Source of the DNA: Escherichia phage T2
Sequence record: NC_054931.1
Reading direction: 5' to 3' (one strand)
DNA length: 64,000 bases
Part shown: positions 1-64,000 of the stretch, one piece after another
How the letters are laid out: every line of letters starts with the position of its first letter
Position numbering within the stretch: position 1 is the first letter of the stretch
Notes under the pieces: model-generated
Seen by the model: the letters and a program-made list of their open reading frames with translations, nothing else
The model's database searches: none
Told to the model about the DNA's origin: nothing
Position numbers and translations under genes: made by a program

Positions 1-2
1 AT

Positions 3-251
3 ATTCGTGCCGGATGGATTCCAGGAGTTTCTTCTCGTGGATTAGGTTCATTGACTGACACAAATAAAGGTTATCGTATCGTAAACGAAGGATTCAAATT
101 AACTGTAGGTGTTGATGCAGTATGGGGTCCAAGTGCTCCAGATGCATGGGTAACTCCTAAGGAAATTACCGAATCACAGACGGCGGAAGCCGATACAAGT
201 GCCGATGACGCCTATATGGCTCTCGCAGAGGCCATGAAAAAAGCGTTATAA
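3..251 (+). CDS. 21: prohead core protease gp21, C-terminal part (5' end cut by window edge)
   Basis: Frame open from window start, stop at 249-251; immediately upstream of gene 22 as in the T-even 21-22-23-24 head cluster. Confidence 0.6.
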   Translation: MRAGWIPGVSSRGLGSLTDTNKGYRIVNEGFKLTVGVDAVWGPSAPDAWVTPKEITESQTAEADTSADDAYMALAEAMKKAL

Positions 252-254
252 ATA
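247..254 (+). promoter_or_regulatory. late promoter -10 element TATAAATA upstream of gene 22
   Basis: Exact TATAAATA 28 nt upstream of the gene 22 ATG; T4 late promoter consensus. Confidence 0.5.
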
Positions 255-281
255 TTATTATCTAAACAACAGGACTACAAA

Positions 282-1091
282 ATGCTTAAAGAACAACTGA
301 TTGCCGAAGCGCAGAAAATTGATGCTTCCGTTGCTCTTGATAGTATTTTCGAATCAGTTAATATTTCTCCGGAAGCAAAAGAAACTTTCGGCACTGTATT
401 CGAAGCTACCGTCAAGCAGCACGCCGTTAAATTAGCTGAATCTCATATCGCTAAAATTGCTGAAAAAGCAGAAGAAGAAGTAGAAAAAAATAAAGAAGAA
501 GCCGAAGAAAAAGCTGAGAAGAAAATCGCTGAGCAAGCTTCTAAATTCATTGACCATCTTGCAAAAGAATGGCTCGCTGAAAATAAATTAGCAGTTGATA
601 AAGGCATCAAAGCCGAACTGTTTGAATCCATGCTTGGTGGATTAAAAGAGCTCTTTGTTGAACACAACGTTGTTGTTCCAGAAGAATCAGTTGATATTGT
701 AGCTGAAATGGAAGAAGAGCTGCAAGAACATAAAGAAGAATCAGCTCGTCTGTTCGAAGAACTCAATATGCGCGACGCATATATCAATTATGTGCAGCGT
801 GAAGTGGCATTGAGCGAAAGTACTAAAGATCTGACTGAGTCTCAAAAAGAAAAAGTCTCTGCTCTGGTCGAAGGTATGGATTATTCAGATGCATTCTCAA
901 GTAAATTGAGTGCCATCGTAGAAATGGTGAAGAAGTCTAATAAAGATGAAAGCACTATTACTGATGGTATAAATACTCCTGATACTGAAGCAGCCGGACT
1001 GAATTTCGTCACTGAAGCTGTAGAAGATAAAGCTGCACATGGTGCAGAAGATATTGTAAGTGTATATGCGAAAGTCGCATCTCGTTTCTAA
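282..1091 (+). CDS. 22: prohead core scaffolding protein gp22
   Basis: 269-aa Glu/Lys-rich coiled-coil ORF directly upstream of the major capsid gene; length and position match T4 gp22. Confidence 0.9.
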   Translation: MLKEQLIAEAQKIDASVALDSIFESVNISPEAKETFGTVFEATVKQHAVKLAESHIAKIAEKAEEEVEKNKEEAEEKAEKKIAEQASKFIDHLAKEWLAENKLAVDKGIKAELFESMLGGLKELFVEHNVVVPEESVDIVAEMEEELQEHKEESARLFEELNMRDAYINYVQREVALSESTKDLTESQKEKVSALVEGMDYSDAFSSKLSAIVEMVKKSNKDESTITDGINTPDTEAAGLNFVTEAVEDKAAHGAEDIVSVYAKVASRF

Positions 1092-1109
1092 TTTTAAAGG
1101 TTAACACAA

Positions 1110-2675
1110 ATGACTATCAAAACTAAAGCTGAACTTTTGAACAAATGGAAGCCATTACTGGAAGGTGAAGGTTTACCGGAAATTGCTAATAGCAAACAAG
1201 CGATTATCGCTAAAATCTTTGAAAACCAGGAAAAAGATTTCCAGACAGCTCCGGAATATAAAGACGAAAAAATTGCTCAGGCATTCGGTTCTTTCTTAAC
1301 AGAAGCTGAAATCGGTGGTGACCACGGTTACAATGCTACCAACATCGCTGCAGGTCAGACTTCTGGCGCAGTAACTCAGATTGGCCCAGCTGTTATGGGT
1401 ATGGTACGTCGTGCTATTCCTAACCTGATTGCTTTCGATATTTGTGGTGTTCAGCCGATGAACAGCCCGACTGGCCAGGTATTCGCACTGCGCGCAGTAT
1501 ACGGTAAAGACCCGGTCGCTTCTGGTGCTAAAGAAGCATTCCACCCAATGTATGGTCCAGATGCAATGTTCTCTGGTCAGGGTGCTGCTAAGAAATTCGC
1601 TGCTTTGAAAGCAAGTGATACTCTTGAAGTCGGAACTATTTACACTCACTTCTTCCAGGAAACTGGTACTGTATATCTGCAAGCTACAGAAGTTAAACAA
1701 ATCGATGTCGGTGCTAGTGATGCAGCTAAATTAGATGCTGAAATTAAGAAACAAATGGAAGCTGGTGTACTGGTAGAAATCGCTGAAGGTATGGCTACTT
1801 CTATCGCTGAACTTCAGGAAGGTTTCAATGGTTCTACCGATAACCCATGGAATGAAATGGGCTTCCGTATCGATAAGCAAGTTATCGAAGCTAAATCTCG
1901 CCAGCTGAAAGCTGCTTACTCTATTGAATTAGCACAAGACCTCCGCGCTGTTCACGGTATGGATGCTGATGCTGAACTGTCTGGTATTCTGGCTACAGAA
2001 ATTATGCTGGAAATCAACCGTGAAGTTGTTGATTGGATTAACTACTCAGCTCAGGTTGGTAAATCTGGTATGACCCTGACTCCAGGTTCTAAAGCTGGTG
2101 TATTTGACTTCCAGGACCCAATCGATATTCGTGGTGCTCGCTGGGCGGGTGAATCCTTTAAAGCTCTGTTGTTCCAGATTGACAAAGAAGCAGTTGAAAT
2201 TGCTCGTCAGACCGGTCGTGGTGAAGGTAACTTCATTATCGCTTCCCGTAACGTAGTTAACGTTCTGGCTTCAGTTGATACCGGCATTTCTTATGCTGCA
2301 CAGGGTCTGGCTACCGGCTTCAACACTGATACTACCAAGTCAGTATTTGCTGGTGTTCTGGGTGGTAAATACCGCGTATATATCGACCAGTATGCTAAAC
2401 AGGATTATTTCACTGTAGGTTATAAAGGTCCGAACGAAATGGATGCTGGTATTTACTATGCTCCATATGTAGCTCTGACTCCGCTGCGTGGTTCCGATCC
2501 GAAGAACTTCCAACCGGTAATGGGATTCAAAACTCGTTACGGTATCGGTATCAACCCATTTGCAGAATCCGCTGCTCAGGCTCCGGCTTCTCGCATCCAG
2601 AGCGGTATGCCTTCTATTCTGAATAGCCTTGGTAAAAACGCTTACTTTAGACGTGTATATGTTAAAGGTATCTAA
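1110..2675 (+). CDS. 23: major capsid protein gp23
   Basis: 521-aa ORF beginning MTIKTKAELLNKWKPLLEGEG, recognised as T4 gp23. Confidence 0.97.
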   Translation: MTIKTKAELLNKWKPLLEGEGLPEIANSKQAIIAKIFENQEKDFQTAPEYKDEKIAQAFGSFLTEAEIGGDHGYNATNIAAGQTSGAVTQIGPAVMGMVRRAIPNLIAFDICGVQPMNSPTGQVFALRAVYGKDPVASGAKEAFHPMYGPDAMFSGQGAAKKFAALKASDTLEVGTIYTHFFQETGTVYLQATEVKQIDVGASDAAKLDAEIKKQMEAGVLVEIAEGMATSIAELQEGFNGSTDNPWNEMGFRIDKQVIEAKSRQLKAAYSIELAQDLRAVHGMDADAELSGILATEIMLEINREVVDWINYSAQVGKSGMTLTPGSKAGVFDFQDPIDIRGARWAGESFKALLFQIDKEAVEIARQTGRGEGNFIIASRNVVNVLASVDTGISYAAQGLATGFNTDTTKSVFAGVLGGKYRVYIDQYAKQDYFTVGYKGPNEMDAGIYYAPYVALTPLRGSDPKNFQPVMGFKTRYGIGINPFAESAAQAPASRIQSGMPSILNSLGKNAYFRRVYVKGI

Positions 2676-2690
2676 TCTTTGACGATTTAA

Positions 2691-2720
2691 GGGACCTTCG
2701 GGTCCCTTTAGTTGTTTTTA
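2691..2720 (+). terminator. intrinsic terminator after gene 23
   Basis: GGGACC-TTCG-GGTCCC hairpin followed by T-rich run. Confidence 0.6.
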
Positions 2721-2723
2721 TGG

Positions 2724-2731
2724 TATAAATA
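2724..2731 (+). promoter_or_regulatory. late promoter TATAAATA upstream of gene 24
   Basis: Exact TATAAATA 28 nt upstream of the gene 24 ATG. Confidence 0.55.
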
Positions 2732-2758
2732 AATCATATAAACCAAAAGGAAAGCGCA

Positions 2759-4042
2759 ATGGCTAAAATCAACGAACTTCTGCGCGAATCAACCACAACG
2801 AATAGCAACTCAATCGGTCGCCCAAATCTCGTTGCTTTGACTCGCGCTACCACTAAATTAATATATTCTGACATTGTAGCAACGCAAAGAACTAATCAAC
2901 CTGTTGCTGCTTTTTATGGTATCAAATACCTTAACCCAGACAACGAATTTACATTTAAAACTGGTGCTACTTATGCTGGCGAAGCTGGATATGTAGACCG
3001 AGAACAAATCACAGAATTAACAGAAGAGTCTAAATTAACTCTCAATAAAGGCGATTTATTCAAATATAATAATATCGTTTATAAAGTATTAGAAGATACA
3101 CCATTTGCTGATATTGAAGAAAGCGACTTAGAGCTGGCTCTTCAGATTGCAATTGTTCTTTTAAAGGTTCGTCTATTTTCTGACGCAGCGTCAACAAGCA
3201 AATTTGAAAGCTCTGATAGTGAAATTGCGGATGCTAGATTCCAGATTAATAAATGGCAAACCGCGGTTAAATCTCGTAAACTTAAAACTGGCATCACAGT
3301 TGAATTAGCGCAAGATTTAGAAGCAAATGGATTCGATGCTCCTAATTTCTTGGAAGATTTGCTTGCAACTGAAATGGCAGATGAAATCAATAAAGATATT
3401 CTGCAATCTTTGATTACAGTGTCAAAACGCTATAAAGTTACAGGAATTACTGATAGTGGATTCATCGATTTGAGTTATGCGTCTGCACCTGAAGCTGGTC
3501 GTTCATTATACCGAATGGTATGTGAAATTGTTTCGCATATCCAAAAAGAATCAACTTATACAGCAACGTTCTGTGTTGCTTCTGCTCGTGCCGCTGCGAT
3601 TCTTGCTGCATCAGGTTGGTTAAAACATAAACCAGAAGATGACAAATATCTTTCACAAAATGCCTACGGGTTATTAGCTAATGGTTTACCGCTTTATTGC
3701 GATACTAACAGCCCATTAGATTATGTAATCGTTGGTGTAGTAGAAAATATCGGTGAAAAAGAAATTGTTGGATCAATTTTCTATGCTCCGTATACAGAAG
3801 GTCTCGACTTAGATGACCCTGAACATGTAGGCGCATTTAAAGTTGTTGTTGATCCAGAAAGCTTACAACCGTCTATCAGTTTATTAGTTAGATATGCTTT
3901 ATCAGCAAATCCTTATACCGTAGCAAAAGATGAAAAAGAAGCAAGAGTAATTGATGGTGGAGACATGGATAAAATGGCGGGTCGTTCAGATTTGTCTGTT
4001 TTATTAGGTGTTAAATTACCAAAAATTATTATTGATGAATAA
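2759..4042 (+). CDS. 24: capsid vertex protein gp24
   Basis: 427-aa gp23 paralog immediately downstream of 23; length matches T4 gp24. Confidence 0.93.
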   Translation: MAKINELLRESTTTNSNSIGRPNLVALTRATTKLIYSDIVATQRTNQPVAAFYGIKYLNPDNEFTFKTGATYAGEAGYVDREQITELTEESKLTLNKGDLFKYNNIVYKVLEDTPFADIEESDLELALQIAIVLLKVRLFSDAASTSKFESSDSEIADARFQINKWQTAVKSRKLKTGITVELAQDLEANGFDAPNFLEDLLATEMADEINKDILQSLITVSKRYKVTGITDSGFIDLSYASAPEAGRSLYRMVCEIVSHIQKESTYTATFCVASARAAAILAASGWLKHKPEDDKYLSQNAYGLLANGLPLYCDTNSPLDYVIVGVVENIGEKEIVGSIFYAPYTEGLDLDDPEHVGAFKVVVDPESLQPSISLLVRYALSANPYTVAKDEKEARVIDGGDMDKMAGRSDLSVLLGVKLPKIIIDE

Positions 4043-4048
4043 AACAAA

Positions 4049-4073
4049 GGGACCGAAAGGTCCCTTTTTATTT
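4049..4073. terminator. bidirectional intrinsic terminator between gene 24 and rnlB
   Basis: GGGACC-GAAA-GGTCCC hairpin with T tract on + strand and A tract upstream; lies between convergent genes. Confidence 0.65.
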
Positions 4074-5072
4074 AGCTCACCAACTCAATCCAAGCTGGAC
4101 GAAGTACATCTTACCATTTTAACTAATTCCTTTTTAATCAAAGAAGGATTATCTGCTTGAGTTAGAGTAATACCTTCACGAGAAGTTTCTTCCAAAATAT
4201 CTTGAACAGTTAGCCCCATCACCTTTCCAAAATCCTTTGGACCAATTTCGCCAATTTTAGAAATAACGTTATTTACACGGTTCAGTGTAACGTAACAAGC
4301 TAAAATTCCCACCAATTTGTTATCAGCTTCTGATAGTTCAACTTTAGCTTTAATAGGCTTATCAGACTTTTTCTTTTCACTAAATTTGGAATTCTTGCAT
4401 TTAATTGCTACACGATTTCCATTATGAAGCCAAGAAGGATAACAAGGTTTCAATACATATCCTTCAGCAGTAAATACTTCGCCTTTTGCTTCGGCATTCC
4501 AAACGCATTTATTTGCATCAACTAATCCAGCATGGTCTACTGTAAAATTATAATCTTGGACGACAGAATCTAAATCATTTGGCAATTTAATAAGCTCTTC
4601 AAATTTACCGCGACCTAAAAGTGGAGCAATTTTAAATTTAAATGTATTACAGAATGATTCCATCATATAATCATCAACATAAGTCACATCACCACTTTCT
4701 GTAGTGACAATAATGTCAAATACATAAAAATCTTTATCGCCATAATCAACATTCTTCTGAATGCCAGGTCCAGCGAATTCGCCAAAGACTTGATAAGATA
4801 CAACCGCTGAGGTTTCCATAATATCTTGTACTGCTTTAATGGAATCAGCGTAATTCTTTAGAATAATTTCATACCCAAAGAAATCTTCAGCAGGAAGAAT
4901 CGGTCCAGTACGTTTAGCACAAGTTACTTTATCACGCTCAATAATCAATGAGAAATTTGTGCCGTGAATCTTTTCACGAGCTACCCATTCGCCGCCAGTC
5001 AATCCCAAGCTGTAAAGTTTTTCAATAAATTTAGAGTTGTAATGATTTTCAAGACTGCTACTTTTTAAACAT
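4072..5072 (-). pseudogene. rnlB: RNA ligase 2 (Rnl2) gene disrupted by two 2-bp deletions
   Basis: ATG at 5072 gives MFKK then TAG; the body (KIHGTNF ligase motif) is in a second frame from 5008; the C-terminus switches to a third frame encoding [12 protein letters not shown] with stop at 4072-4074. Confidence 0.75.
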
Positions 5073-5081
5073 AATTAATCC

Positions 5082-5357
5082 TCAAAATGTAATTTCTAAC
5101 CAATCACCATCACGCTGATCACTATTGACTTTAAAATTAAATCCTTCTTTTCTCAGCCAATCACCAATTTCTTCAGTAATCAATTTATCGCGAGCAGTAT
5201 AATAACTAAAATATGTTTTACCTTGTTCAGCTGCTTTATTAGCAAGTTCCGAAAAATCTTTAATAAAACACTCTAGCTTAAACTGTTTACTTTTTAATGC
5301 TTTTTCGCGTAATTGATTAGCAAAAGATTCATTTTCATAAAGTTCATACTGTTCCAT
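5082..5357 (-). CDS. hypothetical protein (24.2-like position)
   Basis: 91-aa ORF, synteny between rnlB and hoc. Confidence 0.55.
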   Translation of the reverse strand: MEQYELYENESFANQLREKALKSKQFKLECFIKDFSELANKAAEQGKTYFSYYTARDKLITEEIGDWLRKEGFNFKVNSDQRDGDWLEITF

Positions 5358-5559
5358 TTTTCACCTTTTTATTGATATGTCTTTTTCTATAGACAACTTT
5401 TTCTCGAGTTTCAAATTTATTCTTAGCAGTCATAGCTCGAGCCCATAATACAGCCACTTCTTTTGCATGTAAGTTTAATTCACGAGCAATTTCAATGAAT
5501 GACTTTCCAGACTCATGAAGAGTAAACACCACAACCTCAGTTCTCATATTCAATCTCAT
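5344..5559 (-). CDS. hypothetical protein (24.3-like position)
   Basis: 71-aa ORF overlapping the downstream gene by 14 nt. Confidence 0.55.
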   Translation of the reverse strand: MRLNMRTEVVVFTLHESGKSFIEIARELNLHAKEVAVLWARAMTAKNKFETREKVVYRKRHINKKVKNGTV

Positions 5560-5628
5560 GTTATCGAGTTGGTGCCATTATATACATCATTTTCTGATTG
5601 TGTTTTGTGTGCTTTCAAAATGAAGAAA

Positions 5629-5642
5629 GGGGCCGAAGCCCC
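5629..5642 (-). terminator. stem-loop/terminator downstream of hoc
   Basis: GGGGC-CGAA-GCCCC hairpin followed on the - strand by a T-rich tract. Confidence 0.5.
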
Positions 5643-5648
5643 TTATGA

Positions 5649-6765
5649 TTATGGATAGGTATAGATGATACCAGTTTCTAAAGCAGTTTTATGAATGATG
5701 TATCCATTACGCGATTCTTGGACATCAACTTCTGGATAGTCTTTCATCATCTTCTGAAGAGTGTAACGATGCAGGTAGTATTTACTCTGGATCTTCAGTT
5801 TTCCAATCTTTACCTTCTTCAGTCATTTTTTGGATTTCATCCATAACCCACCAACCGCACCAGATGTAAGCTGAAGTACGATGTGGAAGAGGATGAACAT
5901 AAGGTAATTCACCTTCTGGTTCTGGAGCAACTTTATCAGTTACCTGAACTTGACCTGTTGTTTTAACTGTTTTGCTATCATAATCAGTAGCAGTAACGAC
6001 GGCAGTCACTTCAATAGTTTGACTTCCAACAGATGAAGTATCAACGGTATATACATTAGTTGACCCTTCTACAGGAGAAGAATCTTTCTTCCATGAATAA
6101 GTAATTTGCGCTTCTTCTGGAGCATCAGTAACATTAGCAGTAAATGTAGCCGAAGCATCTTGTTGAACGTTAATAGAAGGAGGAGTCAATGTAACCTGTG
6201 GATTCATTGTCTTCTTATTAACCGTTAATGACACTTCATTAGAAGTAACGCTTAGTGCATCATAATCTGTCGCGGTTACTTGAGCTACACACTTGATTTT
6301 TTAACTCCACTTGTAGTTGGAGTATAGCTAAATGTAGAGTTAGTTTCTCCACCAACTTGTGAATCATCTACATACCACTGATACGTAGCAGATGCTCCAT
6401 CAGGTTGAGAAGCTAAGGCAGCAGTAAATTGAACTGGGGTTCCGATTACTCCAGCGTCAGGGCTATTAGGAGTTACAGCTAAGGTGGTCGTTTGTGTCTT
6501 ATTTTGAACTGTGATAGTTGTAGTAGCTTCTGCTGTTTCAGCTTCAGCTTCTGGAATTGTATTTGTTGCAACTACTTTAATAGTCTTTTGACCGGCAGGT
6601 ATAACTAAAAGTTGCTTCAGCTCCATCTTGTGGAACATTATCTACGCTCCAAGCATAGGTAATAGTTCCACCTTCAGTTTGACCACTGGGTGCAGCAGTA
6701 AACTGCTTGGTTTCATCAATAACCCCTGTCGGTGTTTTAGGAGTTATATCAACTGTAAAAGTCAT
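5649..6765 (-). pseudogene. hoc: hoc (outer capsid decoration protein) disrupted by three frameshifts
   Basis: N-terminus MTFTVDITPKTPTGVIDETKQF matches T4 Hoc; coding continues in three different frames with breaks near 6600, 6295 (A-run) and 5786; C-terminal ...GIIYTYP read in the third frame to stop 5649-5651. Confidence 0.75.
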
Positions 6766-6774
6766 AAGTTATCC

Positions 6775-7455
6775 TTATTTTAATGTTACGAAAGAAGAAT
6801 TGCGTGTTTCACGAATTAAAACTGATCCGTCGCGGTTAATGTAATAAATTAAGCTAAATAAAGTTTGGTGTGCTGACGCATGTTCAAAACTAGTTGGGTG
6901 AGATTTCCAATCCGGAGTTTCAGCAATCCATTGATAAATCCACCAAGGAACAGTGCAGAATCCTGGATTTTTTCCAATCAGCTGAAGATTCGGACTAAAG
7001 TTTTCCGGAAGAGTAAATACAGACGGCTTTTCAGATTCAATAATCTCAGCTACAGCTTGTTCAAACTTTTCTTCAACAAAAGGAGTATCTTCAATCAAAA
7101 CATCGGTATTTTCAGGAATTTTATCCGTTTCTACTACTTCAATTTTAATGTCAGATTTAACCGGAGAATCAATCAGAAGTGCTGCTTCTGGATTGACTTC
7201 TTCATCGTCATATTTTAATCCCTCTGCGGCATCAGCAGCATCAATTAAGTCTTTAATAGATAACCCATCAGTCTCTGGCATAGGTTCACTAGCGAGCTTC
7301 TGGAGGGCTTCTTCAATATCAACAACGATATTATCAAAAGATTTATTCTTTTTGACCTTTATACCAAACTGTTCAGCATATTCAGCTAATTTAGCTTTAG
7401 CTTCTTTGTTATCATCAAGAGCCTTCAGCTCTGCAATATAATCTTTATCTATCAT
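6775..7455 (-). CDS. inh: inhibitor of prohead protease Inh
   Basis: 226-aa ORF between hoc and uvsW; length and position match T4 inh. Confidence 0.8.
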   Translation of the reverse strand: MIDKDYIAELKALDDNKEAKAKLAEYAEQFGIKVKKNKSFDNIVVDIEEALQKLASEPMPETDGLSIKDLIDAADAAEGLKYDDEEVNPEAALLIDSPVKSDIKIEVVETDKIPENTDVLIEDTPFVEEKFEQAVAEIIESEKPSVFTLPENFSPNLQLIGKNPGFCTVPWWIYQWIAETPDWKSHPTSFEHASAHQTLFSLIYYINRDGSVLIRETRNSSFVTLK

Positions 7456-7468
7456 AATATTTCCTCAG

Positions 7469-7476
7469 TATAAATA
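7469..7476 (+). promoter_or_regulatory. late promoter TATAAATA upstream of uvsW
   Basis: Exact TATAAATA 30 nt upstream of the uvsW ATG in the inh/uvsW divergent intergenic region. Confidence 0.5.
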
Positions 7477-7505
7477 TAGATATATTTATTACATGGTATT
7501 TAGAC

Positions 7506-9017
7506 ATGACTGACATTAAAGTACATTTTTATGATTTTAGTCACGTGAGAATTGATTGTGAAGAAAGTACATTTCATGAACTCCGTGATTTCTTTAGCTT
7601 TGAAGCTGATGGGTATCGTTTTAATCCGAAATACAAATATGGCCACTGGGATGGACGAATCCGTCTTTTAGATTATAATCGTCTTCTTCCATTCGGCTTA
7701 GTCGGGCAAATTAAAAAGTTCTGTGATAATTTTGGCTATAAAGCCTGGATTGACCCACAAATTAACGAAAAAGAAGAATTATCAAGAAAAGATTTTGATG
7801 AATGGCTTTCTAAATTAGAAATCTATTCAGGAAATAAAAGAATCGAACCACACTGGTATCAAAAAGATGCAGTGTTCGAAGGATTAGTTAATCGTCGTAG
7901 AATTCTTAATCTTCCAACATCTGCAGGTAAATCTTTAATTCAAGCTTTGCTTGCGCGATATTATTTGGAAAATTATGAAGGTAAAATTCTTATCATTGTT
8001 CCAACAACTGCTTTAACAACTCAGATGGCTGATGACTTTGTTGACTATCGTTTATTCAGTCATGCAATGATAAAGAAAATTGGTGGCGGAGCATCAAAAG
8101 ATGATAAATATAAAAATGATGCACCAGTCGTTGTTGGTACATGGCAAACTGTAGTTAAACAACCGAAAGAATGGTTCTCACAGTTTGGAATGATGATGAA
8201 TGATGAATGCCATCTTGCTACAGGAAAAAGTATTTCATCTATCATATCAGGTTTAAATAACTGCATGTTCAAATTCGGTTTGTCTGGTTCATTACGTGAT
8301 GGCAAAGCTAATATCATGCAGTATGTTGGAATGTTTGGTGAAATATTTAAGCCAGTAACGACTTCTAAATTAATGGAAGATGGACAAGTAACTGAGCTAA
8401 AAATTAATAGTATTTTTCTTCGCTATCCAGATGAGTTCACTACTAAATTAAAGGGAAAAACTTACCAAGAAGAAATAAAAATTATTACTGGGCTCAGTAA
8501 AAGAAATAAATGGATCGCTAAATTAGCTATTAAGCTTGCGCAAAAAGATGAAAACGCTTTTGTCATGTTTAAACATGTATCGCATGGTAAAGCTATTTTC
8601 GATTTAATTAAAAATGAATACGATAAAGTTTATTACGTATCAGGGGAAGTTGATACCGAAACCCGCAATATAATGAAAACCTTAGCTGAAAATGGTAAAG
8701 GAATAATTATAGTAGCTAGTTATGGTGTATTTTCTACTGGTATTTCAGTTAAAAATCTGCATCACGTTGTTTTAGCGCACGGTGTTAAATCAAAAATCAT
8801 TGTATTACAAACAATCGGTCGTGTATTACGTAAGCATGGTTCTAAGACAATAGCAACCGTCTGGGACCTCATAGATGATTGTGGTGTTAAGCCAAAATCT
8901 GCTAATACGAAAAAGAAATATGTTCATTTGAACTATCTTTTAAAACACGGCATTGATCGTATTCAGCGCTACGCAGATGAAAAATTTAATTACGTAATGA
9001 AAACAGTTAATTTATAA
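7506..9017 (+). CDS. uvsW: UvsW recombination/repair helicase (SF2 ATPase)
   Basis: 503-aa ORF with GKS Walker A and DECH Walker B motifs; recognised as T4 UvsW. Confidence 0.9.
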   Translation: MTDIKVHFYDFSHVRIDCEESTFHELRDFFSFEADGYRFNPKYKYGHWDGRIRLLDYNRLLPFGLVGQIKKFCDNFGYKAWIDPQINEKEELSRKDFDEWLSKLEIYSGNKRIEPHWYQKDAVFEGLVNRRRILNLPTSAGKSLIQALLARYYLENYEGKILIIVPTTALTTQMADDFVDYRLFSHAMIKKIGGGASKDDKYKNDAPVVVGTWQTVVKQPKEWFSQFGMMMNDECHLATGKSISSIISGLNNCMFKFGLSGSLRDGKANIMQYVGMFGEIFKPVTTSKLMEDGQVTELKINSIFLRYPDEFTTKLKGKTYQEEIKIITGLSKRNKWIAKLAIKLAQKDENAFVMFKHVSHGKAIFDLIKNEYDKVYYVSGEVDTETRNIMKTLAENGKGIIIVASYGVFSTGISVKNLHHVVLAHGVKSKIIVLQTIGRVLRKHGSKTIATVWDLIDDCGVKPKSANTKKKYVHLNYLLKHGIDRIQRYADEKFNYVMKTVNL

Positions 9018-9031
9018 GGGCTTCGGCCCTT
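9016..9031. other. GC hairpin AAGGGC-TTCG-GCCCTT between uvsW and uvsW.1
   Basis: 16-nt palindromic stem-loop; reverse complement of the hairpin found twice near rIIB. Confidence 0.5.
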
Positions 9032-9042
9032 TGGAGAAAAAG

Positions 9043-9273
9043 ATGTTACTAGGATTTAAACAATTTCTTTATGAAGCTTCTATTGATGAATTTATGGGTA
9101 AAATTGCCTCTTGTCAAACATTAGAAGGTTTAGAAGAACTTGAAGCTTATTATAAGAAAAGAGTCAAAGAAACTGAATTAAAAGATACTGATGACATCTC
9201 TGTAAGAGATGCTTTGGCAGGAAAAAGAGCTGAATTAGAAGATTCAGACGATGAAGTAGAAGAAAGCTTTTAA
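9043..9273 (+). CDS. uvsW.1: UvsW.1 small acidic protein
   Basis: 76 codons from ATG 9043 preceded by GGAG; ORF track starts at an upstream TTG. Confidence 0.7.
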   Translation: MLLGFKQFLYEASIDEFMGKIASCQTLEGLEELEAYYKKRVKETELKDTDDISVRDALAGKRAELEDSDDEVEESF

Positions 9274-9328
9274 ATTAAAAAAGGCCCAACCAAAAAGGAA
9301 GGGCCAAAACTATAGACTAAAGGTCACA

Positions 9329-9496
9329 CTATAGCAAAAGTTGTGTTTCATTTAATTGTTCTTCCGAACTTTCTGAAACTGGTAGTTCTTTAATGTAATT
9401 ATAGCAAGGCCCAGGATGTACAGGACCTTTGTCTGTTTCAACAACCAATGCAGAATCGATTGGAGTTTTACAGACAACACAAATCTTATCTGACAT
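9329..9496 (-). CDS. small Cys-containing hypothetical protein (uvsY.-2 position)
   Basis: 55-codon ORF MSDKICVVCK... with GAGGAG RBS; below the ORF-track size cutoff. Confidence 0.5.
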   Translation of the reverse strand: MSDKICVVCKTPIDSALVVETDKGPVHPGPCYNYIKELPVSESSEEQLNETQLLL

Positions 9497-9522
9497 GATT
9501 GTCTCCTCTGAATTATATCTAT

Positions 9523-9747
9523 TTATACAACTCTCATATGCATATCAATGCCCATATCTTTAGAATAAAAATATTCATCAAGATATCCGGCAAATTTTCC
9601 TTTAATATAAAGGACATCTTCACCACACGGGTGATCGGCCAGGATACGAATATCCTGACGCTTAAGATTATGCTTTTTCATTAAGAATTGAATCTCAGTT
9701 TCAAATTCTTCTTCATAATTAAAAGCATCATCAATGCTATATCTCAT
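9523..9747 (-). CDS. hypothetical protein (uvsY.-1 position)
   Basis: 74-aa ORF immediately downstream of uvsY. Confidence 0.6.
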   Translation of the reverse strand: MRYSIDDAFNYEEEFETEIQFLMKKHNLKRQDIRILADHPCGEDVLYIKGKFAGYLDEYFYSKDMGIDMHMRVV

Positions 9748-10160
9748 TATTTTCCAGCCTCAAATGCCCGCATGTCTTGAATATGCTTAATAGCAAATCC
9801 GCGTGATTTGATAGCATCAAGAGCTCCGCTACAGAAATCTAATAAAATCCCCCAATACTGTAACGAGGTATCAACCTTTAAAACATCCTTATCCGCTGAT
9901 AGAACTGTCTTCATTTCTGATTTCTCGTAACGATCCATACTAAATTCATCACCATCTCCTCGTCCCGAGTAGTAGTCTAATTTAGCTTTAAGAGCAACTT
10001 TTTTCTGTGCGTCAATTCTAAGCATTTCCTTTTTAATACTTGAATGCTTATTAAGCCATTTACTGTATAACATCACATTATTAGCTGCTTCATACTGTAA
10101 TTTAGTTGAATCTATAAACACATCTTTCTTCAATTCTTCTTGAAGATCTTCTAATCTCAT
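9747..10160 (-). CDS. uvsY: UvsY recombination mediator
   Basis: 137-aa ORF; length, sequence and synteny match T4 UvsY. Confidence 0.9.
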   Translation of the reverse strand: MRLEDLQEELKKDVFIDSTKLQYEAANNVMLYSKWLNKHSSIKKEMLRIDAQKKVALKAKLDYYSGRGDGDEFSMDRYEKSEMKTVLSADKDVLKVDTSLQYWGILLDFCSGALDAIKSRGFAIKHIQDMRAFEAGK

Positions 10161-10200
10161 ATTGTTCTCTATTCAATTGTTATTGGATGGACTTAGATTC

Positions 10201-10227
10201 ATTATACCACGTTTTAACGTGAAGCAT
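10201..10227 (-). promoter_or_regulatory. MotA-dependent middle promoter for uvsY
   Basis: On - strand: MotA box aaTGCTTCA, 13-nt spacer, TATAAT, about 40 nt upstream of uvsY ATG. Confidence 0.6.
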
Positions 10228-10625
10228 TATACCCTATTACTCGAAGCCAGTTGCAGTTTTATCTGCTCAATATCATCAGGGTTATCGATGACCGAAAAGC
10301 GTATTTCTACTATCAGAGTATAATCATCATAAACTGGTATCACATTAACTGATAATTTATCAATACGTGGCTCATAGTTTCTTACTGCGCTTTCGATATT
10401 GCGCTCAACCGTGTCAGCAGTAAGAGGAGTCATATTTTCAAAAAGCTGATCTGATAAATCACATCCAAATTCAGGGTCAAACGGTCTTGAACCTTTTCTT
10501 GTTGTAATAATTCCCAAAAGACTGTTTTTAATTGACCTTAATCCAAGTGATCTGGAAACATCTTTGTTCCAATCCATTTTCATTTCCGGGTCAATGTCAG
10601 AATAAAGCTTATTAATATTTGCCAT
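10227..10625 (-). CDS. 25: baseplate wedge protein gp25
   Basis: 132-aa ORF; T4 gp25 size and synteny. Confidence 0.9.
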   Translation of the reverse strand: MANINKLYSDIDPEMKMDWNKDVSRSLGLRSIKNSLLGIITTRKGSRPFDPEFGCDLSDQLFENMTPLTADTVERNIESAVRNYEPRIDKLSVNVIPVYDDYTLIVEIRFSVIDNPDDIEQIKLQLASSNRV

Positions 10626-11251
10626 TATAGTAACTCAAAGAACTCTTTGAGGCCTCTTATTACATGAGCATGGGTTTTTCCACACTCTGGACATTTAATT
10701 GGAACAGCCAAATAAACGGTAGGCTTTAAAAGCATATCTTTTATAGCTACAATATCTGACTCTGTGATGATAGAATATAAATCTTCTAGTTCTTTTTCAT
10801 TTAAGTCTTCAACTGGAATGCTTTCACCGTTAGCATGAATCGTTTCTATGCATGATACTATCATGTGGGCTATATTTTTATCATCAAAAATTTTAGGGTA
10901 TCGGAATTTAATTTTAATGTCACCCAGTGTATACCAGAGGTCTTCTGGTGCATCTATTTGTGTATGTAATAGATTTATATGGGTTGGTATTTCAGTTCCA
11001 CAGGTGCACTTCCAGGAGTTTTCGTGATTAACTTCTCCAAGAGAATGCGCCCATAAATGAATCAGCAATAGTTCTGATTCTTGGCGGTTTAAATCTTTTG
11101 CATTTGTGCAGTCTTTGATTAGCTTTTTAACAATTACTTCTACGGAACCATTATTTTTGGCAGTAATAAGTTCTAGATATTCTTTAAGCGTGAATGCGCG
11201 ACAATTGATTATTTTAGAACCAACTCTCACATCAAATTTGTATTCATACAT
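10625..11251 (-). CDS. 26: baseplate hub protein gp26
   Basis: 208-aa ORF; synteny 25-26-51-27. Confidence 0.85.
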
Positions 11252-11272
11252 ATTTAGCTCCTTTATTTATCA

Positions 11273-11284
11273 TATTTATAAATA
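11273..11284. promoter_or_regulatory. palindromic bidirectional late promoter (TATTTATAAATA) between genes 26 and 51
   Basis: Perfect 12-nt palindrome giving TATAAATA on both strands, about 20 nt from each divergent start codon. Confidence 0.55.
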
Positions 11285-11301
11285 GAATAAAAGGAGCATC
11301 T

Positions 11302-12051
11302 ATGGCAAACATTATTCGTTGTAAATTACCAGATGGTGTTCATCGTTTTAAACCATTTACGGTAGAAGATTATCGAGATTTTTTGTTAGTTCGAAACGAT
11401 ATAGAACATCGGTCACCACAAGAACAAAAAGAAATAATTACTGATTTAATTGATGATTATTTTGGAGACTATCCGAAGACTTGGCAACCATTTATATTTT
11501 TGCAGGTATTTGTAGGGTCAATAGGTAAAACTAAAGTACCGGTCACATTTGTATGTCCAAAATGTAAAAAAGAAAAGACAGTTCCATTTGAAATATATCA
11601 AAAAGAATTAAAGGAACCTGTTTTTGATGTAGCTAATGTTAAAATTAAATTAAAGTTTCCTTCTGAGTTTTATGAAAATAAAGCAAAGATGATTACTGAA
11701 AATATTCATTCTGTTCAAGTAGATGAAATATGGTATGATTGGAAGGAAATTAGTGAATCAAGCCAAATAGAACTTGTTGATGCCATCGAGATAGAAACAT
11801 TAGAAAAAATTCTCGATGCAATGAATCCTATTAATTTAACTCTACATATGTCATGCTGTAATAAGTACATTAAAAAATACACTGATATAGTAGACGTGTT
11901 TAAGCTGTTAGTTAACCCAGATGAGATATTTACTTTTTATCAAATTAATCACACACTCGTAAAAAGTAATTATAGCTTAAATTCAATAATGAAAATGATT
12001 CCTGCCGAGCGCGGATTCGTATTAAAACTGATTGAGAAGGATAAACAATAA
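11302..12051 (+). CDS. 51: baseplate hub assembly protein gp51
   Basis: 249-aa ORF; synteny. Confidence 0.85.
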
Positions 12052-13226
12052 TGAGTATGTTGCAACGCCCCGGATATCCAAATCTCAGCGTTAAATTATT
12101 TGATAGCTACGACGCTTGGAGTAATAATAGATTTGTTGAATTAGCTGCTACTATTACCACATTAACTATGCGGGATTCTCTTTATGGACGAAATGAAGGA
12201 ATGCTGCAGTTTTATGATTCTAAAAACATCCATACAAAAATGGATGGAAATGAAATAATTCAGATTTCTGTAGCTAATGCAAATGATATTAATAATGTTA
12301 AAACACGAATTTATGGATGTAAGCATTTTTCCGTGTCAGTAGATTCAAAAGGTGATAACATCATTGCTATTGAATTGGGAACTATTCATTCTATAGAAAA
12401 TCTTAAATTTGGTAGACAATTTTTCCCTGATGCAGGTGAATCTATAAAAGAAATGCTTGGTGTCATTTATCAGGATCGCACATTATTAACTCCAGCAATA
12501 AATGCTATAAATGCTTATGTTCCTGATATTCCATGGACTAGCACATTTGAAAACTATTTGTCATATGTAAGAGAAGTTGCTCTAGCTGTAGGAAGCGACA
12601 AATTTGTATTTGTATGGCAAGACATCATGGGAGTTAACATGATGGACTATGATATGATGATAAATCAAGAACCATATCCAATGATTGTCGGTGAGCCATC
12701 TTTAATAGGTCAATTCATCCAAGAATTAAAATATCCATTAGCATATGATTTCGTTTGGTTGACTAAATCGAATCCTTACAAACGTGATCCAATGAAAAAT
12801 GCTACTATCTATGCTCATTCATTTTTAGATTCTTCACTGCCAATGATTACTACAGGAAAGGGTGAAAACTCTATTGTAGTGTCAAGATCAGGTGCTTATT
12901 CTGAAATGACTTATAGGAATGGATATGAAGAAGCTATTCGTCTTCAAACTATGGCACAATATGACGGTTATGCTAAATGTTCTACTGTCGGTAATTTTAA
13001 CTTGACTCCTGGTGTTAAAATTATTTTTAATGATAGTAAAAACCAATTTAAAACAGAATTTTACGTTGATGAAGTTATCCATGAATTATCCAATAATAAT
13101 TCAGTAACTCATCTATATATGTTCACTAATGCAACGAAACTGGAAACAATAGACCCAGTTAAGGTTAAAAATGAATTTAAATCTGATACTACCACTGAAG
13201 AAAGTAGTTCTTCCAATAAGCAATAA
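12051..13226 (+). CDS. 27: baseplate hub protein gp27
   Basis: 391-aa ORF; T4 gp27 size. Confidence 0.9.
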
Positions 13227-13704
13227 AGAAGTTTCTATTCCTAAAATGGGTCTTAAACATTATAACATTTTAAAGGATGTTAAAGGTCCTGATGAAAATT
13301 TAAAACTTCTTATTGATTCTATTTGTCCGAATTTATCACCGGCAGAAGTTGATTTCGTTTCTATTCATTTATTGGAATTTAATGGAAAGATTAAATCTCG
13401 TAAAGAAATAGATGGCTATACTTATGACATTAATGATGTTTATGTATGCCAAAGATTAGAATTTCAATACCAAGGAAATACATTTTATTTTAGACCTCCT
13501 GGAAAATTTGAACAATTTTTAACGGTGAGCGATATGTTATCTAAATGCTTGCTTAAGGTCAACGATGAAGTTAAAGAAATTAATTTTCTTGAGATGCCAG
13601 CATTCGTTTTAAAATGGGCAAATGATATTTTTACAACTTTAGCAATTCCTGGCCCTAATGGTCCAATAACCGGAATTGGCAATATTATTGGATTATTTGA
13701 ATGA
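13171..13704 (+). CDS. 28: baseplate hub distal protein gp28
   Basis: 177-aa ORF overlapping the end of 27. Confidence 0.85.
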
Positions 13705-15473
13705 AAAAGCCACAAGAAATGCAAACGATGCGTAGAAAAGTTATTTCAGATAATAAACCAACACAGGAAGCGGCTAAATCCGCTTCTAACACTTTATCTG
13801 GACTTAATGATATATCTACGAAATTGGATGATGCTCAAGCTGCTTCTGAATTAATAGCTCAAACTGTCGAAGAAAAATCGAATGAAATAGTTGGAGCAAT
13901 TGGTAACGTAGAAAACGCAGTGAGTGATACTACTGCCGGTTCTGAGTTAATTGCTGAAACTGTCGAAATTGGCAACAATATTAATAAAGAAATCGGTGAA
14001 TCACTCGGAAGCAAATTAGATAAATTAACAAGTTTACTAGAGCAAAAAATTCAGACAGCTGGAATTCAACAGACTGGAACTAGTTTAGCCACAGTTGAAA
14101 GCGCTATTCCTGTTAAAGTCGTTGAGGATGATACTGCTGAATCTGTGGGTCCTTTATTACCGGCTCCCGAAGCAGTTAATAATGATCCTGACGCTGATTT
14201 TTTCCCTACCCCTCAGCCAGTTGAACCCAAACAAGAATCGCCAGAAGAAAAACAGAAAAAAGAAGCATTTAACTTAAAATTATCTCAAGCTTTAGATAAA
14301 TTAACAAAGACTGTTGATTTTGGATTTAAGAAATCCATTTCAATTAGTGATAAAATATCAAGCATGTTATTTAAGTACACCATCAGTGCTGCTATTGAAG
14401 CTGCTAAAATGACTGCAATGATATTGGCTGTTGTTGTTGGAATAGACCTGTTGATGGTTCACTTTAAATATTGGTCAGATAAATTTTCAAAAGCCTGGGA
14501 TTTATTTAATACTGACTTTACTAAATTCTCTAGCGAAACCGGAACTTGGGGTCCTTTATTACAGAGCATCTTTGATTCTATTGATAAAATTAAACAACTT
14601 TGGGAAGCGGGAGATTGGGGTGGATTGACAGTAGCTATTGTTGAAGGGCTTGGAAAGGTTCTTTATAATTTAGGAGAACTTATTCAGCTTGGAATGGCTA
14701 AATTATCTGCGGCAATTCTTCGAGTCATTCCTGGCATGAAGGATACTGCTGATGAAGTAGAAGGAAGAGCACTAGAAAATTTCCAAAATTCTACTGGAGC
14801 ATCTCTCAATAAAGAAGACCAAGAAAAAGTAGCAAATTATCAAGATAAACGAATGAATGGAGACCTTGGCCCAATAGCAGAAGGACTAGACAAAATCTCT
14901 AACTGGAAAACTCGTGCATCTAACTGGATTCGTGGTGTAGATAATAAAGAAGCACTGACTACTGACGAAGAACGTGCAGCAGAAGAAGAAAAATTAAAGC
15001 AGCTTTCACCTGAAGAAAGAAAAAATGCTTTAATGAAGGCCAATGAAGCTCGTGCCGCGATGATTCGTTTTGAAAAATATGCTGATTCAGCTGATATGAG
15101 TAAAGACTCAACGGTTAAATCAGTTGAAGCTGCCTATGAAGACCTTAAACAGCGGATGGATGACCCGGATTTAAATAATTCGCCGGCAGTTAAAAAAGAA
15201 CTTGCTTCTAGATTTGCTAAAATTGATGCTACTTATCAAGAGCTCAAGAAAAATCAGCCTAATGCCAAACCTGAAACTTCTGCTAAATCACCAGAAGCGA
15301 AACAGGTCCAGGTTATTGAAAAGAACAAAGCACAACAAGCTCCTGTTCAACAAGCATCTCCTTCAATCAATAATACTAATAATGTTATTAAGAAAAATAC
15401 TGTCGTTCATAATATGACACCTGTTACGAGCACAACTGCTCCTGGTGTATTTGGCGCGACTGGAGTTAATTAA
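13701..15473 (+). CDS. 29: tail tube tape measure / baseplate hub protein gp29
   Basis: 590-aa ORF, ATGA overlap with gene 28. Confidence 0.9.
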   Translation: MKKPQEMQTMRRKVISDNKPTQEAAKSASNTLSGLNDISTKLDDAQAASELIAQTVEEKSNEIVGAIGNVENAVSDTTAGSELIAETVEIGNNINKEIGESLGSKLDKLTSLLEQKIQTAGIQQTGTSLATVESAIPVKVVEDDTAESVGPLLPAPEAVNNDPDADFFPTPQPVEPKQESPEEKQKKEAFNLKLSQALDKLTKTVDFGFKKSISISDKISSMLFKYTISAAIEAAKMTAMILAVVVGIDLLMVHFKYWSDKFSKAWDLFNTDFTKFSSETGTWGPLLQSIFDSIDKIKQLWEAGDWGGLTVAIVEGLGKVLYNLGELIQLGMAKLSAAILRVIPGMKDTADEVEGRALENFQNSTGASLNKEDQEKVANYQDKRMNGDLGPIAEGLDKISNWKTRASNWIRGVDNKEALTTDEERAAEEEKLKQLSPEERKNALMKANEARAAMIRFEKYADSADMSKDSTVKSVEAAYEDLKQRMDDPDLNNSPAVKKELASRFAKIDATYQELKKNQPNAKPETSAKSPEAKQVQVIEKNKAQQAPVQQASPSINNTNNVIKKNTVVHNMTPVTSTTAPGVFGATGVN

Positions 15474-15481
15474 GGAATAAT

Positions 15482-16576
15482 ATGGCAATTGTTAAAGAAA
15501 TAACTGCTGATTTAATTAAAAAGTCCGGTGAGACAATTTCAGCCGGACAGAGCACTAAATCAGAAGTAGGAATTAAAACATACACAGCCCAGTTTCCAAC
15601 TGGGCGTGCTAGTGGTAATGACACTACAGGGGACTTCCAGGTAACAGATCTATATAAGAATGGATTATTATTTACTGCATACAATATGTCATCTAGGGAT
15701 TCTGGAAGTCTTAGATCGATGAGATCTAACTACTCTTCTTCATCTTCGAGTATTTTACGTACAGCCAGAAACACTATTAGTAGTACAGTATCAAAACTAT
15801 CAAATGGATTAATATCAAATAATAATTCAGGAACAATAAGTAAAGCTCCTGTCGCAAACATTCTTTTACCGAGATCTAAATCTGATGTTGATACATCATC
15901 ACATAGATTTAATGATGTTCAAGAAAGCCTTATCAGTAGAGGCGGAGGTACTGCTACTGGAGTGCTAAGTAATATTGCTTCAACCGCAGTATTTGGGGCG
16001 TTGGAAAGTATAACACAAGGTATAATGGCTGATAATAATGAACAGATTTATACGACAGCCAGAAGTATGTATGGTGGTGCTGAAAATAGAACTAAAGTGT
16101 TTACATGGGATTTAACTCCACGTTCAACAGAAGATTTAATGGCTATTATTAATATCTATCAATATTTTAACTATTTTTCTTATGGTGAAACGGGTAAATC
16201 TCAATATGCTGCTGAAATAAAGGGGTATTTAGATGATTGGTATCGTTCTACGTTAATTGAACCTTTATCTCCGGAAGACGCAGCTAAAAATAAAACACTA
16301 TTTGAGAAAATGACATCGAGTTTAACTAACGTTCTAGTAGTTTCAAACCCGACGGTTTGGATGGTGAAAAACTTTGGTGCAACATCTAAGTTTGATGGAA
16401 AAACGGAAATATTTGGTCCATGCCAAATACAGAGCATCAGATTTGATAAAACACCTAACGGTAACTTTAACGGATTAGCTATTGCTCCAAATCTCCCTAG
16501 TACATTTACTCTCGAGATTACTATGAGAGAAATTATCACGTTAAACCGTGCTTCTTTATATGCGGGGACTTTTTAA
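15482..16576 (+). CDS. 48: baseplate-tail tube junction protein gp48
   Basis: 364-aa ORF; synteny. Confidence 0.9.
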   Translation: MAIVKEITADLIKKSGETISAGQSTKSEVGIKTYTAQFPTGRASGNDTTGDFQVTDLYKNGLLFTAYNMSSRDSGSLRSMRSNYSSSSSSILRTARNTISSTVSKLSNGLISNNNSGTISKAPVANILLPRSKSDVDTSSHRFNDVQESLISRGGGTATGVLSNIASTAVFGALESITQGIMADNNEQIYTTARSMYGGAENRTKVFTWDLTPRSTEDLMAIINIYQYFNYFSYGETGKSQYAAEIKGYLDDWYRSTLIEPLSPEDAAKNKTLFEKMTSSLTNVLVVSNPTVWMVKNFGATSKFDGKTEIFGPCQIQSIRFDKTPNGNFNGLAIAPNLPSTFTLEITMREIITLNRASLYAGTF

Positions 16577-17541
16577 TGTATTCTTTAGAGGAATTTAATA
16601 ATCAAGCAATAAACGCAGATTTCCAACGTAATAATATGTTTAGCTGCGTTTTTGCAACAACTCCATCAACTAAAAGCTCTTCGTTGATAAGTTCAATTAG
16701 CAACTTTTCTTATAATAACTTGGGCCTAAATTCAGATTGGTTAGGATTAACTCAAGGTGATATTAATCAGGGAATTACAACGCTAATTACAGCTGGCACA
16801 CAAAAACTAATAAGAAAATCGGGGGTTAGTAAATATCTTATTGGTGCCATGAGTCAACGTACAGTTCAAAGTTTATTAGGCTCATTTACAGTTGGTACAT
16901 ATTTAATTGACTTCTTTAACATGGCATATAACTCATCTGGATTGATGATATACTCTGTAAAAATGCCAGAGAATAGATTATCCTATGAAACTGATTGGAA
17001 CTACAACTCTCCTAATATTCGTATAACTGGGAGAGAATTAGACCCTTTGGTTATTTCATTTAGAATGGATTCAGAATCGTGTAATTACCGTGCAATGCAA
17101 GACTGGGTTAATGCTGTTCAAGACCCAGTAACTGGATTACGTGCTCTGCCACAAGATGTCGAGGCAGATATCCAGGTTAATCTTCATTCTCGTAATGGAT
17201 TGCCTCATACTGCGGTGATGTTCACCGGATGTATTCCAGTGTCAGTGAGCGCTCCTGAGTTATCATATGATGGAGATAACCAAATAACTACATTTGATGT
17301 TACTTTTGCGTATAGAGTCATGCAGGCTGGAGCAGTTGATAGGCAAGCTGCGCTTGAATGGCTTGAATCTGCTGCTATAAATGGTATTCAAAGCTCTTCT
17401 GGAAATAATGGAGGTGTTACTGAACTATCTAGTTCGCTTTCACGACTTAGTAGATTAGGAGGAACTGCAGGAAGCATTTCAAACATTAATACTATGACAG
17501 GGATTGTCAATTCGCAGAGTAAAATATTAGGAGCAATATAA
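16576..17541 (+). CDS. 54: baseplate-tail tube initiator gp54
   Basis: 321-aa ORF; synteny. Confidence 0.9.
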   Translation: MYSLEEFNNQAINADFQRNNMFSCVFATTPSTKSSSLISSISNFSYNNLGLNSDWLGLTQGDINQGITTLITAGTQKLIRKSGVSKYLIGAMSQRTVQSLLGSFTVGTYLIDFFNMAYNSSGLMIYSVKMPENRLSYETDWNYNSPNIRITGRELDPLVISFRMDSESCNYRAMQDWVNAVQDPVTGLRALPQDVEADIQVNLHSRNGLPHTAVMFTGCIPVSVSAPELSYDGDNQITTFDVTFAYRVMQAGAVDRQAALEWLESAAINGIQSSSGNNGGVTELSSSLSRLSRLGGTAGSISNINTMTGIVNSQSKILGAI

Positions 17542-17545
17542 CAAT

Positions 17546-17575
17546 GGGGACCTTTCGGTCCCCATATTTTTATTT
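17546..17575. terminator. bidirectional terminator between gene 54 and alt.-3
   Basis: GGGGACC-TTTC-GGTCCCC hairpin followed by ATATTTTTATTT. Confidence 0.65.
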
Positions 17576-17860
17576 ACGGAATGAAATGAAAGCAGAAACT
17601 GAAGCAACTAAACTGTCTTCAATATAAACTTCAATTTTTACCGGAGCTTCTGACTCAAATTTACCTGTTACTACACCCTGGAAAATGCTTTCAGTCTGTT
17701 CTGGCTTTGAAAAATTTTCAGAAGGAAAAATTCCGAACTTTTTATCTGTTCCAAAAATTTTAATAAATTCATCGTAAACCGCTTCGTTAAAAGCATTATC
17801 AGCAGGAATAACGCCTTCAACTACAAGTTCTTGACCTAAAAAGCGCAAAGAAGATTTCAT
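17570..17860 (-). CDS. hypothetical protein (alt.-3 position)
   Basis: 96-aa ORF downstream of the alt paralogs. Confidence 0.6.
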   Translation of the reverse strand: MKSSLRFLGQELVVEGVIPADNAFNEAVYDEFIKIFGTDKKFGIFPSENFSKPEQTESIFQGVVTGKFESEAPVKIEVYIEDSLVASVSAFISFRK

Positions 17861-17891
17861 TTTGTGTTCCTCATGTTATGTCAGTAAGATT

Positions 17892-17921
17892 ATTATAACA
17901 CAACATAAGGAACTTGTAAAC
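17892..17921 (-). promoter_or_regulatory. T4-type early promoter (GTTTAC, 18-nt spacer, TATAAT) upstream of alt.-3
   Basis: On - strand GTTTACAAGTTCCTTATGTTGTGTTATAAT; near-identical block upstream of alc. Confidence 0.55.
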
Positions 17922-19978
17922 TACATTTTGAACTTTTTAGACATTCCGTTGATGTTAACCAAAGAAGCTAATATTTGAGAAACTTCGTTTTCCTCTTCTT
18001 TTGATTCTTCTACAAGGAATTGATTAAATCCAGCCATTGGACGAACTTCACCAGTTTCCATTAAATGGTCTCCATCATATACTGATTCTTCTAATTGTTC
18101 AGAAGGAGGAACGATTGTACCTTCGATTAGATACTTGTTATAAGCAGTTTCTTTCATAAAGTACGTACTTACTTTATTAATCTTCAGTAAAATTCCACGC
18201 GGTAGAATAACTTCAGCTTCTGATGGAAATCCTGATAAATGACCTGGAACGATAACTTTGATTCGCTCAGCTCCTTTAATTACCATACCCACGCTAGTTT
18301 CAGCATCTTCATTAGCATATGTAGAATGACTACCCATATGCATCAAATCTTCTGCATCAACGGAACCTTCTCCTTCTCCAGAAAATACTGCACCGGAATC
18401 ATCTAGAGCCATATAGTTTTTACCATGCTCGCCAAAGATATTTGGTTTAAGTGATGTCGATACGAAGTTCTTGAAATAGAACATTTTGTTTTCAATGTTG
18501 TGACGCAAAGTTTTAAAGGTAACTTCTTGTCCGCGATAAAGCGTAGTTCCTGGAGGAAGAACTGAACCTTTAGCGAATGCAGAATCCAACGTCTCGATGT
18601 GCTTAATAGCACGTTCCATATATTCTTCACGGGTAGAATCTGGTTTACCCAAAAGGAACGAGTTCATTTCAACATATGAATCTGCACAATAATCTTCAAT
18701 TACATCAGACTCAGCCTGAGTCAGTCCTTTTGGAGTTACTTCAGTGCTTGCATATTCATATGCCTGGGCAGCAGATTCATTAATCAATTTATAAATGCCA
18801 TTCATGACAAATTGAATAATAACTGTCTTTTCATCTGGCGTAGCTTTAGAACCTTTAACCAAATCATTGATAATTTTCTTAATAACATCAAAGCTATTAG
18901 AAATATTAATATCAGCAAGATCACTTAAAATTTTATCAGTTTTATAATCAAAGAATTCTTTATTCTTTAAATATTCTTGAGAACCTTGATATGTTATATC
19001 GCTCTGTAACTTGATAGATGGATCACGTAAACGTGCATGGGCTAATGCAATATGATTTCGGAAGTTTTCTAGTTCATAATCGCTAGATTTAAAACGAGAA
19101 GCACTTCTCATACCACCGATAGCTCCTTTGCTGAAGTTTGAACCAATCTGAATAACGCCAGAGTTCATTGGTCCTTCTGCTTTATATACCGGAACTTTAG
19201 ATTCAAACTCTTGATATTTCTTGGCAGCGAAGCTATCACCCTGAAGTGAAGCATCGACAGTAGAATATTGAGCTTGTGCTGCTAATCGACGACTAATTTT
19301 AGTTTTCTGAATAACCGCTTGGTCAGTACGTTTATCATTTTCTAAAGCAATAGAAGCAGCAACAGCGACAGCTTTAGGAACAGCATCACCTGTTTTAACA
19401 TCTACATAAACATCACCGACCTTCGATTCAACTTTTGCGAATAACTCAGTTGAAATAGGAGGTACACCTGGAATGTCTTCTAAATTGGCATTTTTACGGT
19501 AAACCATAATATATGCATACTTTTTATCATAGTCCCAGATTTCCTTTAAAAGAACATATCGACCTGCTCCTTTAGTACGTACTAAACGGTCAGCAATAAC
19601 TTGCATTTGACGAGCTGCGCCATTTGTTTTACTTTTTAGTACGCGGAATAAGCATGCGTCGATTTTATACTGTTTCATTGTTTGAAGAGCAGTATCAAAA
19701 ACAGCATTAATGACGCCAATTGGATTTCCACCCAAGTTTCTAAGCTTAACCAGCGATAATTTCTCGTTGACACCTATCATTACGATATGCATCATTTTAT
19801 CGCCTGGCTTAACGTTTTTATTTGTATCACCACCAGAGGTGTATGTACAAAATCTAAATCCAGGAAGCACGCTTTCTTCGCCGGCTTGAATAGCAAAAAT
19901 TTGTGGTATTTTATGCTTAGGATTTAAGTTAACAACCGGCGCCGAAGCGCCGTCAAATAATTCTGTAATAAGTTCCAT
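17921..19978 (-). CDS. Alt-family ADP-ribosyltransferase paralog (full length)
   Basis: 685-aa ORF; N-terminal MELITELFD shared with alt; C-terminal R (LYRGQ), STS (FVSTSL) and ExE (SEAEVILPRG) ART motifs. Confidence 0.8.
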   Translation of the reverse strand: MELITELFDGASAPVVNLNPKHKIPQIFAIQAGEESVLPGFRFCTYTSGGDTNKNVKPGDKMMHIVMIGVNEKLSLVKLRNLGGNPIGVINAVFDTALQTMKQYKIDACLFRVLKSKTNGAARQMQVIADRLVRTKGAGRYVLLKEIWDYDKKYAYIMVYRKNANLEDIPGVPPISTELFAKVESKVGDVYVDVKTGDAVPKAVAVAASIALENDKRTDQAVIQKTKISRRLAAQAQYSTVDASLQGDSFAAKKYQEFESKVPVYKAEGPMNSGVIQIGSNFSKGAIGGMRSASRFKSSDYELENFRNHIALAHARLRDPSIKLQSDITYQGSQEYLKNKEFFDYKTDKILSDLADINISNSFDVIKKIINDLVKGSKATPDEKTVIIQFVMNGIYKLINESAAQAYEYASTEVTPKGLTQAESDVIEDYCADSYVEMNSFLLGKPDSTREEYMERAIKHIETLDSAFAKGSVLPPGTTLYRGQEVTFKTLRHNIENKMFYFKNFVSTSLKPNIFGEHGKNYMALDDSGAVFSGEGEGSVDAEDLMHMGSHSTYANEDAETSVGMVIKGAERIKVIVPGHLSGFPSEAEVILPRGILLKINKVSTYFMKETAYNKYLIEGTIVPPSEQLEESVYDGDHLMETGEVRPMAGFNQFLVEESKEEENEVSQILASLVNINGMSKKFKM

Positions 19979-19981
19979 GAT

Positions 19982-22078
19982 TTATCCTTGAACGAACTTG
20001 TAAGGCATGTTTGTAATATCTATGCAAGACGCAATAATTCCGAGAGATGATTCTACTTTCTGTTTAACATTTGATGAAACAAATGATGCAAAGTCAACTC
20101 TGTCTTCTATTTCAATATCACCTGTCATTGCAACTACTTCGCCGGTTTCCATTAAACGGTCTCCGTCATAGATTACCGATTCGGTGAGTTCTTCTGTGGT
20201 CATAACTTCAGCTTGAATGAGTTTTGTATTATTAGACGTGGTTCCGTCATTATTAGAAGCATCAGTTATTTTATTAACTTTGACCATCAATCCGCGCGGT
20301 AGAATAACTTCAGCTTCTGTTGCTATTCCGAGACTTCCTGGATATACAACATTAACTTTATGAGCTCCATCAATTGCCCATCCTATTTGAACTTTAACGT
20401 ATTCAGGATTTTCTTTATACGCTCTTATTTCGTTTGGATTAATAGTTATTCCTTCTTCATTTTTATCAACTGTTAATTCATTGCGAGCTTCTGGTTCTAA
20501 AAGACCAATACCAGCATGTGTAATTCCAAAACGTCCAAAAATGATAGGAGTTAAAGAAGTAGATACAAAATTTCTGAAATAGAACACTTTATTTTTAACT
20601 AGCGCTTCGTATATAGGAGCAGTCATACTTTGAGCACGATAAACTGTAATGCCTTCCGGTATGCGGTCACCATTTTCAAAAGCTGAATCTAAATTATTTA
20701 TAGCAGATTCAATTTCTTTTTCACTCATTACATCATATCGTTCTGGATTGTAACGACCTAAAAGAAGATTATTAATGTCTGTATATCCTGAACCACAATA
20801 CTCTCTAATACCGCGCTTTTGTGATGGTGTATATTTAGAACCATCACAAGCAATAGTAATATCAATCATTGGACCAGCACCAATTCCAGAAAAACTATAA
20901 ATCATTCGTTTGAGGAATTTAGTTTTTGCTGCATTCCAGGCATTTTTAGTTATTTCTCCCCAGACTTCATCTGGCTGCCCTTTACGAGTTTTATTATGTT
21001 TATCAAGCCAATTATCTTTATATTCTTCAAAGAATTGATTGACAGCTGCCGCGTATTTCTCTAAACATTTTATTGAAGTAGTTGGTTCATTTTTAATCGC
21101 GTTAAAAATTACATCTTTAATTTTTTCAGAAACTTCATCAACCTCACTTTTTGAAAAGAATTTATAGTCATAGTGAAGTTCATTCGCAGTTCCTTCGGCA
21201 ATAATTTTTGCTGCCTTTGTTTTAGAAGCTAATGAATTAATTCCAATTTTCATTTCTTCTGCTTCGGGAATTAAAGGAGCGGTAGCAGGCTTATTGAAAT
21301 TAGCTGCGGTAGATTCATACTTCTGGAATAATTCACTTTCAAATCTAGAAGATTCCAATGATTGACTTTGCGCAATTGCTCTACGGGAAATTTTAACTTT
21401 AACGATTACAGCTTGGTCAGTACGTTTATCATTTTCTTGTGCAATAGATGCTGCAATTGCCTCGTTTTTAGTTACTTGAGCTCCAGTATCTTTATTGATA
21501 TAAACATCACCGACCTTCGATTCAACTTTAGTAAAGAGCTCGGTACTAATTTCCGGAACTCCTGGAATGTCTTCTAGTGATACATTTTTGCGATGTATAA
21601 GAATATATGCATACTTTTTATCATAATCCCAGAGTTCCTTAAGAAGGACGTATCTGCCACCTGAACGACTACGGATAAGTCTATCAGCAATAACTTGAAT
21701 TTGTCGAGCTTGACCAGCAGTTTTAGACTTAAGAATACGAAGCATACAAGCATCAATTTTATACTGACGCATTGTTTGCATTGCAACAGTAAAAACTGAA
21801 TTGATATAATTAATTGGGCTTGGACCAAGACCTTTTAATTTAGCAATTGAACCTTTAGCAGTTAATGTAAAAGGAACAATATGCATCATTTTATCGCCCA
21901 TTTTTAAATCGCGATTAGTATCACCTCCAGATGTATAGGTACATAAACGAAAGCCTGGTTGTTCAATTGCATCATCAACATGAACTGAAAAAATTTGTGG
22001 TATTTTCTTCTTTGGATTTAAGTTTGTAATCGGAAGAGTAGTATCTTCGTCAAATAATTCTGTAATGAGTTCCATCAT
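19982..22078 (-). CDS. alt: Alt ADP-ribosyltransferase (internal head protein)
   Basis: 698-aa ORF (MMELITELFD..., second Met may be the start); VYRAQ, FVSTSL and ATEAEVILPRG ART motifs; adjacent to gene 30 as in T4. Confidence 0.85.
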   Translation of the reverse strand: MMELITELFDEDTTLPITNLNPKKKIPQIFSVHVDDAIEQPGFRLCTYTSGGDTNRDLKMGDKMMHIVPFTLTAKGSIAKLKGLGPSPINYINSVFTVAMQTMRQYKIDACMLRILKSKTAGQARQIQVIADRLIRSRSGGRYVLLKELWDYDKKYAYILIHRKNVSLEDIPGVPEISTELFTKVESKVGDVYINKDTGAQVTKNEAIAASIAQENDKRTDQAVIVKVKISRRAIAQSQSLESSRFESELFQKYESTAANFNKPATAPLIPEAEEMKIGINSLASKTKAAKIIAEGTANELHYDYKFFSKSEVDEVSEKIKDVIFNAIKNEPTTSIKCLEKYAAAVNQFFEEYKDNWLDKHNKTRKGQPDEVWGEITKNAWNAAKTKFLKRMIYSFSGIGAGPMIDITIACDGSKYTPSQKRGIREYCGSGYTDINNLLLGRYNPERYDVMSEKEIESAINNLDSAFENGDRIPEGITVYRAQSMTAPIYEALVKNKVFYFRNFVSTSLTPIIFGRFGITHAGIGLLEPEARNELTVDKNEEGITINPNEIRAYKENPEYVKVQIGWAIDGAHKVNVVYPGSLGIATEAEVILPRGLMVKVNKITDASNNDGTTSNNTKLIQAEVMTTEELTESVIYDGDRLMETGEVVAMTGDIEIEDRVDFASFVSSNVKQKVESSLGIIASCIDITNMPYKFVQG

Positions 22079-22098
22079 ATCCTCTCTAGTGTTTATTC

Positions 22099-22106
22099 TA
22101 TTTATA
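22099..22106 (-). promoter_or_regulatory. late promoter TATAAATA upstream of alt
   Basis: TATAAATA on - strand 21 nt upstream of the alt ATG. Confidence 0.45.
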
Positions 22107-22111
22107 AAATT

Positions 22112-22129
22112 AAAGGCCCGAAGGCCTTT
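22112..22129 (-). terminator. stem-loop AAAGGCC-CGAA-GGCCTTT downstream of alt.1
   Basis: 7-bp GC-rich stem with tetraloop, T-rich on - strand. Confidence 0.45.
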
Positions 22130-22316
22130 AATAATCTATAGGTAAGAGAGTACGATATATTTCAAACTTTGGACCTTTTTCATAAGCATCAAAAGTTTCT
22201 GTGAATTTATTATAAGCATATGCATCTATAAATTCAATCATGATTTGTGATACAGAAGTAGAAACATCTCCACCTTCTTTTTGAGCTACAACAATTGTTT
22301 CTAAGTAAGCTTTCAT
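22128..22316 (-). CDS. hypothetical protein (alt.1 position)
   Basis: 62-aa ORF between gene 30 and alt. Confidence 0.55.
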   Translation of the reverse strand: MKAYLETIVVAQKEGGDVSTSVSQIMIEFIDAYAYNKFTETFDAYEKGPKFEIYRTLLPIDY

Positions 22317-23776
22317 AGACCAGTTACCTCATGAAAATCGCCAAATACATCTTCGAACGTATTAGCTTTAGTTTTATCTTCGCGTAAACGAATCGCAATC
22401 GGAAGAAATAATTTAACGTAATCAGTGCGGCCATCAGATTTTAACCAACCGTTGCATTCGCACTCTAGAATTTTTCCAATATAATAATTTTGGTTTTCCA
22501 TAATGCGAGTACGGTCAAGTTCATGCGATTTTACACCGGCTTTATCTTTTAAGCCTGAACCAGCATTTACCTTAATTTTTCCGCACTCTGACTCAAGAAT
22601 AAATCCACCTGCTTTAGTAGGGTCTTTACGGTGAGGATAAATTCCTACAATTTTTAAATCAACATCAATTACTTCTTTAAATTTATAGAGATTTTTTGAA
22701 CGAGCATTTTCCCATAATCCATCGATATTTTTGAGAATAATACCTTCAAGACCTTGGTCAATATACTTTTTATAAATTACCTTAGCTTCATCTAGGTTAT
22801 TTACTACCTGGTTTTCAATTAAAATTACTTTATCATATCCCGATGTCATTTGTTCTAGTTTAGAAAAACGTACATCATACTTCAAACGAAATGCAGGAAG
22901 ACCGTATATTTCTACCAACGGGACATAATCCCAGACCTGAAACTTCATGCATTGAGCTTCTTTTTCAGAAATGGTTCCCTTTAAAGATTTATTGGCGATG
23001 CCATTAGATGCAGTACGTGATTCAGCTACTTCTGTGAAGTCTTTAACTTTACTGTTTTCAGGATGAGCATCAAAAAGAAAATCTAGGCCTTCTGGCTCCT
23101 TTTTAACTTGCTCATGGTATACCAATTCGCCATCAATTAACACGCCTTCTGGATGAATCTGGCGGGCTTCAGCGGTCATTTTGATTAATTCTTCCTTAAG
23201 AAGATCTAATCCTAGATATTCATTACCGGCTCGTGATAAAAGACGAACATCATCTAATTCATCACCTCTGACTTCGGCAAAGCACCGAGCCCCATCAGCT
23301 TTTAACTGGGCAAAAGCTGGAAATTTGATATTCTTATTAATGCCTTTTTCATCATAAGAACTTGCAAGCATTTGAGGTTGTTCAGGAATTAAACCTGGCC
23401 AAACTTTGTTTGCAATAGATACTGAAGCACCACATTCAAGGTCTCGCATCATCACTCGACGCAAAACTTCAACATCATCTTTTTTACCATCGGTGATATA
23501 TCCAGTTAATTCCTCAATTGCTGCATTTCCAGTCAATTTCCGAGTAGCTAATGTGAATTCAATGAAGTCAAGCATATCGATAAGAGTCAACATTCCAAAA
23601 CTCTGGGTAGCAATACCAGGTTTAGGCCATTTCTTGATATAATACTGCAACCCACGAGAATAAGTCAGACGATATACTCGTTTAAGCAATTCATTATCTT
23701 TATTCTTTTCAAGAATTGCTTGCTTCTGCTTAGTTGAACCAATAGATGCTATTTCGTTCAGAATTTTAAGAATCAT
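22313..23776 (-). CDS. 30: ATP-dependent DNA ligase gp30
   Basis: 487-aa ORF; size and sequence recognised as T4 DNA ligase. Confidence 0.92.
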   Translation of the reverse strand: MILKILNEIASIGSTKQKQAILEKNKDNELLKRVYRLTYSRGLQYYIKKWPKPGIATQSFGMLTLIDMLDFIEFTLATRKLTGNAAIEELTGYITDGKKDDVEVLRRVMMRDLECGASVSIANKVWPGLIPEQPQMLASSYDEKGINKNIKFPAFAQLKADGARCFAEVRGDELDDVRLLSRAGNEYLGLDLLKEELIKMTAEARQIHPEGVLIDGELVYHEQVKKEPEGLDFLFDAHPENSKVKDFTEVAESRTASNGIANKSLKGTISEKEAQCMKFQVWDYVPLVEIYGLPAFRLKYDVRFSKLEQMTSGYDKVILIENQVVNNLDEAKVIYKKYIDQGLEGIILKNIDGLWENARSKNLYKFKEVIDVDLKIVGIYPHRKDPTKAGGFILESECGKIKVNAGSGLKDKAGVKSHELDRTRIMENQNYYIGKILECECNGWLKSDGRTDYVKLFLPIAIRLREDKTKANTFEDVFGDFHEVTGL

Positions 23777-24042
23777 TATTCATCCTTCAGAGTTTGGTTT
23801 ACAGCTCTATTATAAATCAATTCATCATTAAGCTCAGTCAAAGACCTATGATATGTGGTTCTAACTTTATTTCCTTGCATCCAGTGCTTGACGTAAATGA
23901 AACCTTGCTCTACACATTTTTTAAAAATTCGTTCGTCTTTTTGAGCTCGGAATTCTGGATTGCATCTAAAAAATTGATTTACGTGACCGTAATCACGTGT
24001 AGTATTACCTTCATTTTCATAAATAGTGTGAACAACAAACAT
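23776..24042 (-). CDS. hypothetical protein (30.1 position)
   Basis: 88-aa ORF, ATGA-coupled to ligase gene. Confidence 0.55.
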   Translation of the reverse strand: MFVVHTIYENEGNTTRDYGHVNQFFRCNPEFRAQKDERIFKKCVEQGFIYVKHWMQGNKVRTTYHRSLTELNDELIYNRAVNQTLKDE

Positions 24043-24884
24043 TAGAATGCTCCTTGGAAAATATTATCACCACTACCACTAGTAAGTCTATTAAAATACC
24101 CTGCGTCGCCAGGCTTAAAACTCCATGTATGGAATGGATGCATCTGGTGTGAGTGTGTATAATATGGATTATAAGGATTAAATCCAGGAGTTCTCCAGGT
24201 AGTGTTCCAAGGAAAAGAATCGTTTTTAATCATCTTCTCGATTGTATCTTTTATGGCTTTTTCACTATCAAAACTTTCTTTATTTTCCTTCGGCGAAAAA
24301 AGCTTATTTTCTACATCATTCCATGTATAAACCCGCTGAGCAGTTTTTGGAATATTGTCACGCTCTCCTCGAGCCATCCAATAAACAGGAACACGTAATA
24401 TTTCACTCGCATGGTCGCAGTGGTGAGCGAGATCGTCAATATAACAAATTACGTTATATTTCTCTTTTGCCTTTTTGAACAGCTCTTCTTTTGAAGAATC
24501 ATGACCACACATCAATACTTCTGAGAAGGCACCAGGAAAAAGAGCATTCAAATTAAATTGACGATTCAGCAGAGCGTCAATAGAATCGCCCAATGCTGTA
24601 ACAGCTACAAAATTATAATCTTCCTTTAATTTGTTAATTACACACAGAGCATCTTTATATGGAGACAAGTAACGAATAAAATCTGAACGATTGTATTTTT
24701 CAATTAACTTGACACCAAGTTCTTCATCACAGTTAAAGAGTTTACCAGGTGAAATAAATTTCTCATCTTGGATCATTTTTAAAATATGTTCTAACGGAAG
24801 ATTATATTTCTGAGCAAAATAAGGAAGGCCTGATTGCCAGCTTAAACATACTCCATCAATATCAGTTAAAATAGTAGGCTTCAT
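24042..24884 (-). CDS. HAD-superfamily hydrolase-like protein (30.2 position)
   Basis: 280-aa ORF with N-terminal DIDGV (HAD motif I) and internal YIDD motif. Confidence 0.6.
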   Translation of the reverse strand: MKPTILTDIDGVCLSWQSGLPYFAQKYNLPLEHILKMIQDEKFISPGKLFNCDEELGVKLIEKYNRSDFIRYLSPYKDALCVINKLKEDYNFVAVTALGDSIDALLNRQFNLNALFPGAFSEVLMCGHDSSKEELFKKAKEKYNVICYIDDLAHHCDHASEILRVPVYWMARGERDNIPKTAQRVYTWNDVENKLFSPKENKESFDSEKAIKDTIEKMIKNDSFPWNTTWRTPGFNPYNPYYTHSHQMHPFHTWSFKPGDAGYFNRLTSGSGDNIFQGAF

Positions 24885-25339
24885 AGAGAGTCTCTTAATA
24901 GGTTTAACACATCAATAAATTCAGCTTCGGTTAGTATTGTATCATCTTTTGTTAGACCACTAGCCATGCTGTGCTTCAAAACTTTTCCTTTCGAGGCTAG
25001 TAATGCATCACGAAAGCCCTTGTTTTGAATCGCTGCTTCAAAATATGCATTTGTATATAATTCTTTCCACGCTGGGGAGTATCTTGAAAACGGAACTCCG
25101 AGCCAGAAGAGGGTCCCACGGTCCTGAGCTCTAGCATAAGACCTTCCAGCTTGTTGGGCGGCAAGCCCGGATAACCCAAATATACGACGTTGTTGTTCAA
25201 CATTTTTCACCTTGCATCCTTGGAGGAATCCTTCAAGACCTCCGAATTGAATACCATCCATGACGAAAGGCCATTGGGCGAAATTACTTAATGCGCATGA
25301 TGGCCATCTAAAATTGCTTCTAATCTCTAACTCAGACAT
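24881..25339 (-). CDS. YbiA/NADAR (DUF1768)-like protein (30.3 position)
   Basis: 152-aa ORF; LSNFAQWPFVMDG...FLQGCK resembles the E. coli YbiA core FSNFAAWPIKVDG...FQAQK. Confidence 0.6.
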   Translation of the reverse strand: MSELEIRSNFRWPSCALSNFAQWPFVMDGIQFGGLEGFLQGCKVKNVEQQRRIFGLSGLAAQQAGRSYARAQDRGTLFWLGVPFSRYSPAWKELYTNAYFEAAIQNKGFRDALLASKGKVLKHSMASGLTKDDTILTEAEFIDVLNLLRDSL

Positions 25340-25550
25340 CTTTAATACTTTATAATTTCAACATCCGCCCAATGACCATAACTTGGCAGACGGTCTTCAA
25401 TAGATAATCCACCATCATATTTAAGCATTTTAATTGTCATAATATGGCTCTAAATGGTCTTCTGTGAGCGTAGAAACGTCAGTCACACGATAAGTAACTT
25501 CAACCATTTCCGTACCTAATAATTTCTGAATTAATTTCTTAAACATATTA

Positions 25551-25838
25551 TCAGAACCTCATCTGAAAACCGTGTGATTTAACATTACCGCCGCCAATAT
25601 CAGAAATATTAATTTCACGCGCAATTGAAGGGTCAATGTCAATTTCGCGATTGAGTTTAGTGATAGCTAAAGTATCACGCCCATTTACTGTACGGAATTC
25701 TAAAGGGCAGACTACATTAACGTAATTTTTAATCGATTCACTGGTAGGTTGCAAATGAGCAGGAAGGTCTTTAGGCGCCTTAGAGAAAACCACTTCACAA
25801 AAATTTTTGCGGGTATCAAAATAAGTAGTCATAAACAT
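25551..25838 (-). CDS. hypothetical protein
   Basis: 95 codons from ATG 25838 preceded by GAGGAA; ORF track starts at an upstream TTG. Confidence 0.5.
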   Translation of the reverse strand: MFMTTYFDTRKNFCEVVFSKAPKDLPAHLQPTSESIKNYVNVVCPLEFRTVNGRDTLAITKLNREIDIDPSIAREINISDIGGGNVKSHGFQMRF

Positions 25839-25854
25839 AACATTTTCCTCAATA

Positions 25855-25868
25855 GGGGCCAAAGCCCC
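25855..25868. other. intergenic stem-loop GGGGC-CAAA-GCCCC
   Basis: GC hairpin between two - strand ORFs, no clear T tract. Confidence 0.4.
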
Positions 25869-25877
25869 TCATTTATT

Positions 25878-26243
25878 TTAAATATCAAATTCGTTAAGAA
25901 CTACATCAAAGATTGCTTCAAGATGCTCAGGTTTAGCTCTGTTACTCAGAATATGACGAATCCAAGTTTTAACCAAAAGCTTGCGATTAGCACCATTCCA
26001 GCAAGGATGAGTCCCTAAATCGCGTTGACGAAAATCATCATCCAGAGCGATTTTAAAGTTGGAACCTTCCATTGTGATTGAAACCGTGATGCCATTTTCA
26101 AATCGCATATAAACATAGTTAGGAGTCATATACTGTTCAATTTCGCATACTGATCCATTTTGATGTTTCCAAAGGCAGATAGTATCAATAGAACCTGCAA
26201 TACCATTAGAAACATATTTACGTTCAAAGTTGATGTAGTTCAT
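25878..26243 (-). CDS. hypothetical protein
   Basis: 121 codons from ATG 26243 with AAGGAG RBS. Confidence 0.55.
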   Translation of the reverse strand: MNYINFERKYVSNGIAGSIDTICLWKHQNGSVCEIEQYMTPNYVYMRFENGITVSITMEGSNFKIALDDDFRQRDLGTHPCWNGANRKLLVKTWIRHILSNRAKPEHLEAIFDVVLNEFDI

Positions 26244-26271
26244 TTTTATTCTCCTTTGTTTGTGTAAGATA

Positions 26272-26301
26272 ATACTATCACAAAGGAACCATACTGTAAA
26301 C
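26272..26301 (-). promoter_or_regulatory. T4-type early promoter
   Basis: GTTTAC, 18-nt spacer, TAGTAT on - strand upstream of the 26243 start. Confidence 0.45.
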
Positions 26302-26330
26302 AACTTTATGCAATCTTTGGAAAATAAAAA

Positions 26331-26350
26331 AGGACTCCCGAAGGAGTCCT
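26331..26350 (-). terminator. terminator hairpin AGGACTCC-CGAA-GGAGTCCT (stem-loop part of a PeSL-like cassette)
   Basis: 8-bp stem followed on - strand by a T-rich tract. Confidence 0.55.
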
Positions 26351-26354
26351 CAAC

Positions 26355-26531
26355 TTATGCTTTCTGCTTACCAAAACGAGAAGCATCATCTCGAAGAACC
26401 GCACGTGCTCGGCGCATGATCTTCTCAACAGTTTGATTGATACGAGAGTTCGACCCACGCTTGTAGCCAGCGCGTTTAGAATCACCAACTTTCTTTTCAA
26501 CTGCTTTCTTTGCTTTAGCTTGTTTTGCCAT
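26355..26531 (-). CDS. small basic hypothetical protein
   Basis: 58 codons from MAKQAKAKKAVEKK; highly Lys/Arg-rich. Confidence 0.5.
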   Translation of the reverse strand: MAKQAKAKKAVEKKVGDSKRAGYKRGSNSRINQTVEKIMRRARAVLRDDASRFGKQKA

Positions 26532-26819
26532 TATAAATTCTCTTTTAAACGAAAATGCAGGACTTATTGGCATTGCCTGCGAAAGCCCTCAAAGGGGTAC
26601 TTAGGTTTTGAATATTTACCGACAGGATAACCATAAACCCGTCATCATACCACCAAGACTTACACAGATAACACTTTTCTGACGCATGATAGTAACATTC
26701 AAGAGGTACACCGTAAAACTGCCGGGGTCTTAAAACTATAATGATTCGCAAATCATTAATCAGACAGTTCGACGGCTCCTCGATTTTAGCTCACACTAAG
26801 GCAGTGAATCTCCAATAAA

Positions 26820-27068
26820 TTACTTCAATGTTACCACAAAGTGACGAACTGCTTTTCGCGCGGCAGAAGCCAGAGGCTTAGCATATTTAAGTTCATCTTT
26901 TTCCTGAAGCTCGGCAGCTAATGCAGTTTGAGCAGGATTCAGATGTTTGAAATAACGCAGGATTTCAAGAGCTTCGGCTTCAACATCAATAGATGCGCCA
27001 TAGTTTTCGTGACCATTATTCCATGCGTTTCGTTGCAGTTCAAGAGCGTGTTGTAATTGTTTAATCAT
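26820..27068 (-). CDS. rIII: rIII lysis inhibition accessory protein
   Basis: 82-aa ORF directly upstream of gene 31; size and position match T4 rIII. Confidence 0.75.
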   Translation of the reverse strand: MIKQLQHALELQRNAWNNGHENYGASIDVEAEALEILRYFKHLNPAQTALAAELQEKDELKYAKPLASAARKAVRHFVVTLK

Positions 27069-27212
27069 TTAAAAATTCTCGTTAGAGATTAAAACTCGGT
27101 AGTCACGTTCTTCTGAATTTCATCTTCTTTCGACAGATCTCTCAGTTGTAGACTACCACATAGAATTGTTCGGTTAACTTATTATTCCGACACCCAATTC
27201 ATATTATTTATA

Positions 27213-27548
27213 TCACTTATAAAGACACGGAATAGCTTTATAATGACAGGTAACGAATTTTTGTTTAATTTCTTTTGGCTGCTTAAGACCCAGAGCTACA
27301 AAAGGATGCGGAACGTTTCGAATTTGACCAACTGGAAGAGAAGTCAAATCACCAACTTCACAAAAACCTTCAGGAACATCAGGACCGACAGAGTGAATTA
27401 CACACAGTTCAGGAACTTCACCTTGAACACGTTTACCGATAATAAGTCCTGATTCTGTAACTTCTTCATCGCCGGCTTGTGCAGGTTCAGAAACTAAAAT
27501 AACATATTCACCGACAGCACGAATTGGTAGCTGTTGTACTTCAGACAT
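27213..27548 (-). CDS. 31: co-chaperonin gp31 (GroES analogue)
   Basis: 111-aa [22 protein letters not shown]...; recognised as T4 gp31. Confidence 0.9.
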
Positions 27549-27604
27549 CGTTTTTCCTTTTTGCTAACAGATGAATTAATAATAACAAATAATTCTTAAA
27601 GCAT

Positions 27605-27913
27605 TTATTTACCAATAAATTGAAGCAAATGCTCAACTTTCATACCATTAACAGAAATCAATTTGTCAATAGAAAAACCTCGCCAAGCGCCAAGTTCAAC
27701 ATCAAATACTGGAATCATATCCGTAGATTCTTTCCGAGTAGATTCAGTCAATTTACCGGTTTGCATGGTTGGCATAAAGTCTGCATCACGAGTACCTTTC
27801 ATAGTACGAATAGTACCATCAGACTTTTCAAAAACTACGTTTGAAACACCCATGGACAATTTAGTTTTCAAAATTTCACGAATTGCTACTTTCTGCTCAG
27901 TTGTCAGTTTCAT
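27605..27913 (-). CDS. hypothetical protein (31.1 position)
   Basis: 102-aa ORF. Confidence 0.55.
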   Translation of the reverse strand: MKLTTEQKVAIREILKTKLSMGVSNVVFEKSDGTIRTMKGTRDADFMPTMQTGKLTESTRKESTDMIPVFDVELGAWRGFSIDKLISVNGMKVEHLLQFIGK

Positions 27914-28150
27914 TTATTTACCTATTACAGTTTTAATATGAGTTGTTCCACGTTCTTTAAGGGTGGAAAGTAATTTTTGGAATTTTTCTAAATCAGATTT
28001 CCAACTATATGGTTTATCAATACAAACCCAATTTGTCTTATAATACTGTTTCCATTTAGAGAAAAAATATTTCTTATACTCTACAGCAAACGAGATGTTC
28101 TCATTAGAATAAGAACTAATTGCTGTGAGCTTTACCAAACGAAATTTCAT
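27914..28150 (-). CDS. hypothetical protein (31.2 position)
   Basis: 78-aa ORF. Confidence 0.5.
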   Translation of the reverse strand: MKFRLVKLTAISSYSNENISFAVEYKKYFFSKWKQYYKTNWVCIDKPYSWKSDLEKFQKLLSTLKERGTTHIKTVIGK

Positions 28151-28731
28151 TATTCACCGCAGAATTCGTTGATATTTTCCCAGTTTAACTTATTCAAGTT
28201 TTTCTTAGGAACATTAAACACTTCAATACCTGCATTTCGCAGAATATCATCCCAGCCAGGTTTATTTTTATCATATGTTTCGCAATAAACCAGCTTTTTA
28301 ATACCAGATTGAGCTATCGCTTTTGCACAATCTGGACAAGGAGAAAGTGTTACATACATAGTAGCACCTTCAATAGAAGAACCATTTCGTGCAGCAAACA
28401 AAATTGCATTTAGCTCAGCATGAATTTCATTTTTAGACGACCATTCAGAGTGAGCACTACGATGTTCTTTCGCCAAGACAAAACGATCAGTTGAACCAAA
28501 TGATACGCATTCAGGCTTATGGCCTTGAATGATAGTATGTTTAGGCTTATTCAGCAACCAACCTTGCTCAGCAGCATAATCACAACAGTTCACACCCCCT
28601 GCGGGTGAACCATTATACCCAGTAGAAATAATACGTCCATTCTTTTCAATTACTGCTCCTACCTTCCAGGAGCAACATTTTGATTCCTGCGATACTAAAT
28701 ATGCAATTTGAAGTACTGTACTCGCTTTCAT
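28150..28731 (-). CDS. cd: dCMP deaminase
   Basis: 193-aa ORF with HAE and PCxxC zinc-binding deaminase motifs. Confidence 0.9.
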   Translation of the reverse strand: MKASTVLQIAYLVSQESKCCSWKVGAVIEKNGRIISTGYNGSPAGGVNCCDYAAEQGWLLNKPKHTIIQGHKPECVSFGSTDRFVLAKEHRSAHSEWSSKNEIHAELNAILFAARNGSSIEGATMYVTLSPCPDCAKAIAQSGIKKLVYCETYDKNKPGWDDILRNAGIEVFNVPKKNLNKLNWENINEFCGE

Positions 28732-29066
28732 TTCATAATCACCAGATAAGCAGATTTAGCAGTTTCAACACGATAAATTTCGTGACGAAGTTTAGTTATA
28801 CTTTTAATAACAGAACTAATTATATTCTGCCCATCTTTAAAGCGGTTTTTCTTATCAATAAAAACTGCGCCAGTCATCTTTTTATGAAGCTCAACTGGAT
28901 ACTTCGTCACAATAATAGCATCATACACAGAAGGATGAATACTATTCACCAGAGTATCATTCATTAAAGTTATTCTAATGAACTTTGCTGTTTCAGAGTC
29001 AAGCGCTCTATGATCGCCAGTATCATTTTCAAGACAATTATCAATTATATCAGTTAAATTCATCAT
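28728..29066 (-). CDS. hypothetical protein (cd.1 position)
   Basis: 112-aa ORF. Confidence 0.5.
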   Translation of the reverse strand: MMNLTDIIDNCLENDTGDHRALDSETAKFIRITLMNDTLVNSIHPSVYDAIIVTKYPVELHKKMTGAVFIDKKNRFKDGQNIISSVIKSITKLRHEIYRVETAKSAYLVIMK

Positions 29067-29302
29067 AGTACGCCATACACCCTTTGTGCTTCAACTAATC
29101 CATCAAAATCCAGTTTAAGATGCGATATTTGATCGCCATCACCTGGATTCACAATTACTAATACTGAACGAGGAGTTTCGGTAATAACACGAACCGATGT
29201 TTCAGGAAATCGTTCAGAAACCTTATTTACCAATTCCTGCGCAAATAGCTTAACTTTTTCTTGGAATTCTTTAACAGTAATCGGTTTTTCACTTAGCAGC
29301 AT
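29063..29302 (-). CDS. hypothetical protein
   Basis: 79-aa ORF. Confidence 0.5.
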   Translation of the reverse strand: MLLSEKPITVKEFQEKVKLFAQELVNKVSERFPETSVRVITETPRSVLVIVNPGDGDQISHLKLDFDGLVEAQRVYGVL

Positions 29303-29361
29303 TTTGTTTTCCTCATTTGTTTGGTAGAGCTAATATCACAACTCTACCGTAAAGTAAACTA

Positions 29362-29637
29362 TTAAATTGCTTTGAATTCTGCTGTCTGCGATTCAAAACG
29401 AATATCGCCTTTGATGACTAGCTCAGCATCAAGACCGAATACAACAATGATATGCGCGGAACCTGGATACAGCGTAATGGCAACAGAATCCACCTGGTCT
29501 GGAAGCAAAGTGTTCAATACATGAGTCACTTGAGCATGGATTCGAAGCTCGGCTGCGTTATCAAGTTTTTCAAACATATTATTAGCGATAATTTGGCTAA
29601 ACACTACTTCTACGATTTTAGAATAAGTAGGAAACAT
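29362..29637 (-). CDS. hypothetical protein
   Basis: 91-aa ORF. Confidence 0.5.
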   Translation of the reverse strand: MFPTYSKIVEVVFSQIIANNMFEKLDNAAELRIHAQVTHVLNTLLPDQVDSVAITLYPGSAHIIVVFGLDAELVIKGDIRFESQTAEFKAI

Positions 29638-29701
29638 ATTTACCTCACATAATTTTCTTCAAGCCAATTAATAATATCCCAAGTTTCATGGTGCAAAGCC
29701 A

Positions 29702-30852
<1,151 letters not shown>

Positions 30853-30918
30853 GTATACTGCACCATGACATGCATCAATGTAACGGTCTGAGCATTCAAT
30901 ATAGCATTAGCAGAGTTT

Positions 30919-31149
30919 TCATTTATTTTTCTCAACCAATGATTGAATATAATCATGCAGGTCTTTAGATGCTTTGCCCCACTTATTTTGATATTCATTT
31001 TTGAGATTAGCACGTGATTGAGCTAACAAAACATCATTAGTCGGAGGTAAAGATTCTAACCGCTGAATCTGGCGTCCATAAATCATTGCAGCCATCTCGG
31101 ATTCATAAATCAATTCTTTGAGATGTTCAAATTGATGCCATGAAATCAT
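30919..31149 (-). CDS. hypothetical protein
   Basis: 76-aa ORF; its stop lies in an A-run and the adjacent frame stays open for 30 codons. Confidence 0.45.
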   Translation of the reverse strand: MISWHQFEHLKELIYESEMAAMIYGRQIQRLESLPPTNDVLLAQSRANLKNEYQNKWGKASKDLHDYIQSLVEKNK

Positions 31150-31445
31150 TTACATTTATCCTCTTTTAACTCTTGACGATAATAACATATCATAGTTTTC
31201 TGGTCATGTACATATCGTTTTACATCATTAAGCCAAATACGAAATTCCTGGGAATCTTCAAATGGCATACCGACCCAAGCTTTACCATCGATAACTTTAA
31301 CTTGCCAAGATAGTTTAGCTTCATCATATGACTTTATTTGTACAGGCCAATTAGGATGAACTGTTTCTTTCTTTACTTCTAGAGGCTTTGTCGAACAACC
31401 AACTAGAAGACCAATAGATAATATTACTGCTGATAGTTTAATCAT
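31146..31445 (-). CDS. predicted lipoprotein
   Basis: 99-aa ORF with N-terminal signal peptide and lipobox LVGC (MIKLSAVILSIGLLVGCS). Confidence 0.55.
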   Translation of the reverse strand: MIKLSAVILSIGLLVGCSTKPLEVKKETVHPNWPVQIKSYDEAKLSWQVKVIDGKAWVGMPFEDSQEFRIWLNDVKRYVHDQKTMICYYRQELKEDKCK

Positions 31446-31795
31446 TTAGAAAGGTCCTGGATGTCTTCTGCGAACTTGTTGAAGGAGTTGTTGATTTGTT
31501 TTTCAACCAATCCTGGCTTATGAGCCACCACATCCGCCTTCTTTGCGTCTTTGCGCAGTTTTTCATTTTCACGCTCAATAGCAGAAATTGCCTCACGATT
31601 TTTAGTATTCATCGCATCAATATAATTATACTGAATTCGCAAATTATTTAATGCTAAAGCGTTTTCATTGGCCGTTTTTGTAATTTCTACAACAGACGTT
31701 TCTAATCTTTCAATTTTATTTTTTAAAATTAAAGAAGTTCCGCCTAATGCAATTACAATTAATAGCAAACCTGCTGTCGTATTACTTAATTGCAT
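31442..31795 (-). CDS. hypothetical membrane-anchored coiled-coil protein
   Basis: 117-aa ORF with N-terminal hydrophobic segment. Confidence 0.5.
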   Translation of the reverse strand: MQLSNTTAGLLLIVIALGGTSLILKNKIERLETSVVEITKTANENALALNNLRIQYNYIDAMNTKNREAISAIERENEKLRKDAKKADVVAHKPGLVEKQINNSFNKFAEDIQDLSK

Positions 31796-32292
31796 AAAGT
31801 TTTAATAACCTCTATAATATCGTCTTGAGAAAGACCGTTAATTAAAATATGATGTTCAGCTGGAGATTTAGAAATTTTAAAGCATGCCTCAACATCTTCT
31901 GCCATATCCGATGCACTACGATTTGGATTACTAATCCCAAGGCGGTGTTTTCCCGTCAAAGGATTAACGATGATGTAGCATTTACAACTATTGATATGAA
32001 CATTAGGCTGAGTCTGATTAATGAATACTTCGCACTCATACTTAGCGAGTTGATTTTCTAAAAAGACTTTCATCTCTTCAACCGCATCAGGAAGCATATC
32101 ACGGGCTTGCTCAAGACGACGATTTCGATATTCTTTAATGGTCGTTTTCCGCTTGACTTGCTTAGCTAAATCTTTCTTAAGATCAGTGATATATCCAACT
32201 CGACGATTTCCTTTGAATACAGAAATCCCATCTGTAGTATCACCGTATGCTTCAACGACCATTTCAGTAGTAATAAGCTGCAAATCCATCAT
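31786..32292 (-). CDS. alc: Alc transcription termination/host shutoff protein
   Basis: 168-aa ORF between pseT cluster and rnlA; size and position match T4 alc. Confidence 0.7.
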   Translation of the reverse strand: MMDLQLITTEMVVEAYGDTTDGISVFKGNRRVGYITDLKKDLAKQVKRKTTIKEYRNRRLEQARDMLPDAVEEMKVFLENQLAKYECEVFINQTQPNVHINSCKCYIIVNPLTGKHRLGISNPNRSASDMAEDVEACFKISKSPAEHHILINGLSQDDIIEVIKTLCN

Positions 32293-32320
32293 AAAGTCCT
32301 CATGTTATGTCAGTAAGATT

Positions 32321-32350
32321 ACTATAACACAACACGAAGGACTTGTAAAC
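32321..32350 (-). promoter_or_regulatory. T4-type early promoter upstream of alc
   Basis: GTTTAC, 18-nt spacer, TATAGT; promoter plus leader near-identical to the block at 17866-17921. Confidence 0.55.
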
Positions 32351-32353
32351 AGC

Positions 32354-33941
<1,588 letters not shown>

Positions 33942-33968
33942 AATAAAATGGGCCTTGCGGCCCACTCC

Positions 33969-35147
33969 TTAAAAATATTTTTTAAAACTCATCATAACTT
34001 TATCATCAACATCATTATCAATCTGTGCAACAAGGTAAGATGACAGTTCTACTTCTTGTGGCGCGGATTGAACATTATCAGAATTAAGATATTCACGAAT
34101 CCAAGGATATGGATGTTTAACCGGAGCATCGGTAATTGGGCATGGAAGACCGCACTGTTTCATACGAGATACAGTTAAGTAATCAATAAAGCTCCACATG
34201 CTATTTGTATTTAGTCCGGGAACGTCTCCATCTTTAAATAAATGAACCGCCCAATCTTTTTCTTGGCGGTTAACTTCCATGAAAATATCAACTGCTTCTT
34301 GTTCACACTCTTTGGCAATTTTAACCCATTCATCACCATCAGTGCCAAGTTGAAGTTGACGAATAATATATTGTGTACCTTTAAGATGAAGCTGCTCATC
34401 ACGTGCAATGAACTTCATAATCTTGGCATTACCTTCCATGATTTCCATGTTCTTATGGAAGTTAAAGGTACATGCAAAAGATACATAAAAACGAATAGCT
34501 TCCAATGCGTTGATTACGTGCAGGCAGAGGTAAAGAGAGCGCATTAGTTCACGTTTCCAATACATTTCATGCTCTATGGCATCTTTAATATCATCTTCGT
34601 CTGCGTTAATTTCTTTTTTGTACTCAATATCAGCTTTAGCATTCTGCCAATATCTAGTTTTCTCAATAACATCATCATAATAACGACCAATAGATTCAGC
34701 ACGTTTCATGATAGCTTTATCTAATACAATCTCATCAAATACCTTTGATGGATCAGTATAAAGATTTCGCATAATATGAGTGTATGAACGACTGTGAATA
34801 GTTTCACTAAAAGTCCATGTAGCAACCCATGTATCAAGACTTGGGTCTGAAATTAACGACATAAGTACAGCAGACGGTGCACGACCCTGAATGCTATCTA
34901 GAAGTGATTGATACTTCAGGTTATTAGTAAAAATATCTTGCTGATATTGAGGAAGCTTGTTAAATTGCGCAGCATCCATCATTAAGTTTACTTCTTCAGG
35001 ACGCCAGAAAAATGACAACTGCTTTTCGGTTAAATCTTCAAAAACTTTATGACGTTGAATATCATAACGCGCAATACCAAGACCTGAACCAAAAAACATA
35101 GGTTCTTTTAAAACATCAACTGGATTTGTATTAAAAACTGTGCTCAT
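33969..35147 (-). CDS. nrdB: ribonucleotide reductase small subunit NrdB, uninterrupted
   Basis: 392-aa continuous ORF; no intron (T4 nrdB carries a group I intron). Confidence 0.92.
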   Translation of the reverse strand: MSTVFNTNPVDVLKEPMFFGSGLGIARYDIQRHKVFEDLTEKQLSFFWRPEEVNLMMDAAQFNKLPQYQQDIFTNNLKYQSLLDSIQGRAPSAVLMSLISDPSLDTWVATWTFSETIHSRSYTHIMRNLYTDPSKVFDEIVLDKAIMKRAESIGRYYDDVIEKTRYWQNAKADIEYKKEINADEDDIKDAIEHEMYWKRELMRSLYLCLHVINALEAIRFYVSFACTFNFHKNMEIMEGNAKIMKFIARDEQLHLKGTQYIIRQLQLGTDGDEWVKIAKECEQEAVDIFMEVNRQEKDWAVHLFKDGDVPGLNTNSMWSFIDYLTVSRMKQCGLPCPITDAPVKHPYPWIREYLNSDNVQSAPQEVELSSYLVAQIDNDVDDKVMMSFKKYF

Positions 35148-35198
35148 AAATTTTCCACTTAGTTAATAGATAGTGACTCGTCCATGAGTCAAATTATA

Positions 35199-37463
35199 TC
35201 ATAATTTACAGGATGAACAATCTTCAGCTTTTGGAGTTTCTATTTCATAATCATCAGTACCAGAACCATCGCGGGTATTATGATAATAGAAATTTTTAAT
35301 GCCATAATACCATCCGTATAACATGTCATCAATCATTATTGACATTGGAACCTTTCCTTTTGGAAAAATCTGCGGGTCATAATATGTATTCGCTGAAGCT
35401 GATTGACATACCCATTTCAGCATAATAGCTACCTGCGTAAGATAAGGTTTATTACCTTTCTTAGCTAATTTCCATGTATAATCATATAGGTCTATGTTAT
35501 GTTCAATATTGGGCACGACTTGATTAAAGGAACCCTCTTTTGATTCTTTAACAGAGACTGGTCCACGTGGAGGCTCGATACCGTTTGTACTGTTAGAAAC
35601 TTGGGAAGATGACTCACATGGCATAAGTGCTGATAATGTGCTATTACGGATGCCAAAGAGCTTAAGGTCTTCCCGCAGCGACGACCAGTCACAAACGTAT
35701 TTTGGAGCTGCGATTTGGTCAATCTTTTTATTGTACCAGTCGATAGGTAATTCGCCTCGAGACCAACGAGTGTCTGAATAATATTCACAAGGTCCTTTTT
35801 CTTTGGCGAGCTTAATGGATGCTTTAATGAGTCCATACTGTAATCTCTCAAATAGTTCATGTGTTAAATCGTTAGCATCTTCATAAGAAGCAAAGTTACT
35901 TGCCAGCCAAGCTGCATAGTTAGTAACACCTACACCAAGGTTACGACGCTTTTTAGCTTTTTCTGCTTCAGGAACTGGATATCCTTGGTAATCCAACAGA
36001 TTATCAAGAGCACGAACTTGAACTTCTGCCAATTCATTAATTTTATCTTGGTCTTGCCAGTCAAAATTATCTAGTACGAATGCAGAGAGAGTACACAATC
36101 CAATTTCAGCATCAGGACTATTCACATCATTTGTTGGAATAGCAATTTCACAGCACAAGTTACTCTGACGAATAGGTGCCTTTTCACGAATAAACGGAGT
36201 ATAGTTATTCGTATTATCAATGAACTGCACATAAATCCTTGCTGTTCCTGAACGTTCAGTCATGAGCAATTCAAATAGTTCACGGGCTTTAATACGCTTT
36301 TTACGAATATTAGGGTCTTTTTCTGCTGCTTCGTATAATTCACGGAAACGGTCTTGGTCTTTAAAATAAGAATAATACAGCTCTCCACCCATTTCATGCG
36401 GACTGAACAAAGTAATGTAATCGTTCTTTCCGAATCGTTCCATCATCAAATCATTCAGTTGAACACCATAATCCATATGACGGATGCGGTTTTCTTCTAC
36501 GCCTTTGTTATTTTTCAAAACGAGAAGATTTTCAACTTCCAAATGCCAAATAGGATAATAAGCAGTAGCAGCGCCGCCACGAATTCCACCCTGTGAACAT
36601 GATTTAACAGCAGTCTGAAAATGTTTCCAAAAAGGAATAACACCAGTATGGCGTACTTCACCCATGCCAATCTTAGAACCTTCGGCACGAATCATACCAA
36701 CGTTAATTCCAATTCCAGCGCGTTTAGAAATATATTCAACAATTGAAGCAGAAGCTTTATTAATTGACTTTAATGAATCACCAGCTTCAATAACAACGCA
36801 TGAACTAAACTGCCGAGTTGGAGTACGGCAACCAGCCATAATAGGAGTTGGCAGTGAAATCTGTCGAGTAGATACTGCTTCATAAAAACGAATAACATGT
36901 TTTAATCTGTCAACAGGTTCATCTTGATGCAATGCCATTCCAATAGTCATAAATGCAAACTGTGGAGTTTCATAAATTTGACCAGTGGTTTTATCTTTAA
37001 CGAGATATTTTTCTTTTAATTGCATCGCCCCGGAATAAGTAAATTCCATATCCCGCTCGTGCTTAATTTTTGATTCTAAAAATGTAATTTCTTCTGCAGA
37101 ATATTTTGACAACAATTCAGGGTCGTATTTACCTTCATTTACACAGTAAGAAATATGGTCAATAAATGAACGCGGTTCATACTGCCCATAAACATGTTTA
37201 CGAAGAGCAAACATTAAACAGCGTGCAGCTACATATTGATAATCAGGTTCTTCAACCGAAATAGAATTCGCAGCAGCCTTAATGACAATAGTCTGAATGT
37301 CATCAGTGGTCATTCCATCACGGAGATATGATTTAATATTTTCATATAATTCATAAGGATCTACAGATGTTCCTTCAGCTGCCCAAGATAAAACTTTAAT
37401 AATTTTTTGCGGGTCAAAGCTCTGAGAAACACCACTACTTTTGATAACATTAATTAATTGCAT
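35199..37463 (-). CDS. nrdA: ribonucleotide reductase large subunit NrdA
   Basis: 754-aa ORF; size and sequence match T4 NrdA. Confidence 0.95.
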   Translation of the reverse strand: MQLINVIKSSGVSQSFDPQKIIKVLSWAAEGTSVDPYELYENIKSYLRDGMTTDDIQTIVIKAAANSISVEEPDYQYVAARCLMFALRKHVYGQYEPRSFIDHISYCVNEGKYDPELLSKYSAEEITFLESKIKHERDMEFTYSGAMQLKEKYLVKDKTTGQIYETPQFAFMTIGMALHQDEPVDRLKHVIRFYEAVSTRQISLPTPIMAGCRTPTRQFSSCVVIEAGDSLKSINKASASIVEYISKRAGIGINVGMIRAEGSKIGMGEVRHTGVIPFWKHFQTAVKSCSQGGIRGGAATAYYPIWHLEVENLLVLKNNKGVEENRIRHMDYGVQLNDLMMERFGKNDYITLFSPHEMGGELYYSYFKDQDRFRELYEAAEKDPNIRKKRIKARELFELLMTERSGTARIYVQFIDNTNNYTPFIREKAPIRQSNLCCEIAIPTNDVNSPDAEIGLCTLSAFVLDNFDWQDQDKINELAEVQVRALDNLLDYQGYPVPEAEKAKKRRNLGVGVTNYAAWLASNFASYEDANDLTHELFERLQYGLIKASIKLAKEKGPCEYYSDTRWSRGELPIDWYNKKIDQIAAPKYVCDWSSLREDLKLFGIRNSTLSALMPCESSSQVSNSTNGIEPPRGPVSVKESKEGSFNQVVPNIEHNIDLYDYTWKLAKKGNKPYLTQVAIMLKWVCQSASANTYYDPQIFPKGKVPMSIMIDDMLYGWYYGIKNFYYHNTRDGSGTDDYEIETPKAEDCSSCKL

Positions 37464-37780
37464 AAGTCCTCAACTTGAAAATCGTCTTTAAACAATCGGT
37501 TAACTATATGAGCTATTATATCACCATGACACGGCTTTGGTTTACATGTGCATCCTAGCCTCATTCCACGTAAAGGCTCTAAATGTTCTTTAGTTATTTC
37601 TCCGGATTTAATTCGACGTATAAAATCTTTTTTGAATAATTCAATGGCAGCCTCCCGGCTGCCAGCATCTTTACCGACGTAATTTCCCCAAAATGTACCA
37701 CGGTGAATATTAACATCAAAGTCGGATTTATATTTATTCACTACCTGGCATAGACGGCCCGCGCGGCGATAATTCGTCAT
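37454..37780 (-). CDS. hypothetical protein with [12 protein letters not shown] Cys/His motif
   Basis: 108-aa ORF between td and nrdA. Confidence 0.5.
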
Positions 37781-38009
37781 ATTGTTTTTCCGTTAAAACA
37801 GTAATATCATAGTAACAATCTGAAGAAGTTTTAACTGTAGAAATTTTATTATCAAAATACTCACGAGTCATTTTATGAGTATAATATTTTTTGCCATAAA
37901 TGATAATAGGCTGATTTGGTCCTGGAACTTCTAACTCGCTTGGATTAGGAAGTGTAAAAAGAACGACACCAGAAGTATCTTTAAATCGTAAAATCATATA
38001 TCCTCGCAA
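37734..38009 (-). CDS. hypothetical protein
   Basis: 91-aa ORF. Confidence 0.5.
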
Positions 38010-38020
38010 TTAAATTAAAA

Positions 38021-38881
38021 TTATACCGCCATCTTTCCTTTAATTGGCGGGTGAGATACATAGTTGTTAAGAACGAAATCTTTAGGCCTAAGTTTAAGAA
38101 CATATTTTAATTGTTCTTTAGTAGAAAGATATCGGAATTTATAAGGTAGACCACTTATTACCAGCTCACAAAGCTCTTTAGGTTCACGACGCAAAATTTC
38201 TTTACATTGTTCTACGTGATTCATATAGATATGAGTATTACCGCCAGAAAATATCAAATCTCCAGGAATAAGATTACACATCTTAGCTACAATATGAACT
38301 AACGCAGCATATGATGCAATATTAAATGGAAGACCAAGAAAAACATCTACTGATCGTTGATACCACTGCAAATCCAAATAGCCATTACGCACATTAAACT
38401 GATAGAACATATGACAAGGCGGTAATGCCATATATTTAAGTTCAGCTGGATTCCACGCAGAAACAATTTGTCGCCTATCATTCGGCAGTTTTTTAATACG
38501 ATCAATAACTTCTACAATTTGGTCTACACCGCCAAAATCACGCCACTGTTTTCCATAAATTGGACCAAGTTCACCGCTATGGTATCCTAAATCTTTTGCT
38601 TGATTTTCGTAATTTTCATCCCAGACTGTTTTGCCTTGAATTAATGAATCATGCTGAATTAATCGTAAATCATTGACATTTGTGCTTCCTGATAAAAACC
38701 AAAGTAGCTCAGCAATGCAAGCTTTCCAGGCGAGCTTTTTAGTTGTTACTGCAGGAAAACCTTTACTTAAATCCCAGCGTAATTTAGTACCGAACAAAGC
38801 AATTGTTCCTGTGCCTGTTCGATCATCGGTTTCATAGCCATTTTCAAAAATGTCTTTAATTAAATCTTGGTATTGTTTCAT
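38021..38881 (-). CDS. td: thymidylate synthase, uninterrupted
   Basis: 286-aa continuous ORF MKQYQDLIKD...; no intron (T4 td carries a group I intron with I-TevI). Confidence 0.95.
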   Translation of the reverse strand: MKQYQDLIKDIFENGYETDDRTGTGTIALFGTKLRWDLSKGFPAVTTKKLAWKACIAELLWFLSGSTNVNDLRLIQHDSLIQGKTVWDENYENQAKDLGYHSGELGPIYGKQWRDFGGVDQIVEVIDRIKKLPNDRRQIVSAWNPAELKYMALPPCHMFYQFNVRNGYLDLQWYQRSVDVFLGLPFNIASYAALVHIVAKMCNLIPGDLIFSGGNTHIYMNHVEQCKEILRREPKELCELVISGLPYKFRYLSTKEQLKYVLKLRPKDFVLNNYVSHPPIKGKMAV

Positions 38882-38926
38882 TTAGTACCTTATATAAATT
38901 ATAATACATTTTATGAAGCTAAATAA

Positions 38927-39274
38927 TCAATACGGTTTAGCATCAAATTTTCTTTCGATTTCAGGAGTGAAATATAATTCTTTACCGCGTTTAGAAAAGC
39001 GACCAATAATATGATAATTATTCTCATCAAACGTAATATTGCCAATATCCATGGCTTTCAACCAAATATCGATATTTCTATCCAGTTTTATATCAAAATT
39101 CCAATACGGAGAACTATTACCGAAAATACTGCAAGCGGATTCAGTGAAACAACTGCTATAAATCTTGTCTTTAGGAACTACTAATTGATAGACGCCTTTA
39201 ATAAACTGAGGACCCTGCCATTTTGGTTGTTTCGCGTCTTTTTCTAATAGAATAGGGTAATAATTAAAGTTCAT
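38927..39274 (-). CDS. hypothetical protein encoded by an insertion between frd and td
   Basis: 115 codons from ATG 39274 (MNFNYYPILLEK...), weak RBS GGCGGA; not present at this junction in T4. Confidence 0.5.
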   Translation of the reverse strand: MNFNYYPILLEKDAKQPKWQGPQFIKGVYQLVVPKDKIYSSCFTESACSIFGNSSPYWNFDIKLDRNIDIWLKAMDIGNITFDENNYHIIGRFSKRGKELYFTPEIERKFDAKPY

Positions 39275-39294
39275 ATTTTCCGCCACGCGTTATT

Positions 39295-40121
<827 letters not shown>

Positions 40122-40131
40122 ATCATCTCCT

Positions 40132-40374
40132 TCAAACAGACTTTTTCACAATTTTCCAATCAGTTTTAAACTGCTCGACGTCAGAATGGTAAATCCAGAA
40201 TCCTGCGCTTTCTCCGTCTTCATAAAGAGGACATCCATCGCATTCATCTTCCCATCCCATATCACGTAAAAGATGTTCAGCTTTTTCAACAAGTTCAGAA
40301 TCTTTACCGATGATATTAAAATACCATTTACCTCTAACTTCTGAATCTTTGATGCTTTGGCGTTGTAATCTCAT
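40132..40374 (-). CDS. hypothetical protein
   Basis: 80-aa ORF. Confidence 0.5.
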   Translation of the reverse strand: MRLQRQSIKDSEVRGKWYFNIIGKDSELVEKAEHLLRDMGWEDECDGCPLYEDGESAGFWIYHSDVEQFKTDWKIVKKSV

Positions 40375-40399
40375 TTTATTCTCCTTAGTTGATAGGGTA

Positions 40400-40429
40400 A
40401 TAGTATCACACTACTACCCTTCTGTAAAC
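40400..40429 (-). promoter_or_regulatory. T4-type early promoter
   Basis: GTTTAC, 18-nt spacer, TACTAT, then conserved early-promoter downstream block. Confidence 0.45.
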
Positions 40430-40794
40430 TACTTTTTGAAAGTTTTTCGCAAAAGTTCAATGATTTCATCTACATTGTTTTCGTCTACAATGCAGTGAAT
40501 TTTTGTTACGCCAGAAACCTTGTCTTCGATTTCATCTTCTTCAGAAGTCTGTTCTTTATACTCACGAAAACAATGAAATTCATCTTCACAAATGTTAAAG
40601 TAAAAATGCTTTCCATTTGCGCATTCAATGTGTTTTATTGCTCTAAATCCATCAACAAAGAAAGTTTCTTTAACTTCAAACCACCCGCCATTTTCTTCAA
40701 TAATTTTAACTATTGATGAATTAGAACGTGGGCGATAATTAATAAATGTATCAATAAGTCTTGGAACAAGTTCATACTTTTTGCCAATATACAT
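40429..40794 (-). CDS. hypothetical protein
   Basis: 121-aa ORF. Confidence 0.5.
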   Translation of the reverse strand: MYIGKKYELVPRLIDTFINYRPRSNSSIVKIIEENGGWFEVKETFFVDGFRAIKHIECANGKHFYFNICEDEFHCFREYKEQTSEEDEIEDKVSGVTKIHCIVDENNVDEIIELLRKTFKK

Positions 40795-40838
40795 TACGTT
40801 TTCCTCATTTTAACGGGGCTGTAATAGCCCCTTGATAA

Positions 40839-41066
40839 TTATTGTTCAATCAGTCCCATGTAAAATTCTGCGTCTTCAGAATCCATACCATCGCAATATT
40901 CATTAGCCATAAAGCGGGTGAGGTCTTCAAGAGGACCTTCAATAACGATTTGAATACTCCAAAACTTAGAATCTTGCACGCTTGTGATACTAAGTTCAGG
41001 ATAACGATTACGAATAATTTCTTCAATATATTCAAAATCAACGATGTCAATATCAACTTTAGCCAT
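40839..41066 (-). CDS. hypothetical protein
   Basis: 75 codons from [11 protein letters not shown] with AGAGGAAAA RBS; ORF track extends further upstream. Confidence 0.5.
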
Positions 41067-41109
41067 ATTATTTTCCTCTTTAATCATCAGCAGTATTGCC
41101 GATAGTTGT

Positions 41110-41139
41110 ATAGTACCATGGAAGGACAAGGATGTAAAC
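41110..41139 (-). promoter_or_regulatory. T4-type early promoter (PeSL-like cassette with hairpin at 41170-41188)
   Basis: GTTTAC, 18-nt spacer, TACTAT, ACAACTATC downstream block; shares about 60 nt with promoters at 58510, 61659 and 62147. Confidence 0.55.
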
Positions 41140-41169
41140 CGTTTTGTGAAAAATTTTTGAAATAAAAAA

Positions 41170-41188
41170 GGGGACCCTAGAGGTCCCC
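41170..41188 (-). terminator. terminator after gene 32
   Basis: GGGGACC-CTAGA-GGTCCCC hairpin followed on - strand by TTTTTTATTT. Confidence 0.65.
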
Positions 41189-41210
41189 AATTAATTAGTA
41201 ATATAATCTA

Positions 41211-42119
41211 TTAAAGGTCATTCAAAAGGTCATCCAGGTCCGTGTCATCAGCACTAGATGAACTGCCAGAGCTTGAGCTCATAAAATCATCTTCAGTTTT
41301 TGTATTGAAGTCATCAACATTGAATGCATCCAAATCATCAGCAACTTTATCAGCTTTCTTAGCAGCAGTCGCTGCGGCACCACCCATAGCAGCAGTTCCC
41401 ATAACTTGACTAAACTTAGTGCTCAGTTCTTCGAACGATTTGAATTTATCTTTAGAAGTCATTTCAGAAAGGTCAACCATTTGTTCGAACAGTTCTTTCT
41501 GGAAAGATTCATCGTCAATGTTTGGAATCGCAGATTGATTCAGGAATTTAGATTCGTCGTAGTTACTAAATCCGGAAACTTGTTTAACTTTCAGTACAAA
41601 GTTAGCACCTTCCCACGGACAAGTTACATCAACCGGAGTTTCACCCATTTCAACATCAACTGCAATCATTGCATTGATTTTATCCCAGATTTTCTTACCG
41701 AAACGGTATTTAAATACTTTACCTTCGTTTTCTGGAGCAGCTGGATCTTTTACTACAAGAATGTTAGCCCAGTAAGAAGTTTTACGTTTAACAAGACCGT
41801 ACTCTTTATTGTCAGTGTTGTACAAATCATTTTTACTGATGTACTGACATACTGGACAAGAATCGTAATCACCGTGGGTAGATGAGCAATTTTCGATATA
41901 CCATTTACCGTTTTTCTTGAAACCGTGATTTACAAGAATTGCAAATGGTGCTTGTTCATCATTTTTAGACGGAAGAAAACGAATTACTGCTTGACCGTTA
42001 CCCGCATTATCGAGTTTCAGTTTCCACTCGCCTTTATCTTCAGAAGAAAAACCACCTTTATTTCCAGCCAGTTTAGCCATTTGTGCAGCGAGTTCAGCAG
42101 TAGATTTACGTTTAAACAT
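41211..42119 (-). CDS. 32: single-stranded DNA-binding protein gp32
   Basis: 302-aa [20 protein letters not shown]... with acidic Ser/Asp-rich C-terminus; recognised as T4 gp32. Confidence 0.96.
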
Positions 42120-42218
42120 TTTTATTTCCTTTTTAATTTAATTAACAGTTGGTGCTATGACGATGTATGACCTCATAGCTGGTCAGTGAGATAATTATAA
42201 TCTATTTATAATAAGCAA

Positions 42219-42872
42219 TTAATACTTGCAAGATTTCACAGTTTCAATGAAAACATTTTTAGCTTTCTGTGAATCAATATTTAAAATTTTTCTATAAGCC
42301 TTTAACTTTATAGAATAATTATTCCAGACTAAATTATCAGTCTGTTCATCGTGTTTATCAATTATATTTAAAAACGAATCAAGCAAGATAAACGTTTCAA
42401 ACGAAATTATATTCGACTGAAGCAGTTTAAAAATATAACTTGATTGAACCTTTGGATTATATTCAAAGATTTCTTTAAAAGCAGAAACTTCAACTTTTTT
42501 ACTAAAATAATAAATGTTGCGAATATCTTCTTCAAACTTAAATTTAATTTGCTTTAAGCGTCCGATATATTCACGATAAAACACAAGTGCATCAGCGTCA
42601 GAGATGTCACCAATCCAAGCATCTTGGTTAGCAACCAAATTACTTATAAAAATTAAAGCAAGTTCCTTTAATTTATATTTTTCTGATAACTTCTGGAAAA
42701 AATACTTATCCCTTCGCTTTTGATAAGCGGCATCAGACACCCGCATGCACCAATTATACTTAATAACATCATACTTTCCATTCATATGCTGTTTTATCAT
42801 TAAGTATAATTTATAAACTGATTTACCATCAATGTATCTTTCACCACCAGCAGGCATGCGGAATTTAATCAT
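42219..42872 (-). CDS. 59: helicase loader gp59
   Basis: 217-aa ORF; size and synteny next to gene 32. Confidence 0.88.
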   Translation of the reverse strand: MIKFRMPAGGERYIDGKSVYKLYLMIKQHMNGKYDVIKYNWCMRVSDAAYQKRRDKYFFQKLSEKYKLKELALIFISNLVANQDAWIGDISDADALVFYREYIGRLKQIKFKFEEDIRNIYYFSKKVEVSAFKEIFEYNPKVQSSYIFKLLQSNIISFETFILLDSFLNIIDKHDEQTDNLVWNNYSIKLKAYRKILNIDSQKAKNVFIETVKSCKY

Positions 42873-43207
42873 AGTAGAAAATCTAATGTATTAGTTTTTT
42901 CACAGCGAACAACAGAAGGACGTAAAAGATTTTCGTCAATAGCTTCTGACTGAATTTTTTCAATTATACCCGAAGGAATAAATTTAGCAAATTGAGTTTC
43001 AGGAATAGAATTTTCTTCTAAGAATGCTGTTGTAGCTTCAAGATAACTCATTCCAAACTCTTCTACCATTTTTTCAATAATAAATCCATTTTCTTGACGA
43101 TCAAGAAGCTTTGCTATTTCATCCTTTTCTTTCTTGATTGAAAGTTCTTTTTCTGAAAGACCGGTCTCATCGACCGGACGAATATCATTTAGAGAAAACT
43201 GTGTCAT
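42869..43207 (-). CDS. 33: late transcription co-activator gp33
   Basis: 112 codons from MTQFSLNDIRP. Confidence 0.85.
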   Translation of the reverse strand: MTQFSLNDIRPVDETGLSEKELSIKKEKDEIAKLLDRQENGFIIEKMVEEFGMSYLEATTAFLEENSIPETQFAKFIPSGIIEKIQSEAIDENLLRPSVVRCEKTNTLDFLL

Positions 43208-43454
43208 AAAGTTCAACTACCTCTTCAGTTTCAGCTTCAAACACATCACGGTTATCTTTATGATACAAAGCTAATAGACGATTAAACATCTTACCATCAA
43301 CGCCAAGTTCATCTTTAGCACGAATTCGAATATCTTTAATCAGTTCATTATAACCGGAAATTTTCAGTTTATGATCAGATGCTTCTTTAATAAATTTAGC
43401 CAAGTCTTCGCCATGGATAGCTTCATCAAATTCAACCATTTCTTTTTTAGCCAT
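43185..43454 (-). CDS. dsbA: dsDNA-binding protein DsbA
   Basis: 89-aa ORF; synteny 33-dsbA-rnh. Confidence 0.8.
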   Translation of the reverse strand: MAKKEMVEFDEAIHGEDLAKFIKEASDHKLKISGYNELIKDIRIRAKDELGVDGKMFNRLLALYHKDNRDVFEAETEEVVELYDTVFSK

Positions 43455-43462
43455 TATTCACC

Positions 43463-44380
43463 TCAAAATTCATTAATGCTATTAGTTAATTTAGAAAGAC
43501 CCGCTTTTACAAAATATGAATAAATTTTGCCACGCGGTGGTAATTTATATGAATTATAGTAATTCACAATGTTTGAAGCAATATTATCAGGAATATAATC
43601 AAAATCAATTAGAACTAAATTTTCTTTATAACGATTATATTCAGATTCTGTGAGAAGCACCTTAGCTTGCTCACGGTCATTAGCAATGGCTTCAACGATT
43701 GAAGTTTTCATTGAAGGAGTTCGTTCACCTTCAACTCTGGTAAACCAGAAGTCAGATCGTACTTTAACTGAAGCAACGTTATCCTTTTTGTCGCCTTTAA
43801 GGATTTTAGTCATACAGTCAATTTCAGCAGAACCGCTTTTAATTTTAACCCATTTCTTATGCATTGGAGACCATTGCTTAACATTTGGATATTTGTGAAG
43901 CTGTGTAAAGTCACCATCCGACGAAATGATTAAAATCTTATGTCCTTCTAAAGAGAACTTTTTAACAAGAACAGCAATATGGTCATCCGCTTCATACTTA
44001 TCAATATCCATAACAATGTATGGCATATAAGCTTTCAATTCATCTATAACTTTATGGCTGGATTCAAAATAACCTTCCCAGTCCCAAGTAGATTCTTCTC
44101 GTGCTTTTCCACGGTTTTTCTTATAATAATAAGCAAAATCACGACGCCAATATCCAGATTTCGCGTTATCAATACACAACACGATTTTAGTGTATCCAAG
44201 CGTTTTTGCTTTTTTGACATTAAACTTAATTGAGTTCAATATCAAATGACGAACCATTGATAAATTAATTTTTTCTTTATCTGGGAAGTTTACTAAAGCA
44301 GTTGAAAGCGCAATTTGACTAAAGTCAATAAAGCAAATTCCCTCTTTGTAATCTTCATCCAGCATCATTTCTAAATCCAT
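43463..44380 (-). CDS. rnh: RNase H (5'-3' exonuclease)
   Basis: 305 codons from MDLEMMLDEDYKEG; recognised as T4 RNase H. Confidence 0.92.
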   Translation of the reverse strand: MDLEMMLDEDYKEGICFIDFSQIALSTALVNFPDKEKINLSMVRHLILNSIKFNVKKAKTLGYTKIVLCIDNAKSGYWRRDFAYYYKKNRGKAREESTWDWEGYFESSHKVIDELKAYMPYIVMDIDKYEADDHIAVLVKKFSLEGHKILIISSDGDFTQLHKYPNVKQWSPMHKKWVKIKSGSAEIDCMTKILKGDKKDNVASVKVRSDFWFTRVEGERTPSMKTSIVEAIANDREQAKVLLTESEYNRYKENLVLIDFDYIPDNIASNIVNYYNSYKLPPRGKIYSYFVKAGLSKLTNSINEF

Positions 44381-44409
44381 ATGAACCCCGTTCAATTAGT
44401 GAGATTTCT

Positions 44410-44439
44410 ATTATATACCATCCAAATCTTAAAGTAAAC
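44410..44439 (-). promoter_or_regulatory. T4-type early promoter for rnh
   Basis: GTTTAC, 18-nt spacer, TATAAT on - strand; divergent from the gene 34 late promoter. Confidence 0.5.
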
Positions 44440-44442
44440 AAG

Positions 44443-44450
44443 TATAAATA
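44443..44450 (+). promoter_or_regulatory. late promoter TATAAATA upstream of gene 34
   Basis: Exact TATAAATA 35 nt upstream of the gene 34 ATG. Confidence 0.55.
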
Positions 44451-44484
44451 CTTATTATTGAAAACACAATAGGAGCCCGGGAGA

Positions 44485-47400
44485 ATGGCCGAGATTAAAA
44501 GAAAGTTCAGAGCAGAAGATGGTCTGGACGCAGGTGGTGATAAAATAATCAACGTAGCTTTAGCTGATCGTGCCGTAGGAACTGACGGTGTTAACGTTGA
44601 TTACTTAATTCAAGAAAATACAGTTCAACAATATGATCCAACTCGTGGATATTTAAAAGATTTTGTAATCATTTATGATAACCGCTTTTGGGCTGCTATA
44701 AATGATATTCCAAAACCAGCAGGAGCTTTTAATAGCGGACGCTGGAGAGCATTACGTACCGATGCAAACTGGATTACGGTTTCATCCGGTTCATATCAAT
44801 TAAAATCCGGTGAAGCAATTTCGGTTAATACTGCAGCTGGAAATGACATCACGTTTACTTTACCATCTTCTCCAATTGATGGTGATACTATCGTTCTCCA
44901 AGATATTGGAGGAAAACCCGGAGTTAACCAAGTTTTAATTGTAGCTCCAGTGCAAAGTATTGTAAACTTTAGAGGTGAACAAGTACGTTCAGTACTAATG
45001 ACTCATCCAAAGTCACAGCTAGTTTTAATTTTTAGTAATCGTCTGTGGCAAATGTATGTTGCTGATTATAGTAGAGAAGCTGTAATTGTAACACCAGCGA
45101 ATACTTATCAAGCACAATCAAACGATTTTATCGTGCATAGATTTACTTCTGCCGCACCGATAAATATTAAACTTCCGAGATTTGCTAATCACGGAGATAT
45201 TATTAATTTCGTTGATTTAGATAAACTAAATCCACTTTATCATACAATTGTTACTACATACGATGAAACTACTTCAATACAAGAAGATGGAACTCATTCT
45301 ATTGAAGACCGTACATCAATCGACGGTTTCTTGATGTTTGATGATAATGAGAAATTGTGGAGATTGTTTGACGGGGACAGTAAAGCACGTTTACGTATCA
45401 TAACGACTAATTCAAACATTCTTCCAAATGAAGAAGTTATGGTATTTGGTGCGAATAACGGAACAACTCAAACAATTGAGCTTCAGCTTCCAACTAATAT
45501 TTCTGTTGGTGATACTGTTAAAATTTCCATGAATTACATGAGAAAAGGACAAACAGTTAAAATCAAAGCTGCTGATGAAGATAAAATTGCTTCTTCAGTT
45601 CAATTACTGCAATTCCCAAAACGCTCAGAATATCCGCCTGAAGCTGAATGGGTAACTGTCCAAGAATTAGTTTTTAACGGTGAAACTAATTATGTTCCAG
45701 TTTTGGAGCTTGCTTATATTGAAGATTCTGATGGAAAATACTGGGTTGTACAGCAAAACGTTCCAACCGTAGAAAGAGTAGATTCTTTAAATGATTCTAC
45801 TAGAGCAAGATTAGGCGTAATTGCTTTAGCTACACAAGCTCAAGCTAACGTCGATTTAGAAAATTCTCCACAAAAAGAATTAGCAATTACTCCAGAAACG
45901 TTAGCTAATCGCACTGCTACTGAAACTCGCAGAGGTATTGCAAGAATAGCAACTACTGCTCAAGTGAATCAGAACACCACATTCTCTTTTGCTGACGATA
46001 TTATCATCACTCCTAAAAAGCTGAATGAAAGAACTGCTACTGAAACTCGCAGAGGTGTTGCTGAAATTGCTACGCAGCAAGAAACTAATACAGGTACTGA
46101 TGATACTACAATCATCACTCCTAAAAAGCTTCAAGCCCGTCAAGGTTCTGAATCATTATCTGGTATTGTAACTTTTGTATCTACTGCAGGTGCTACTCCA
46201 GCTTCTAGCCGTGAATTAAATGGTACGAATGTTTATAATAAAAACACTAATAATTTAGTTGTTTCACCTAAAGCTTTGGATCAGTATAAAGCTACTCCAA
46301 CGCAGCAAGGTGCAGTAATTTTAGCAGTTGAAAGTGAAGTAATTGCTGGAAAAAGTCAGGAAGGATGGGCGAATGCTGTTGTAACGCCAGAAACGTTACA
46401 TAAAAAGACATCAACTGATGGAAGAATTGGTTTAATTGAAATTGCTACGCAAAGTGAAGTTAATACAGGAACTGATTATACTCGTGCAGTCACTCCTAAA
46501 ACTTTAAATGACCGTAGAGCAACTGAAAGTTTAAGTGGTATAGCTGAAATTGCTACACAAGTTGAATTCGACGCAGGCGTCGACGATACTCGTATCTCTA
46601 CACCATTAAAAATTAAAACCAGATTTAATAGTACTGATCGTACTTCTGTTGTTGCTCTATCTGGATTAATTGAATCAGGAACTCTCTGGGACCATTATAC
46701 CCTTAATATTCTTGAAGCAAATGAGACACAACGTGGTACACTTCGTGTAGCTACACAAGTTGAAGCTGCTGCAGGAAAATTAGATAATGTTTTAATAACT
46801 CCTAAAAAGCTTTTAGGTACTAAATCTACCGAATCGCAAGAGGGTGTTATTAAAGTTGCAACTCAGTCTGAAGCTGTGGCTGGAACGTCAGCAAATACTG
46901 CTATATCTCCAAAAAATTTAAAATGGATTGTGCAGAGTGAACCTTCTTGGAGAGCAACTACTACGGTAAGAGGGTTTGTTAAAACTTCGTCTGGTTCAAT
47001 TACATTCGTTGGTAATGATACAGTCGGTTCTACCCAAGATTTAGAACTTTATGAGAAAAATAATTATGCAGTATCACCATATGAATTAAACCGTGTATTA
47101 GCAAATTATTTGCCGTTAAAAGCAAAAGCTGTAGATAGTAATTTATTGGATGGTCTAGATTCATCCCAGTTCATTCGTAGGGATATTGCACAGACGGTTA
47201 ATGGTTCACTAACCTTAACCCAACAAACGAATCTGAGTGCCCCTCTTGTATCATCTAGTACTGCTACGTTTGGTGGTTCAGTTTCGGCAAATAGTACATT
47301 AACTATTTCTAATACTGGTACGACTTCTTCTCGATTTACATTTGAGAAAGGTCCTGCTTCTGGTAGTAATGCTGATTCTGCATTGTATGTTCGTGTATGG

Positions 47401-48357
47401 GGTAATAAGTACAGCGGCGGTTCTGATGTAACTCGTGCAACGATTATAGAATTCTCTGATGCTACCGGCTCTCATTTCTATTCTCAAAGAGATACGTCAA
47501 ATAATGTGTTGTTCAACATTTCAGGTACGATGCAATCAGTCAACGCTAGCGTTCGTGGTGTTCTGAACGTTACAGGTGTCTCAACGTTTAATAGTTCAGT
47601 TACAGCCAATGGTGAATTCATCAGTAAATCACCAAATGCTTTTAGAGCAATAAATGGAAATTACGGATTCTTTATTCGTAATGCTGGTAATGACACCTAT
47701 TTTATGCTCACTGCAGCAGGTGATCAGAGCGGTGGATTTAATGGATTACGTCCATTATCAATTAATAATCAATCCGGTCAGGTTACGATTGGTGAAAGCT
47801 TAATCATTGCCAAAGGTGCTACTATAAATTCAGGTGGTTTGACTGTTAACTCGAGAATTCGTTCTCAGGGTACTAAAACATCTGATTTATATACCCGTGC
47901 GCCAACATCTGATACTGTAGGATTCTGGTCAATCGATATTAATGATTCAGCCACTTATAACCAGTTCCCGGGTTATTTTAAAATGGTTGAAAAAACTAAT
48001 GAAGTGACTGGGCTTCCATACTTAGAACGTGGCGAAGAAGTTAAATCTCCTGGTACACTGACTCAGTTTGGTAATACACTTGATTCGCTTTACCAAGATT
48101 GGATTACTTATCCAACGACGCCAGAAGCGCGTACCACTCGCTGGACACGTACATGGCAGAAAACCAAAAACTCTTGGTCAAGTTTTGTTCAGGTATTTGA
48201 TGGTGGAAACCCTCCTCAACCTTCTGATATTGGTGCTTTACCTTCTGATAATGCAACAATCGGAAACTTGACAATAAGGGATTTCTTAAGGATTGGTAAT
48301 GTCCGCATTATTCCAGACCCTGTGAATAAATCTGTTAAATTCGAGTGGATTGAATAA
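44485..48357 (+). CDS. 34: long tail fibre proximal subunit gp34
   Basis: 1290-aa ORF with internal ERTATETRRG...IAT sequence repeats; size matches T4 gp34. Confidence 0.95.
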   Translation: MAEIKRKFRAEDGLDAGGDKIINVALADRAVGTDGVNVDYLIQENTVQQYDPTRGYLKDFVIIYDNRFWAAINDIPKPAGAFNSGRWRALRTDANWITVSSGSYQLKSGEAISVNTAAGNDITFTLPSSPIDGDTIVLQDIGGKPGVNQVLIVAPVQSIVNFRGEQVRSVLMTHPKSQLVLIFSNRLWQMYVADYSREAVIVTPANTYQAQSNDFIVHRFTSAAPINIKLPRFANHGDIINFVDLDKLNPLYHTIVTTYDETTSIQEDGTHSIEDRTSIDGFLMFDDNEKLWRLFDGDSKARLRIITTNSNILPNEEVMVFGANNGTTQTIELQLPTNISVGDTVKISMNYMRKGQTVKIKAADEDKIASSVQLLQFPKRSEYPPEAEWVTVQELVFNGETNYVPVLELAYIEDSDGKYWVVQQNVPTVERVDSLNDSTRARLGVIALATQAQANVDLENSPQKELAITPETLANRTATETRRGIARIATTAQVNQNTTFSFADDIIITPKKLNERTATETRRGVAEIATQQETNTGTDDTTIITPKKLQARQGSESLSGIVTFVSTAGATPASSRELNGTNVYNKNTNNLVVSPKALDQYKATPTQQGAVILAVESEVIAGKSQEGWANAVVTPETLHKKTSTDGRIGLIEIATQSEVNTGTDYTRAVTPKTLNDRRATESLSGIAEIATQVEFDAGVDDTRISTPLKIKTRFNSTDRTSVVALSGLIESGTLWDHYTLNILEANETQRGTLRVATQVEAAAGKLDNVLITPKKLLGTKSTESQEGVIKVATQSEAVAGTSANTAISPKNLKWIVQSEPSWRATTTVRGFVKTSSGSITFVGNDTVGSTQDLELYEKNNYAVSPYELNRVLANYLPLKAKAVDSNLLDGLDSSQFIRRDIAQTVNGSLTLTQQTNLSAPLVSSSTATFGGSVSANSTLTISNTGTTSSRFTFEKGPASGSNADSALYVRVWGNKYSGGSDVTRATIIEFSDATGSHFYSQRDTSNNVLFNISGTMQSVNASVRGVLNVTGVSTFNSSVTANGEFISKSPNAFRAINGNYGFFIRNAGNDTYFMLTAAGDQSGGFNGLRPLSINNQSGQVTIGESLIIAKGATINSGGLTVNSRIRSQGTKTSDLYTRAPTSDTVGFWSIDINDSATYNQFPGYFKMVEKTNEVTGLPYLERGEEVKSPGTLTQFGNTLDSLYQDWITYPTTPEARTTRWTRTWQKTKNSWSSFVQVFDGGNPPQPSDIGALPSDNATIGNLTIRDFLRIGNVRIIPDPVNKSVKFEWIE

Positions 48358-48365
48358 GAGGTATT

Positions 48366-49481
48366 ATGGAAAAATTTATGGCTAAGTTTGGACAAGGATA
48401 CGTCCAAACGCCATTTTTATCGGAAAGCAATTCAGTACGATTTAAATTAAGCATAGCGGGATCTTGCCCGCTTTCTACAGCAGGACCATACGTTAAATTT
48501 CAAGATAATCCTGTAGGAAGTCAAACATTTAGCGCAGGTCTTCATTTAAGAGTTTTTGACCCTTCCACCGGAGCATTAGTTGATAGTAAGTCATATGCTT
48601 TTTCGACTTCAAATGATACTACATCAGCTGCTTTTGTTAGCTTCATGAATTCTTTGACAAATAATAGAATTGTTGCTATATTAACTAACGGAAAGGTTAA
48701 TTTTCCTCCTGAAGTAGTATCTTGGTTAAGAACTGCAGGAACGTCTGCTTTTCCATCTGATTCTATATTGTCAAGATTCGACGTATCATATGCTGCTTTT
48801 TATACTTCTTCTAAAAGAGCTATTGCATTAGAGCATGTTAAACTGAGTAATAGAAAAAGCACAGATGATTATCAAACTATTTTAGATGTCGTATTTGACA
48901 GTTTAGAAGATGTTGGAGCTACCGGGTTTCCAAGAAGAACGTATGAAAGCGTTGAGCAATTTATGTCAGCGGTTGGTGGAACTAATAACGAAATCGCGCG
49001 TTTACCAACTTCGGCTGCTATAAGTAAATTATCTGATTATAATTTAATTCCTGGTGATGTTCTTTATCTTAAAACACAGCTATACGCCGATGCCGATTTA
49101 CTTGCTCTTGGAACTACGAATATATCCATTCGATTTTATAATGCATCAAATGGATATATTTCCTCGACACAAGCTGAATTTACCGGGCAAGCTGGTGTTT
49201 GGGAATTAAAAGAAGATTATGTAGTTGTTCCAGAAAATGCAGTAGGATTTACGATATATGCACAAAGAACTGCACAAGCTGGTCAAGGTGGAATGAGGAA
49301 CTTAAGCTTTTCTGAGGTATCAAGAAATGGTAGTATTTCGAAACCCGCTGAATTTGGTGTCAATGGTATTCGAGTTAATTATGTCTGTGAATCTGCTTCA
49401 CCTCCGGATATAATGGTACTTCCTACACAAGCATCGTCTAAAACTGGTAAAGTGTTTGGGCAAGAATTTAGAGAAGTATAA
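48366..49481 (+). CDS. 35: long tail fibre hinge (knee) protein gp35
   Basis: 371-aa ORF; synteny. Confidence 0.9.
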   Translation: MEKFMAKFGQGYVQTPFLSESNSVRFKLSIAGSCPLSTAGPYVKFQDNPVGSQTFSAGLHLRVFDPSTGALVDSKSYAFSTSNDTTSAAFVSFMNSLTNNRIVAILTNGKVNFPPEVVSWLRTAGTSAFPSDSILSRFDVSYAAFYTSSKRAIALEHVKLSNRKSTDDYQTILDVVFDSLEDVGATGFPRRTYESVEQFMSAVGGTNNEIARLPTSAAISKLSDYNLIPGDVLYLKTQLYADADLLALGTTNISIRFYNASNGYISSTQAEFTGQAGVWELKEDYVVVPENAVGFTIYAQRTAQAGQGGMRNLSFSEVSRNGSISKPAEFGVNGIRVNYVCESASPPDIMVLPTQASSKTGKVFGQEFREV

Positions 49482-49486
49482 ATTGA

Positions 49487-49513
49487 GGGAGCCTTCGGGT
49501 TCCCTTTTTCTTT
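49487..49513 (+). terminator. terminator after gene 35
   Basis: GGGAGCC-TTCG-GGTTCCC hairpin followed by TTTTTCTTT. Confidence 0.6.
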
Positions 49514-49520
49514 ATAAATA
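49513..49520 (+). promoter_or_regulatory. late promoter TATAAATA upstream of gene 36
   Basis: Exact TATAAATA 24 nt upstream of the gene 36 ATG. Confidence 0.55.
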
Positions 49521-49543
49521 CTATTAAAATAAAGGGGCATACA

Positions 49544-50203
49544 ATGGCTGATTTAAAAGTAGGTTCAACAACTGGAGGCTCTGTCATTTGGCATCAAGGA
49601 AATTTTCCATTGAATCCAGCCGGTGACGATGTACTCTATAAATCATTTAAAATATATTCAGAATACAATAAACCACAAGCTGCTGATAACGATTTCGTTT
49701 CTAAAGCTAATGGCGGTACTTATCTAAACCGAGTTATCTTTAACCGGGGTATTCAAGTCCCGGGAGCCGGCAATGGTCTGACCGGGATGTTTGTTGGGCC
49801 AGGTGATGGAGCAACTTATGATAATGTTAACCTTGATATAATATCTTGGTATGGTATCGGATTTAAATCATCTCAAGGAACAGGACCCAGGACAATTGTT
49901 TTTAACGTTCGTGACGGTGAAATTTCGGCCCGTGGTAATATAAATTCACAGCGTCAGGTGCGAGCCGAAGCCGCAGCGCCCATTGCCGCGAATGACCTTA
50001 CTAGAAAGGACTATGTTGATGGAGCAATAAATACTGTTACAGCAAATGCGAACTCTAGAGTGTTGCGTTCTGGCGATACTATGACAGGTAATTTAACCGC
50101 GCCAAACTTTTTCTCGCAGAATCCCGCATCTCAACCTTCACATGTTCCACGATTTGACCAAATCGTAATTAAGGATTCTGTTCAAGATTTCGGCTATTAT
50201 TAA
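49544..50203 (+). CDS. 36: long tail fibre distal connector gp36
   Basis: 219-aa ORF; synteny. Confidence 0.9.
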
Positions 50204-50211
50204 GAGGACTT

Positions 50212-53200
50212 ATGGCTACTTTAAAACAAATACAATTTAAAAGAAGCAAAACCGCAGGTGCACGTCCTGCTGCTTCAGTATTAGCCGAAGGTGAATTGGC
50301 TATAAACTTAAAAGATAGAACAATTTTTACTAAAGATGATTCAGGAAATATCATTGATTTAAGCATTTCTGCTGGTGGTAATATCAGTGGAAATATCACT
50401 CAAACTGGTGATTATACACAGACTGGAAAATTTAATTTAATTGGTCCGCAAATTGTAGCAAGCGGTGGATATATTGAGTTTAATTATCGTACTACTGGAA
50501 GTGGGGCTTGGTCCGGTCAACATACTGCGAAAGCTCCAATTTTTGTAGATTTAAGCTCAGCTACTTCCACATCTGAATATAATCCTATAATTAAACAGCG
50601 CTTTAAAGATGGAACTTTTTCATTAGGTACTTTAGTTTCTGAAGGTTCGTTGAAGATTCATTATATCAATGAATCTGGCGATTCGAAATATTGGACGTTT
50701 CGACGTGACGGCGGATTTACTGTTGACGGTGGAGGTTTAGGAGTATCAGGAGGTAGTATAACTACATCTGGAAATATTGCAGCTCTCGGAAATATTACTT
50801 CGCCTCAGATTAATACTAAAAATATTATTTTAGATACAAAAGCATTTGGACAATACGATTCGCAATCATTAGTTCAATATGTTTATCCTGGAACAGGTGA
50901 AGAAAATGGTATAAACTATCTTCGTAAAGTTCGAGCTAAATCAGGCGGAACCATTTACCATGAAATCGCTTCAGCTCAAACCGGTAAAAATGATGAAATT
51001 TCTTGGTGGACCGGAAATACACTTACTACTAAATTAATGGGTCTTCGTAATGATGGCGCAATGGTATTACGTCGTTCACTTGCTATTGGCACAATTACTG
51101 CTGACGAAAATACCAATAACTACGGCTCTCCTACTCCAATGGGAGAAAGATATATTGCTTTGGGCGATGCTGCCACTGGTTTAAAATACATTAAGCAGGG
51201 CGTTTATGATTTAGTAGGTAATTGGAATTCTGTTGCTTCTATTACTCCTGATAGTTTCCGTAGTACTCGTAAAGCATTATTTGGACGTTCAGAAGACCAA
51301 GGCGGAACCTGGACAATGCCTGGAACGAACGCTGCTCTCTTGTCTGTTCAAACTCAGGCAGATGTGAATAACGCAGGTGATGGACAAACTCATATCGGTT
51401 ATAACTCCGGCGGGAAAATGTCCCACTATTTCCGCGGTAAAGGCCAAACTAATATTAATACTCAAAAAGGCATGGAAGTTAACCCTGGTATTTTAAAATT
51501 GGTAACTGACTCTAATAACGTACAGTTTTATGCTAATGGAACAGTATCTTCAATACAAAGAATTAAATTTGATAACGGATTAGTTCTTACTGGTGCTAGA
51601 CCCGACGGTATTCAACTTGACGCTCCTACAGCAGCAGATGGCACTAAAACTATACTGTGGGCTGGTGGTACTCGCGCAGGTCAGAATAAAAGTTATGTAT
51701 CTATTAAAGCGTGGGGTAATTCATTTAACGCATCTGGCGATCGTGCTCGTGAAACGGTTTTTGAGGTAGGTGATGGGCAAGGTTTCCATTTTTATTCTCA
51801 ACGTGTAGCTCCTGCGCCTGGTTCGACTGTCGGGCCTATTCAACTCCGAGTTAATGGTGGTTTATTAACTGCAGGTAGTATTGTTGCTTCTGGTTCTATT
51901 ACAACTGAATCTTCTTTAAATGTTAATAATGGATTGTCTGTAAATGGACAAGCTAAATTTGGTGGAACAGCAAACGCACTGAGAATTTGGAACGCTGAAT
52001 ACGGTGTTATTTTCCGTCGTTCTGAAAGTAACTTTTATATTATTCCAACCAATCAAAATGAAGGCGAAAGTGGAGACATTCACAGCTCTTTAAGACCCGT
52101 GAGAATAGGATTAAACGATGGTGCGGTTGGATTAGGAAGAGATTCTTTTATAGTAGATCAAAATAATGCTTTAACTACGATAAACAGTAACTCTCGCATT
52201 AATGCCAACTTTAGAATGCAATTGGGGCAGTCGACATATATTGATGCAGAATGTACTGATACTGTTCGACCAGCTGGTGCAGGTTCATTTGTCTCGCAAA
52301 ATAATGAAAACGTTCGTGCTCCATTCTATATGAATATTAATCGTACAGATACAAGTACTTACGTTCCTATTTTAAAACAACGTTATGTTCAAGGAAATAG
52401 CTGTTATTCTTTAGGTACATTAATTAGTACGGGTGATTTTAGAATTCATTATCATGAAGGTGGTGATAATGGTTCAACAGGTCCACAAAAGGCGGATTTA
52501 GCATGGCAATTTAGACGTGATGGCTCGTTCCGTTCACCTAATAAAATTGAAATTAATGCCGTTACAATTGGTACTGATGGCAACATCACAGGTGGTACTG
52601 GTAATTTTGCCAACTTAAATACCACGTTAAATCGTAAAACGACTGTGGGAGGTTGGGCTGGTAGTTCCGTTGTTGGATGGTACAAATTTGCTACAGTAAC
52701 AATTCCTCAGAGTACTGGCACAGTAACTTTTAAAATTTCCGGTGGAGCTGGTTTTAATTTTAAAAGCTATAACCAAGCTTCTATTGCTGAGATAGTTCTT
52801 CGCACAGGTAATAATCCTAAAGGCATAAACGCTGTACTATGGAACAGGTCAGACCTGAGTTTTAATCAGATAGCTACTATGAATACATCTGATGATACTT
52901 ATGATGTATACGTATTCTGTGAAGGTTATACAAACGCATTGATAGTTGAATATTCATGTAGTGAAAACTCTTCAGTAACTGTAGTCGGTCTTAACGGAGG
53001 CATTCAACCAGTTGTTGATGCATTGCCTGAGGGACATGTTGTAGGTAAAACAGTTCGTCTGTTAAATAATATTGGCGGAACTTTCGCAGCTGGCGAATCT
53101 GACATTGTTACTCGTGGTGAATACGTTGCTGATAATCAAAAAGGCATGCGTATTAAATCTAACGGTAATAATATCGGTTCTAATGCTGCTATACTTCGAA

Positions 53201-54237
53201 ATGACGGCGGAAGTTTTTATATTTTAGCTACAGATAAAAATACAGCAGAAAAATCCGATGCAGCTAATGGTGATTGGAATGGCTTAAGACCTTTCGCCAT
53301 TAATATGGCTGATGGTCGCGTTGGTATGAACCATGGTCTAAATATTACCGGCGGTGGCTTGAATGTTACTGGTGGCTTGAATGTTACTAGTGGTAATACT
53401 AGTTTAGGTAATATTTCGTCTCGTGTGGTGGCTCGTTGGCGAGGAGCGTCCGGTTGGGCTGATAACTCGGATACAATGAAATCTAAAATCACCTTTATGG
53501 CAGACCATGGGGATTTATCTAATTCAGACAGTTATTATCCTATTGTAGGCGCATACAGCAACTATGGTTCAGCGGGTTATCGTCAAACCTTTGAGTTCGG
53601 ATGGGTCGGTTCCGGCACTACAGCGGGTTGGCGCGATGGTATTATTCGTATTCGCGGAGATAATGCTAATGGCCAGCAAGCAAGATGGCGCTTTACAATG
53701 GACGGTACTTTAGATTGCCCTGGTAAAGTACTGCTACCACAAACAGGTGCCTTTGGTGTCAATACATCAAATGGTCTCGGTGGAAATAGTATAACATTTG
53801 GTGATAGCGATACTGGTATTAAGCAAAATGGCGATGGATTATTAGACATATATGCGAACAGCGTACAAGTATTCCGTTTCCAAAACGGTGATTTGTACTC
53901 ATACAAAAATATAAATGCTCCAAACGTTTATATTCGTTCTGATATTCGTTTAAAATCCAACTTCAAACCTATCGAAAATGCGCTTGATAAAGTTGAAAAA
54001 CTTAACGGTGTCATTTACGATAAAGCTGAATACATCGGTGGAGAGGCAATTGAAACTGAAGCGGGTATTGTGGCTCAAACGTTACAAGACGTTTTACCAG
54101 AAGCTGTCCGTGAAACAGAAGACAGCAAGGGTAATAAAATACTCACTGTTTCTTCTCAAGCCCAGATTGCTCTTCTAGTTGAAGCTGTGAAAACACTTTC
54201 TGCTCGTGTAAAAGAACTTGAATCTAAACTTATGTAA
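50212..54237 (+). CDS. 37: long tail fibre distal subunit gp37, T2-type with C-terminal intramolecular chaperone domain
   Basis: 1341-aa ORF (T4 gp37 is about 1026 aa); last 99 codons (53938-54234, [18 protein letters not shown]...) resemble self-cleaving chaperone domains of phage fibres. Confidence 0.9.
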
Positions 54238-54239
54238 AA

Positions 54240-54255
54240 GAGGGCTTCGGCCCTC
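54240..54255 (+). other. stem-loop GAGGGC-TTCG-GCCCTC between genes 37 and 38
   Basis: GC hairpin without strong T tract; possible RNA processing or stability element. Confidence 0.4.
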
Positions 54256-54267
54256 TAAGGATTTTTA

Positions 54268-55056
54268 ATGGCAATTGTAGGTGTTCCTGGCTGGATTGGA
54301 GAATCTGCCGTGAATGAAACTGGACAACGCTGGATGGATGCTGCGATGAGAGCTGTTCATGTTTCAGTTCCCGGCTGGATGAGCTCAATGGCAGGACAAT
54401 CAAAAGAAATTTATCTATCTATAGGGGCTAACCATAATTATGATAGAAACTCCCTTATTAACTGGATGAGGGCTCAAGGTGGTGCGCCCGTGGTTATTAC
54501 AATCACTGGTGACTTAGTATCAAACAGCACAGGTAACGCTTGTTTGGAATTTCCTAGTGACCTTCCTAACGCGTATATTCAACTTATCATTAATAGCGGT
54601 GTGACTGTTTATGGCCGAGGAGGTAATGGTTCTACTAATAGTTCGGCAGGTGGAAACGGTGGTACAGCTATCCATAATGCAGCCGGAACTAAACTCCGTA
54701 TTCGTAATAACGGCGCTATTGCCGGTGGTGGCGGTGGTGGCGGTGCCGCATCATTGAAAAATAGCTATCCAACTAATGGTAGCTGCGGTGGTGGCGGCGG
54801 TAGACCATTTGGCGTAGGTGGCAAAATAGGCTCTGACTCTATATTGTCCGGTTCGAATGCGTCTTTAACAGATGCCGGTACAGGTGGTACTACATTCCAA
54901 TACGGCGCAGGTAACGGCGGTAACGTTGGAGCTGGCGGTGGACGAGGATGGGGCAAAAATGTTTATACTTCAGAGGGTGGCGCAGCTGGTGCTGCTGTCA
55001 CAGGCAATGCTCCTAACTGGCAAAACGTAGGAACTATTTACGGCTCAAGAGTCTAA
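54268..55056 (+). CDS. 38: T2-type receptor-binding adhesin gp38 (glycine-rich motifs)
   Basis: 262-aa ORF with several poly-Gly blocks (GGGGGGGAAS, CGGGGGRPFGVGG, GAGGGRGWG) separated by variable segments; unlike the 183-aa T4 gp38 chaperone. Confidence 0.88.
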   Translation: MAIVGVPGWIGESAVNETGQRWMDAAMRAVHVSVPGWMSSMAGQSKEIYLSIGANHNYDRNSLINWMRAQGGAPVVITITGDLVSNSTGNACLEFPSDLPNAYIQLIINSGVTVYGRGGNGSTNSSAGGNGGTAIHNAAGTKLRIRNNGAIAGGGGGGGAASLKNSYPTNGSCGGGGGRPFGVGGKIGSDSILSGSNASLTDAGTGGTTFQYGAGNGGNVGAGGGRGWGKNVYTSEGGAAGAAVTGNAPNWQNVGTIYGSRV

Positions 55057-55087
55057 TTTTTGAATAAATATCTTAAAAGGAGGGTCT

Positions 55088-55744
55088 ATGGCAGCACCTA
55101 GAATATCATTTTCGCCCTCTGATATTCTGTTTGGTGTTCTAGATCGCTTGTTCAAAGATAACGCTACCGGGAAGGTTCTTGCTTCCCGGGTAGCTGTCGT
55201 AATTCTTTTGTTTATAATGGCGATTGTTTGGTATAGGGGAGATAGTTTCTTTGAGTACTATAAGCAATCAAAGTATGAAACATACAGTGAAATTATTGAA
55301 AAGGAAAGAACTGCACGCTTTGAATCTGTCATCCTGGAACAACTCCAGATAGTTCATATATCATCTGAGGCAGACTTTAGTGCGGTGTATTCTTTCCGCC
55401 CTAAAAACTTAAACTATTTTGTTGATATTATAGCATACGAAGGAAAATTACCTTCAACGATAAGTGAAAAATCACTTGGAGGATATCCTGTTGATAAAAC
55501 TATGGATGAATATGCAGTTCATTTAAATGGACGTCATTATTATTCCAGCTCAAAATTTGCTTTTTTGCCAACTAAAAAGCCTACTCCCGAAATAAACTAC
55601 ATGTACAGTTGTCCATATTTTAATTTGGATAATATCTATGCTGGAACAATAACCATGTACTGGTATAGAAATGATCATATAAGTAATGACCGCCTTGAAT
55701 CAATATGTTCTCAGGCGGCCAGAATATTAGGAAGGGCTAAATAA
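55088..55744 (+). CDS. t: holin T
   Basis: 218-aa ORF MAAPRISFSPSDILFGVLDRLFKDN... with single TM segment; recognised as T4 holin. Confidence 0.93.
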   Translation: MAAPRISFSPSDILFGVLDRLFKDNATGKVLASRVAVVILLFIMAIVWYRGDSFFEYYKQSKYETYSEIIEKERTARFESVILEQLQIVHISSEADFSAVYSFRPKNLNYFVDIIAYEGKLPSTISEKSLGGYPVDKTMDEYAVHLNGRHYYSSSKFAFLPTKKPTPEINYMYSCPYFNLDNIYAGTITMYWYRNDHISNDRLESICSQAARILGRAK

Positions 55745-56017
55745 TTATTTGTTTGTATACATCTCTAGATATCGATATACACCCTCAAAACCCTCGTTGA
55801 ATTCGTCGATGAGGGTTTTCTTATCTTCTTGAGTTAATTCAGAAACAATTTTACGGAATGAATTCTGATTTAACTTTCTACCTTCATGCGTTACTCCAAT
55901 CTCATTCAGAAATGCAATAAAATTAGCACGATTCTCAACAATATCTTCTCTGGAAAATTTAATCAAAATAGACGCAACAGTAATAATTTCACGAACTGTA
56001 TCAATATTTTTATTCAT
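55745..56017 (-). CDS. asiA: anti-sigma-70 factor AsiA
   Basis: 90-aa ORF MNKNIDTVREIITVASILIKF...; recognised as T4 AsiA. Confidence 0.92.
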   Translation of the reverse strand: MNKNIDTVREIITVASILIKFSREDIVENRANFIAFLNEIGVTHEGRKLNQNSFRKIVSELTQEDKKTLIDEFNEGFEGVYRYLEMYTNK

Positions 56018-56033
56018 TAACTATACCACTCAA

Positions 56034-56180
56034 TTAGTTGACTTTGTTAATATCATCAGACGCTTGATTTGTAAACTGGTCTGTGTTATTTTCTTCAAAA
56101 ATTTTTTCTACGAATTCCTTGAACGACTCACGTTCCTGAGCTACATTGTGCTCGATTACATTTTCAAGATTATGACTCAT
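56034..56180 (-). CDS. small acidic hypothetical protein
   Basis: 48-codon ORF, ATGA overlap with arn stop; below ORF-track cutoff. Confidence 0.4.
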   Translation of the reverse strand: MSHNLENVIEHNVAQERESFKEFVEKIFEENNTDQFTNQASDDINKVN

Positions 56181-56455
56181 TCGAAATAATCTTCAATTTC
56201 GTAATCATGGACATAAAACATTATAGTTTTTAATACATCATCAATACTTTTTCCTGGAGCTGGAATTACGTAAAAATACCCTGCTTTTGAGAGGTCTTTA
56301 TAAGTTCCAATCAAGAAATCATTATTCTCAAGATGTAACTCTTCAACTAATTCATTAACAATTGAGTGGTATAAATTTGGTAGAAACTTATATAGCTTTT
56401 CTAGAATATCAATTTTGATTGTGTATTGAACCACAGATTGAGAATCAATAATCAT
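56177..56455 (-). CDS. arn: Arn anti-restriction protein (McrBC inhibitor)
   Basis: 92-aa acidic ORF downstream of motA cluster; size and position match T4 arn. Confidence 0.8.
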   Translation of the reverse strand: MIIDSQSVVQYTIKIDILEKLYKFLPNLYHSIVNELVEELHLENNDFLIGTYKDLSKAGYFYVIPAPGKSIDDVLKTIMFYVHDYEIEDYFE

Positions 56456-56538
56456 AGACCTTCCCCTTATGTTTCTGTTTGCGATTAGATTCTTTAAACG
56501 CTTTCTTCTTATCCTTATGAACAGAAGCTTTATTAAAA

Positions 56539-56757
56539 TTATGTTTTGCGACTAAATTGTTCATAGTGCTGAATTACCTCTCTCAAACATTTGCATGTGA
56601 ATGAAAACTTTTTAGCTACACCACATTCAAATATATGTTCTCTTAAATCACGTGTATCGGTATATCCCATCTCAACGATAAAATGCCGTATTAGATTTTT
56701 ATCTTTATCATTGAGAGAATTAAAATAATCGGATTTTGAATTAATTTCCCTGGCCAA
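56539..56757 (-). CDS. hypothetical protein (arn.1 position)
   Basis: 72-aa ORF. Confidence 0.5.
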   Translation of the reverse strand: MAREINSKSDYFNSLNDKDKNLIRHFIVEMGYTDTRDLREHIFECGVAKKFSFTCKCLREVIQHYEQFSRKT

Positions 56758-57037
56758 ATTGAATCACCTTCAGTTGACGTTTTAATTCTTTTATCATCTC
56801 TTCGTTCATCGCAATATAAAGATCGCGTAAAGCAGGTTTTAACATTCCATTTACTGGAGAACTAAATGGACATACATAATCTTTTCCTACGAGCTTTTTA
56901 GTGAATTCAATATTACAGAACTGAAATGCCGGCTCATTGGTATAAATTCCCCAATTAGTTGACATCATTTTATTGGCATATTCCAGTGCCTGGATTTGAT
57001 TCATAATTCCATCAATTTGAAACTGTTTAATATTCAT
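56741..57037 (-). CDS. hypothetical protein (arn.2 position)
   Basis: 98-aa ORF. Confidence 0.5.
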   Translation of the reverse strand: MNIKQFQIDGIMNQIQALEYANKMMSTNWGIYTNEPAFQFCNIEFTKKLVGKDYVCPFSSPVNGMLKPALRDLYIAMNEEMIKELKRQLKVIQFGQGN

Positions 57038-57498
57038 TAGTAAAGGTCCTCAGAGTAAAGTTCTTTTTCACTACCACCACGTTCAATACGTACTTGTCCA
57101 GCGTAAGTTGCAATAATCATTGCTTCTTCACGTGTCCAATAATTACTATATTGGTCAATAAACCCTTGGTCATCATCACAAACTTGTTGAGTAACTAATT
57201 GAGGTTTAACTACATCTAAAACTTCTGCCATATCTTTAGAATAATGACGAGCACCTGGAATAATAAGAGTTCGTCCATCTTTTAATTTAAAACGATTAGC
57301 TGCACAGACAATTCGTCGTTGATACTTTTGGTTTTCATCCCAATATGCAGTCTGCCAACAGATTTCAGGAACTTCTTTCAGAATATCTTCTTCTGTGCAT
57401 TTATAACCATGCGCTTTAAATTTTTCAACAAGACTTTCTGGAGTTTCACGAGATAAAGGAACATTCAGCATTTTTAAACGATTAATAAATGGGTTCAT
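57037..57498 (-). CDS. hypothetical protein (arn.3 position)
   Basis: 153-aa ORF. Confidence 0.5.
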
Positions 57499-57806
57499 TT
57501 AAACCATCCTTTAATACGTTGCCACAAAGTTTTCTGCTGAGCTTTGTTGACACCAATTGAACGAATAACTGGTTGAGATTCCTGGAATTCTTTATAATCG
57601 GCAAGGTAAATTTCGTAAGCTGCATCCGTAAATGAACTTATCGCTGCCATAAAATTATTGCGAATACCTACTGGAGCATCTTTACTTTCACGAATAATCA
57701 TGTATTTACCAGTCTTAATCTTTACAATAGTTCCAAGATAAGCTATGGTACCAAATATCCCAACCCTCTTGAGTAGGTTCTGCACAACGACGAAGTTCAT
57801 TAACAA
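57495..57806 (-). CDS. hypothetical protein (arn.4 position)
   Basis: 103-aa ORF. Confidence 0.5.
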
Positions 57807-57832
57807 TTTCTAACTTGTTCATTATTTATTCC

Positions 57833-58468
57833 TCACAGTTCAGATGCTACAGTGATTACAGCTTCAATGTTTTCTGCCGAGCGTTTAATGTCAAGATACA
57901 CATTACCGTTTTTAGCGATTTTACATGACATTCCGATGTCAGTAAATTTCTGAATATGATGTTCCATCATTTTATATCCAAAAATTCGCATATTTCCATT
58001 GTTGTTAATTTCAAAATTACGAATTCCGTGAGTGCGTTTTTCTAAAATAGCGAGATAGTTACTGCGATAAGTTTCAACCTTTTTAAGAACAAATCCATTT
58101 TCATCTAAAAGTTTTAACATGAGGTCTTTATCTTCTTCCATATCGGAAGTAATCTCACGAGCTTTACGAGTTGCTCGTTTTTTCAGCAGTTCCGGAGCAT
58201 TTTCTTGTGCGTATAAAGTTGCTGCATTTGAAATAATATCCTGAGCTTCACCAGTAATGATTAATCCATCACCAGATTTCTCCACCAGGCCTTTTTTAAT
58301 CAATACCCCAATATTACTATTAACTACTGCGTTACCTAAATCTGGATGCACCTCACGAACTTCTGCAGCTGTAATGAAATCTTTCTTAGCAATGGTAATT
58401 AAAATCGCAGCAGTTTTTTCATTCAGAACATCGTTAGAAGCTTTGATGATGTAAGTTACTTTAGACAT
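57833..58468 (-). CDS. motA: MotA middle-transcription activator
   Basis: 211-aa ORF MSKVTYIIKASNDVLNEKTAAILITIAKKDF...; recognised as T4 MotA. Confidence 0.93.
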   Translation of the reverse strand: MSKVTYIIKASNDVLNEKTAAILITIAKKDFITAAEVREVHPDLGNAVVNSNIGVLIKKGLVEKSGDGLIITGEAQDIISNAATLYAQENAPELLKKRATRKAREITSDMEEDKDLMLKLLDENGFVLKKVETYRSNYLAILEKRTHGIRNFEINNNGNMRIFGYKMMEHHIQKFTDIGMSCKIAKNGNVYLDIKRSAENIEAVITVASEL

Positions 58469-58509
58469 TTTCTAATCTCCGTAATTCTGTATCAGTAGTT
58501 GATAGTTGT

Positions 58510-58539
58510 ATAATACCACAGTATGCTTTGGTTGTAAAC
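58510..58539 (-). promoter_or_regulatory. T4-type early promoter upstream of motA (PeSL-like cassette)
   Basis: GTTTAC, 18-nt spacer, TATTAT, ACAACTATCAAC downstream block; A/T-rich upstream. Confidence 0.55.
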
Positions 58540-58571
58540 CGTTTTGTGAAAAAAATTTTAAAATAAAAAAA

Positions 58572-58591
58572 GGGAGAGCCTCGGCTCTCCC
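58572..58591 (-). terminator. terminator hairpin downstream of the 52.1-like ORF
   Basis: GGGAGAGCC/GGCTCTCCC inverted repeat followed on - strand by TTTTTTTATTTT. Confidence 0.6.
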
Positions 58592-58596
58592 TAAAA

Positions 58597-58746
58597 TTAC
58601 TGCATGACTGTGATAACTGTCATGATAACACGTTGAATTCCGAACGCAAGAAGACCTCCTGCTACGGCTGGAACAACGCCTAAACCCGCCAGTAAAATGC
58701 TACCGGATACTAATGCAGCGCTTGTAATACCTATGAATGGACTCAT
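58597..58746 (-). CDS. small hydrophobic protein (52.1-like)
   Basis: 49-codon ORF MSPFIGITSAALVSGSILLAGLGVV..., start overlaps gene 52 stop (ATGA); below ORF-track cutoff. Confidence 0.45.
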   Translation of the reverse strand: MSPFIGITSAALVSGSILLAGLGVVPAVAGGLLAFGIQRVIMTVITVMQ

Positions 58747-60071
58747 TTGATTTCCTCTAAATCTTTGGTGTATTCGGTAACTACATCAGTAGTTTTCCAA
58801 TATTCGTTTTCTTCTTTTTTAGCTTTAGCTTCTTCAGCAAGTTTCTTCGCTTCATCGGAAGTCATATGAAAAATATTCATTCCAACTAGTTTATCAACAT
58901 AAGAAGAATACATATCGATTTTCGAAAGTTCTTCGGTCAGTTCTTTACGAGTTTTACCCTGTACAACAATTTCACCTGAAATTACTTTCTTAATGAAATG
59001 TGCTTTGGCAAAGGCTAAACGAAAAGCTGACTCAGTTTCTTTAATTTTGTTATCAATTCGTTTTTGGACATAAGTTTTACGAACTTCAACAAAGTCTTTA
59101 ATTAAATCAACTACGTTATCGTAAACTTGCAGCTTTCCTTTCTCATTAATAACCGTAATATTCTGGGAACGACGTTCAATCAGTCCGAAGTCTTTCATAA
59201 TTTTTGCATGGCGTTCTTCTTCGTTATCGCTCAAAGAATATTCTTTACGGAATTTAACTTTGAATCCAAAACCATGCTCACCACAAGCATCATCCCATGT
59301 AATGAAGCCTTTATCTTCAAGTGGGTCTAAAATTTTACTCACGTAAGTTTCACGATCATACTTATACGGAATCTCAGTGATATGCATTTGAGTTCGTGAA
59401 GTAAACTTATATGTTCCGCGAATTTCATATTGACCATCAATCTCAACGACTTCACCACGAAATTCTGGGAATTCTACCTTCGGTTTAGTTACTTTCTTTC
59501 CTTGAAGAGCTTGCAGTACAGCTTTCTTGACAGAAGAAACACTATGAGGAAGAATGTAAGTTGCATAACCAGTTGCAATACCGGAAACGCCATTAAGAAG
59601 AACAGTAGGAATAATAGGCAAATAGAAAGCAGGCGGAATGTGTTCTTTATCTTGATGTACCGGAGCATATTCAGTATCTTTATATACGTTATAGAAATTT
59701 TTACTTACACGAGCAAAAATATAACGACTTGCCGCTGCTTTTTGAACGGTACGAGAACCGAAGTTTCCTTGACCATCTAACAGAGGAAAGTTATTATTCC
59801 AAGTGTTAGCCATCAAAGCTCCCGCATCTTGCGCAGAGTTTTCTCCATGGTGATATCCAAGGTCCGCTACACCACCTGCAATAGAAGCGAGTTTGTGAAA
59901 CTTATCTTTATTCCCTCGTGCCAAATCAAGAGCTCGAGCAATAACAAATCGTTGAACCGGCTTAAATCCATCAATCATATTTGGGATAGCACGATTTTCA
60001 ACCGTGTACATAGCATAAGCCAATGCTTCATTATCAATGATACTTTTTAAATCGCGATTATTCAGTTGCAT
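58743..60071 (-). CDS. 52: DNA topoisomerase II medium subunit gp52
   Basis: 442-aa ORF; size and sequence match T4 gp52. Confidence 0.93.
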   Translation of the reverse strand: MQLNNRDLKSIIDNEALAYAMYTVENRAIPNMIDGFKPVQRFVIARALDLARGNKDKFHKLASIAGGVADLGYHHGENSAQDAGALMANTWNNNFPLLDGQGNFGSRTVQKAAASRYIFARVSKNFYNVYKDTEYAPVHQDKEHIPPAFYLPIIPTVLLNGVSGIATGYATYILPHSVSSVKKAVLQALQGKKVTKPKVEFPEFRGEVVEIDGQYEIRGTYKFTSRTQMHITEIPYKYDRETYVSKILDPLEDKGFITWDDACGEHGFGFKVKFRKEYSLSDNEEERHAKIMKDFGLIERRSQNITVINEKGKLQVYDNVVDLIKDFVEVRKTYVQKRIDNKIKETESAFRLAFAKAHFIKKVISGEIVVQGKTRKELTEELSKIDMYSSYVDKLVGMNIFHMTSDEAKKLAEEAKAKKEENEYWKTTDVVTEYTKDLEEIK

Positions 60072-60075
60072 AAAT

Positions 60076-60216
60076 TTACCATACTAGTGAATGTAGTGCC
60101 ATAATAACATCAGAAATGAAAAGCACGACTTGAATTAATCCGAACATTATTCCGTAATATAACGCTATCAATAAAATAGCAAGGTCTAATGAATAGCCCA
60201 AGATTTTCTTAATCAT
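60076..60216 (-). CDS. small membrane protein
   Basis: 46-codon hydrophobic ORF MIKKILGYSLDLAILLIALYYG... ending 4 nt before gene 52. Confidence 0.4.
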   Translation of the reverse strand: MIKKILGYSLDLAILLIALYYGIMFGLIQVVLFISDVIMALHSLVW

Positions 60217-60364
60217 TAGATAACAACACAAATGTTAAATATGCACACATACCCTGGGCTAAAGCCTGCGAAAACACACTACTGGCATCGATACAGATAG
60301 TTAAAACACATGCTACTATCCAACAAATAAATTAAATAACTCCTAATAATTTTGCGATATTCAT
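60209..60364 (-). pseudogene. ac-like small membrane protein ORF with in-frame TAA at codon 11
   Basis: ATG 60364 with GGAGAA RBS, MNIAKLLGVI, TAA at 60332-60334, then 40 more open hydrophobic codons; 52 codons in total. Confidence 0.4.
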
Positions 60365-60378
60365 AGTGTTCTCCTCAA

Positions 60379-60462
60379 CTATTTTTTAAAACCTAAAATA
60401 CCAAAGTTTTTAAGATTGTTACGATAGAACTGCATCACATGTTCGTTATGGAAATTACTCAT
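60379..60462 (-). CDS. stp: Stp-like peptide (activator of host PrrC anticodon nuclease)
   Basis: 27-codon [30 protein letters not shown]; first 18 residues match T4 Stp as I recall it; ATG overlaps ndd stop. Confidence 0.65.
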
Positions 60463-60920
60463 TAATATGCCTGCAAAACGAATTTAAAATTATCAGCCAA
60501 CATACGGTTCATTTCTTCAAGTGTTTGATACTCAGAATGATGATTACGAGTAAACGCTAAAGCTAACTGTCCTTTTCCAAATCCCGTCGTCAGAGGTTTC
60601 ATCTTAGAAGCAGGCAGATAAAATACTGTGTATGGAACATTGTTATTTGCAATAGTACGTGCAAGCTGAGACCGACGTTGACGAATATGACTTAGAACTG
60701 CACTGAATCCTTGCTTAGAACGCTGATTACCTACATAAAATCGTGCAGACACGCATGGATTACTAAATGGACGACCATCTAATTTACTCACTAAAAAGTA
60801 AAATCCAGGTTTAGATAAAATATCTTTATGCGGAGTTCCTAAAAACCATTCACCACCCTTAATTGTACCAATAACAGTAGCGCCTGCATTATTCAGATCA
60901 GTAACAGTCATATATTTCAT
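60462..60920 (-). CDS. ndd: Ndd nucleoid disruption protein
   Basis: 152 codons from [18 protein letters not shown] with GAGGAAA RBS; recognised as T4 Ndd. Confidence 0.85.
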
Positions 60921-60980
60921 ATTAATTTCCTCTAAATTATTTTCTACTCCAAGGCCGCATGAATACACACGGCCATTAAA

Positions 60981-61196
60981 TTAATCGTCGCAGTCGACGC
61001 TCAATTCCCAAAACTCTTCAACAGTATAAGTTTCAGTATCATTTTCAATACAGAAACGTTCATTACTGTTATTTGCTAAAGTAGCGTTAACTGTCATTTT
61101 CTCGCTGGTGCTCTTAAGAGGTGAAATACGAATTAGCTGATCACCACTATCCAAGCAAAAAATTTCGCCAACTTTTACATCTTTAAAAATTTTCAT
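60981..61196 (-). CDS. hypothetical protein (ndd.1 position)
   Basis: 71-aa ORF with GAGGTG RBS. Confidence 0.5.
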   Translation of the reverse strand: MKIFKDVKVGEIFCLDSGDQLIRISPLKSTSEKMTVNATLANNSNERFCIENDTETYTVEEFWELSVDCDD

Positions 61197-61204
61197 AATT
61201 CACC

Positions 61205-61315
61205 TCAGGGAGTATAAAACCCAAATGCAGTTGTTGACCATCCCATCCAATACGGAAAATTTGCACCGATGTAAAACACGAGAATATAAAACCAAATACC
61301 CAGTAAATTCATCAT
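61205..61315 (-). CDS. micro-ORF, predicted small membrane protein
   Basis: 36 codons MMNLLGIWFYILVFYIGANFPYW... Confidence 0.3.
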   Translation of the reverse strand: MMNLLGIWFYILVFYIGANFPYWMGWSTTAFGFYTP

Positions 61316-61389
61316 TTTACACCATTCCAAATTGTTTCAACTACGGATTTTAAACCATTTTGATGAATATCCATTCCGACTACTTCCAT
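61312..61389 (-). CDS. micro-ORF
   Basis: 25 codons, stop overlaps next start (ATGA). Confidence 0.25.
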   Translation of the reverse strand: MEVVGMDIHQNGLKSVVETIWNGVK

Positions 61390-61410
61390 CAAATAGATTC
61401 CAACTACAAC

Positions 61411-61509
61411 TTAACCCAAGGCGAAAATCAGCATGAAAATGAATAAAGCCGGAAAAATATTATCGAAAAACCATTCCATAAATGTAAAAGCACTGCGTTT
61501 ACTCTTCAT
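61411..61509 (-). CDS. micro-ORF, predicted small membrane protein
   Basis: 32 codons MKSKRSAFTFMEWFFDNIFPALFIFMLIFALG with GAGGAAAA RBS. Confidence 0.3.
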   Translation of the reverse strand: MKSKRSAFTFMEWFFDNIFPALFIFMLIFALG

Positions 61510-61516
61510 ATTTTCC

Positions 61517-61630
61517 TCACATAAATCCAAAGTAAACGTTTAATACATCAATCATTAAAACGATTGGGAATATACTCAAAACTATTAGTATTATAACTAC
61601 ATTCCATATAGCTTTAACAATCTTTTTCAT
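61517..61630 (-). CDS. micro-ORF, predicted small membrane protein
   Basis: 37 codons MKKIVKAIWNVVIILIVLSIFPIVLMIDVL... with GGAGGAACAG RBS. Confidence 0.4.
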   Translation of the reverse strand: MKKIVKAIWNVVIILIVLSIFPIVLMIDVLNVYFGFM

Positions 61631-61658
61631 TTTCTGTTCCTCCGTAGTTGATAGAGTA

Positions 61659-61688
61659 ATAATACCACAGAGGAACAATCTTGTAAAC
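61659..61688 (-). promoter_or_regulatory. T4-type early promoter
   Basis: GTTTAC, 18-nt spacer, TATTAT on - strand. Confidence 0.5.
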
Positions 61689-61695
61689 AACTTTT

Positions 61696-61794
61696 TTAAA
61701 AATATTCGTAATAAATGTGAATACCAATCACTACTGCCGAAACTTGTGCAACCCACCACGCACAAGCAATAAGTACAGAATTAAAAATTTTCAT
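61696..61794 (-). CDS. micro-ORF, predicted small membrane protein
   Basis: 32 codons MKIFNSVLIACAWWVAQVSAVVIGIHIYYEYF. Confidence 0.3.
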   Translation of the reverse strand: MKIFNSVLIACAWWVAQVSAVVIGIHIYYEYF

Positions 61795-61877
61795 AATAAC
61801 CTCATCACAAAAGTAAATGTTAAACAAATTAATGGAATACTAATTAACCAAACAAAACACCACCATAATGAACTCAT
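61791..61877 (-). CDS. micro-ORF, predicted small membrane protein
   Basis: 28 codons MSSLWWCFVWLISIPLICLTFTFVMRLL, ATGA-coupled. Confidence 0.3.
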   Translation of the reverse strand: MSSLWWCFVWLISIPLICLTFTFVMRLL

Positions 61878-61905
61878 AGTTCAATCTCAACGATTTTCAT
61901 TTTAC

Positions 61906-62112
61906 TCAATAATCCGCTAAAAGATCGACGATTGCATCACGAAGACACTTATTCGCAATACGTTTAAGAGCAATTTCAGTTTCTGGAGCATTTTGAATAA
62001 TCATTGAATTCAATTCAGCCTCAGCAAACTGAAGTTCTTTAACTAATTCAGCTTTATATTTTCCTTGCCCTTTCTTAGCTTTTGCTCGTTTTAGTTCAGC
62101 TGTAGTAAACAT
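61906..62112 (-). CDS. hypothetical protein
   Basis: 68 codons from ATG 62112 (MFTTAELKRAKAKK...) with GGAGAA RBS. Confidence 0.5.
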   Translation of the reverse strand: MFTTAELKRAKAKKGQGKYKAELVKELQFAEAELNSMIIQNAPETEIALKRIANKCLRDAIVDLLADY

Positions 62113-62146
62113 TTTATTCTCCAAATCCGTATCAGTTGATAGTTGT

Positions 62147-62176
62147 ATATTACCACAGTCCTTGTGGTATGTAAAC
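62147..62176 (-). promoter_or_regulatory. T4-type early promoter
   Basis: GTTTAC, 18-nt spacer, TAATAT, ACAACTATCAAC downstream block. Confidence 0.5.
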
Positions 62177-62194
62177 CGTTTTGTGAAAAAATTT

Positions 62195-62752
62195 TTAAAT
62201 GGAAAGATACCATCCGTTGTAGTTGCTTTTTCTTACAACCTTACGAAGGTCTTCTCTATCACCGATGAATTTCGGAGTGTACTGGATGACACCTGGATGA
62301 ATTTCTTTAGTGTTGAATATAATTATACAGTCAGCGACTTGATGATTTAGAATGGGCCCTAGATTTATTCCAGAACCATATGGATACTCTCCGCTGCATC
62401 CGGTTGTTACCGAAATCCATCGTGAGTCAGTTTGATGTGTTTTGACTTCTACACGAAGCCCACAGTATTTTGGATGCGCCAATACATCCCATGCATATGT
62501 ATATGGGTCATTAACATCCTCTTGGCCTTTGTTAACATACCCGCTTAGCCAATCTGCTACAAAAAATTCTGCGTACACAGCGATACGACATCTTTCAATA
62601 ACTTCTGCTTTATCCTGGTTCGGGTTTTGTTTTAAAGAGTATCTTGCTGTATCAGCAATTTTGACCTTCATTTCACTAGTCAAGTCACTGTTCGATAGGG
62701 TAAATGTCGGAATCTGAAATAGTCTCTGTAAACCCGGATTCGTTTTCTGCAT
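62195..62752 (-). CDS. denB: endonuclease IV
   Basis: 185-aa ORF MQKTNPGLQRLFQIPTFTLSNSDL...; recognised as T4 DenB. Confidence 0.9.
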   Translation of the reverse strand: MQKTNPGLQRLFQIPTFTLSNSDLTSEMKVKIADTARYSLKQNPNQDKAEVIERCRIAVYAEFFVADWLSGYVNKGQEDVNDPYTYAWDVLAHPKYCGLRVEVKTHQTDSRWISVTTGCSGEYPYGSGINLGPILNHQVADCIIIFNTKEIHPGVIQYTPKFIGDREDLRKVVRKSNYNGWYLSI

Positions 62753-62815
62753 TGAACTTTCCTTTTACGTCGGAATCACTGATATTCATATAAATCATAA
62801 TTTCTCTTAAAACAA

Positions 62816-62831
62816 AAGGGCCGAAGCCCTT
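62816..62831. repeat. hairpin AAGGGC-CGAA-GCCCTT, copy 1
   Basis: 16-nt palindromic stem-loop identical to 63048-63063; T-rich flank on - strand. Confidence 0.6.
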
Positions 62832-62834
62832 ATT

Positions 62835-63029
62835 TTATTTGAATTGCGCAATTCTTTTCTCTAGACACTCAGCATAAGATTTCATTGAGATAAACTGCGA
62901 AAGTAGCAGTTCTTGCTCAACTGCACTAACCGTTAGAAACTTTGTGCTTTCTAAAAATTTACTCAGTGCATTAATTTTGAGCATTAATTGATCGTATTCT
63001 TCTTTTACTCGTGCTTGATAACCTAACAT
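62835..63029 (-). CDS. hypothetical protein (denB.1 position)
   Basis: 64-aa ORF with AAGGAAAA RBS, bracketed by two identical hairpins. Confidence 0.5.
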   Translation of the reverse strand: MLGYQARVKEEYDQLMLKINALSKFLESTKFLTVSAVEQELLLSQFISMKSYAECLEKRIAQFK

Positions 63030-63047
63030 AATTTTCCTTAATATGAT

Positions 63048-63063
63048 AAGGGCCGAAGCCCTT
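63048..63063. repeat. hairpin AAGGGC-CGAA-GCCCTT, copy 2
   Basis: Identical 16-mer overlapping the rIIB stop codon. Confidence 0.6.
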
Positions 63064-64000
63064 ATTTAAATTGTTCAGTAACGTCTTCAACTACTTCGTA
63101 TTGGCAGGTACGCATTTTAGCATCGTTGTAATCAATCGGAATTGATACTACATCACGCGGATGTACTTTAACTTTTACAACTCGACTGGTTGAACTGCCA
63201 AAGTGACGAATATAAGATTTAGAACACACATGCAGACCACGAGAACAAGTTTGTGTATCATCGTCATTCACACGAGTACGTGGCATTTTAACTACTTTAC
63301 CCGGACTGTTATCAAAGGTGTTTGAGTGACAGTCAAAGTAGTTGTCACGAACTACTTTCCAAGCATAGAAGTAACCATCTTCGGTGATTTCAATATCGTT
63401 TGCTACCAAGAAATCAAAGAGTCGAGATACCGCTTTTTGGCTTGGGTTTTCCAGCAGATTTTCCAAGAACGGAAAATAAAATTCAAAGTTTTCGCCTTTT
63501 TCCATCGAGTCAAGAATACGATCAACCAAACCAGACCGCAATTCAATATTTTGATAGAACAAGCTTCCACCTTCAATTCGAACATCGCCGGAAATATATT
63601 TTTCAACAGCGCGACGAACATTAATTTTTTGCGCAGCTTCTTCCAGCTTATCCGCTACAAGCAGATTAAGAATTTCCTGAAAGTTTGAATGAGTATTAGG
63701 AGTTGCGTTATAAGTTACACCGTCAACAGTAATTGAAATGAATTTTTTAGATGCATTCCAAATAATGTCAGATTTAGCAACTGGAGCAATAACTGCATCG
63801 CTATTAACTTTAACTGTAATATCACCGCTAATAGTAACTTTAGGGCGTTTAGCTTCTTCAGCATTTTTCAAAACACGACGGATTGTGTCAACCGATACAC
63901 CTTGCCAATCAGCCAATTCCTGTTGGGTGTAATTACCACTTGAATACAGTTTAACAATTTCAGCTTGTTCGTTTTTGGTCAGGCATTTAATATTGTACAT
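63062..64000 (-). CDS. rIIB: rIIB protein
   Basis: 312-aa ORF MYNIKCLTKNEQAEIVKLYSSGNYTQQELADWQG...; start codon is the last three bases of the window. Confidence 0.95.
   Translation of the reverse strand: MYNIKCLTKNEQAEIVKLYSSGNYTQQELADWQGVSVDTIRRVLKNAEEAKRPKVTISGDITVKVNSDAVIAPVAKSDIIWNASKKFISITVDGVTYNATPNTHSNFQEILNLLVADKLEEAAQKINVRRAVEKYISGDVRIEGGSLFYQNIELRSGLVDRILDSMEKGENFEFYFPFLENLLENPSQKAVSRLFDFLVANDIEITEDGYFYAWKVVRDNYFDCHSNTFDNSPGKVVKMPRTRVNDDDTQTCSRGLHVCSKSYIRHFGSSTSRVVKVKVHPRDVVSIPIDYNDAKMRTCQYEVVEDVTEQFK

Follow-up and report, generated by a model that had tools for sequence, protein, structure and literature searches.

Very likely pseudogenes of hoc and rnlB in Escherichia phage T2, broken by five small deletions

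The window analyzed here is a 64,000-nucleotide stretch of sequence record NC_054931.1, and all positions refer to it. It is from Escherichia phage T2 and matches six T2-type records at 100%. Two genes on its minus strand, hoc and rnlB, are split across reading frames, and the two small genes between them, 24.2 and 24.3, are intact. The lesions were placed by aligning window positions 3400-7500, on the gene-sense (minus) strand, with T4 (MT984581) and PhiZZ6. The features of the two genes are as follows.

5649..6765, minus strand: hoc, probable pseudogene, with the native ATG at 6765, the original stop at 5649-5651 and three frames
Between 6601 and 6600, minus strand: hoc lesion 1, an 11-nt deletion of GTACTAAAAGG at codons about 56-59 (VLKG)
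6293..6299, minus strand: hoc lesion 2, a 1-nt contraction of A7 to A6, placed by alignment
Between 5787 and 5786, minus strand: hoc lesion 3, a 2-nt deletion (AT; GATAGT to GAGT), placed by alignment
4072..5072, minus strand: rnlB (RNA ligase 2, gene 24.1), probable pseudogene, with the native ATG at 5072 and the original stop at 4072-4074
Between 5061 and 5060, minus strand: rnlB lesion 1, a 2-nt deletion (TA in GTATAG) at codon 5
Between 4113 and 4112, minus strand: rnlB lesion 2, a 2-nt deletion (AC; GTACAAG to GTAAG) at codon 322

Translation of hoc from the native start passes the first lesion into seven junk residues and then a stop, giving a product of 62 aa. The 11 nt missing at this site are present in all nine intact relatives used for comparison (T4, PhiZZ6, FL33, SP21535, G8, AugustSocin, FL08, RB3, and Manna). 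At the second lesion T2 reads GTTAAAAAATC, where three phages with its allele (Manna, SP21535, and G8) read GTTAAAAAAATC. The third lesion creates GAG TAA, with loss of the last 45 residues, the C-terminal capsid-binding part; these 45 codons are no longer joined in frame to any Ig-like segment. The hoc pieces match PKD/Ig Pfam families and show 91-100% identity by tblastn in alternating frames, with homology throughout the coding sequence. Repair in silico restores 376 codons with no stop and 23 differences from T4 Hoc. As it stands, split over three frames, T2 hoc does not qualify as a gene for the Hoc decoration protein. In 1977 Ishii and Yanagida, and also Yanagida, reportedly found the hoc protein to be missing from T2 heads, and a broken hoc fits this old observation of Hoc-less heads.

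In rnlB, the first lesion is the loss of one unit of (TA)2, and the native ATG gives MFKK followed by TAG. The second lesion puts 8 residues, RCTSSSLD, in place of the last 13, and the expected C-terminal tail is found in a third frame ending at 4072. The gene repaired in silico has 334 codons and no stop, and is identical to T4 Rnl2 except for M149I and R217H. The unrepaired gene features no uninterrupted ORF that would lead from a functional start to a complete enzyme. Its only long ORF (307 aa, 4085-5008, with homology from 5065) opens at an internal TTG at 5008, which is preceded by GAAAAACTTTACAGC without a Shine-Dalgarno sequence. The Rnl2 domain is recognizable in this ORF, with PF09414 RNA_ligase at 83.3 bits and PF18043 T4_Rnl2_C at 82.7 bits, both above the cut-offs, and with motif I (the KxHGxN lysine) present as EKIHGTNF. 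The internal TTG, the missing Shine-Dalgarno sequence, the loss of residues 1-22, and the scrambled C-terminus together make an active RNA ligase 2 very unlikely, and judging from the sequence the activity is very probably absent from T2. No report of T2 lacking Rnl2 activity was found in the literature.

The original prediction had read these frames correctly. In hoc it put the breaks near 6600 (-2 mod 3), in an A-run at about 6295 (-1), and near 5786 (-2). In rnlB it described MFKK and TAG from ATG 5072 with the ligase body in a second frame from 5008, and a 3' switch of frame near 4110 to a tail ending at 4072, with 2 nt lost at each place; the deletions are those at 5061/5060 and 4113/4112. 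All five positions and mod-3 values agree with the alignment to T4 and PhiZZ6. Each of the nine relatives has a single full-length rnlB (334-335 codons) and a single full-length hoc (376-378 codons) annotated at this locus. Measured against them, all five deletions (hoc, 11, 1, and 2 nt; rnlB, 2 nt twice) are private to T2. The in-silico repairs show that the five deletions are the sole defects, each segment being otherwise free of stops.

The original prediction had also raised a locally poor assembly as an alternative. The frameshifts would then be sequencing errors, and the real phage would have an intact hoc and rnlB. One lesion, A7 to A6, does lie in a homopolymer, which is error-prone on some sequencing platforms. 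However, the other four lie outside homopolymers, and one of the lesions is 11 nt long. The six T2-type records, which are five named T2 and SV76 (MH751506, AP018813, PV648363, PV648364, PV958097, and SV76), are separate deposits of Japanese, US, and French origin, with total lengths between 163,826 and 163,904. All six are 100% identical over positions 3900-7000 and contain all five junctions. A Hoc-less phenotype is also reported for T2 in a review, which states that Hoc is absent from this phage (PMC8396182). Because the six records are concordant, the lesions are not assembly or homopolymer errors; assembly error as the cause of the split frames is rejected, and an artefact has almost no chance of being the explanation. 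Two properties of a pseudogene are present: close relatives have an intact orthologue at this locus, and the lesions are reproducible in independent sequence determinations. All T2 records share a common ancestry in one historical stock. Their agreement excludes sequencing error; the decay itself may have taken place in the wild or over decades of passage in the laboratory. A junction-specific search of 50,697 records found none of the five junctions outside the six T2-type records. Exact junctions were also not found in IMG/VR or JGI metagenomes, a search with little power because its positive control, the intact site, matched only two IMG/VR contigs, both of them isolate genomes.

The genes hoc and rnlB were also considered as sites of programmed ribosomal frameshifting or as phase-variable contingency loci switched by repeat slippage. 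The 5' site of rnlB, TTT AAA AAG TAG, looks like an A-AAA-AAG slippery motif with a stop after it; that motif, however, promotes -1 shifts and the rnlB site needs +1 or -2. No slippery heptamer is found at the hoc frame breaks, where three separate events would be needed; one of these would have to bridge the 11-nt deletion, in which four conserved codons are lost. Nor is the frame structure conserved: the original prediction held that split frames in relatives would count against lesions in T2, and all nine relatives examined have one continuous frame in each gene. Homopolymers of at least 6 nt have been proposed as contingency loci in T2 (bioRxiv 10.1101/2025.10.21.683753), and the 1-nt lesion of hoc is in an A6 run, a class reported to be hypermutable in this phage. 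That run is the only one of the five lesion sites to qualify; reverting it cannot restore hoc, and no single slippage restores either gene. The report that T2 virions are without Hoc (PMC8396182) also argues against recoding. For hoc and rnlB we reject programmed frameshifting as well as phase variation, and recoding of any kind is a very remote prospect. The slippage from A7 to A6 in hoc does resemble the phage contingency loci described for T2 agt and T4 rIIA (Gomez, Barrick and Waters 2025 preprint), but those loci are reversible and involve a single repeat, whereas hoc and rnlB carry extra non-repeat lesions and are permanently off.

The lesions are unevenly distributed over the window. 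Its coding DNA contains eight uncompensated frame-changing T2-private indels, five of which are in rnlB and hoc, and these two genes make up 4.2% of the coding sites (binomial P = 6e-6). The density of frame-changing indels in rnlB and hoc is about 38 times that of the other coding DNA of the window. Private substitutions, counted against 8-9 relatives, number 1 in rnlB (nonsynonymous) and 2-3 in hoc (1 nonsynonymous and 2 synonymous). With three outgroups, the changes at first, second, and third codon positions are 4/4/13 in hoc and 1/0/3 in rnlB. The bias of these few substitutions toward third positions indicates that the loss of constraint was probably recent. The earlier view that the lesions look recent also finds agreement in the lack of secondary stops, in the two residues that separate repaired rnlB from T4 Rnl2, and in the small number of private substitutions.

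Five indels beside four strictly private substitutions had the appearance of an anomalous local indel excess. This candidate was rejected, since after correction for ascertainment the ratio is that of T2 intergenic DNA. Private indels and substitutions number 14:25 in the intergenic DNA of the window, a small sample polarized with only three outgroups, and the ratio in the dead genes does not differ from it (Fisher P = 0.45, and 1.0 when the first lesion of each gene is dropped). The indel excess therefore ceases to speak for any special mechanism. The neutral argument rests on how high the indel fraction is in the intergenic DNA of T2 itself; if mutations followed the usual spectrum, rich in substitutions, so few of them beside five indels would look odd.

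Decay is also not confined to rnlB and hoc, as the original prediction had claimed. Two more genes of the window carry frame-breaking lesions, and gene 24.2 has lost a codon while staying open.

5197..5200, minus strand: gene 24.2, with a T2-private loss of 3 nt at 5200 that keeps the frame
25337..25545, minus strand: gene 30.4, the third decayed gene of the window with more than one lesion, compared with PP01 and UFV13, phages that carry its allele
56040..56190, minus strand: asiA.1, with a T2-private 2-nt deletion (TA) at 56049 that rewrites the last 6 residues

Gene 30.4 is one 71-aa ORF in PP01 and UFV13, and in T2 it has lost 2 nt from an (AT)3 run near 25446 and gained 1 nt near 25350. 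A partial record of phage LZ has 30.4(A) and 30.4(B) annotated. Outside the window, nrdC.2, vs.8, mobD.1, and RB32ORF097c of T2 are likewise frame-split, and the pattern is the same, with three 2-nt deletions in nrdC.2, two in vs.8, and two in mobD.1. Comparable decay is thus found in at least five dispensable T2 genes besides hoc and rnlB, and because of these similar splits the two genes form no special cluster. The large genes are a different matter: about 100 T4 CDSs projected onto the window show all of them to be single-frame and full length, in agreement with the earlier statement that the large essential genes and the two small ORFs between rnlB and hoc are intact. The gene td first appeared frameshifted, an artefact of aligning it across the site where the intron is inserted; in T2 the gene is intronless and intact. 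The mobD.1 lesions also appeared to be common to wild phages, but Shfl2 has T2's allele without either deletion. The megablast matches of mobD.1 to wild phages were seeded through repeats.

The size of the deletions is the remaining peculiarity. Deletions of 2 nt account for 11/15 frame-breaking lesions in the decayed T2 genes, against 2/14 in intergenic DNA (P = 0.0025) and 2/22 private small indels in T4, PhiZZ6, and RB3 (P = 9e-5). This excess is no prediction of simple neutral decay and is unexplained. It is one reason to consider that hoc, rnlB, and the other split genes were inactivated by selection or by a targeted mechanism. Under selection, loss of Hoc and Rnl2, and of the other split genes, would have been favored, and repeated lesions would have removed leaky or harmful fragments. 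A mechanism could be a nuclease whose cuts, with 2-nt overhangs, were trimmed and re-joined, or a bias of the T2-lineage replisome toward -2 slippage. Most of the decayed genes have two or three lesions. The GIY-YIG genes segD and segE flank the block in T4-type phages and T2 is without both; SegB, a relative, is described as cutting to leave mostly 2-nt 3' overhangs (PMC2330249). However, the known SegE site is intergenic (hoc.1-uvsW) and outside hoc, and the deletions are spread through seven genes; inspection by eye showed no obvious motif common to the 2-nt sites. As read from the alignments, 9/13 of the 2-nt deletions are losses of one (TA)n/(AT)n unit or of two bases from a homopolymer of at least 4 nt, simple repeat contractions that are expected of ordinary slippage, and among the private small indels of T4, PhiZZ6, and RB3 roughly one in four is likewise a 2-nt event. 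The genes were chosen for having at least one lesion, and with the correction for this ascertainment the secondary indel:substitution ratio is the intergenic one. Selected or targeted inactivation is therefore considered unlikely. The original prediction took the clustering to argue for genuine or selected inactivation; inactivation is genuine, given six identical records, and its being selected does not follow, given the intergenic ratio. Selected inactivation of hoc and rnlB is neither needed nor shown.

The best explanation, held with high confidence, is that the T2 lineage carries hoc and rnlB as true pseudogenes, which arose through small deletions in genes dispensable on laboratory E. 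coli and then accumulated further lesions neutrally. Small deletions, at least partly slipped-strand replication errors, would have broken the frames. The first lesion would have removed selection from each gene, and later lesions would have gathered at about the T2 non-coding rate. Two of the five lesions clearly fit slippage, (TA)2 to TA and A7 to A6. Two more are X-N-X to X events, each with a microhomology of 1 nt; the last is the 11-nt deletion. We infer both the slippage mechanism and the neutrality of the later lesions. Because the indel:substitution ratio matches that of T2 intergenic DNA, neutral slippage decay suffices. The decay of hoc and rnlB is ordinary biology and no new system. 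There is a small chance that the dispensable genes of T2 carry a distinctive signature, with at least seven genes broken, mostly by two or three lesions, 2-nt deletions prevailing as above, and hardly any substitutions. If it exceeds (TA)n slippage, this signature would add something new to the evolution of T-even genomes as it is understood, and could be used as a marker of lineage history. The candidates for its origin would be a -2-biased replication or repair error of the T2 lineage, or trimmed and re-joined 2-nt-overhang breaks in mixed infections.

Several known systems are comparable. T2 hoc is inactive like the T4 hoc amber and deletion mutants and HAP1, a T4 mutant in which hoc C496T places a stop 44% of the way along the protein (PMC10580926), and T2 capsids are expected to be without the Hoc fibre at the hexamer centres and the phage to be viable. 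Unlike HAP1, T2 hoc has three independent frame-breaking deletions and not one point mutation, and has no one-step reversion; with three such deletions the Hoc-less state cannot revert. T2 rnlB is an orthologue of T4 Rnl2 (gp24.1), at the locus between genes 24 and 24.2, with 332/334 codons identical after repair. It differs in being broken at codons 5 and 322, and its native start yields no full-length enzyme. The decayed genes also resemble T4 alt.-1/alt.-2 and the defective I-TevIII in being frame-broken, dispensable remnants in a compact genome. In T4, alt.-1/alt.-2 is annotated as an old duplication into which a stop was introduced, and the paralogue is full length in T2. Decay in T2 differs from these remnants in consisting of several very small deletions, with almost no substitutions and in different genes.

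The practical value of these results lies mainly in annotation and in how the phage is used. T2, a standard model, is a natural Hoc-less control for work on phage-mammal interactions, and it already serves as a natural Hoc-less comparator (PMC8396182). Users of T2 in RNA repair, counter-defence, and capsid display should expect Rnl2 to be very probably missing, in addition to Hoc. The region also illustrates how T-even phages lose dispensable genes via repeated very small deletions. Literature searches turned up no genomic description of hoc or rnlB decay in T2; the one direct statement found is a review sentence on the absence of Hoc (PMC8396182). Annotation of the hoc locus is inconsistent, with nothing, three 'Hoc-like' proteins, or a 'large head outer capsid protein' given; MH751506 has no CDS annotated at hoc and the other T2 records have 3 'Hoc-like' fragments. 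One record names the truncated rnlB ORF 'RNA ligase 2' as though it were functional.

The T2 genes hoc (head decoration; w5649-6765, minus strand, where w is the window position) and rnlB (RNA ligase 2, Rnl2, gene 24.1; w4072-5072, minus strand) show the split-frame pattern described in the original prediction, as confirmed by the ORF list, the minus-strand sequence, and alignment. The lesions are real and T2-specific, and ordinary decay of dispensable genes into pseudogenes explains them. T2 was aligned with T4 and PhiZZ6 to locate the deletions, which are read here on the gene-sense (minus) strand.

Small deletions at the hoc-rnlB locus of T2
hoc, between w6601 and w6600: 11 nt deleted, GTACTAAAAGG
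hoc, A-run w6293-6299: 1 nt deleted, A7 to A6
hoc, between w5787 and w5786: 2 nt deleted, GATAGT to GAGT
24.2, w5200: 3 nt deleted in frame, reading frame remains open
rnlB, between w5061 and w5060: 2 nt deleted, GTATAG to GTAG
rnlB, between w4113 and w4112: 2 nt deleted, GTACAAG to GTAAG

In silico repair, in which the gaps were filled with N, gives 376 codons for hoc and 334 codons for rnlB with no stops. After repair, M149I and R217H are the sole differences from T4 in Rnl2; Hoc has 23 differing residues. A ten-phage hoc alignment shows that the 1-nt lesion is an A7 to A6 change in an allele that is intact in Manna, SP21535, and G8. Comparison of w5640-6775 with nine relatives revealed that hoc is a fine-scale mosaic of alleles still intact in other phages. 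The nearest relatives by successive 150-nt windows are T4, FL08, FL33, Manna, FL08, SP21535, and RB3, with 93-100% identity; whole-hoc identity to T2 is ≤93% in every single phage of the nine, and only 2 T2 hoc bases are missing from all of them.

A megablast search of 50,697 phage records matched w3900-7000 at 100% identity over its full length to the T2 records MH751506 (its positions minus 99,822 are window positions), AP018813, PV648363, and PV648364, and to SV76 (OM339528). The next-best matches, e.g. PhiZZ6, FL08, RB3, and T4, are ~95.7% identical. A fifth T2 record, PV958097, surfaced in gene-level searches. The region w3400-7500 is identical base for base in the four T2-type loci retrieved, and the agreement is exact among six deposits from different laboratories with total lengths of 163,826 to 163,904. 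The junctions were searched in the phage records as 48-mers with 24 nt on each side of the deletion; since megablast requires a 28-nt exact word, no seed can form without the junction itself. The frameshift junctions were matched by the six T2-type records only, all five being common to all six, and the remaining 48-mer matches, at the A-run and the in-frame 24.2 site, were gapped. The six concordant deposits and the junction search rule out a sequencing or assembly artefact, and with it the locally poor assembly that had been offered as one reading of the locus.

SV76 is recorded from sewage in France; its sequence matches that of T2 exactly over w3400-7500, all T2 lesions that were tested are present in it, and it has the same length as the Japanese T2 record AP018813 (163,826 bp). 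SV76 is effectively T2, re-isolated or carried over in a laboratory, and all T2 stocks descend from one common ancestor. Outside the T2-type records no phage record carries the lesions, except a partial record of phage LZ at 30.4. The exact junctions were found in neither IMG/VR nor JGI metagenomes, a search of low power, as Tequatrovirus hoc was nearly absent from IMG/VR in the control.

About 100 annotated T4 CDSs were projected onto the window by tblastn. The large genes are all full length in a single frame, as predicted; segD, segE, segG, mobE, I-TevI, 30.5, 30.8, and a T4-type gp38 are absent from the T2 window. Every small indel in the window was polarised against T4, PhiZZ6, and RB3, which gave 30 T2-private events, 14 of them intergenic. 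Among the coding events, several keep the frame or are compensated locally (24.2, 30.2, 54, and 34). The frame-changing indels in this three-outgroup census are five in hoc and rnlB plus a single one each in asiA.1 and 30.4. The indel apparent in td is an intron-site artefact; this gene is intact and intron-free in T2. The claim that the lesions are confined to rnlB and hoc therefore does not quite hold, because two further genes in the window are affected.

Other frame-changed genes in the window
30.4, w25337-25545, minus strand: loss of 2 nt within an (AT)3 run plus a 1-nt insertion, relative to PP01 and UFV13
asiA.1, w56040-56190, minus strand: T2-private 2-nt (TA) deletion at w56049, near the 3' end

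PP01 and UFV13 have the same 30.4 allele as T2 in the form of a single 71-aa ORF. In the LZ partial record (FN868249) 30.4 is identical to T2, and its pieces are annotated 30.4(A) and 30.4(B). The asiA.1 deletion changes ...SDDIITKSTN to ...SDDINKVN, leaving an open ORF that is 2 residues shorter. Outside the window, a T2 record labels N- and C-terminal fragments for nrdC.2, RB32ORF097c, mobD.1, and vs.8, and the split genes were studied at MH751506 44955-45323, 54381-54993, and 61730-62432. Relative to T4, 2-nt deletions number three in nrdC.2 (net -6), two in vs.8, and one in mobD.1, which has a 1-nt deletion as well; Shfl2 has the mobD.1 allele of T2 without either deletion. The nrdC.2, vs.8, and mobD.1 junctions are common to all six T2-type records. 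At least seven frame-broken dispensable genes are thus spread round the T2 genome, and the largest two, rnlB and hoc, happen to adjoin.

Five of the eight uncompensated frame-changing coding indels of the window lie in rnlB and hoc, which hold 4.2% of coding sites (P = 6e-6). Such a concentration is expected if constraint is lacking in those two genes and present in the rest. T2-private substitutions relative to 8-9 relatives number 1 in rnlB and 2-3 in hoc, and the 2,730 comparable intergenic sites of T2 carry 25 private substitutions alongside 14 private indels. An anomalous excess of indels in the two genes (five, against four substitutions) was considered and rejected: each decayed gene was chosen for having at least one lesion, and with this ascertainment allowed for, the indel:substitution ratio is indistinguishable from the intergenic one (Fisher P = 0.45 and 1.0). 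T2-specific substitutions relative to three outgroups fall mostly at the third codon position (by position, 4/4/13 in hoc and 1/0/3 in rnlB), which indicates that most arose while the genes were functional. Relative to the divergence among T-even phages, inactivation is therefore recent, in line with the age originally proposed.

Translation from the native start codons yields only MFKK for Rnl2 and a 62-residue peptide for Hoc (55 native and 7 out-of-frame residues). A 307-codon rnlB ORF, named 'RNA ligase 2' in one record, starts at an internal TTG (w5008) that has no Shine-Dalgarno sequence upstream. Residues 1-22 are missing from this ORF, and RCTSSSLD replaces the native 13-residue tail; the ORF still matches PF09414 and PF18043. 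Rnl2 activity has probably been lost in T2, judging from these reading frames, and no published statement on the consequence for Rnl2 in T2 was found in the literature. None of the Ig-like segments shares a frame with the last 45 hoc codons, which leaves nothing displayable on the T2 head. Ishii and Yanagida reportedly observed in the 1970s, by electron microscopy and gels, that T2 heads are without the hoc protein. The loss of hoc agrees with a T2 phenotype that was recognised decades ago, and several public records already contained the sequence; the rnlB decay and the set of multiply-hit genes across the genome appear to be undescribed, as new cases of a familiar process. The public T2 records disagree at the locus, and none of those examined uses a pseudogene label: MH751506 leaves hoc unannotated and names the truncated ORF 'RNA ligase 2', AP018813 uses 'large head outer capsid protein' for the hoc pieces and 'kilA anti-repressor' for inh, and PV648363 has three 'Hoc-like head decoration proteins'.

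Programmed frameshifting as a means of expressing hoc and rnlB fails. Relatives with the same frame structure, which would favor it, were looked for, and none has it. A slippery-looking AAA-AAG occurs at one site only, where the required shift is in the opposite direction; for hoc, three recoding events would be required, one of them spanning the 11-nt gap. Homopolymers of ≥6 nt in T2 have been put forward as contingency loci (bioRxiv 10.1101/2025.10.21.683753). The hoc A-run lesion fits this proposal and is the only one that does, but its reversion alone cannot restore the gene. Of the genuine or selected inactivation originally suggested, the first stands on the agreement of six records, and selection or targeting, an unlikely alternative, is not needed beside ordinary decay.

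The lesions probably originated by slipped-strand misalignment, to which their sequence context points. The rnlB 5' lesion is the loss of one unit of (TA)2 and the hoc 1-nt lesion a shortening of the A7 run, both as slippage would give, and the other two 2-nt deletions, in hoc and rnlB, convert X-N-X to X with 1-nt microhomology. The hoc 11-nt deletion has no clear repeat and could combine a 9-nt AC...AC repeat deletion with a 2-nt deletion. Across T2, 9 of 13 aligned 2-nt deletions contract a dinucleotide repeat or a homopolymer of ≥4 nt. Deletions of 2 nt make up 11/15 of the frame-breaking lesions in T2 decayed genes, compared with 2/14 of the T2 intergenic private indels (P = 0.0025) and 2/22 of the private small indels of T4, PhiZZ6, and RB3 (P = 9e-5). 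Mundane slippage is the likely source of this bias, because 2-nt events of either sign are ~1/4 of small indels in each of the four phages and most T2 ones are repeat contractions; it is the sole feature here that might reward more work.

Elsewhere, denV is missing beside vs.8 in T2, outside the window, and T2 and T4 are only ~60% identical in distal gene 37. A second alt paralogue is full length in T2, PhiZZ6, and RB3 (w17930-19978, minus strand), whereas T4 retains the remnants alt.-1 and alt.-2 and thus has its own decayed gene there.

Follow-up and report, generated by a model that had tools for sequence, protein, structure and literature searches.

Paired early promoter cassettes upstream of alt.-3 and alc in Escherichia phage T2 may double as transcript-specific translational gates

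The window considered here is a stretch of 64,000 nucleotides from Escherichia phage T2 (NC_054931.1), in which two minus-strand genes, alt.-3 and alc, are each preceded by a near-identical promoter cassette. The cassettes occupy the full 58-61 nt gap between each gene and the same-strand gene that lies upstream of it. The 2 kb around the first cassette, copy A, match several T2 records at 100%, and the genes at both sites were identified from the annotated T2, SV76 and T4 records, in agreement with the placement of the two blocks in the initial annotation of this DNA. The features of the two loci are as follows.

17861-17921, minus strand: copy A cassette, the whole gap from the stop codon of the Alt-like gene to the alt.-3 ATG
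17915-17920, minus strand: copy A -35 element TTTACA, with GTTTAC at 17916-17921
17892-17897, minus strand: copy A -10 element TATAAT with a TG extended -10, from a consensus scan
17866-17913, minus strand: copy A predicted hairpin, -24.1 kcal/mol, z -5.6 to -6.3, with the Shine-Dalgarno (SD) sequence GAGGA at 17868-17872
17570-17860, minus strand: alt.-3, 96 aa, the gene served by copy A
17921-19978, minus strand: Alt-like ADP-ribosyltransferase paralogue, 685 aa, directly upstream of copy A and a putative source of read-through RNA
22099-22106, minus strand: T4-type late promoter motif TATAAATA, upstream of alt
17544-17565, both strands: bidirectional terminator-like hairpin just 3' of alt.-3, an annotated terminator in SV76
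32293-32350, minus strand: copy B cassette, filling the gap between rnlA and the alc ATG, from 3 nt past the rnlA stop codon (32354-32356)
32344-32349, minus strand: copy B -35 element TTTACA, from a consensus scan
32321-32326, minus strand: copy B -10 element TATAGT with TG, from a consensus scan
32294-32344, minus strand: copy B predicted hairpin, -24.4 to -27.3 kcal/mol, z -6.0 to -6.4, with the SD GAGGA at 32297-32301
31786-32292, minus strand: alc, inhibitor of host transcription, the gene served by copy B
32354-33478, minus strand: rnlA (RNA ligase 1), directly upstream of copy B; read-through RNA initiated at the early promoters 40429 and 41139 would pass through it

The fit between cassette and gap is so close at copy A that the G of the TAG stop codon of the Alt-like gene is also the G of GTTTAC. 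In T2 this second Alt-like ADP-ribosyltransferase paralogue is intact (17921-19978 versus 19982-22078), whereas T4 has only the alt.-1/alt.-2 remnants, and several direct repeats about 2.1 kb apart between the two minus-strand genes reflect the Alt paralogy. The terminator-like hairpin at 17544-17565 sits between the convergent genes 54 and alt.-3, and is likely to be the end of transcripts that cross copy A. In T4, mutants of Alt.-3 with a C-terminal extension escape the CmdTAC defence by blocking the degradation of CmdA (Nature 2024, PMC11618068), and the gene behind copy A is therefore linked to anti-defence.

The 56-nt sequence described in the initial annotation is found exactly at 17866-17921 (chance expectation 0), and its recurrence with a few differences at 32297-32350 is borne out when the window is compared with itself, since 17868-17921 and 32297-32350 are recovered as a 54-nt direct repeat with 91% identity and a spacing of 14,429 nt. 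The length of the block is 54-56 nt. A 34-nt core of copy A is found again at 32297-32330 with a single mismatch, where the expectation in shuffled sequence is 0. When the copies are aligned without gaps and anchored at the -35 element, 49 of 56 positions are identical. The best of the other early-type promoter pairs in the window reaches 39/56 and the median is 21 (253 pairs), so that the suspicion that the identity might be no better than that of other early promoters does not hold. Among the non-coding repeats of 50 nt or more in the window, none is as similar as the alt.-3/alc pair, and the other early-promoter families share 61-85%. Both edges of the repeat are sharp, as identity in the flanks is at the random level (20/60 upstream and 16/65 downstream). 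The two copies share their spacer and leader far beyond the promoter consensus.

Other repeats are also found in the window. Two early promoters at 58497-58562 and 62134-62199 are 85% identical over 66 nt; they share the UP-like tract, the -35 and -10 elements and the initial transcribed ACAACTATCAACT, while their spacers differ, which is the opposite of the pattern in the alt.-3/alc pair. Two GGGCCGAAGCCC hairpins with a T-rich tail are located 232 nt apart at 62801-62841 and 63033-63073, and resemble repeated terminator-like elements. The region 45886-46811 harbors several imperfect coding repeat families of about 35-68 nt with a spacing of 108-120 nt, which suggests a repetitive structural protein.

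On the minus strand, both copies consist of GTTTAC, 18 nt and then TATAAT or TATAGT, which is equivalent to TTTACA, a 17-nt spacer and the -10 element. Copy A matches the sigma-70 consensus TTGACA-17-TATAAT at 11/12 positions and copy B at 10/12, these being the best matches in their regions, and both copies have a TG extended -10 and are completed by GAGGA and then ATG. The early promoter, leader and GAGGA ribosome-binding site that had been proposed for each copy are confirmed at the level of these matches. Both copies have the -35 sequence GTTTAC(A/T), the 17-bp spacer, the TATAAT-like -10 and the TGn that define a T4-type early promoter. They resemble the canonical T4 early promoters (Hinton 2010, PMC2988021) in the -35, TGn and -10 elements of the 'uber' promoter and in having early genes downstream, but differ from them in the likeness of their spacers and leaders, which extends well past the consensus. 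Moreover, copy B is without the A/T-rich UP-like tract upstream of the -35 element; the sequence at this position is AAAAAGTTCAAAATG in copy A and GGAAGGATACTAAGCT, which is not A/T-rich, in copy B. Judged by spacing, transcription is predicted to start at an A at about 17885 in copy A and at an A at about 32314 in copy B. The predicted starts of alc (32314) and alt.-3 (17885) correspond to minus-strand positions 136300 and 123057 of T4 (NC_000866.4), and a public T4 dRNA-seq dataset exists (GSE255091).

In T4 omics data, alt.-3 and alc are both classed as early RNA and early protein, and the Alt, RnlA and DenA proteins are classed as late. The co-regulation that had been read from the shared block says little about this particular pair, since T-even early promoters all fire at the same time.

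A feature that is absent from the initial annotation is that each cassette is an imperfect palindrome. In the predicted hairpin, which has a stem of 17-22 bp, the promoter spacer forms the 5' arm and the leader, including the SD GAGGA, forms the 3' arm, with the -10 element and the predicted start in the upper stem and loop. The 71-nt RNA regions fold at -24.1 (copy A) and -27.3 (copy B) kcal/mol, with z-scores of -5.6 and -6.0, and none of 200 shuffles is as stable; for the region from -35 to ATG the z-scores are -6.3 and -6.4. The computed cost of opening the SD of alt.-3 is 14.3 kcal/mol in read-through RNA against 1.9 in promoter-proximal RNA. For alc the corresponding costs are 6.3 and 1.7 kcal/mol, and the comparison of the real with shuffled spacers at this copy gives p = 0.08 only. 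Three G.U pairs in the Tequatrovirus stem give the sense RNA an advantage of 9-10 kcal/mol in stability over the antisense strand, and this modelled asymmetry favours a role at the RNA level, on the mRNA strand. A terminator scan finds neither a U-tract nor a terminator-like site in the two cassettes, the tails after the stems being ACACAAAAUG and CUUUAUGAUG, and the cassettes are therefore not intrinsic-terminator-like. The Rfam covariance models give no match at either site at E <= 1. Elsewhere in the window, the minus strand of 26316-26399 has a sub-threshold Rfam match to the Rhizobiales sRNA Atu_C8 (31 bits versus a gathering threshold of 50, E 0.006), which is probably spurious and overlaps a terminator hairpin.

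Hairpins that sequester a ribosome-binding site and contain an internal promoter are known from the T4 genes e, soc, 49 and I-TevI (Uzan and Miller 2010, PMC3014915). In some respects the T2 cassettes mirror these elements. RNA that comes from promoters further upstream has its SD and/or AUG base-paired, which is a prediction for T2, and the shorter RNA of the inner promoter lacks the 5' arm and is translatable, which in T2 would follow from the predicted start. However, the inner promoter of the T4 genes is late, so that translation is delayed to late infection, whereas that of the T2 cassettes is of the early sigma-70 type and would allow early translation only; a motif scan finds no TATAAATA late (gp55) promoter motif in either cassette. 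Given this early type of inner promoter, the cassettes would act like the e/soc/49/I-TevI class but are not members of it as described. By analogy, an early promoter inside a hairpin that sequesters the ribosome-binding site can be seen as the mirror image of the T4 lysozyme/soc mechanism. The masking of an SD by an early promoter is absent from the T4 reviews consulted and from the papers on the promoter-early stem-loops (PeSLs) of T4-type phages (Arbiol et al. 2010, PMC2839356; Comeau et al. 2014, PMC4122927), and a full-text search finds the cassette sequence in no paper, the older T4 literature being outside that scope.

We consider it on balance probable that each block is an early promoter and leader cassette, PeSL-like in its organization, that doubles as a transcript-specific translational gate. 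This is the most likely reading, and is backed by structure prediction and covariation, the block to translation itself being a predicted one. The repeat, the match to the promoter consensus, the predicted hairpin, the covariation at the alc site, the polymorphisms common to both sites and the lack of a terminator come directly from the sequence analysis, and the start sites, the read-through, the translational block and the direction of copying are inferred. Host RNA polymerase would start about 7 nt past the -10 element and generate a short-leader alt.-3 or alc mRNA directly after infection. This RNA would begin within the loop, without the 5' arm, and its SD would be free. As the 17-18 nt spacer is complementary to the leader and SD, and the predicted start is placed in the loop, only RNA derived from upstream would contain both arms; such RNA would fold into a hairpin of about 20 bp in which the SD is buried. 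It would come from the late alt promoter via the alt genes at copy A, and from early and middle promoters via rnlA at copy B. In this manner, alt.-3 and alc would be translated only while their own early promoter is active. The T4 timing classes, as class-level data, fit independent early initiation at each cassette and no late translation.

Read-through into both copies is plausible from the arrangement of the sequence. On the minus strand, no terminator-like site is found between the late motif at 22106 and copy A, and the next one lies at 17565-17544, past alt.-3. Between the early-type promoters at 40429 and 41139 and copy B there are only weak terminator matches at chance level.

The alc site of other Tevenvirinae lineages likewise has a gap of some 60 nt that is filled by an early-type promoter. 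The spacer pairs with the SD in at least five diverged lineages although the stem sequences differ, with arms such as CCTCTCATTTTT/AAAATGAGAGG, TCTCCTCAT/ATGAGGAGA and TCCTCATTTCGTT/AACGAAATGAGGA, and also AACCTCTCATTTTT/GAAAATGAGAGGTT, CCTCTCGTTTTTG/CAAAAACGAGAGG and ATCCCATTTTGTTGTGT/ACACTAACAAAATGGGGAT. When the spacer of each of 11 alc lineages was paired with the leader of every lineage, the cognate duplexes had a mean of -13.4 kcal/mol versus -6.9 for the non-cognate ones (permutation p about 1e-5), and the cognate duplex reached -15 kcal/mol or lower in 6 of the 11. Compensatory changes include an A-U to G-C replacement between two of these lineages (L032 versus L033) and, within T2, GTTCC...GGAAC in copy A versus GTCC...GGAC in copy B. 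It is the hairpin structure that is conserved at the alc site across genera, as judged from these sequences, and not the sequence itself. The permutation test was used in place of an alignment-based consensus structure; RNAalifold finds no consensus structure on a MAFFT alignment of 12 hairpin-bearing cassettes, because the register of the helix differs between lineages. The hairpin is absent in three of the 11 alc lineages, namely the RB69-like phages and two others (L036, L048 and L034), and at a further three loci (L031, L047 and L037) the stem stops immediately before the SD is reached; masking of the SD is thus not universal. The other genera were reached by alignment-based searches; an exact-pattern scan of IMG/VR returned nine stretches, all from close relatives, and a search with a single-protein locus likewise gave close relatives only.

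Two further observations were made in these genera. In Gaprivervirus (L021 80-400, L029, L030 and L049) an extra ORF, annotated with a PRC domain in L021, is found between rnlA and alc, and is preceded by its own terminator-like hairpin, promoter-like region and SD-sequestering hairpin, which suggests a cassette-flanked insertion between the two genes. A small spacer-internal hairpin with an AAGGA-type loop, for example CCACAAGGATGTGG, GCACAAGGAAGTGC and ACACCAAGGAAGGTGT, is present in L020, L022 and L055-L064 and in the promoter at 62176 of the window, and hairpins of this type recur in many early promoters of other genera.

The cassette itself is found by blastn at 999 places in 502 records, two per genome and almost all from Tequatrovirus, and about 500 Tequatrovirus genomes are thus represented with two copies each. 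One 54-nt match is to the alt.-3 copy of a record named 'Staphylococcus phage SAJK-IND' (L073, MG010123.1, UNVERIFIED_ORG); a Staphylococcus phage origin was rejected, as the record is a mislabelled partial Tequatrovirus genome. Outside Tequatrovirus, the alt.-3 site has a different promoter, with a small spacer-internal hairpin only and a free SD, and among the genera compared an SD hairpin at this site is found only in Tequatrovirus. The site nevertheless retains the common ends GTTTACAAG and ACATGAGGA in the other genera. The spacer and loop of the Tequatrovirus cassette (GTTGTGTTA, CTTAC and ACTAAC) are like those of the alc-site cassettes from other genera, and this likeness points to the probable copying of an alc-type cassette into the alt.-3 site within the Tequatrovirus lineage.

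The subsequent history of the two copies can be read from their variants. Between GTTTAC and GAGGA, the T4 copies differ by one loop base, those of RB32 and two IMG/VR genomes are identical, several IMG/VR genomes in all have identical or nearly identical copies, and the T2 pair is among the most diverged in Tequatrovirus. The variants TATAATAATC/TATAGTAGTC and TTCCTTAT/TCCCTCGT/TCCCTCAT are found at either locus, depending on the genome, while the 3' boundary is locus-specific, with GAGGAACACAAAATG at alt.-3 and GAGGACTTTATG at alc. On the sequence comparison, polymorphisms common to both sites are the signature of patchy gene conversion, and hence of concerted evolution 14 kb apart. The patches of exchange would be bounded by the common ends noted above, and conversion would have been ongoing since the copying; we propose that the T2 copies are alike because of this copying and conversion. 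The shared block had also been seen as a substrate for recombinational shuffling of modules. Exchange between the sites is supported by the shared polymorphisms, but shuffling is not, since the Tequatrovirus genomes compared show neither a deletion nor a swap of modules between the two copies, and the interval between these copies in T4 includes genes 30 (DNA ligase) and 31. A related observation comes from the Mosigvirus vB_EcoM_G53 (L072 381-444; MK327943.1, about 165469-165532), in which the 3' half of a cassette, TATAGTAGTCCTACTGAAACATGAGGAACACAAAATG, matches the Tequatrovirus alt.-3-type leader. This cassette is located upstream of an unrelated 66-aa ORF near ndd, and suggests transfer between loci or genera.

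Repeated promoter cassettes have been described earlier at the T-even internal-protein locus (Repoila et al. 1994, cited in PMC4122927). Both T2 cassettes have the PeSL layout of stop codon, sigma-70 early promoter, stem-loop, SD and ATG, and like PeSLs, which are repeated in the genome and proposed as recombination sites, they occur twice in each of about 500 Tequatrovirus records. They differ in that the stem spans the spacer, -10 element and leader, whereas in the PST/T4 pair the stem-loop lies just upstream of the promoter. The stem-loops of PeSLs are read by their authors as terminators or attenuators, whereas here the 3' arm is the SD and terminator features are lacking. There are also only two copies, 14.4 kb apart, and gene conversion is seen rather than cassette excision. 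With respect to the hyperplastic regions that are a trait of PeSLs, the alt.-3 site adjoins the variable alt paralogue region, and no indel is found between the copies. In two other places the window has the layout described for PST/T4-type PeSLs, with strong GC-rich, T-run terminators on the minus strand directly upstream of early promoters (26330-26351 upstream of 26301, and 41170-41188 upstream of 41139).

The design is not confined to alt.-3 and alc. A census of the full T2 genome (public record and window) gave 33 early-type promoter candidates directly upstream of early-strand ORFs. About 10 of the 33 carry a read-through-specific SD penalty of at least 4.6 kcal/mol, and in eight of these the real spacer beats shuffled spacers (p <= 0.03). 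On this modelling, the hairpin design is common to about a quarter to a third of the early-type promoters of T2, and the alt.-3/alc cassette is therefore one instance of it. Two further examples lie in the window.

61628-61688, minus strand: early promoter cassette of unrelated sequence, with a spacer-to-SD hairpin of -20.5 kcal/mol
26241-26301, minus strand: early promoter cassette with a weaker spacer-to-SD hairpin of -12.1 kcal/mol

The former belongs to a second cassette family with three T2 copies (AP018813.1 at about 24976 and about 50291, L074/L075, and window position 61688). This family has its own sequence, GTTCCTCTGTGG...CTACGGAGGAAC, with near-identical cassettes GTTTACAAGAnnGTTCCTCTGTGGTAnTAT...CTACGGAGGAACAnAAAATG, and each copy pairs its spacer with the SD. 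As a tentative generalization, for which the odds seem to us rather against than in favour, a sizeable fraction of T-even immediate-early promoters (about a quarter to a third) may be anti-Shine-Dalgarno hairpins, in which the spacer of the promoter would mask the ribosome-binding site in every RNA begun elsewhere. They would provide a general, protein-free means of switching off the translation of immediate-early genes after the shut-down of the early promoters, despite continued read-through, with cassettes that spread by gene conversion.

The main rival to a translational gate, though an unlikely one, is that the stem-loop acts on the upstream transcript, either by attenuation or termination or as a protective 3' end after processing, with the pairing of the SD a by-product of the 60-nt gap. 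The PeSL papers define the same layout, one RB49 PeSL stem-loop lowered lacZ expression like a strong terminator, and the stems of L031, L047, L037, the T2 promoter at 40429 and the Mosigvirus G53 cassette span the -10 element but stop before the SD. Yet no lineage has a U-tract after the stem, the terminator scan finds no site in either cassette, and the 3' arm tracks the SD specifically in most hairpin-bearing lineages. Moreover, the true terminators of the window are short GC-rich stems with T-runs that lie upstream of the promoter (26351-26330 and 41188-41170). The pair might alternatively be a recent gene-conversion patch between two early promoters, with a palindrome that has no function of its own. 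The identity or near-identity of A and B in many genomes and the variants common to both sites are in keeping with such a patch, and RB69-like phages manage without a hairpin. We regard this as improbable, as several genera retain an alc-site hairpin although its sequence differs between them, with changes that compensate each other (p about 1e-5), the z-scores are near -6, and the same design is found in unrelated T2 promoters whose real spacers beat shuffled ones.

Three further alternatives have less to commend them. In translational coupling, a ribosome that stops at the upstream stop codon would melt the base of the stem and free the SD, so that translation of the downstream gene from polycistronic RNA would depend on that of the upstream gene; both the mechanism and this prediction appear distinctly improbable to us. 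GTTTAC does follow the upstream stop codon at a distance of 0-3 nt, and other genera often have TAGTTTAC at the alc site, but the stem begins 7-9 nt past the stop codon with the partner bases of the SD deeper inside it, and a ribosome footprint would presumably open at most the outer 1-3 pairs. The T4 proteins also show the opposite of coupling, with Alt and RnlA late and Alt.-3 and Alc early. Action at the DNA level, as an operator for a dimeric regulator or as a cruciform that modulates promoter activity or recombination, has very little likelihood. It would agree with a symmetry that is centred on the -10 and start region, and with several palindromes outside Tequatrovirus that are fully Watson-Crick and fold equally well in sense and antisense. 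However, a protein-binding site should be conserved, whereas the arm sequences differ between lineages; in addition, the three G.U pairs of Tequatrovirus stabilise the sense RNA only, and the 3' arm has to serve as the SD. A stem of about 20 bp could also be a processing site for the double-strand RNase RNase III, separating the cistrons of long transcripts. The stem length of 17-22 bp would suit the enzyme, but the stems carry bulges and G.U pairs and in several lineages are only 9-13 bp long, and we give this proposal scarcely any weight.

T4-type phages are a textbook system for temporal gene control, in which the end of immediate-early protein synthesis is usually ascribed to promoter shut-off and RegB cleavage. 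If the cassettes do act as translational gates, a switch that turns off the translation of read-through RNA is written into the promoter sequence itself. This would explain the opposite timing of proteins from adjacent genes on one transcript, with Alt late and Alt.-3 early, and RnlA late and Alc early. PeSL-type stem-loops would also gain a further possible role in addition to termination. There would be consequences for engineering and annotation too, since the translation of the downstream gene on long transcripts would change if such a promoter were moved or deleted. The pair further documents the concerted evolution of regulatory cassettes that are located 14 kb apart.

Follow-up and report, generated by a model that had tools for sequence, protein, structure and literature searches.

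Intact tandem alt and alt2 genes of Escherichia phage T2: a probable late operon for two putatively arginine-specific ADP-ribosyltransferases

Phage T2 carries two adjacent genes of the Alt family of ADP-ribosyltransferases (ARTs), a pair whose existence is known from annotation. Within the window analyzed, a stretch of 64,000 nucleotides of record NC_054931.1 that matches phage T2 records at 100% identity, the upstream gene alt (slot 1; 19982..22078, minus strand) is an ORF of 698 aa from its first ATG (22078) or 697 aa from its second (22075), with a translation starting MMELITELFDED in the ORF listing. The downstream gene alt2 (slot 2; 17921..19978, minus strand) appears in the same listing with 685 aa starting MELITELFDGAS. 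The preliminary description of this DNA recognized a tandem, full-length Alt-family pair with the common start MELITELFD, and this reading holds: both ORFs are intact and adjacent, their products align at 41% identity in BLASTP (E = 2e-161), and the start peptide is the same, slot 1 being read from its second ATG. The pair is not new, as it is already annotated as Alt/Alt2, and an intact alt/alt2 pair was noted earlier (Nolan 2006). The BASEL proteins named 'ADP-ribosyltransferase Alt2' (bas36_0031, bas44_0032, bas45_0031) correspond to T2 alt2 in length (685 aa), identity (97-99%) and position, and the RB32 'alt.-2' and the RefSeq 'Alt-like RNA polymerase ADP-ribosyltransferase' are the same gene. 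We found no functional study in the literature behind these BASEL, RB32 and RefSeq annotations. Based on the sequence, we consider it probable that the locus is an alt-alt2 late operon encoding two arginine-specific mono-ARTs built on one delivery scaffold.

The 698-aa ORF of slot 1 is identical to X69893, the entry for 'T2 alt'. Its orthology to T4 Alt follows from the annotation of T4 and from alignment, and the downstream 685-aa gene is the source of T4 alt.-1/alt.-2. T2 slot 1 shares with T4 Alt (gpAlt; NP_049811) the genomic slot, the late-promoter motif, the ATGATG start, the R-S-E triad and the two gp21 cleavage motifs. The two proteins are 72% identical overall and 97-100% identical at the termini (residues 1-238 and ~627-697), whereas identity in the catalytic core (residues 419-626) is 37-83% in 30-residue windows. 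This T2 core is 87-100% identical to that of the slot-1 Alt of Dhakavirus JS10, and thus T2 and T4 hold different cassette alleles. T2 Alt2 is 41% identical to T4 Alt overall. The PHROG families of T4 alt.-1 and alt.-2 match Alt2 (2e-40 and 1e-37) better than Alt (1e-21 and 2e-19), phrog_802 matches both proteins over their full length (Alt2 residues 1-685, 7e-255; Alt residues 1-697, 1.5e-272), and a precomputed match to PF26846 (Tevenvirinae_ADPRT) exists on close homologs of the T2 pair.

The two genes are likely expressed as one late operon of phage T2 from a common late promoter. The motif TATAAATA (22099..22106, minus strand), which we take to be a late promoter following the established T4 late consensus, is an exact match that precedes the first ATG of alt by 20 nt, and both T4 and six other phages have it at the corresponding place. 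The alt ORF opens with the double start ATGATG, and its Shine-Dalgarno GAGAGG (22081..22086, minus strand) lies 2 nt before the first ATG and 5 nt before the second. This spacing and the T4 precedent favor the second ATG, from which alt probably yields a protein of 697 aa beginning MELITELFD. At the alt/alt2 junction, the TAA of alt (19982-19984) is separated by 3 nt from the ATG of alt2 (19976-19978), an arrangement that is identical in six other phages and that points to translational coupling of alt2 to alt. The Shine-Dalgarno AAGGA of alt2 (19985..19989, minus strand) falls within the final alt codons, and no promoter motif was found in the junction sequence between the two genes.

The R / STS / ExE motifs quoted in the preliminary description are all present in both proteins, and the alignment shows that both paralogs keep the catalytic glutamate within ExE. 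The catalytic residues are Y480-R481-A-Q, S506-T-S508 and E588-A-E590 in Alt (minus-strand codons: R481, 20636-20638; S506-T-S508, 20555-20563; E588-A-E590, 20309-20317), and Y481-R482-G-Q, S507-T-S509 and E587-A-E589 in Alt2 (R482, 18533-18535; S507-T-S509, 18452-18460; E587-A-E589, 18212-18220). The motif order in both is canonical for the R-S-E clade and the fold agrees with the ART fold of this clade. The Pfam family PF03496 (ADPrib_exo_Tox, curated cut-off 23.4 bits) matches Alt2 with 71.4 bits (8.4e-20) and Alt with 129.1 bits (1.7e-37), and residues R482, S507, S509, E587 and E589 of Alt2 are invariant in a family alignment of 22 sequences. The AlphaFold model of Alt2, built on this shallow 22-sequence alignment, predicts an alpha/beta N-domain (~12-215), a linker (224-239), a helical region (250-470), an ART core (479-622), a disordered cleavage region (629-647) and a C-terminal tail. 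In the R-S-E clade, E-x-E marks arginine-specific ARTs and Q-x-E marks asparagine-specific ones. By analogy, Alt and Alt2 are probably arginine-specific mono-ARTs of the R-S-E (C3/VIP2/Vis-like) clade. T4 Alt ADP-ribosylates RNA polymerase alpha at Arg265. ExE likewise predicts an arginine acceptor in the C3-like and binary-toxin R-S-E mono-ARTs (Vis, C3bot, iota Ia, CdtA, VIP2). However, those toxins depend on bacterial secretion or translocation systems, whereas the Alt family is delivered by the phage head and, unlike C3-like toxins, has a phage-specific N-domain of ~235 residues (PF26846) and termini removed by a protease.

T4 Alt is a head protein of ~40 copies (PMC9026906), cleaved by gp21 at ITE-6 and LTE-619 as mapped by mass spectrometry (PMC5694885), and it resides in the mature head, from which it is injected together with the DNA (PMC9026906, PMC5694885). 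Both T2 proteins present an N-terminal ITE and a C-terminal L-x-E followed by S-(V)-x-YDGD, aligned with the T4 Alt sites: ITE at residues 5-7 and LTE at residues 631-633 in Alt, ITE at residues 4-6 and LEE at residues 629-631 in Alt2. Throughout the family (22-sequence alignment) the P1 glutamates E6 and E631 do not vary, and in the Alt2 model the disorder falls exactly on residues 629-647. This motif conservation is only suggestive, because L/I-x-E is short and T4 Alt holds other, uncleaved copies of it. With good support from both cleavage motifs, the single late-promoter motif and the coupling taken together, we infer that Alt and Alt2 are co-packaged and injected. Both would be made late in infection, trimmed by gp21 after ITE (6 residues off) and after L-x-E (last 54-65 off), retained in the head and carried into the cell with the DNA, where they would ADP-ribosylate host proteins on arginine with NAD+ as substrate. 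Alternatively, Alt2 might be an active ART that is left out of the head and acts late in the producing cell, for example on host or phage proteins involved in assembly. Such a role would agree with the intracellular action of the other T4 ARTs, ModA and ModB, and with the low number of Alt copies per head (about 40), so that binding sites may be limiting; also, our literature search found neither virion proteomics nor biochemistry for Alt2. We nevertheless judge it unlikely, as Alt2 still has an N-terminal propeptide of 6 residues with the ITE site, an N-domain of ~235 residues homogenized with that of Alt and, at the C-terminus, the L-x-E/S site plus the YDGDxLMETGE motif. If the protein stayed outside the prohead, neither the retention of both cleavage motifs nor the concerted evolution with Alt would be easy to account for.

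In T4, all that is left of the second copy is alt.-1/alt.-2 (NP_049810, NP_049809). The preliminary description was right on this point, but its view of these two ORFs as a split full-length copy had to be rejected: T4 keeps only the first ~117 codons of alt2. Over the first ~350 nt of T2 alt2 the T4 ORFs match it with 95% DNA identity, and the stub is broken by a 1-nt deletion in an A-run, which causes a frameshift. The alt2 segment missing from T4 (17941..19630, minus strand) is flanked in T2 by 9-bp direct repeats CTAAAAAGT (19631-19639 and 17932-17940), of which T4 holds one copy, so that 1,699 bp were lost in all. A GenBank note already attributes T4 alt.-1/alt.-2 to an ancient duplication of the initial part of alt. 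They are a decayed 5' stub of alt2, shaped by the 1-nt frameshift and the 1,699-bp deletion between the 9-bp repeats, and form a pseudogene remnant whose T2 counterpart is intact.

The intact pair is not peculiar to T2 but the common state. About 400 phage records carry the segment absent in T4, and ~91 show the T4-type junction. Alt2 was found at an identity of at least 80% in 401 records, nearly all of them at 95% or more, and full-length alt2 is present in about 80% of sequenced T4/T2-group phages. Having lost the second enzyme of ~4/5 of its close relatives, T4, the reference phage for injected ARTs, is the minority case. All six other phages checked have Alt2 as an intact 685-aa ORF, and dN/dS against T2 in six other phages is 0.031-0.060 (dS 0.16-0.26), which indicates strong purifying selection. 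With its intact ORF, low dN/dS and wide retention, Alt2 looks functional and not decaying. T4 alt itself is non-essential, and alt2 is missing without evident harm from about 18% of relatives, T4 among them, so that any role can only be a conditional one. These losses (T4 and about 90 other genomes), together with the frequent frameshifts of alt-family genes in other genera, would also fit an Alt2 that is catalytically dead or redundant, either a structural or core component or a gene simply not yet decayed. This seems very unlikely to us given that every catalytic residue is invariant, that dN/dS is 0.03-0.06 over dS values up to 0.26, that the ORF is intact in ~400 records and that slot-2 orthologs are retained in Dhakavirus and Moonvirus; also, an ART core only 34% identical to that of Alt argues against simple redundancy.

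The middle regions of the two proteins diverge, as had been described (identity 12-20%), and nucleotide identity between alt and alt2 is 56% overall and 68% in the N-domain. The ART domain of T2 Alt is 94% identical to that of JS10 slot 1 but 34% to that of T2 Alt2, which is itself 57% identical to JS10 slot 2, whereas the N-domain of T2 Alt is 69% identical to that of T2 Alt2 and 46% to that of JS10 slot 1. In neighbor-joining trees, built without support values, ART cores cluster by slot across genera and not by genome, and both Dhakavirus and Moonvirus still have slot-2 orthologs. These comparisons indicate that the alt/alt2 duplication is old, with slot-specific orthologs in other genera, and that the N-terminal domains of one genome undergo concerted evolution. 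The N-terminal packaging domain would be homogenized between both copies of one genome, and the catalytic cassettes would be old lineages swapped between phage genera. A recent tandem duplication in T2, with the identical stretches as its leftovers, might be read from the adjacent genes in the same orientation, the common start peptide and the exact shared runs of 18-30 nt, but it is extremely improbable and was rejected, being already contradicted by the low nucleotide identity, the slot-wise grouping of ART cores and the presence of the same pair in ~400 genomes, and because the identical runs exceed the prediction from amino-acid conservation and better fit patchy conversion. The architecture of the Alt family recalls the T4 internal proteins IPI-III and polymorphic-toxin-like modularity, where a conserved delivery module is likewise joined to a fast-evolving, exchangeable payload. 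IPI-III are also gp21-processed and injected with the DNA; however, their capsid targeting sequence is a propeptide of 10-20 residues, whereas the conserved module of the Alt family is a whole domain plus both termini, with a presumed targeting role.

The shared 25-mer CTTGGTCAGTACGTTTATCATTTTC has exactly two plus-strand copies, one in alt2 (19318..19342, inside a 27-nt run coding ENDKRTDQA) and one, an exact match, in alt (21412..21436), close to the positions first given (about 19313 and 21411). In-register exact runs between the genes reach 18-30 nt. The N-domain contains four runs of at least 20 nt, a count reached in 0 of 2000 codon-column shuffles; the excess persisted when the identical-amino-acid pattern was fixed, with the observed count reached by 16 of 5000 shuffles at a minimum run length of 20 nt and by 1 of 5000 at a minimum of 24 nt. 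The exact runs are thus more clustered than chance. Another identical run, of 25 nt (alt2 18198..18222, alt 20295-20319, minus strand), codes the ExE region (S/T)EAEVILPR and is the site of the crossover in phage KAW1E185, which has a single, chimeric gene. In the metagenomic chimera L010 the crossover is located just past the 27-nt run coding ENDKRTDQA, with the limit that the two metagenomic chimeras are k-mer assemblies and could be artefacts. Natural single-gene chimeras have their crossover points at these short identical DNA patches, and patches left by homogenization may serve as crossover sites that occasionally collapse the pair into one chimera.

With only 34% identity between the ART cores, and with middle regions that are essentially unrelated, Alt and Alt2 most likely strike different sets of host proteins, a reading that this divergence makes plausible. 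Alt would target RNA polymerase alpha and other proteins, and the targets of Alt2 may include host defence proteins. According to a 2025 preprint (10.1101/2025.11.20.689424), T4 Alt counters Mokosh type I and Bas37 Alt does not, so that Alt alleles appear to differ functionally in this defence. This difference makes Alt2 and the exchangeable cassettes reasonable candidates for effects on host range and anti-defence. More tentatively, and with the odds somewhat against it, Alt2 could be a second injected effector with its own targets, possibly a host defence protein, and the locus a two-slot effector-cassette system. In such a system, a genome-specific packaging domain, kept uniform by gene conversion, would be joined to ART cassettes exchanged between genera, and the pair would occasionally collapse by crossover at conserved patches. 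If this is true, the loss of Alt2 by the T4 lineage would be one reason why T4 and T2/T6-like phages differ in their sensitivity to defence systems. The subject also bears on phage therapy, because many therapeutic T4-like phages carry both alt and alt2.

The alt locus sits between DNA ligase/alt.1 and alt.-3/gene 54, with the same order in 10 other phages. The upstream neighbor is the equivalent of T4 alt.1 (22128..22316, minus strand), a 62-aa ORF with the Pfam domain Phage_blade. A GC-rich, terminator-like hairpin read directly from the sequence (AAAGGCC-TTCG-GGCCTTT, then a T-run; 22112..22129, minus strand) would end the ligase/alt.1 transcript just upstream of alt. It was not among the predictions of a simple terminator scan; T4 has the identical hairpin, and the KAW1E185 record annotates a terminator at the same place. 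On the other side, an early-type sigma-70 promoter (GTTTACA-17 nt-TATAAT; 17892..17920, minus strand; 11/12 matches, TG extension) begins directly after the alt2 stop codon and appears to drive a 96-aa ORF outside the ART pair (17570..17860, minus strand), the DUF5498 equivalent of T4 alt.-3. A bidirectional terminator hairpin (17544..17565) lies between alt.-3 and the convergent gene 54. In other genera, alt-family genes are often frameshifted.

The ORF listing confirmed two adjacent full-length Alt-type genes, both on the minus strand: alt (698 aa, 19982..22078), which lies upstream, and alt2 (685 aa, 17921..19978). The two products share 41% identity (BLASTP, E = 2e-161) and each scored above threshold for Pfam ADPrib_exo_Tox in a profile search; no NCBIfam model matched either of them. 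The complete R / STS / ExE triad attributed to both proteins in the preliminary description was recovered with every quoted motif, at Y480-R481, S506-T-S508 and E588-A-E590 in Alt and at Y481-R482, S507-T-S509 and E587-A-E589 in Alt2. A check for a missing catalytic glutamate found these residues in both proteins, and the R, S, S, E and E of Alt2 are invariant in an alignment of 22 sequences (42-95% identity). Gene alt opens with a double start, ATGATG (22073-22078, minus strand), also found in T4 (L002 8501-8506), where the start region is identical in sequence and the annotation uses the second ATG. Based on this annotation and on the spacing of the Shine-Dalgarno GAGAGG, 2 nt from the first ATG and 5 nt from the second, the true product is probably a protein of 697 aa with the N-terminus MELITELFD. 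Among records, the annotated length varies between 698 and 697 aa.

Several phage T2 genomes match the 4.9-kb region at 100% identity, and RB32, RB33, T6 and many others do so at 97-98%. The alt genes of T2, T4 and T6 were reportedly sequenced in a paper of the 1990s, and record X69893 ("T2 alt"), deposited in that decade, corresponds to the upstream ORF. In several T2 records both ORFs carry the label "Alt-like RNA polymerase ADP-ribosyltransferase", the records of the BASEL phages name the downstream gene "ADP-ribosyltransferase Alt2", and that of fFiEco06 notes the similarity of the gene in this position to T4 Alt.-1 and Alt.-2. Also, alt.-1/alt.-2 and duplications of the full-length alt gene among T4-like phages were already listed by Nolan et al. 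(2006, PMC1524935). The pair is thus known at the annotation level in T2 and in hundreds of relatives, and its novelty is low.

In T4, the order along transcription is 30 (ligase), alt.1, alt, alt.-1, alt.-2 and alt.-3, with gene 54 convergent. The alignment with T4 proposed earlier identified the upstream T2 ORF as the Alt ortholog (72% identity to T4 Alt) and placed alt.-1 on residues 1-54 and alt.-2 on residues 62-117 of Alt2, so that the two fragments cover only residues 1-117. Similarly, the downstream ORF was a far better match than the upstream ORF for the PHROG families of alt.-1 and alt.-2. In nucleotide sequence, T4 and T2 agree at 95% over a stretch that runs from the end of alt into alt2, up to ~350 nt from its start, and the match resumes at the last 20 nt of alt2 and continues beyond. 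Two lesions were found in T4. One A is missing from an A-run, a frameshift which ends alt.-1, alt.-2 restarting at an internal ATG, and 1,699 bp are missing between the two occurrences of a 9-bp direct repeat, CTAAAAAGT (19631-19639 and 17932-17940 in T2), one of which is left at the T4 junction. Because of this frameshift and this deletion, T4 alt.-1/alt.-2 is, as read from the sequence, a decayed 5' stub of alt2. The view that T4 carries the second copy as split fragments thus holds in that the copy survives as alt.-1/alt.-2, but a split full-length copy is ruled out, the rest of the gene being deleted.

The implied rarity of an intact pair did not stand either, as a 1,690-bp segment absent from T4 is present in 400 phage records (coverage at least 80%, identity 94-100%), and the contiguous T4-type junction in 91. 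A tblastn search recovered Alt2 from 401 records at an identity of at least 80% and from none at 60-80%; it is thus essentially one allele. The Alt slot is dimorphic, with ~315 records at least 90% identical to T2 Alt and 211 at 60-80%, and Alt2 occurs alongside the T2-type Alt (WL-3, Sfk20, A2, PaulHMueller) as well as the T4-type Alt (AR1, fFiEco06). In six other phages, alt2 is an intact ORF of 685 codons with a dN/dS of 0.031-0.060 relative to T2 (dS 0.16-0.26).

The age of the duplication was approached by comparing the regions of the two proteins. Identity between Alt and Alt2 reaches 50-80% in residues 1-240, falls to 12-26% in residues ~240-450, and lies for the most part at 35-46% over the ART core and tail, with one loop down to 5%. 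Tandem pairs also occur in JS10 (Dhakavirus, 694 + 707 aa), SW69-9 (Biquartavirus, 639 + 642 aa), CF1 (Moonvirus, second copy frameshifted, L015 3501-5623) and ECD7 (a full copy and a 274-aa C-terminal fragment, L017 5541-6365). In neighbour-joining trees, built without support values, the ART core groups by slot and the N-domain by genome, the two JS10 copies pairing together in the latter. The ART core of T2 Alt is 94% identical to that of JS10 slot 1, 67% to that of T4 Alt and 34% to that of T2 Alt2, which is itself 57% and 48% identical to those of slot 2 in JS10 and CF1. For the N-domain, T2 Alt shows 99% identity to T4 Alt, 69% to T2 Alt2 and 46% to JS10 slot 1. A sliding comparison with T4 and JS10 revealed T2 Alt to be a mosaic of three parts: both ends (residues 1-238 and ~627-697) share 97-100% identity with T4 Alt (95-100% at the nucleotide level), whereas the ART core (419-626) shares 87-100% with JS10 slot-1 Alt (80-94% at the nucleotide level) and no more than 37-83% with T4 Alt. 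Such a pattern speaks for an exchange of the catalytic cassette of T2 Alt between phage genera. A recent duplication in T2 was rejected on the grouping of the ART cores by slot across genera. We interpret this grouping, that of the N-domains by genome and the mosaic structure of T2 Alt as evidence that the duplication is old, that catalytic cassettes move between genera and that the N-domain is homogenised within each genome.

The near-identical DNA reported in both genes was located, the quoted 25-mer being present in exactly two copies, at 19318 and 21412. Exact runs of 18-30 nt common to alt and alt2 exceed the expectation from shuffling, even with the pattern of amino-acid identity fixed, and fit patchy conversion. 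In the complete genome of KAW1E185 (MK373781; L011 3004-5061), one chimeric gene replaces the pair, with the Alt body as far as the ExE motif followed by the Alt2 C-terminus; the switch lies inside a 25-nt common run coding EAEVILPR. Two metagenomic contigs (L009 4001-6055, L010 4001-6061) also carry a single gene, with an Alt N-terminus and the remainder from Alt2, which switches at runs of 30 nt and 27 nt, the latter including the 25-mer. All three breakpoints fall in runs that rank among the longest exact ones between the paralogs. The two metagenomic chimeras are possibly assembly artefacts, since their breakpoint runs have about the length of an assembler k-mer. Frameshifts or truncations are common in the alt-family genes of other Straboviridae genera, as in CF1, ECD7 and Melville (L016 3492-5599), whose record states that Sanger resequencing confirmed the frameshift; "split" Alt proteins of Acinetobacter phages are listed in BFVD. 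Turnover of the alt locus is fast.

T4 Alt is a head-internal protein, present at ~40 copies per head, which enters the host with the DNA (PMC9026906). Mass spectrometry has shown that the prohead protease gp21 cuts it at ITE-6 and LTE-619, so that 6 residues are lost from the N-terminus and 63 from the C-terminus (PMC5694885). Both T2 proteins retain M(M)ELITE|L at the N-terminus, as well as L-T-E|S or L-E-E|S directly before the conserved (V/I)YDGDxLMETGE, and both P1 glutamates are invariant across the Alt family. The AlphaFold model of Alt2 (pLDDT 74.9) has an alpha/beta N-domain (residues ~12-215) joined by a low-confidence linker (224-239) to a helical region (250-470), then a beta-rich ART core (479-622) and a disordered stretch (629-647) followed by a short C-terminal tail; the C-terminal cleavage motif falls in this stretch. 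Just upstream of alt lies the T4-type late promoter motif TATAAATA (22099-22106, minus strand), preceded by a hairpin seen on direct reading of the sequence and missed by a consensus terminator scan; this arrangement is common to T4 and six other phages. No promoter motif was found between alt and alt2, which starts 3 nt past the alt stop with an AAGGA Shine-Dalgarno within the end of alt. From the cleavage motifs, the shared late promoter motif and this coupled junction, we infer that alt and alt2 would be co-expressed late and co-packaged. A second TATAAATA within alt (20695-20702, minus strand), ~720 nt upstream of alt2, was rejected as an internal late promoter; its conservation is limited to T2-type alt alleles, it is missing in the T4-type alleles retaining alt2, and it is probably a coding coincidence. 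Our literature searches turned up no study of Alt2 by proteomics or biochemistry, and no usable virion proteomics for T-even phages with two alt copies.

The substrates of T4 Alt include Arg265 of the RNA polymerase alpha subunit, along with numerous further host proteins (PMC3014915). [quoted passage not shown] Because its core is 34% identical to that of Alt, its middle region unrelated and its loop before ExE different, Alt2 most likely has targets of its own. The earlier interpretation was largely reasonable, except for the T4 comparison and the rarity. The residual interest of the locus is modest and lies in its modular evolution and in the function of Alt2, newly relevant since Alt was reported to act against a defence system.

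A strong early-type promoter (17892-17920, minus strand) begins immediately past the end of alt2 and serves a 96-aa ORF (17570-17860, minus strand) equivalent to T4 alt.-3 (DUF5498), whose C-terminal extension mutants escape the CmdTAC defence system in T4 (PMC11618068). On the other side, a 62-aa ORF (22128-22316, minus strand) corresponds to T4 alt.1 and matches Pfam PF24647 "Phage blade protein" (7.5e-29); it terminates at the hairpin that precedes the late promoter motif of alt.

Follow-up and report, generated by a model that had tools for sequence, protein, structure and literature searches.

Gene 30.3 (adfN) of Escherichia phage T2 very probably encodes an orphan NADAR enzyme that repairs guanine-ADP-ribosylated phage DNA against DarTG1

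Phages carry several proteins that allow escape from DarT toxins, among them NADAR(Bas32), NADAR(Bas60), AdfA (gp61.2), AdfM (the tk.4 macrodomain) and AdfN. AdfM is a macrodomain protein directed against DarTG2, whose toxin modifies thymidine. AdfA(R164H) binds DarT1 and, unlike AdfN, does not repair DNA (PMC11257639). NADAR(Bas32) and NADAR(Bas60) use the same chemistry against DarTG1 as AdfN, but belong to other branches of the NADARs and, unlike AdfN, also neutralise DarT1 in uninfected cells. AdfN, the anti-DarT factor NADAR, is the name given to gp30.3 by Johannesman, Awasthi, Carlson and LeRoux (Nat Commun 2025, PMC11825919; preprint PMC11257639). Crosses of T2 and T4 with RB69 located the determinant of DarTG1 resistance in the 3' portion of gene 30.3 (PMC11257639). 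Deletion of adfN in T2 as well as in T4 abolishes plaquing on DarTG1 cells, and the DarTG1-sensitive RB69 is rescued by T4 AdfN in trans (PMC11825919). The RB69 allele carries a frameshift that takes off the last 15 residues, which form the C-terminal helix, and truncated T4 AdfN has reduced activity (PMC11257639, PMC11825919). The variants E36A and K43A rescue merely in part; purified AdfN takes ADP-ribose off DarT1-modified DNA in dot blots, with E36A as the catalytically inactive control; binding between AdfN and DarT1 was absent in two-hybrid assays; and DarTG2 is not countered by AdfN (Johannesman et al., PMC11825919). Independent work showed that T4 gp30.3 hydrolyses oligonucleotides with guanosine-ADPr, not those with thymidine-ADPr, and that it fails as an antitoxin against DarT1 in uninfected E. 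coli (PMC11125620). It figures in a list of NADARs that remove G-ADPr and not in that of the NADARs that remove C-ADPr (PMC12945103). A transposon screen found 30.3/adfN to be essential on DarTG1 hosts only; on E. coli K-12 the gene is dispensable, and sensitivity to DarTG1 is the only phenotype that has been reported for it.

Two bacterial NADAR types are the natural points of comparison. DarG1 (e.g., the Geobacter lovleyi NADAR, PDB 8bat, and the E. coli C7 NADAR) is the antitoxin of DarTG1, whereas AdfN is the product of an orphan gene that has no DarT1 gene as a neighbor. The DarG1-type protein 8bat has 219 aa, whereas AdfN with its 152 aa consists of the helical core only, without the N-terminal extra elements. 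YbiA (PDB 2b3w) is a host protein whose gene adjoins dinG and ybiB, whereas adfN is a phage gene. The YbiA operon has been described as LexA-controlled and induced by DNA damage (PMC11125620), and the YbiA family has been linked to N-glycosidase activity on riboflavin intermediates. The family-defining residue is given in the literature as Glu in YbiA-type, Asp in DarG1/BC4488-type and His in phage gp30.3-type NADARs, so that the catalytic Asp of DarG1 and the Glu of YbiA are both faced by His123 in AdfN.

The window analysed here is a stretch of 64,000 nucleotides of phage T2 (NC_054931.1), in which a sequence-only reading had picked out a 152-aa ORF with a YbiA-like motif at positions 24881-25339. 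The ORF runs from ATG to TGA over 152 codons on the minus strand, and its residues 17-43 (codons at 25211..25291, minus strand) are LSNFAQWPFVMDGIQFGGLEGFLQGCK, exactly as that reading had quoted them. The 2.7-kb region around it is 100% identical to the T2 records AP018813.1, PV958097.1 and MH751506.1. The product matches the Pfam family PF08010 (Phage_30_3, "Bacteriophage protein GP30.3") over the whole model (profile positions 1-138 of 138) with E=2.6e-70 and 235.1 bits at a gathering cut-off of 36, and also phrog_652 (E=1.3e-51). It is equal in length to T4 gp30.3 (NP_049816) and identical to it in 150 of 152 residues; the two substitutions, L113 to Q and M124 to I from T2 to T4, affect no conserved catalytic position. 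The ORF is thus gene 30.3, i.e., adfN, and belongs to the gp30.3/phage-NADAR family and to the NADAR superfamily. Its identity and its anti-DarTG1 function are already known, and what is described here is a rediscovery without new biology. The published biochemical assays used T4 AdfN, which is 99% identical (2/152 differences), and the effect of the deletion was determined directly in T2.

The resemblance to NADAR proteins becomes visible at the level of the family. The single T2 sequence has no match to the Pfam NADAR model PF08719 (DUF1768) at E<=1, finds only a chance match in the PDB with phmmer (E=0.37) and matches no PADLOC model, so the NADAR link needs profiles or structure. An alignment of 47 gp30.3 relatives with 35-86% identity, drawn from 114 database hits, gave a profile that hhalign aligns to YbiA with 94% probability (E=1.3e-7, 91 columns). 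Searched against all PDB sequences, the same profile has YbiA 2b3w as its sole significant match (E=0.0041), over the same motif, and 21 of the 47 relatives individually match PF08719 (best E=1.5e-7). The segment quoted earlier for YbiA, FSNFAAWPIKVDGKTWPTSEHYFQAQK, is exact for residues 29-55 of the E. coli K-12 protein (from NC_000913), and these residues align to the T2 motif. In direct BLASTP comparison AdfN and E. coli YbiA share 19/57 identities (33% over 57 aa; pairwise E=8e-6), which points to a similarity of more than chance. Several JGI records name relatives of gp30.3 "YbiA (DUF1768 family)". AdfN has the NADAR alpha+beta fold, a helical core with small flanking beta-hairpins, and the fold is recovered by the family profile against 2b3w, by hhalign, by PF08719 in the relatives and by structure searches. 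The NADAR/YbiA assignment proposed from the raw letters, for which failure of profile searches or missing catalytic residues would have been damaging, is therefore borne out by the profiles, and E36, K43 and H123 are present and conserved in the alignment.

In the E-x6-K core, E36 and K43 of AdfN align with E48 and K55 of YbiA in both hhalign and BLASTP. Glu36 (codon GAA, 25232..25234, minus strand), the catalytic residue at the distal ribose, is invariant in the 47 relatives, and Lys43 (codon AAG, 25211..25213, minus strand), the catalytic lysine that binds phosphate, is at least 90% conserved. The published work equates these two residues with E43 and K50 of PnNADAR, which make contact with the distal ribose and the pyrophosphate, respectively, and the lysine equivalent to K43 is essential in the E. 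coli C7 NADAR (PMC11543638). In the motif region A16, L17, S18, N19, F20, F25, G37, F38 and Q40 are, like E36, invariant in the 47 relatives. His123 (codon CAC, 24971..24973, minus strand), the residue that marks phage NADARs, is invariant in the 47 relatives and in 78 phage genes from IMG/VR, which had been retrieved with patterns that left out this residue. The hhalign alignment stops at K122/V124, and H123 comes to lie opposite YbiA E125 only after extension by one residue; its equation with the catalytic Glu/Asp position is based on this one-residue extension together with statements in the literature, not on a superposition. At the other end of the protein, the C-terminal helix (approximately residues 138-152, codons at 24884..24928, minus strand) spans residues 138-151 in the predicted model, and in this part of the protein T134, L136, T137, E140, L145 and R149 are invariant in the 47 relatives.

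Taken by its closest sequence match among solved structures, which is YbiA, AdfN could be read as a YbiA-type metabolic N-glycosidase acting on reactive intermediates of riboflavin biosynthesis, i.e., as a housekeeping or damage-control enzyme and not as an anti-defence factor. The NCBIfam model for riboflavin intermediates N-glycosidases, TIGR02464, also gives a faint match (E=0.16), but at 12.2 bits this lies far below the cut-off of 73.7, the Glu that defines YbiA is replaced by His123 throughout the phage family, and the gene is dispensable on K-12, with DarTG1 sensitivity as its sole reported phenotype. The His for Glu and the TIGR02464 score rule out AdfN as a member of the YbiA family of N-glycosidases, and we regard the probability of the metabolic reading as practically negligible. 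Strictly speaking AdfN is not a DarG1 antitoxin either, given its orphan status, the His in place of Asp, the core-only build and the failure to act as an antitoxin outside infection.

The reading that we favor, with a probability of about 96%, is that AdfN is an orphan NADAR enzyme of T2 that repairs guanine-ADP-ribosylated phage DNA against DarTG1. Upon infection of a DarTG1 cell by T2, the DarT1 toxin would ADP-ribosylate guanines in the phage DNA and thereby block replication. AdfN would then cleave the N-glycosidic bond between ADP-ribose and guanine, so that the base is restored and replication can resume. It would thus be a minimal stand-alone NADAR ADP-ribosylglycohydrolase encoded by an early-region gene, a phage-borne mimic of DarG1 that acts on the modified DNA and not through binding of the toxin. 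Catalysis would proceed via Glu36 at the distal ribose, Lys43 at the pyrophosphate and His123, which would replace the Glu of YbiA-type and the Asp of DarG1-type enzymes, and the C-terminal helix would be required for full activity. The computations made here establish which gene this is, the fold of its product, the conservation of the residues and the orphan context; activity and phenotype, including that in T2, come from experiments in the literature. The sequence-only reading had offered an anti-defence enzyme that reverses DarT-type ADP-ribosylation as one possibility, and the published data support it: the gene is needed in T2 and T4, is sufficient in trans, and its product removes ADP-ribose from DNA in vitro (PMC11825919, PMC11125620). 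Of the experiments proposed with it, infection of DarTG hosts with and without the gene had already been carried out on T2 itself, where the deletion makes the phage DarTG1-sensitive (PMC11825919), and the hydrolase assay has been published for the T4 protein, with removal of ADP-ribose from DNA as the outcome (PMC11825919, PMC11125620). A reading of the raw sequence without tools had singled out a genuine enzyme and anticipated the function published for it, which makes the locus a positive control for this way of reading. AdfN clearly exemplifies how a phage can use an orphan version of a bacterial enzyme of the antitoxin type to reverse the action of an immune system that modifies DNA.

The analogy with the DarG1 antitoxin is incomplete, because T4 gp30.3 does not neutralise DarT1 in uninfected E. 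coli and AdfN acts like DarG1 only in a T-even infection (PMC11125620). The exact chemical role given to His123 is inferred, as is any account of why AdfN is active in the T-even context and yet no antitoxin in uninfected cells. AdfN is unlikely to have a further physiological substrate, or a peculiar specificity beyond what the published work resolved, but if true this would explain why it works in infection and not as an antitoxin in uninfected cells. In one variant His123 might tune the enzyme to guanine-ADPr within the hydroxymethylcytosine-containing DNA of T-even phages; in another, AdfN might also erase ADP-ribose on RNA or marks left as by-products of Alt and Mod.

The genes around adfN follow the order known from T4. 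On the minus strand of T2 there are two Alt-type genes, alt.1, the gene 30 DNA ligase (22313-23776), 30.1 (DUF3045), 30.2, 30.3, small ORFs, 30.6 and 30.7. The order alt-alt.1-30-30.1-30.2-30.3-...-30.7 is common to T2, T4 and a relative that is 58% identical, and adfN occupies the orthologous position, in T4 as in T2 between 30.2 and the 30.4-30.6 region. Among the fetched loci this T4-type neighborhood is lost in relatives more distant than 58% identity. In the annotated T2 region no DarT-like gene is found near adfN, its neighbors being 30.2 and small ORFs, and no PADLOC model is matched there. The Alt-type ADP-ribosyltransferase genes lie in tandem at 17921-19978 and 19982-22078 on the minus strand and encode proteins of 685 and 698 aa; both match PF03496, as expected from the earlier reading, which had placed two Alt enzymes nearby. 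The two proteins are full-length and 41% identical, and the EAEVILPRG segment is kept in both. T4 has one alt and two short ORFs, alt.-1 and alt.-2, that are annotated as remnants of an old duplication.

The position of adfN about 2.8 kb from the two Alt-type genes, in one shared early-region gene block, would fit a main or additional role in erasing or tuning the marks that the phage's own Alt, ModA or ModB place on host proteins or RNA, and a modulator of phage-driven ADP-ribosylation had been the second possibility raised from the sequence. Alt and Mod enzymes write arginine-linked ADP-ribose on proteins. No Alt relative was found within 3 kb of the gene in any of 80 related loci (0/80), which speaks against a dedicated coupling between AdfN and the transferases that the phage itself encodes, and adjacency to the ligase, 30.1 and 30.2 is limited to T4-like synteny. 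The NADAR substrates reported in the cited papers are ADP-ribosylated DNA or RNA bases and intermediates of the riboflavin pathway, not ADP-ribosylated proteins (PMC11125620, PMC12945103), and the AdfN paper mentions none of Alt, ModA and ModB (PMC11825919). Since adfN is moreover dispensable without DarTG1, such a role is very improbable, and this part of the sequence-only reading finds no support.

Outside the T-even phages the relatives of repair enzyme AdfN are widespread in large phages. They occur, e.g., on contigs of 82 and 308 kb, with cluster records of up to 162 and 424 kb, and these loci contain many small unannotated ORFs and in one case Thg1 and NUDIX genes close by. A total of 236 IMG/VR stretches encode a gp30.3 relative. 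Homologues with approximately 39% identity occur on very large, jumbo-phage-like contigs a few kb from NUDIX, Thg1-like and AAA ATPase genes (the homologue lies at 6001-6468 in one locus), and these surroundings may be a wider ADP-ribose or RNA-repair neighborhood. Two distant proteins of the gp30.3 family, one of them at 5001-5468 of its locus, are matched by PDC-M42C, a PADLOC model for a candidate defence component (E=3.4e-5 and 0.025), and this component could be a NADAR-like protein in its own right. Iyer et al. (2022) proposed that phage NADARs generally degrade small soluble ADP-ribose-derived immune signals or toxins, e.g., of the cADPR type, and not DNA adducts. The NUDIX gene found a few kb from some of the distant gp30.3-family genes, on contigs up to 308 kb, would be in line with this proposal, but in direct assays it is DNA from which ADP-ribose is removed, and the genetic effects are confined to DarTG1. 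AdfN might degrade soluble signals as a second activity, for which there is no support, and as an explanation of the T2 gene we consider such degradation extremely improbable.

Immediately downstream of adfN lies gene 30.2 (24042..24884, minus strand; 280 aa), the start of which overlaps the adfN stop (ATGA). The adjacent ORF had been read as a HAD-like hydrolase from its DIDGV motif, and the conserved motifs and fold matches agree with this. The protein has TDIDGV at residues 7-12, and in 37 relatives D8 and D10 (motif I), K132 (motif III) and D150-D151 (motif IV) are invariant and T96 (motif II) is nearly so. Its profile compares to the mouse 5'(3')-deoxyribonucleotidase 2jao with E=0.025. 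The AF2 model has pLDDT values >90 for residues 1-190 and <50 for most of residues 228-280, and the C-terminal region is rich in Pro, Asn, Tyr and His near its end. A Foldseek search with this model gave 104 matches at E<=0.001; all 50 among the matches listed have a HAD fold, with 5'(3')-deoxyribonucleotidases among those of lowest rmsd. We are confident that the predicted fold of gp30.2 is that of a HAD-superfamily hydrolase similar to 5'(3')-deoxyribonucleotidases. The protein matched none of the models in Pfam, NCBIfam and PADLOC, and a full-text literature search for "gp30.2" found nothing. A functional coupling of gp30.2 with AdfN was rejected: a 30.2 relative lies within 3 kb in 19/80 loci, all of which fit T4-like synteny, and the genes adjoining distant adfN homologues are unrelated to gp30.2. 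Gene 30.2 serves here as context for adfN only.

Inside adfN, in another frame on the same strand, T2 has a counterpart (24997-25203, minus strand) of 30.3', an overlapping ORF annotated in T4. This ORF encodes 68 aa in T2 and 75 aa in T4; the two phages differ by 4 substitutions over its 68 residues, against 2 over the 152 residues of the adfN frame. The +1 frame seemed unusually open in the first six homologues, but a family-wide overlapping gene was rejected, as the median codon-shuffle p was 0.35 in 37 representatives with <80% identity, many of which have only 22-40 open codons. The combined p of a control frame, 0.027, was similar to the 0.016 of the 30.3' frame. Promoter-like sites around adfN number 14, not above the shuffle expectation of 11.4 +/- 3.7, and this count is therefore uninformative on adfN expression.

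The annotation of adfN lags behind the literature, and a Pfam search with the single sequence yields only the uninformative name of PF08010, although the work on AdfN has assigned a function to this long-standing "hypothetical" gene of T4. In both PV958097.1 (T2) and NC_000866.4 (T4) its product is called a "hypothetical protein". In AP018813.1 the early block carries implausible names such as 'head vertex protein', 'secreted LysM/SCP-PR1 domain protein' and 'high-light inducible protein', and the other T2-group records have hypothetical proteins or implausible names only across the region. Upstream of adfN the two sister phages differ, T2 being without gene 30.5 and having a rearranged 30.4 region: in the 30.3-30.6 interval (T2 25340-25560, minus strand) the comparison with T4 leaves a gap of approximately 183 bp in T2 across T4 gene 30.5, and the divergent T2 30.4 region is annotated with just two very short ORFs (32 and 38 aa). 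The ORF upstream of adfN ends 2 nt before its ATG in T2, whereas gene 30.4 of T4 overlaps adfN.

Follow-up and report, generated by a model that had tools for sequence, protein, structure and literature searches.

At positions 50212-55056 of the 64,000-nucleotide stretch of Escherichia phage T2 DNA analysed here (NC_054931.1; hereafter the window), two long-tail-fibre genes lie side by side, raising the question of which of their products meets the host receptor and how the end of the fibre comes to carry it. Altogether, our results support, to the point of near certainty, a model whereby the locus encodes the T2 long-tail-fibre receptor-recognition module, in which gp37 matures and is capped by gp38 in five steps, unlike in T4. 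The locus comprises genes 37 and 38 of coliphage T2, the tail-fibre shaft and its host-recognising glycine-rich cap:

50212-54237, + strand: gene 37, long tail fibre distal subunit precursor, 1341 aa, 143.2 kDa (ORF list; X04442 CDS; phrog_1699).
54268-55056, + strand: gene 38, receptor-recognising adhesin, 262 aa (Pfam; phrog_2056; S16 gp38 6F45_D; AP018813).

All 4845 nt are 100.0% identical to the complete phage T2 genomes PV958097, MH751506, AP018813, and PV648363, and the first 4059 nt are 100.0% identical to GenBank X04442, entitled "Bacteriophage T2 gene 37 for receptor recognizing protein"; window positions 1-25000 are likewise 100% T2. Among the T2 g37-g38 records, X04442, AP018813, MH751506, and PV958097 agree with the locus in ORF boundaries and in the intergenic stem-loop as annotated, with zero differences. 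The ORF list and genome records give the T-even-like gene order g34-g35-g36-g37-g38-t-asiA, with g38 between g37 (stop at 54237) and the holin gene t (55088-55744). The gp37 translation, ending in ...KELESKLM, is 100% identical to the X04442 CDS "receptor recognizing protein (AA 1-1341)" and matches phrog_1699 (E=0). The T2-type receptor recognition module that had been proposed from the letters alone is thus borne out by identity to T2 itself. Phage SV76 is also 100.0% identical to 50212-55056, with a bit score of 8937 vs 8948 for T2, and we rejected SV76 as the identity of the window because of this lower score; SV76 and T2 differ by two gp38 substitutions, yet use different receptors (PMC3157838, PMC12529663).

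The module has been known since the 1980s and nothing in it is new here: published work already covers how T2 gp37 is processed, that gp38 serves as the adhesin, and that T2 uses OmpF and FadL as receptors, and most of the checks that the sequence-only reading proposed (alignment of gp38, analysis of virion gp37, and adsorption assays) have already been carried out by others and published. T2 gp37-gp38 founded its class, adhesin-capped tail fibres having first been described in it, and the module is now used routinely in host-range engineering and in the prediction of receptors from genome sequence.

In our model, gp37 would be synthesised as a 1341-aa precursor, and its last 99 residues, an S74 intramolecular chaperone, would act as the C-terminal nucleus from which the distal fibre trimerises and folds. 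The Ser1243-Lys1248 dyad would cleave the Arg1242/Ser1243 bond and the chaperone would depart, after which a single gp38 would cap the exposed trimeric ...NVYIR end via an N-terminal three-helix domain with Trp9, Trp22, and Trp37. The distal part of gp38 would finally present a polyglycine-II "sandwich" of conserved glycine-rich motifs, with the hypervariable loops between the motifs contacting outer-membrane receptors, OmpF and FadL for T2. The first three steps concern the following parts of gp37:

50212-53937, + strand: predicted mature gp37, aa 1-1242, 132.4 kDa, ending ...NAPNVYIR (alignment to S16 gp37, PDB 6F45_A).
53938-54234, + strand: intramolecular chaperone / Peptidase_S74 domain, aa 1243-1341, 99 aa, 10.8 kDa (Pfam PF13884).
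53938-53955, + strand: SDIRLK motif with Ser1243 (53938-53940) and Lys1248 (53953-53955) (conservation; S16 alignment).

The last ~99 residues of gp37 had been noted to resemble self-cleaving chaperone domains, and this likeness is confirmed by a match to Pfam PF13884 Peptidase_S74 (E=3.3e-15, 56.5 bits, cut-off 22) that covers the full profile (1-58) at aa 1243-1300 of 1341 and by the alignment of SDIRLK with S16 SDRRIK; the proposed limits, 53938-54234, are exact, with the Ser1243 codon starting at 53938 and the last codon ending at 54234. The domain also matches the MYRF ICA domain 7dc3 (E=1e-3) and is conserved across 14 T-even gp37 tails, all 14 of which keep Ser1243 and Lys1248 even with unalignable tip sequence just upstream. 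In family S74, a Ser-Lys dyad carries out cleavage, and in T2 gp37 Ser1243 is the putative nucleophile and P1' residue while Lys1248 is the putative general base. T2 NVYIR^SDIRLKS aligns with S16 gp37 DLNVS^SDRRIKK, and we infer the T2 cleavage position by this homology only. The gel-based estimate made by Drexler in 1986 for the removed part is said to be nearer 120 residues than 99. In S16 gp37, the last 113 residues are reported to be autocleaved just before the Ser of SDRRIK, exposing the gp38 docking face, and such autoproteolytic release after trimerisation is reported for S16 (PMC7917993) and also for K1F, T5, and phi29. By analogy, we predict that the 99-aa C-terminal domain of T2 gp37 is released by autoproteolysis after trimerisation and that the trimeric C-terminal face of mature gp37 is the docking site of gp38.

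The docking partner carries the corresponding attachment domain:

54268-54402, + strand: gp38 N-terminal attachment domain, aa 1-45, with Trp9, Trp22, and Trp37 (Gp38_N at aa 1-42).

gp38 matches Pfam PF05268 GP38 (E=1.6e-79, 267 bits, cut-off 25; aa 47-262), PF21721 Gp38_N (E=6.6e-17, 61.7 bits; aa 1-42), phrog_2056 "tail fiber protein; host specificity" (E=5e-99), and the crystal structure of S16 gp38, 6F45_D (E=1.5e-44; aa 8-260), and is annotated as "long tail fiber adhesin" in AP018813. With scores of this order, neither the gp37 chaperone domain nor the gp38 family assignment is due to chance. The Gp38_N match, together with three Trp residues that are each at least 90% conserved in an alignment of 14 adhesins (alignment A1), substantiates the claim of a conserved N-terminal attachment part. 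A search of viral contigs with gp38 yielded only 3 related loci; further adhesins came from 10 diverse loci found by tblastn of a phage collection. In S16, the three conserved Trp residues fit into pockets of the gp37 trimer and the crystal contains one gp38 per gp37 trimer (PMC6851490), from which we infer a 3:1 stoichiometry for T2; gp38 is described as apparently trimeric by Trojet 2011 (PMC3157838). The PDB copy searched yielded neither T2 gp38, alone or with OmpF or FadL, nor the T2 gp37 tip, the nearest entries being those of S16 and of a different gp38 fused to GFP.

Beyond the attachment domain, the recognition surface would be built from the distal part of gp38, with the motif boundaries given here being operational:

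54613-55005, + strand: gp38 specificity region, aa 116-246 (alignment A1, 14 adhesins), composed of GRM1 116-121, HVS1 122-151, GRM2 152-159, HVS2 160-173, GRM3 174-185, HVS3 186-214, GRM4 215-224, HVS4 225-237, and GRM5 238-246.
55006-55053, + strand: conserved C-terminal end of gp38, aa 247-262, NAPNWQNVGTIYGSRV, closing the beta-helix (entropy 0.65 bits).

The five GRMs and four HVSs follow the published scheme for gp38, and the conserved C-terminal motif was noted by Trojet 2011 (PMC3157838); the S16 gp38 structure contains 10 PGII helices. Gly accounts for 22.5% of T2 gp38 overall, for 34% of aa 116-246, and for 10% of aa 1-115. In the alignment of 14 adhesins, entropy is 0.09-0.38 bits in GRM1-3 vs 1.6-2.1 bits in HVS2-4, GRM4-5 are moderately conserved only (0.76-0.86 bits), and HVS1 is only moderately variable, at 1.04 bits, so that strong variability lies in aa 160-173, 186-214, and 225-237. 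The sequence-only reading had described poly-Gly blocks with short variable segments between them. The variability holds for HVS2-4, whereas the first segment, 30 aa in length, is for the most part conserved, and true poly-Gly occurs just twice, as G7 (153-159) and as G5 (174-178), while the remaining blocks are glycine-rich motifs.

The same reading placed the host-range hotspots in these segments, in agreement with the concentration of variation in HVS2-4 and with the T2 escape substitution D190G, which was assigned to hypervariable region 3 (PMC12529663) and falls inside HVS3 as delimited here. T2 binds FadL and OmpF (PMC12529663, PMC3157838), with receptor assignments that conflict between papers ("only FadL" vs "OmpF and FadL"; PMC3157838). 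From homologues and the literature, the contacts with these receptors are probably made by the gp38 loops. Consistently, amber mutants of T6 g38 look normal in morphology yet fail to adsorb, and chimera mapping located the specificity determinant inside a 400-bp, HVS-containing part of g38 (PMC3157838).

Might gp37 or LPS nevertheless share in the choice of receptor? The distal third of gp37 is mosaic, and of 685 phage records with a match to g37-g38, no more than 10 span 80% or more of that sequence; T2 and T4 gp37 are 60% identical over ~aa 1-860 and divergent beyond (BLASTP), and the tips just before the chaperone domain cannot be aligned between subgroups (n=14 T-even gp37 proteins). A PP01 evolution study names gp37 as well as gp38 among the attachment proteins that evolve (PMC6027323), and several gp38 phages also need LPS (PMC3157838). 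A material contribution of the distal, T2-specific part of gp37 (~aa 860-1242) or of LPS contacts beside the gp38 loops is, in our view, unlikely, because the chimeras point to the HVS-containing part of g38, because two gp38 residues separate T2 from SV76 with its different receptors, and because variation in the gp37 tip may merely follow the gp38 N-domain to be docked.

Two further readings would alter the model itself. The C-terminal 99 residues of gp37 might stay on, as a fibre-tip structure or as part of the gp38 docking site, given that not every protein matching Peptidase_S74 has been shown to self-cleave; the retention of the cleavage-motif Ser and Lys in 14 of 14 homologues, the autocleavage by which the S16 homologue exposes its gp38 binding face (PMC7917993), and the report of Trojet 2011 that gp37 of T2 and T6 is cleaved and afterwards capped (PMC3157838) make this very improbable. 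Drexler et al. 1986, a paper cited in PMC3157838, likewise names proteolytic processing of T2 gp37 in its title. Slimmer still, and in our opinion next to nil, is the chance that T2 gp38 is a T4-like assembly chaperone for gp37 that is absent from the virion and leaves receptor binding to gp37. T2 g38 does occupy the genomic slot of T4 g38, and the label "distal long tail fiber assembly catalyst" still stands on T2-type gp38 in several GenBank records, with "tail assembly protein" in others; the "assembly catalyst" label is annotation carried over from T4. However, the sequence-only reading had named alignment with the 183-aa T4 chaperone family as the result that would count against it, and BLASTP of T2 gp38 with T4 gp38 gives E=80 and 4/15 identities, for lengths of 262 vs 183 aa, on which we rejected a T4-type chaperone; the T4 RefSeq note calls T2-subfamily gp38 "unrelated" to T4 gp38, and the adhesin. 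The strong match to the Gp38 adhesin family, with a homologue crystallised at the fibre tip (6F45), the adsorption defect of morphologically normal T6 g38 amber phage (PMC3157838), the mapping of T2 escape from receptor blocking to gp38 D190G (PMC12529663), and the chaperone domain that gp37 has of its own all argue for gp38 as the adhesin. Riede et al. 1987, as cited in PMC6851490, report gp38 in purified T2 virions or at fibre tips. A first reading made from sequence was accurate at this locus, and calls on similar modules in unknown phages therefore deserve some trust.

The only element of the locus that the accessible literature does not fully explain lies between the two genes; a second signal lies upstream:

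54239-54256, + strand: intergenic hairpin AGAGGGC-UUCG-GCCCUCU, 7 bp, dG -13.4 kcal/mol (X04442 annotation; relatives).
49513-49520, + strand: T4-type late-promoter-like motif TATAAATA, 24 nt upstream of g36 (motif match).

The hairpin, annotated as "pot. transcription terminator" in X04442, is followed by the Shine-Dalgarno sequence AAGGA and the g38 ATG. It is kept among T2-type relatives with compensatory changes in the stem, which we read straight from the sequences, as the tetraloops are not lined up in the MAFFT alignment of the spacers (A2); T4 has the hairpin as well, between coding sequences unrelated to those of T2. We speculate, doubtful as it is that the C(UUCG)G hairpin is more than a generic stable one, that it lowers gp38 or joins exchanged cassettes. 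Possibly, it is a partial terminator or an mRNA-processing or stability element that reduces gp38 relative to gp37 output, and lower gp38 output would match one gp38 per gp37 trimer; another possibility is a conserved recombination joint for the exchange of adhesin or chaperone cassettes. Late-promoter and terminator signals also occur around g34-g36. A second copy of TATAAATA is present at 44443, before g34, and the copy at 49513 is the likely start of the g36-g37-g38 late transcript. A sigma-70 promoter scan gave no excess over shuffled sequence (18 vs 20.7), as these are late genes for which the TATAAATA motif is the relevant signal. The whole window gave no Rfam match at gathering thresholds and nothing from ARAGORN.

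Placing the T2 module among known fibre tips shows which of its parts are shared. In T4, the same gene slots are filled and the proximal two thirds of gp37 are common to T2 (60% over ~860 aa), and the g37-g38 spacer has the same UUCG hairpin; however, the T4 gp37 tip carries Collar and Phage_fiber repeat (His-box) domains and lacks an S74 domain, while T2 gp37 has the reverse, with Collar (PF07484) and Phage_fiber (PF03335) not found in it by Pfam. The T4 gp37 needle tip binds the receptor and gp38 and gp57A are chaperones, T4 gp38 being a 183-aa protein that belongs to no Pfam family and is absent from the virion (T4 RefSeq, PMC6851490). With gp37 similarity ending at ~aa 860, the contrast with T4 drawn at first sight of the sequence is correct. 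S16 is closer: its gp38 (PDB 6F45; Dunne et al. 2018) is homologous over T2 gp38 aa 8-260, with a Trp-bearing attachment domain, a beta-helix, and glycine-rich motifs in common and unlike hypervariable loops, and the C-terminal part of its gp37 is homologous to that of T2, with the S-D-x-R-x-K cleavage motif in both, although the chaperone domain has 113 aa in S16 vs 99 aa in T2 and the residues before the cleavage site are DLNVS vs NVYIR. K1F endoNF, T5 pb1, phi29 gp12, and the eukaryotic MYRF ICA domain belong to the PF13884 family, as does T2 gp37, and in these chaperones, as in T2, the domain sits at the C-terminus of a trimeric fibre and opens with a Ser...Lys motif. While the mature fibre or spike binds the receptor in endosialidases and T5 pb1, cleavage in T2 would also make the docking surface for a separate adhesin.

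Genes 37 and 38 (window 50212-55056) are those of T2 itself, beyond merely T2-type, and the feature they encode is already known as the type example of an adhesin-capped tail fiber. In a megablast search against 50,697 phage records, all 4845 nt were 100.0% identical to the T2 genomes PV958097, MH751506, AP018813 and PV648363, a fifth T2 genome (PV648364) and phage SV76 scored marginally lower, and the window's first 25 kb was likewise 100% T2. GenBank X04442, 'Bacteriophage T2 gene 37 for receptor recognizing protein', is 100% identical over the first 4059 nt and annotates a 1341-aa CDS together with a stem-loop, a potential terminator, in the spacer ahead of gene 38. AP018813 labels gp37 'phage tail fiber protein' and gp38 'long tail fiber adhesin'. 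Elsewhere in that record (AP018813.1 11534-12459, approximately window 55745-56670), a 90-aa asiA homolog is called 'DNA polymerase' and the arn region 'inhibitor of host transcription'; by comparison with T4, these are annotation-transfer errors, as is the name 'assembly catalyst' given to T2-type gp38 in several records.

The order of the ORFs and the Pfam labels of gp36 and the T holin identify the T-even long-tail-fiber cluster g34-g35-g36-g37-g38-t, a co-oriented plus-strand run after which minus-strand genes follow.

Features of the long-tail-fiber cluster (window coordinates, strand)
44443-44450, +, TATAAATA, T4 late-promoter-like motif, 42 nt before g34
44485-48357, +, g34, ORF of 1290 aa
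48366-49481, +, g35, ORF of 371 aa
49485-49506, +, GC-rich UUCG hairpin then T-run, after g35
49513-49520, +, TATAAATA, T4 late-promoter-like motif, 31 nt before g36
49544-50203, +, g36, ORF of 219 aa, Pfam Phage_T4_gp36
50212-54237, +, g37, ORF of 1341 aa
54239-54256, +, 7-bp hairpin AGAGGGC-UUCG-GCCCUCU in the g37-g38 spacer, -13.4 kcal/mol
54268-55056, +, g38, ORF of 262 aa
55088-55744, +, t, ORF of 218 aa, Pfam T holin

The motif TATAAATA before g34 and g36, together with the hairpin and T-run after g35, suggests that these late genes are transcribed as two units, g34-g35 and g36-g37-g38(-t). Downstream of the spacer hairpin lie AAGGA and then the g38 ATG. In the g37-g38 spacers of other T-even phages (L004-L016), its stems read GGGC/GCCC, GGCC/GGCC, GGGGC/GCCCC and GGGGG/CCCCC, the sequence changing and the pairing being preserved by compensatory changes. 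The hairpin is a candidate attenuator, mRNA stabilizer or recombination joint. CTTCGG, the C(UUCG)G tetraloop core, occurs at 33 sites across the window (for example, 49493, 54245 and 58931) versus 14.8 expected, and 0/100 shuffles reach 33. This excess fits the abundance of C(UUCG)G hairpins that Tuerk et al. in 1988 reportedly described in T4 intercistronic regions.

The sequence-only reading had placed a self-cleaving chaperone domain in the last 99 residues of gp37, and its coordinates are exact: residue 1243 starts at 53938, the last codon ends at 54234, and the peptide it quoted is found there. The chaperone assignment is borne out by a complete Peptidase_S74 domain ('chaperone of endosialidase') at aa 1243-1300 (Pfam; 56.5 bits, cut-off 22, E=3.3e-15). 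Among solved structures, the last 149 residues of gp37 matched 6F45_A, which is gp37 in the tip complex of Salmonella phage S16, the T2 region aligning to S16 DLNVS-SDRRIKKDI, and more weakly (E=1e-3) the human MYRF intramolecular-chaperone autoprocessing domain. In S16, the last 113 residues of gp37 are autocleaved after trimerization, the cut falling between the serine pair in DLNVS^SDRRIKK and uncovering the docking surface for gp38 (PMC7917993; see also PMC7289586). In an alignment of gp37 tails (the final 260 residues; T2 plus 13 further T-even phages), Ser1243 and Lys1248 are present in 14/14, even though the fiber tips directly upstream are unalignable between subgroups. By homology, T2 gp37 is predicted to be cut between Arg1242 and Ser1243, which would leave a mature chain of 132.4 kDa and free a fragment of 10.8 kDa (computed masses). 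We keep the exact site as a prediction because Drexler, Riede and Henning in 1986 reportedly estimated that ~120 residues are removed from T2 gp37. The title of that paper reports proteolytic processing of T2 gp37 in fiber morphogenesis (cited in PMC3157838), and Trojet et al. (2011) state that the gp37 C-terminus of T2 and T6 is cleaved, after which gp38 caps gp37 (PMC3157838).

Further upstream, gp37 aa 479-744 and 961-1030 resemble the gp34 C-terminal region: gp34-type structures match (PDB 4uxe/5nxf/9x3r, E about 1e-17), Pfam places Gp34_trimer in two stretches, and gp37 BLASTP gives an internal echo linking T2 aa 993-1039 to T4 segment 595-637. Judged from these similarities, the proximal and the distal half-fiber appear to have fiber-shaft modules in common, with duplication of modules between the two. 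The hinge protein gp35 (48366-49481, +) carries at aa 58-127 a match to ILEI (PF15711, 'Interleukin-like EMT inducer'; E=6.2e-9, 36.7 bits, cut-off 27), a surprising label for a phage fiber protein.

gp38 belongs to the T2-type adhesins. It matches Pfam Gp38_N (aa 1-42, E=6.6e-17) and GP38 (aa 47-262, E=1.6e-79), phrog_2056 'tail fiber protein; host specificity' (E=5e-99), and, among solved structures, S16 gp38 (6F45_D, E=1.5e-44 over aa 8-260) and 9v85, a GFP fusion of another gp38; tblastn finds relatives in 762 phage records. One of these records, the 87-kb OK283618.1 'Listeria phage LPML1', matches the N-terminal half of T2 gp38 in two pieces (9284-10230, 44% identity). Listeria is unexpected as the host where a T-even adhesin is concerned, and the record may be mislabeled, chimeric or a genuine distant relative. 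Per-column entropies were computed from T2 gp38 aligned with 13 adhesins (43-92% identity).

Conservation along gp38 (aa, entropy)
116-121, GRGGNG, 0.12 bits
122-151, segment with conserved LRI.N.G.I strand, 1.04 bits
152-159, AGGGGGGG, 0.09 bits
160-173, variable segment, 2.07 bits
174-185, GGGGGRPFGVGG, 0.38 bits
186-214, variable segment, 1.58 bits
225-237, variable segment, 1.90 bits

Published work divides such adhesins into five glycine-rich motifs with four hypervariable segments (PMC3157838), and the T2 profile fits that division. Along with Gp38_N and the conserved Trp9, Trp22 and Trp37, this profile agrees with the earlier description of gp38 as a conserved attachment part followed by glycine motifs with variable segments between them, and the alignment now positions those segments. 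In S16, a single gp38 sits on each gp37 trimer and inserts three such tryptophans into its pockets (PMC6851490). D190G, an experimentally selected T2 gp38 escape substitution, was assigned to hypervariable region 3 (PMC12529663); position 190, Asp in the window's gp38, lies within 186-214. G+C is 0.498 in 54500-54999, the 3' half of g38, versus 0.36-0.43 in neighboring windows; the high value falls on the Gly-rich part of gp38 (34% Gly over aa 116-246), whose GGN codons would explain it, so that foreign origin need not follow.

In the best-supported account, the gp37 precursor would trimerize starting from its C-terminal chaperone domain, a Ser-Lys dyad would free that domain, the newly made C-terminal face would take one gp38 via its Trp-bearing attachment domain, and gp38 loops between polyglycine-II helices would contact OmpF or FadL, the reported T2 receptors (PMC3157838, PMC12529663). 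What the sequences show directly is the identity with T2, the family memberships, the conserved motifs and the pattern of variability; cleavage position, stoichiometry and receptor contacts we infer from S16 and from earlier work on T2. The observation of the sequence-only reading is confirmed and its interpretation supported.

The alternative that T2 gp38 is a T4-type chaperone is rejected, as the sequence-only reading had held: comparison with the 183-aa T4 gp38 gave no similarity (BLASTP E=80). T4 gp38 matched no family in the Pfam search, and the T4 RefSeq note calls the adhesin of the T2 subfamily an 'unrelated gp38'. T6 g38 amber mutants are described as having normal morphology and lost adsorption (PMC3157838), which counts against a chaperone-only role of T2-type gp38. 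The T4 cluster g34-g35-g36-g37-g38-t is arranged as in the window, and its g37-g38 spacer (T4 locus L003, 9621-9652) carries the same hairpin, although the coding sequences on either side are unrelated to those of T2. T4 gp37 is 60% identical to T2 gp37 up to about residue 860. Beyond that point the two diverge: T4 has Collar and Phage_fiber repeat domains there, and T2 has a Gp34_trimer-like module, its second, together with the S74 domain.
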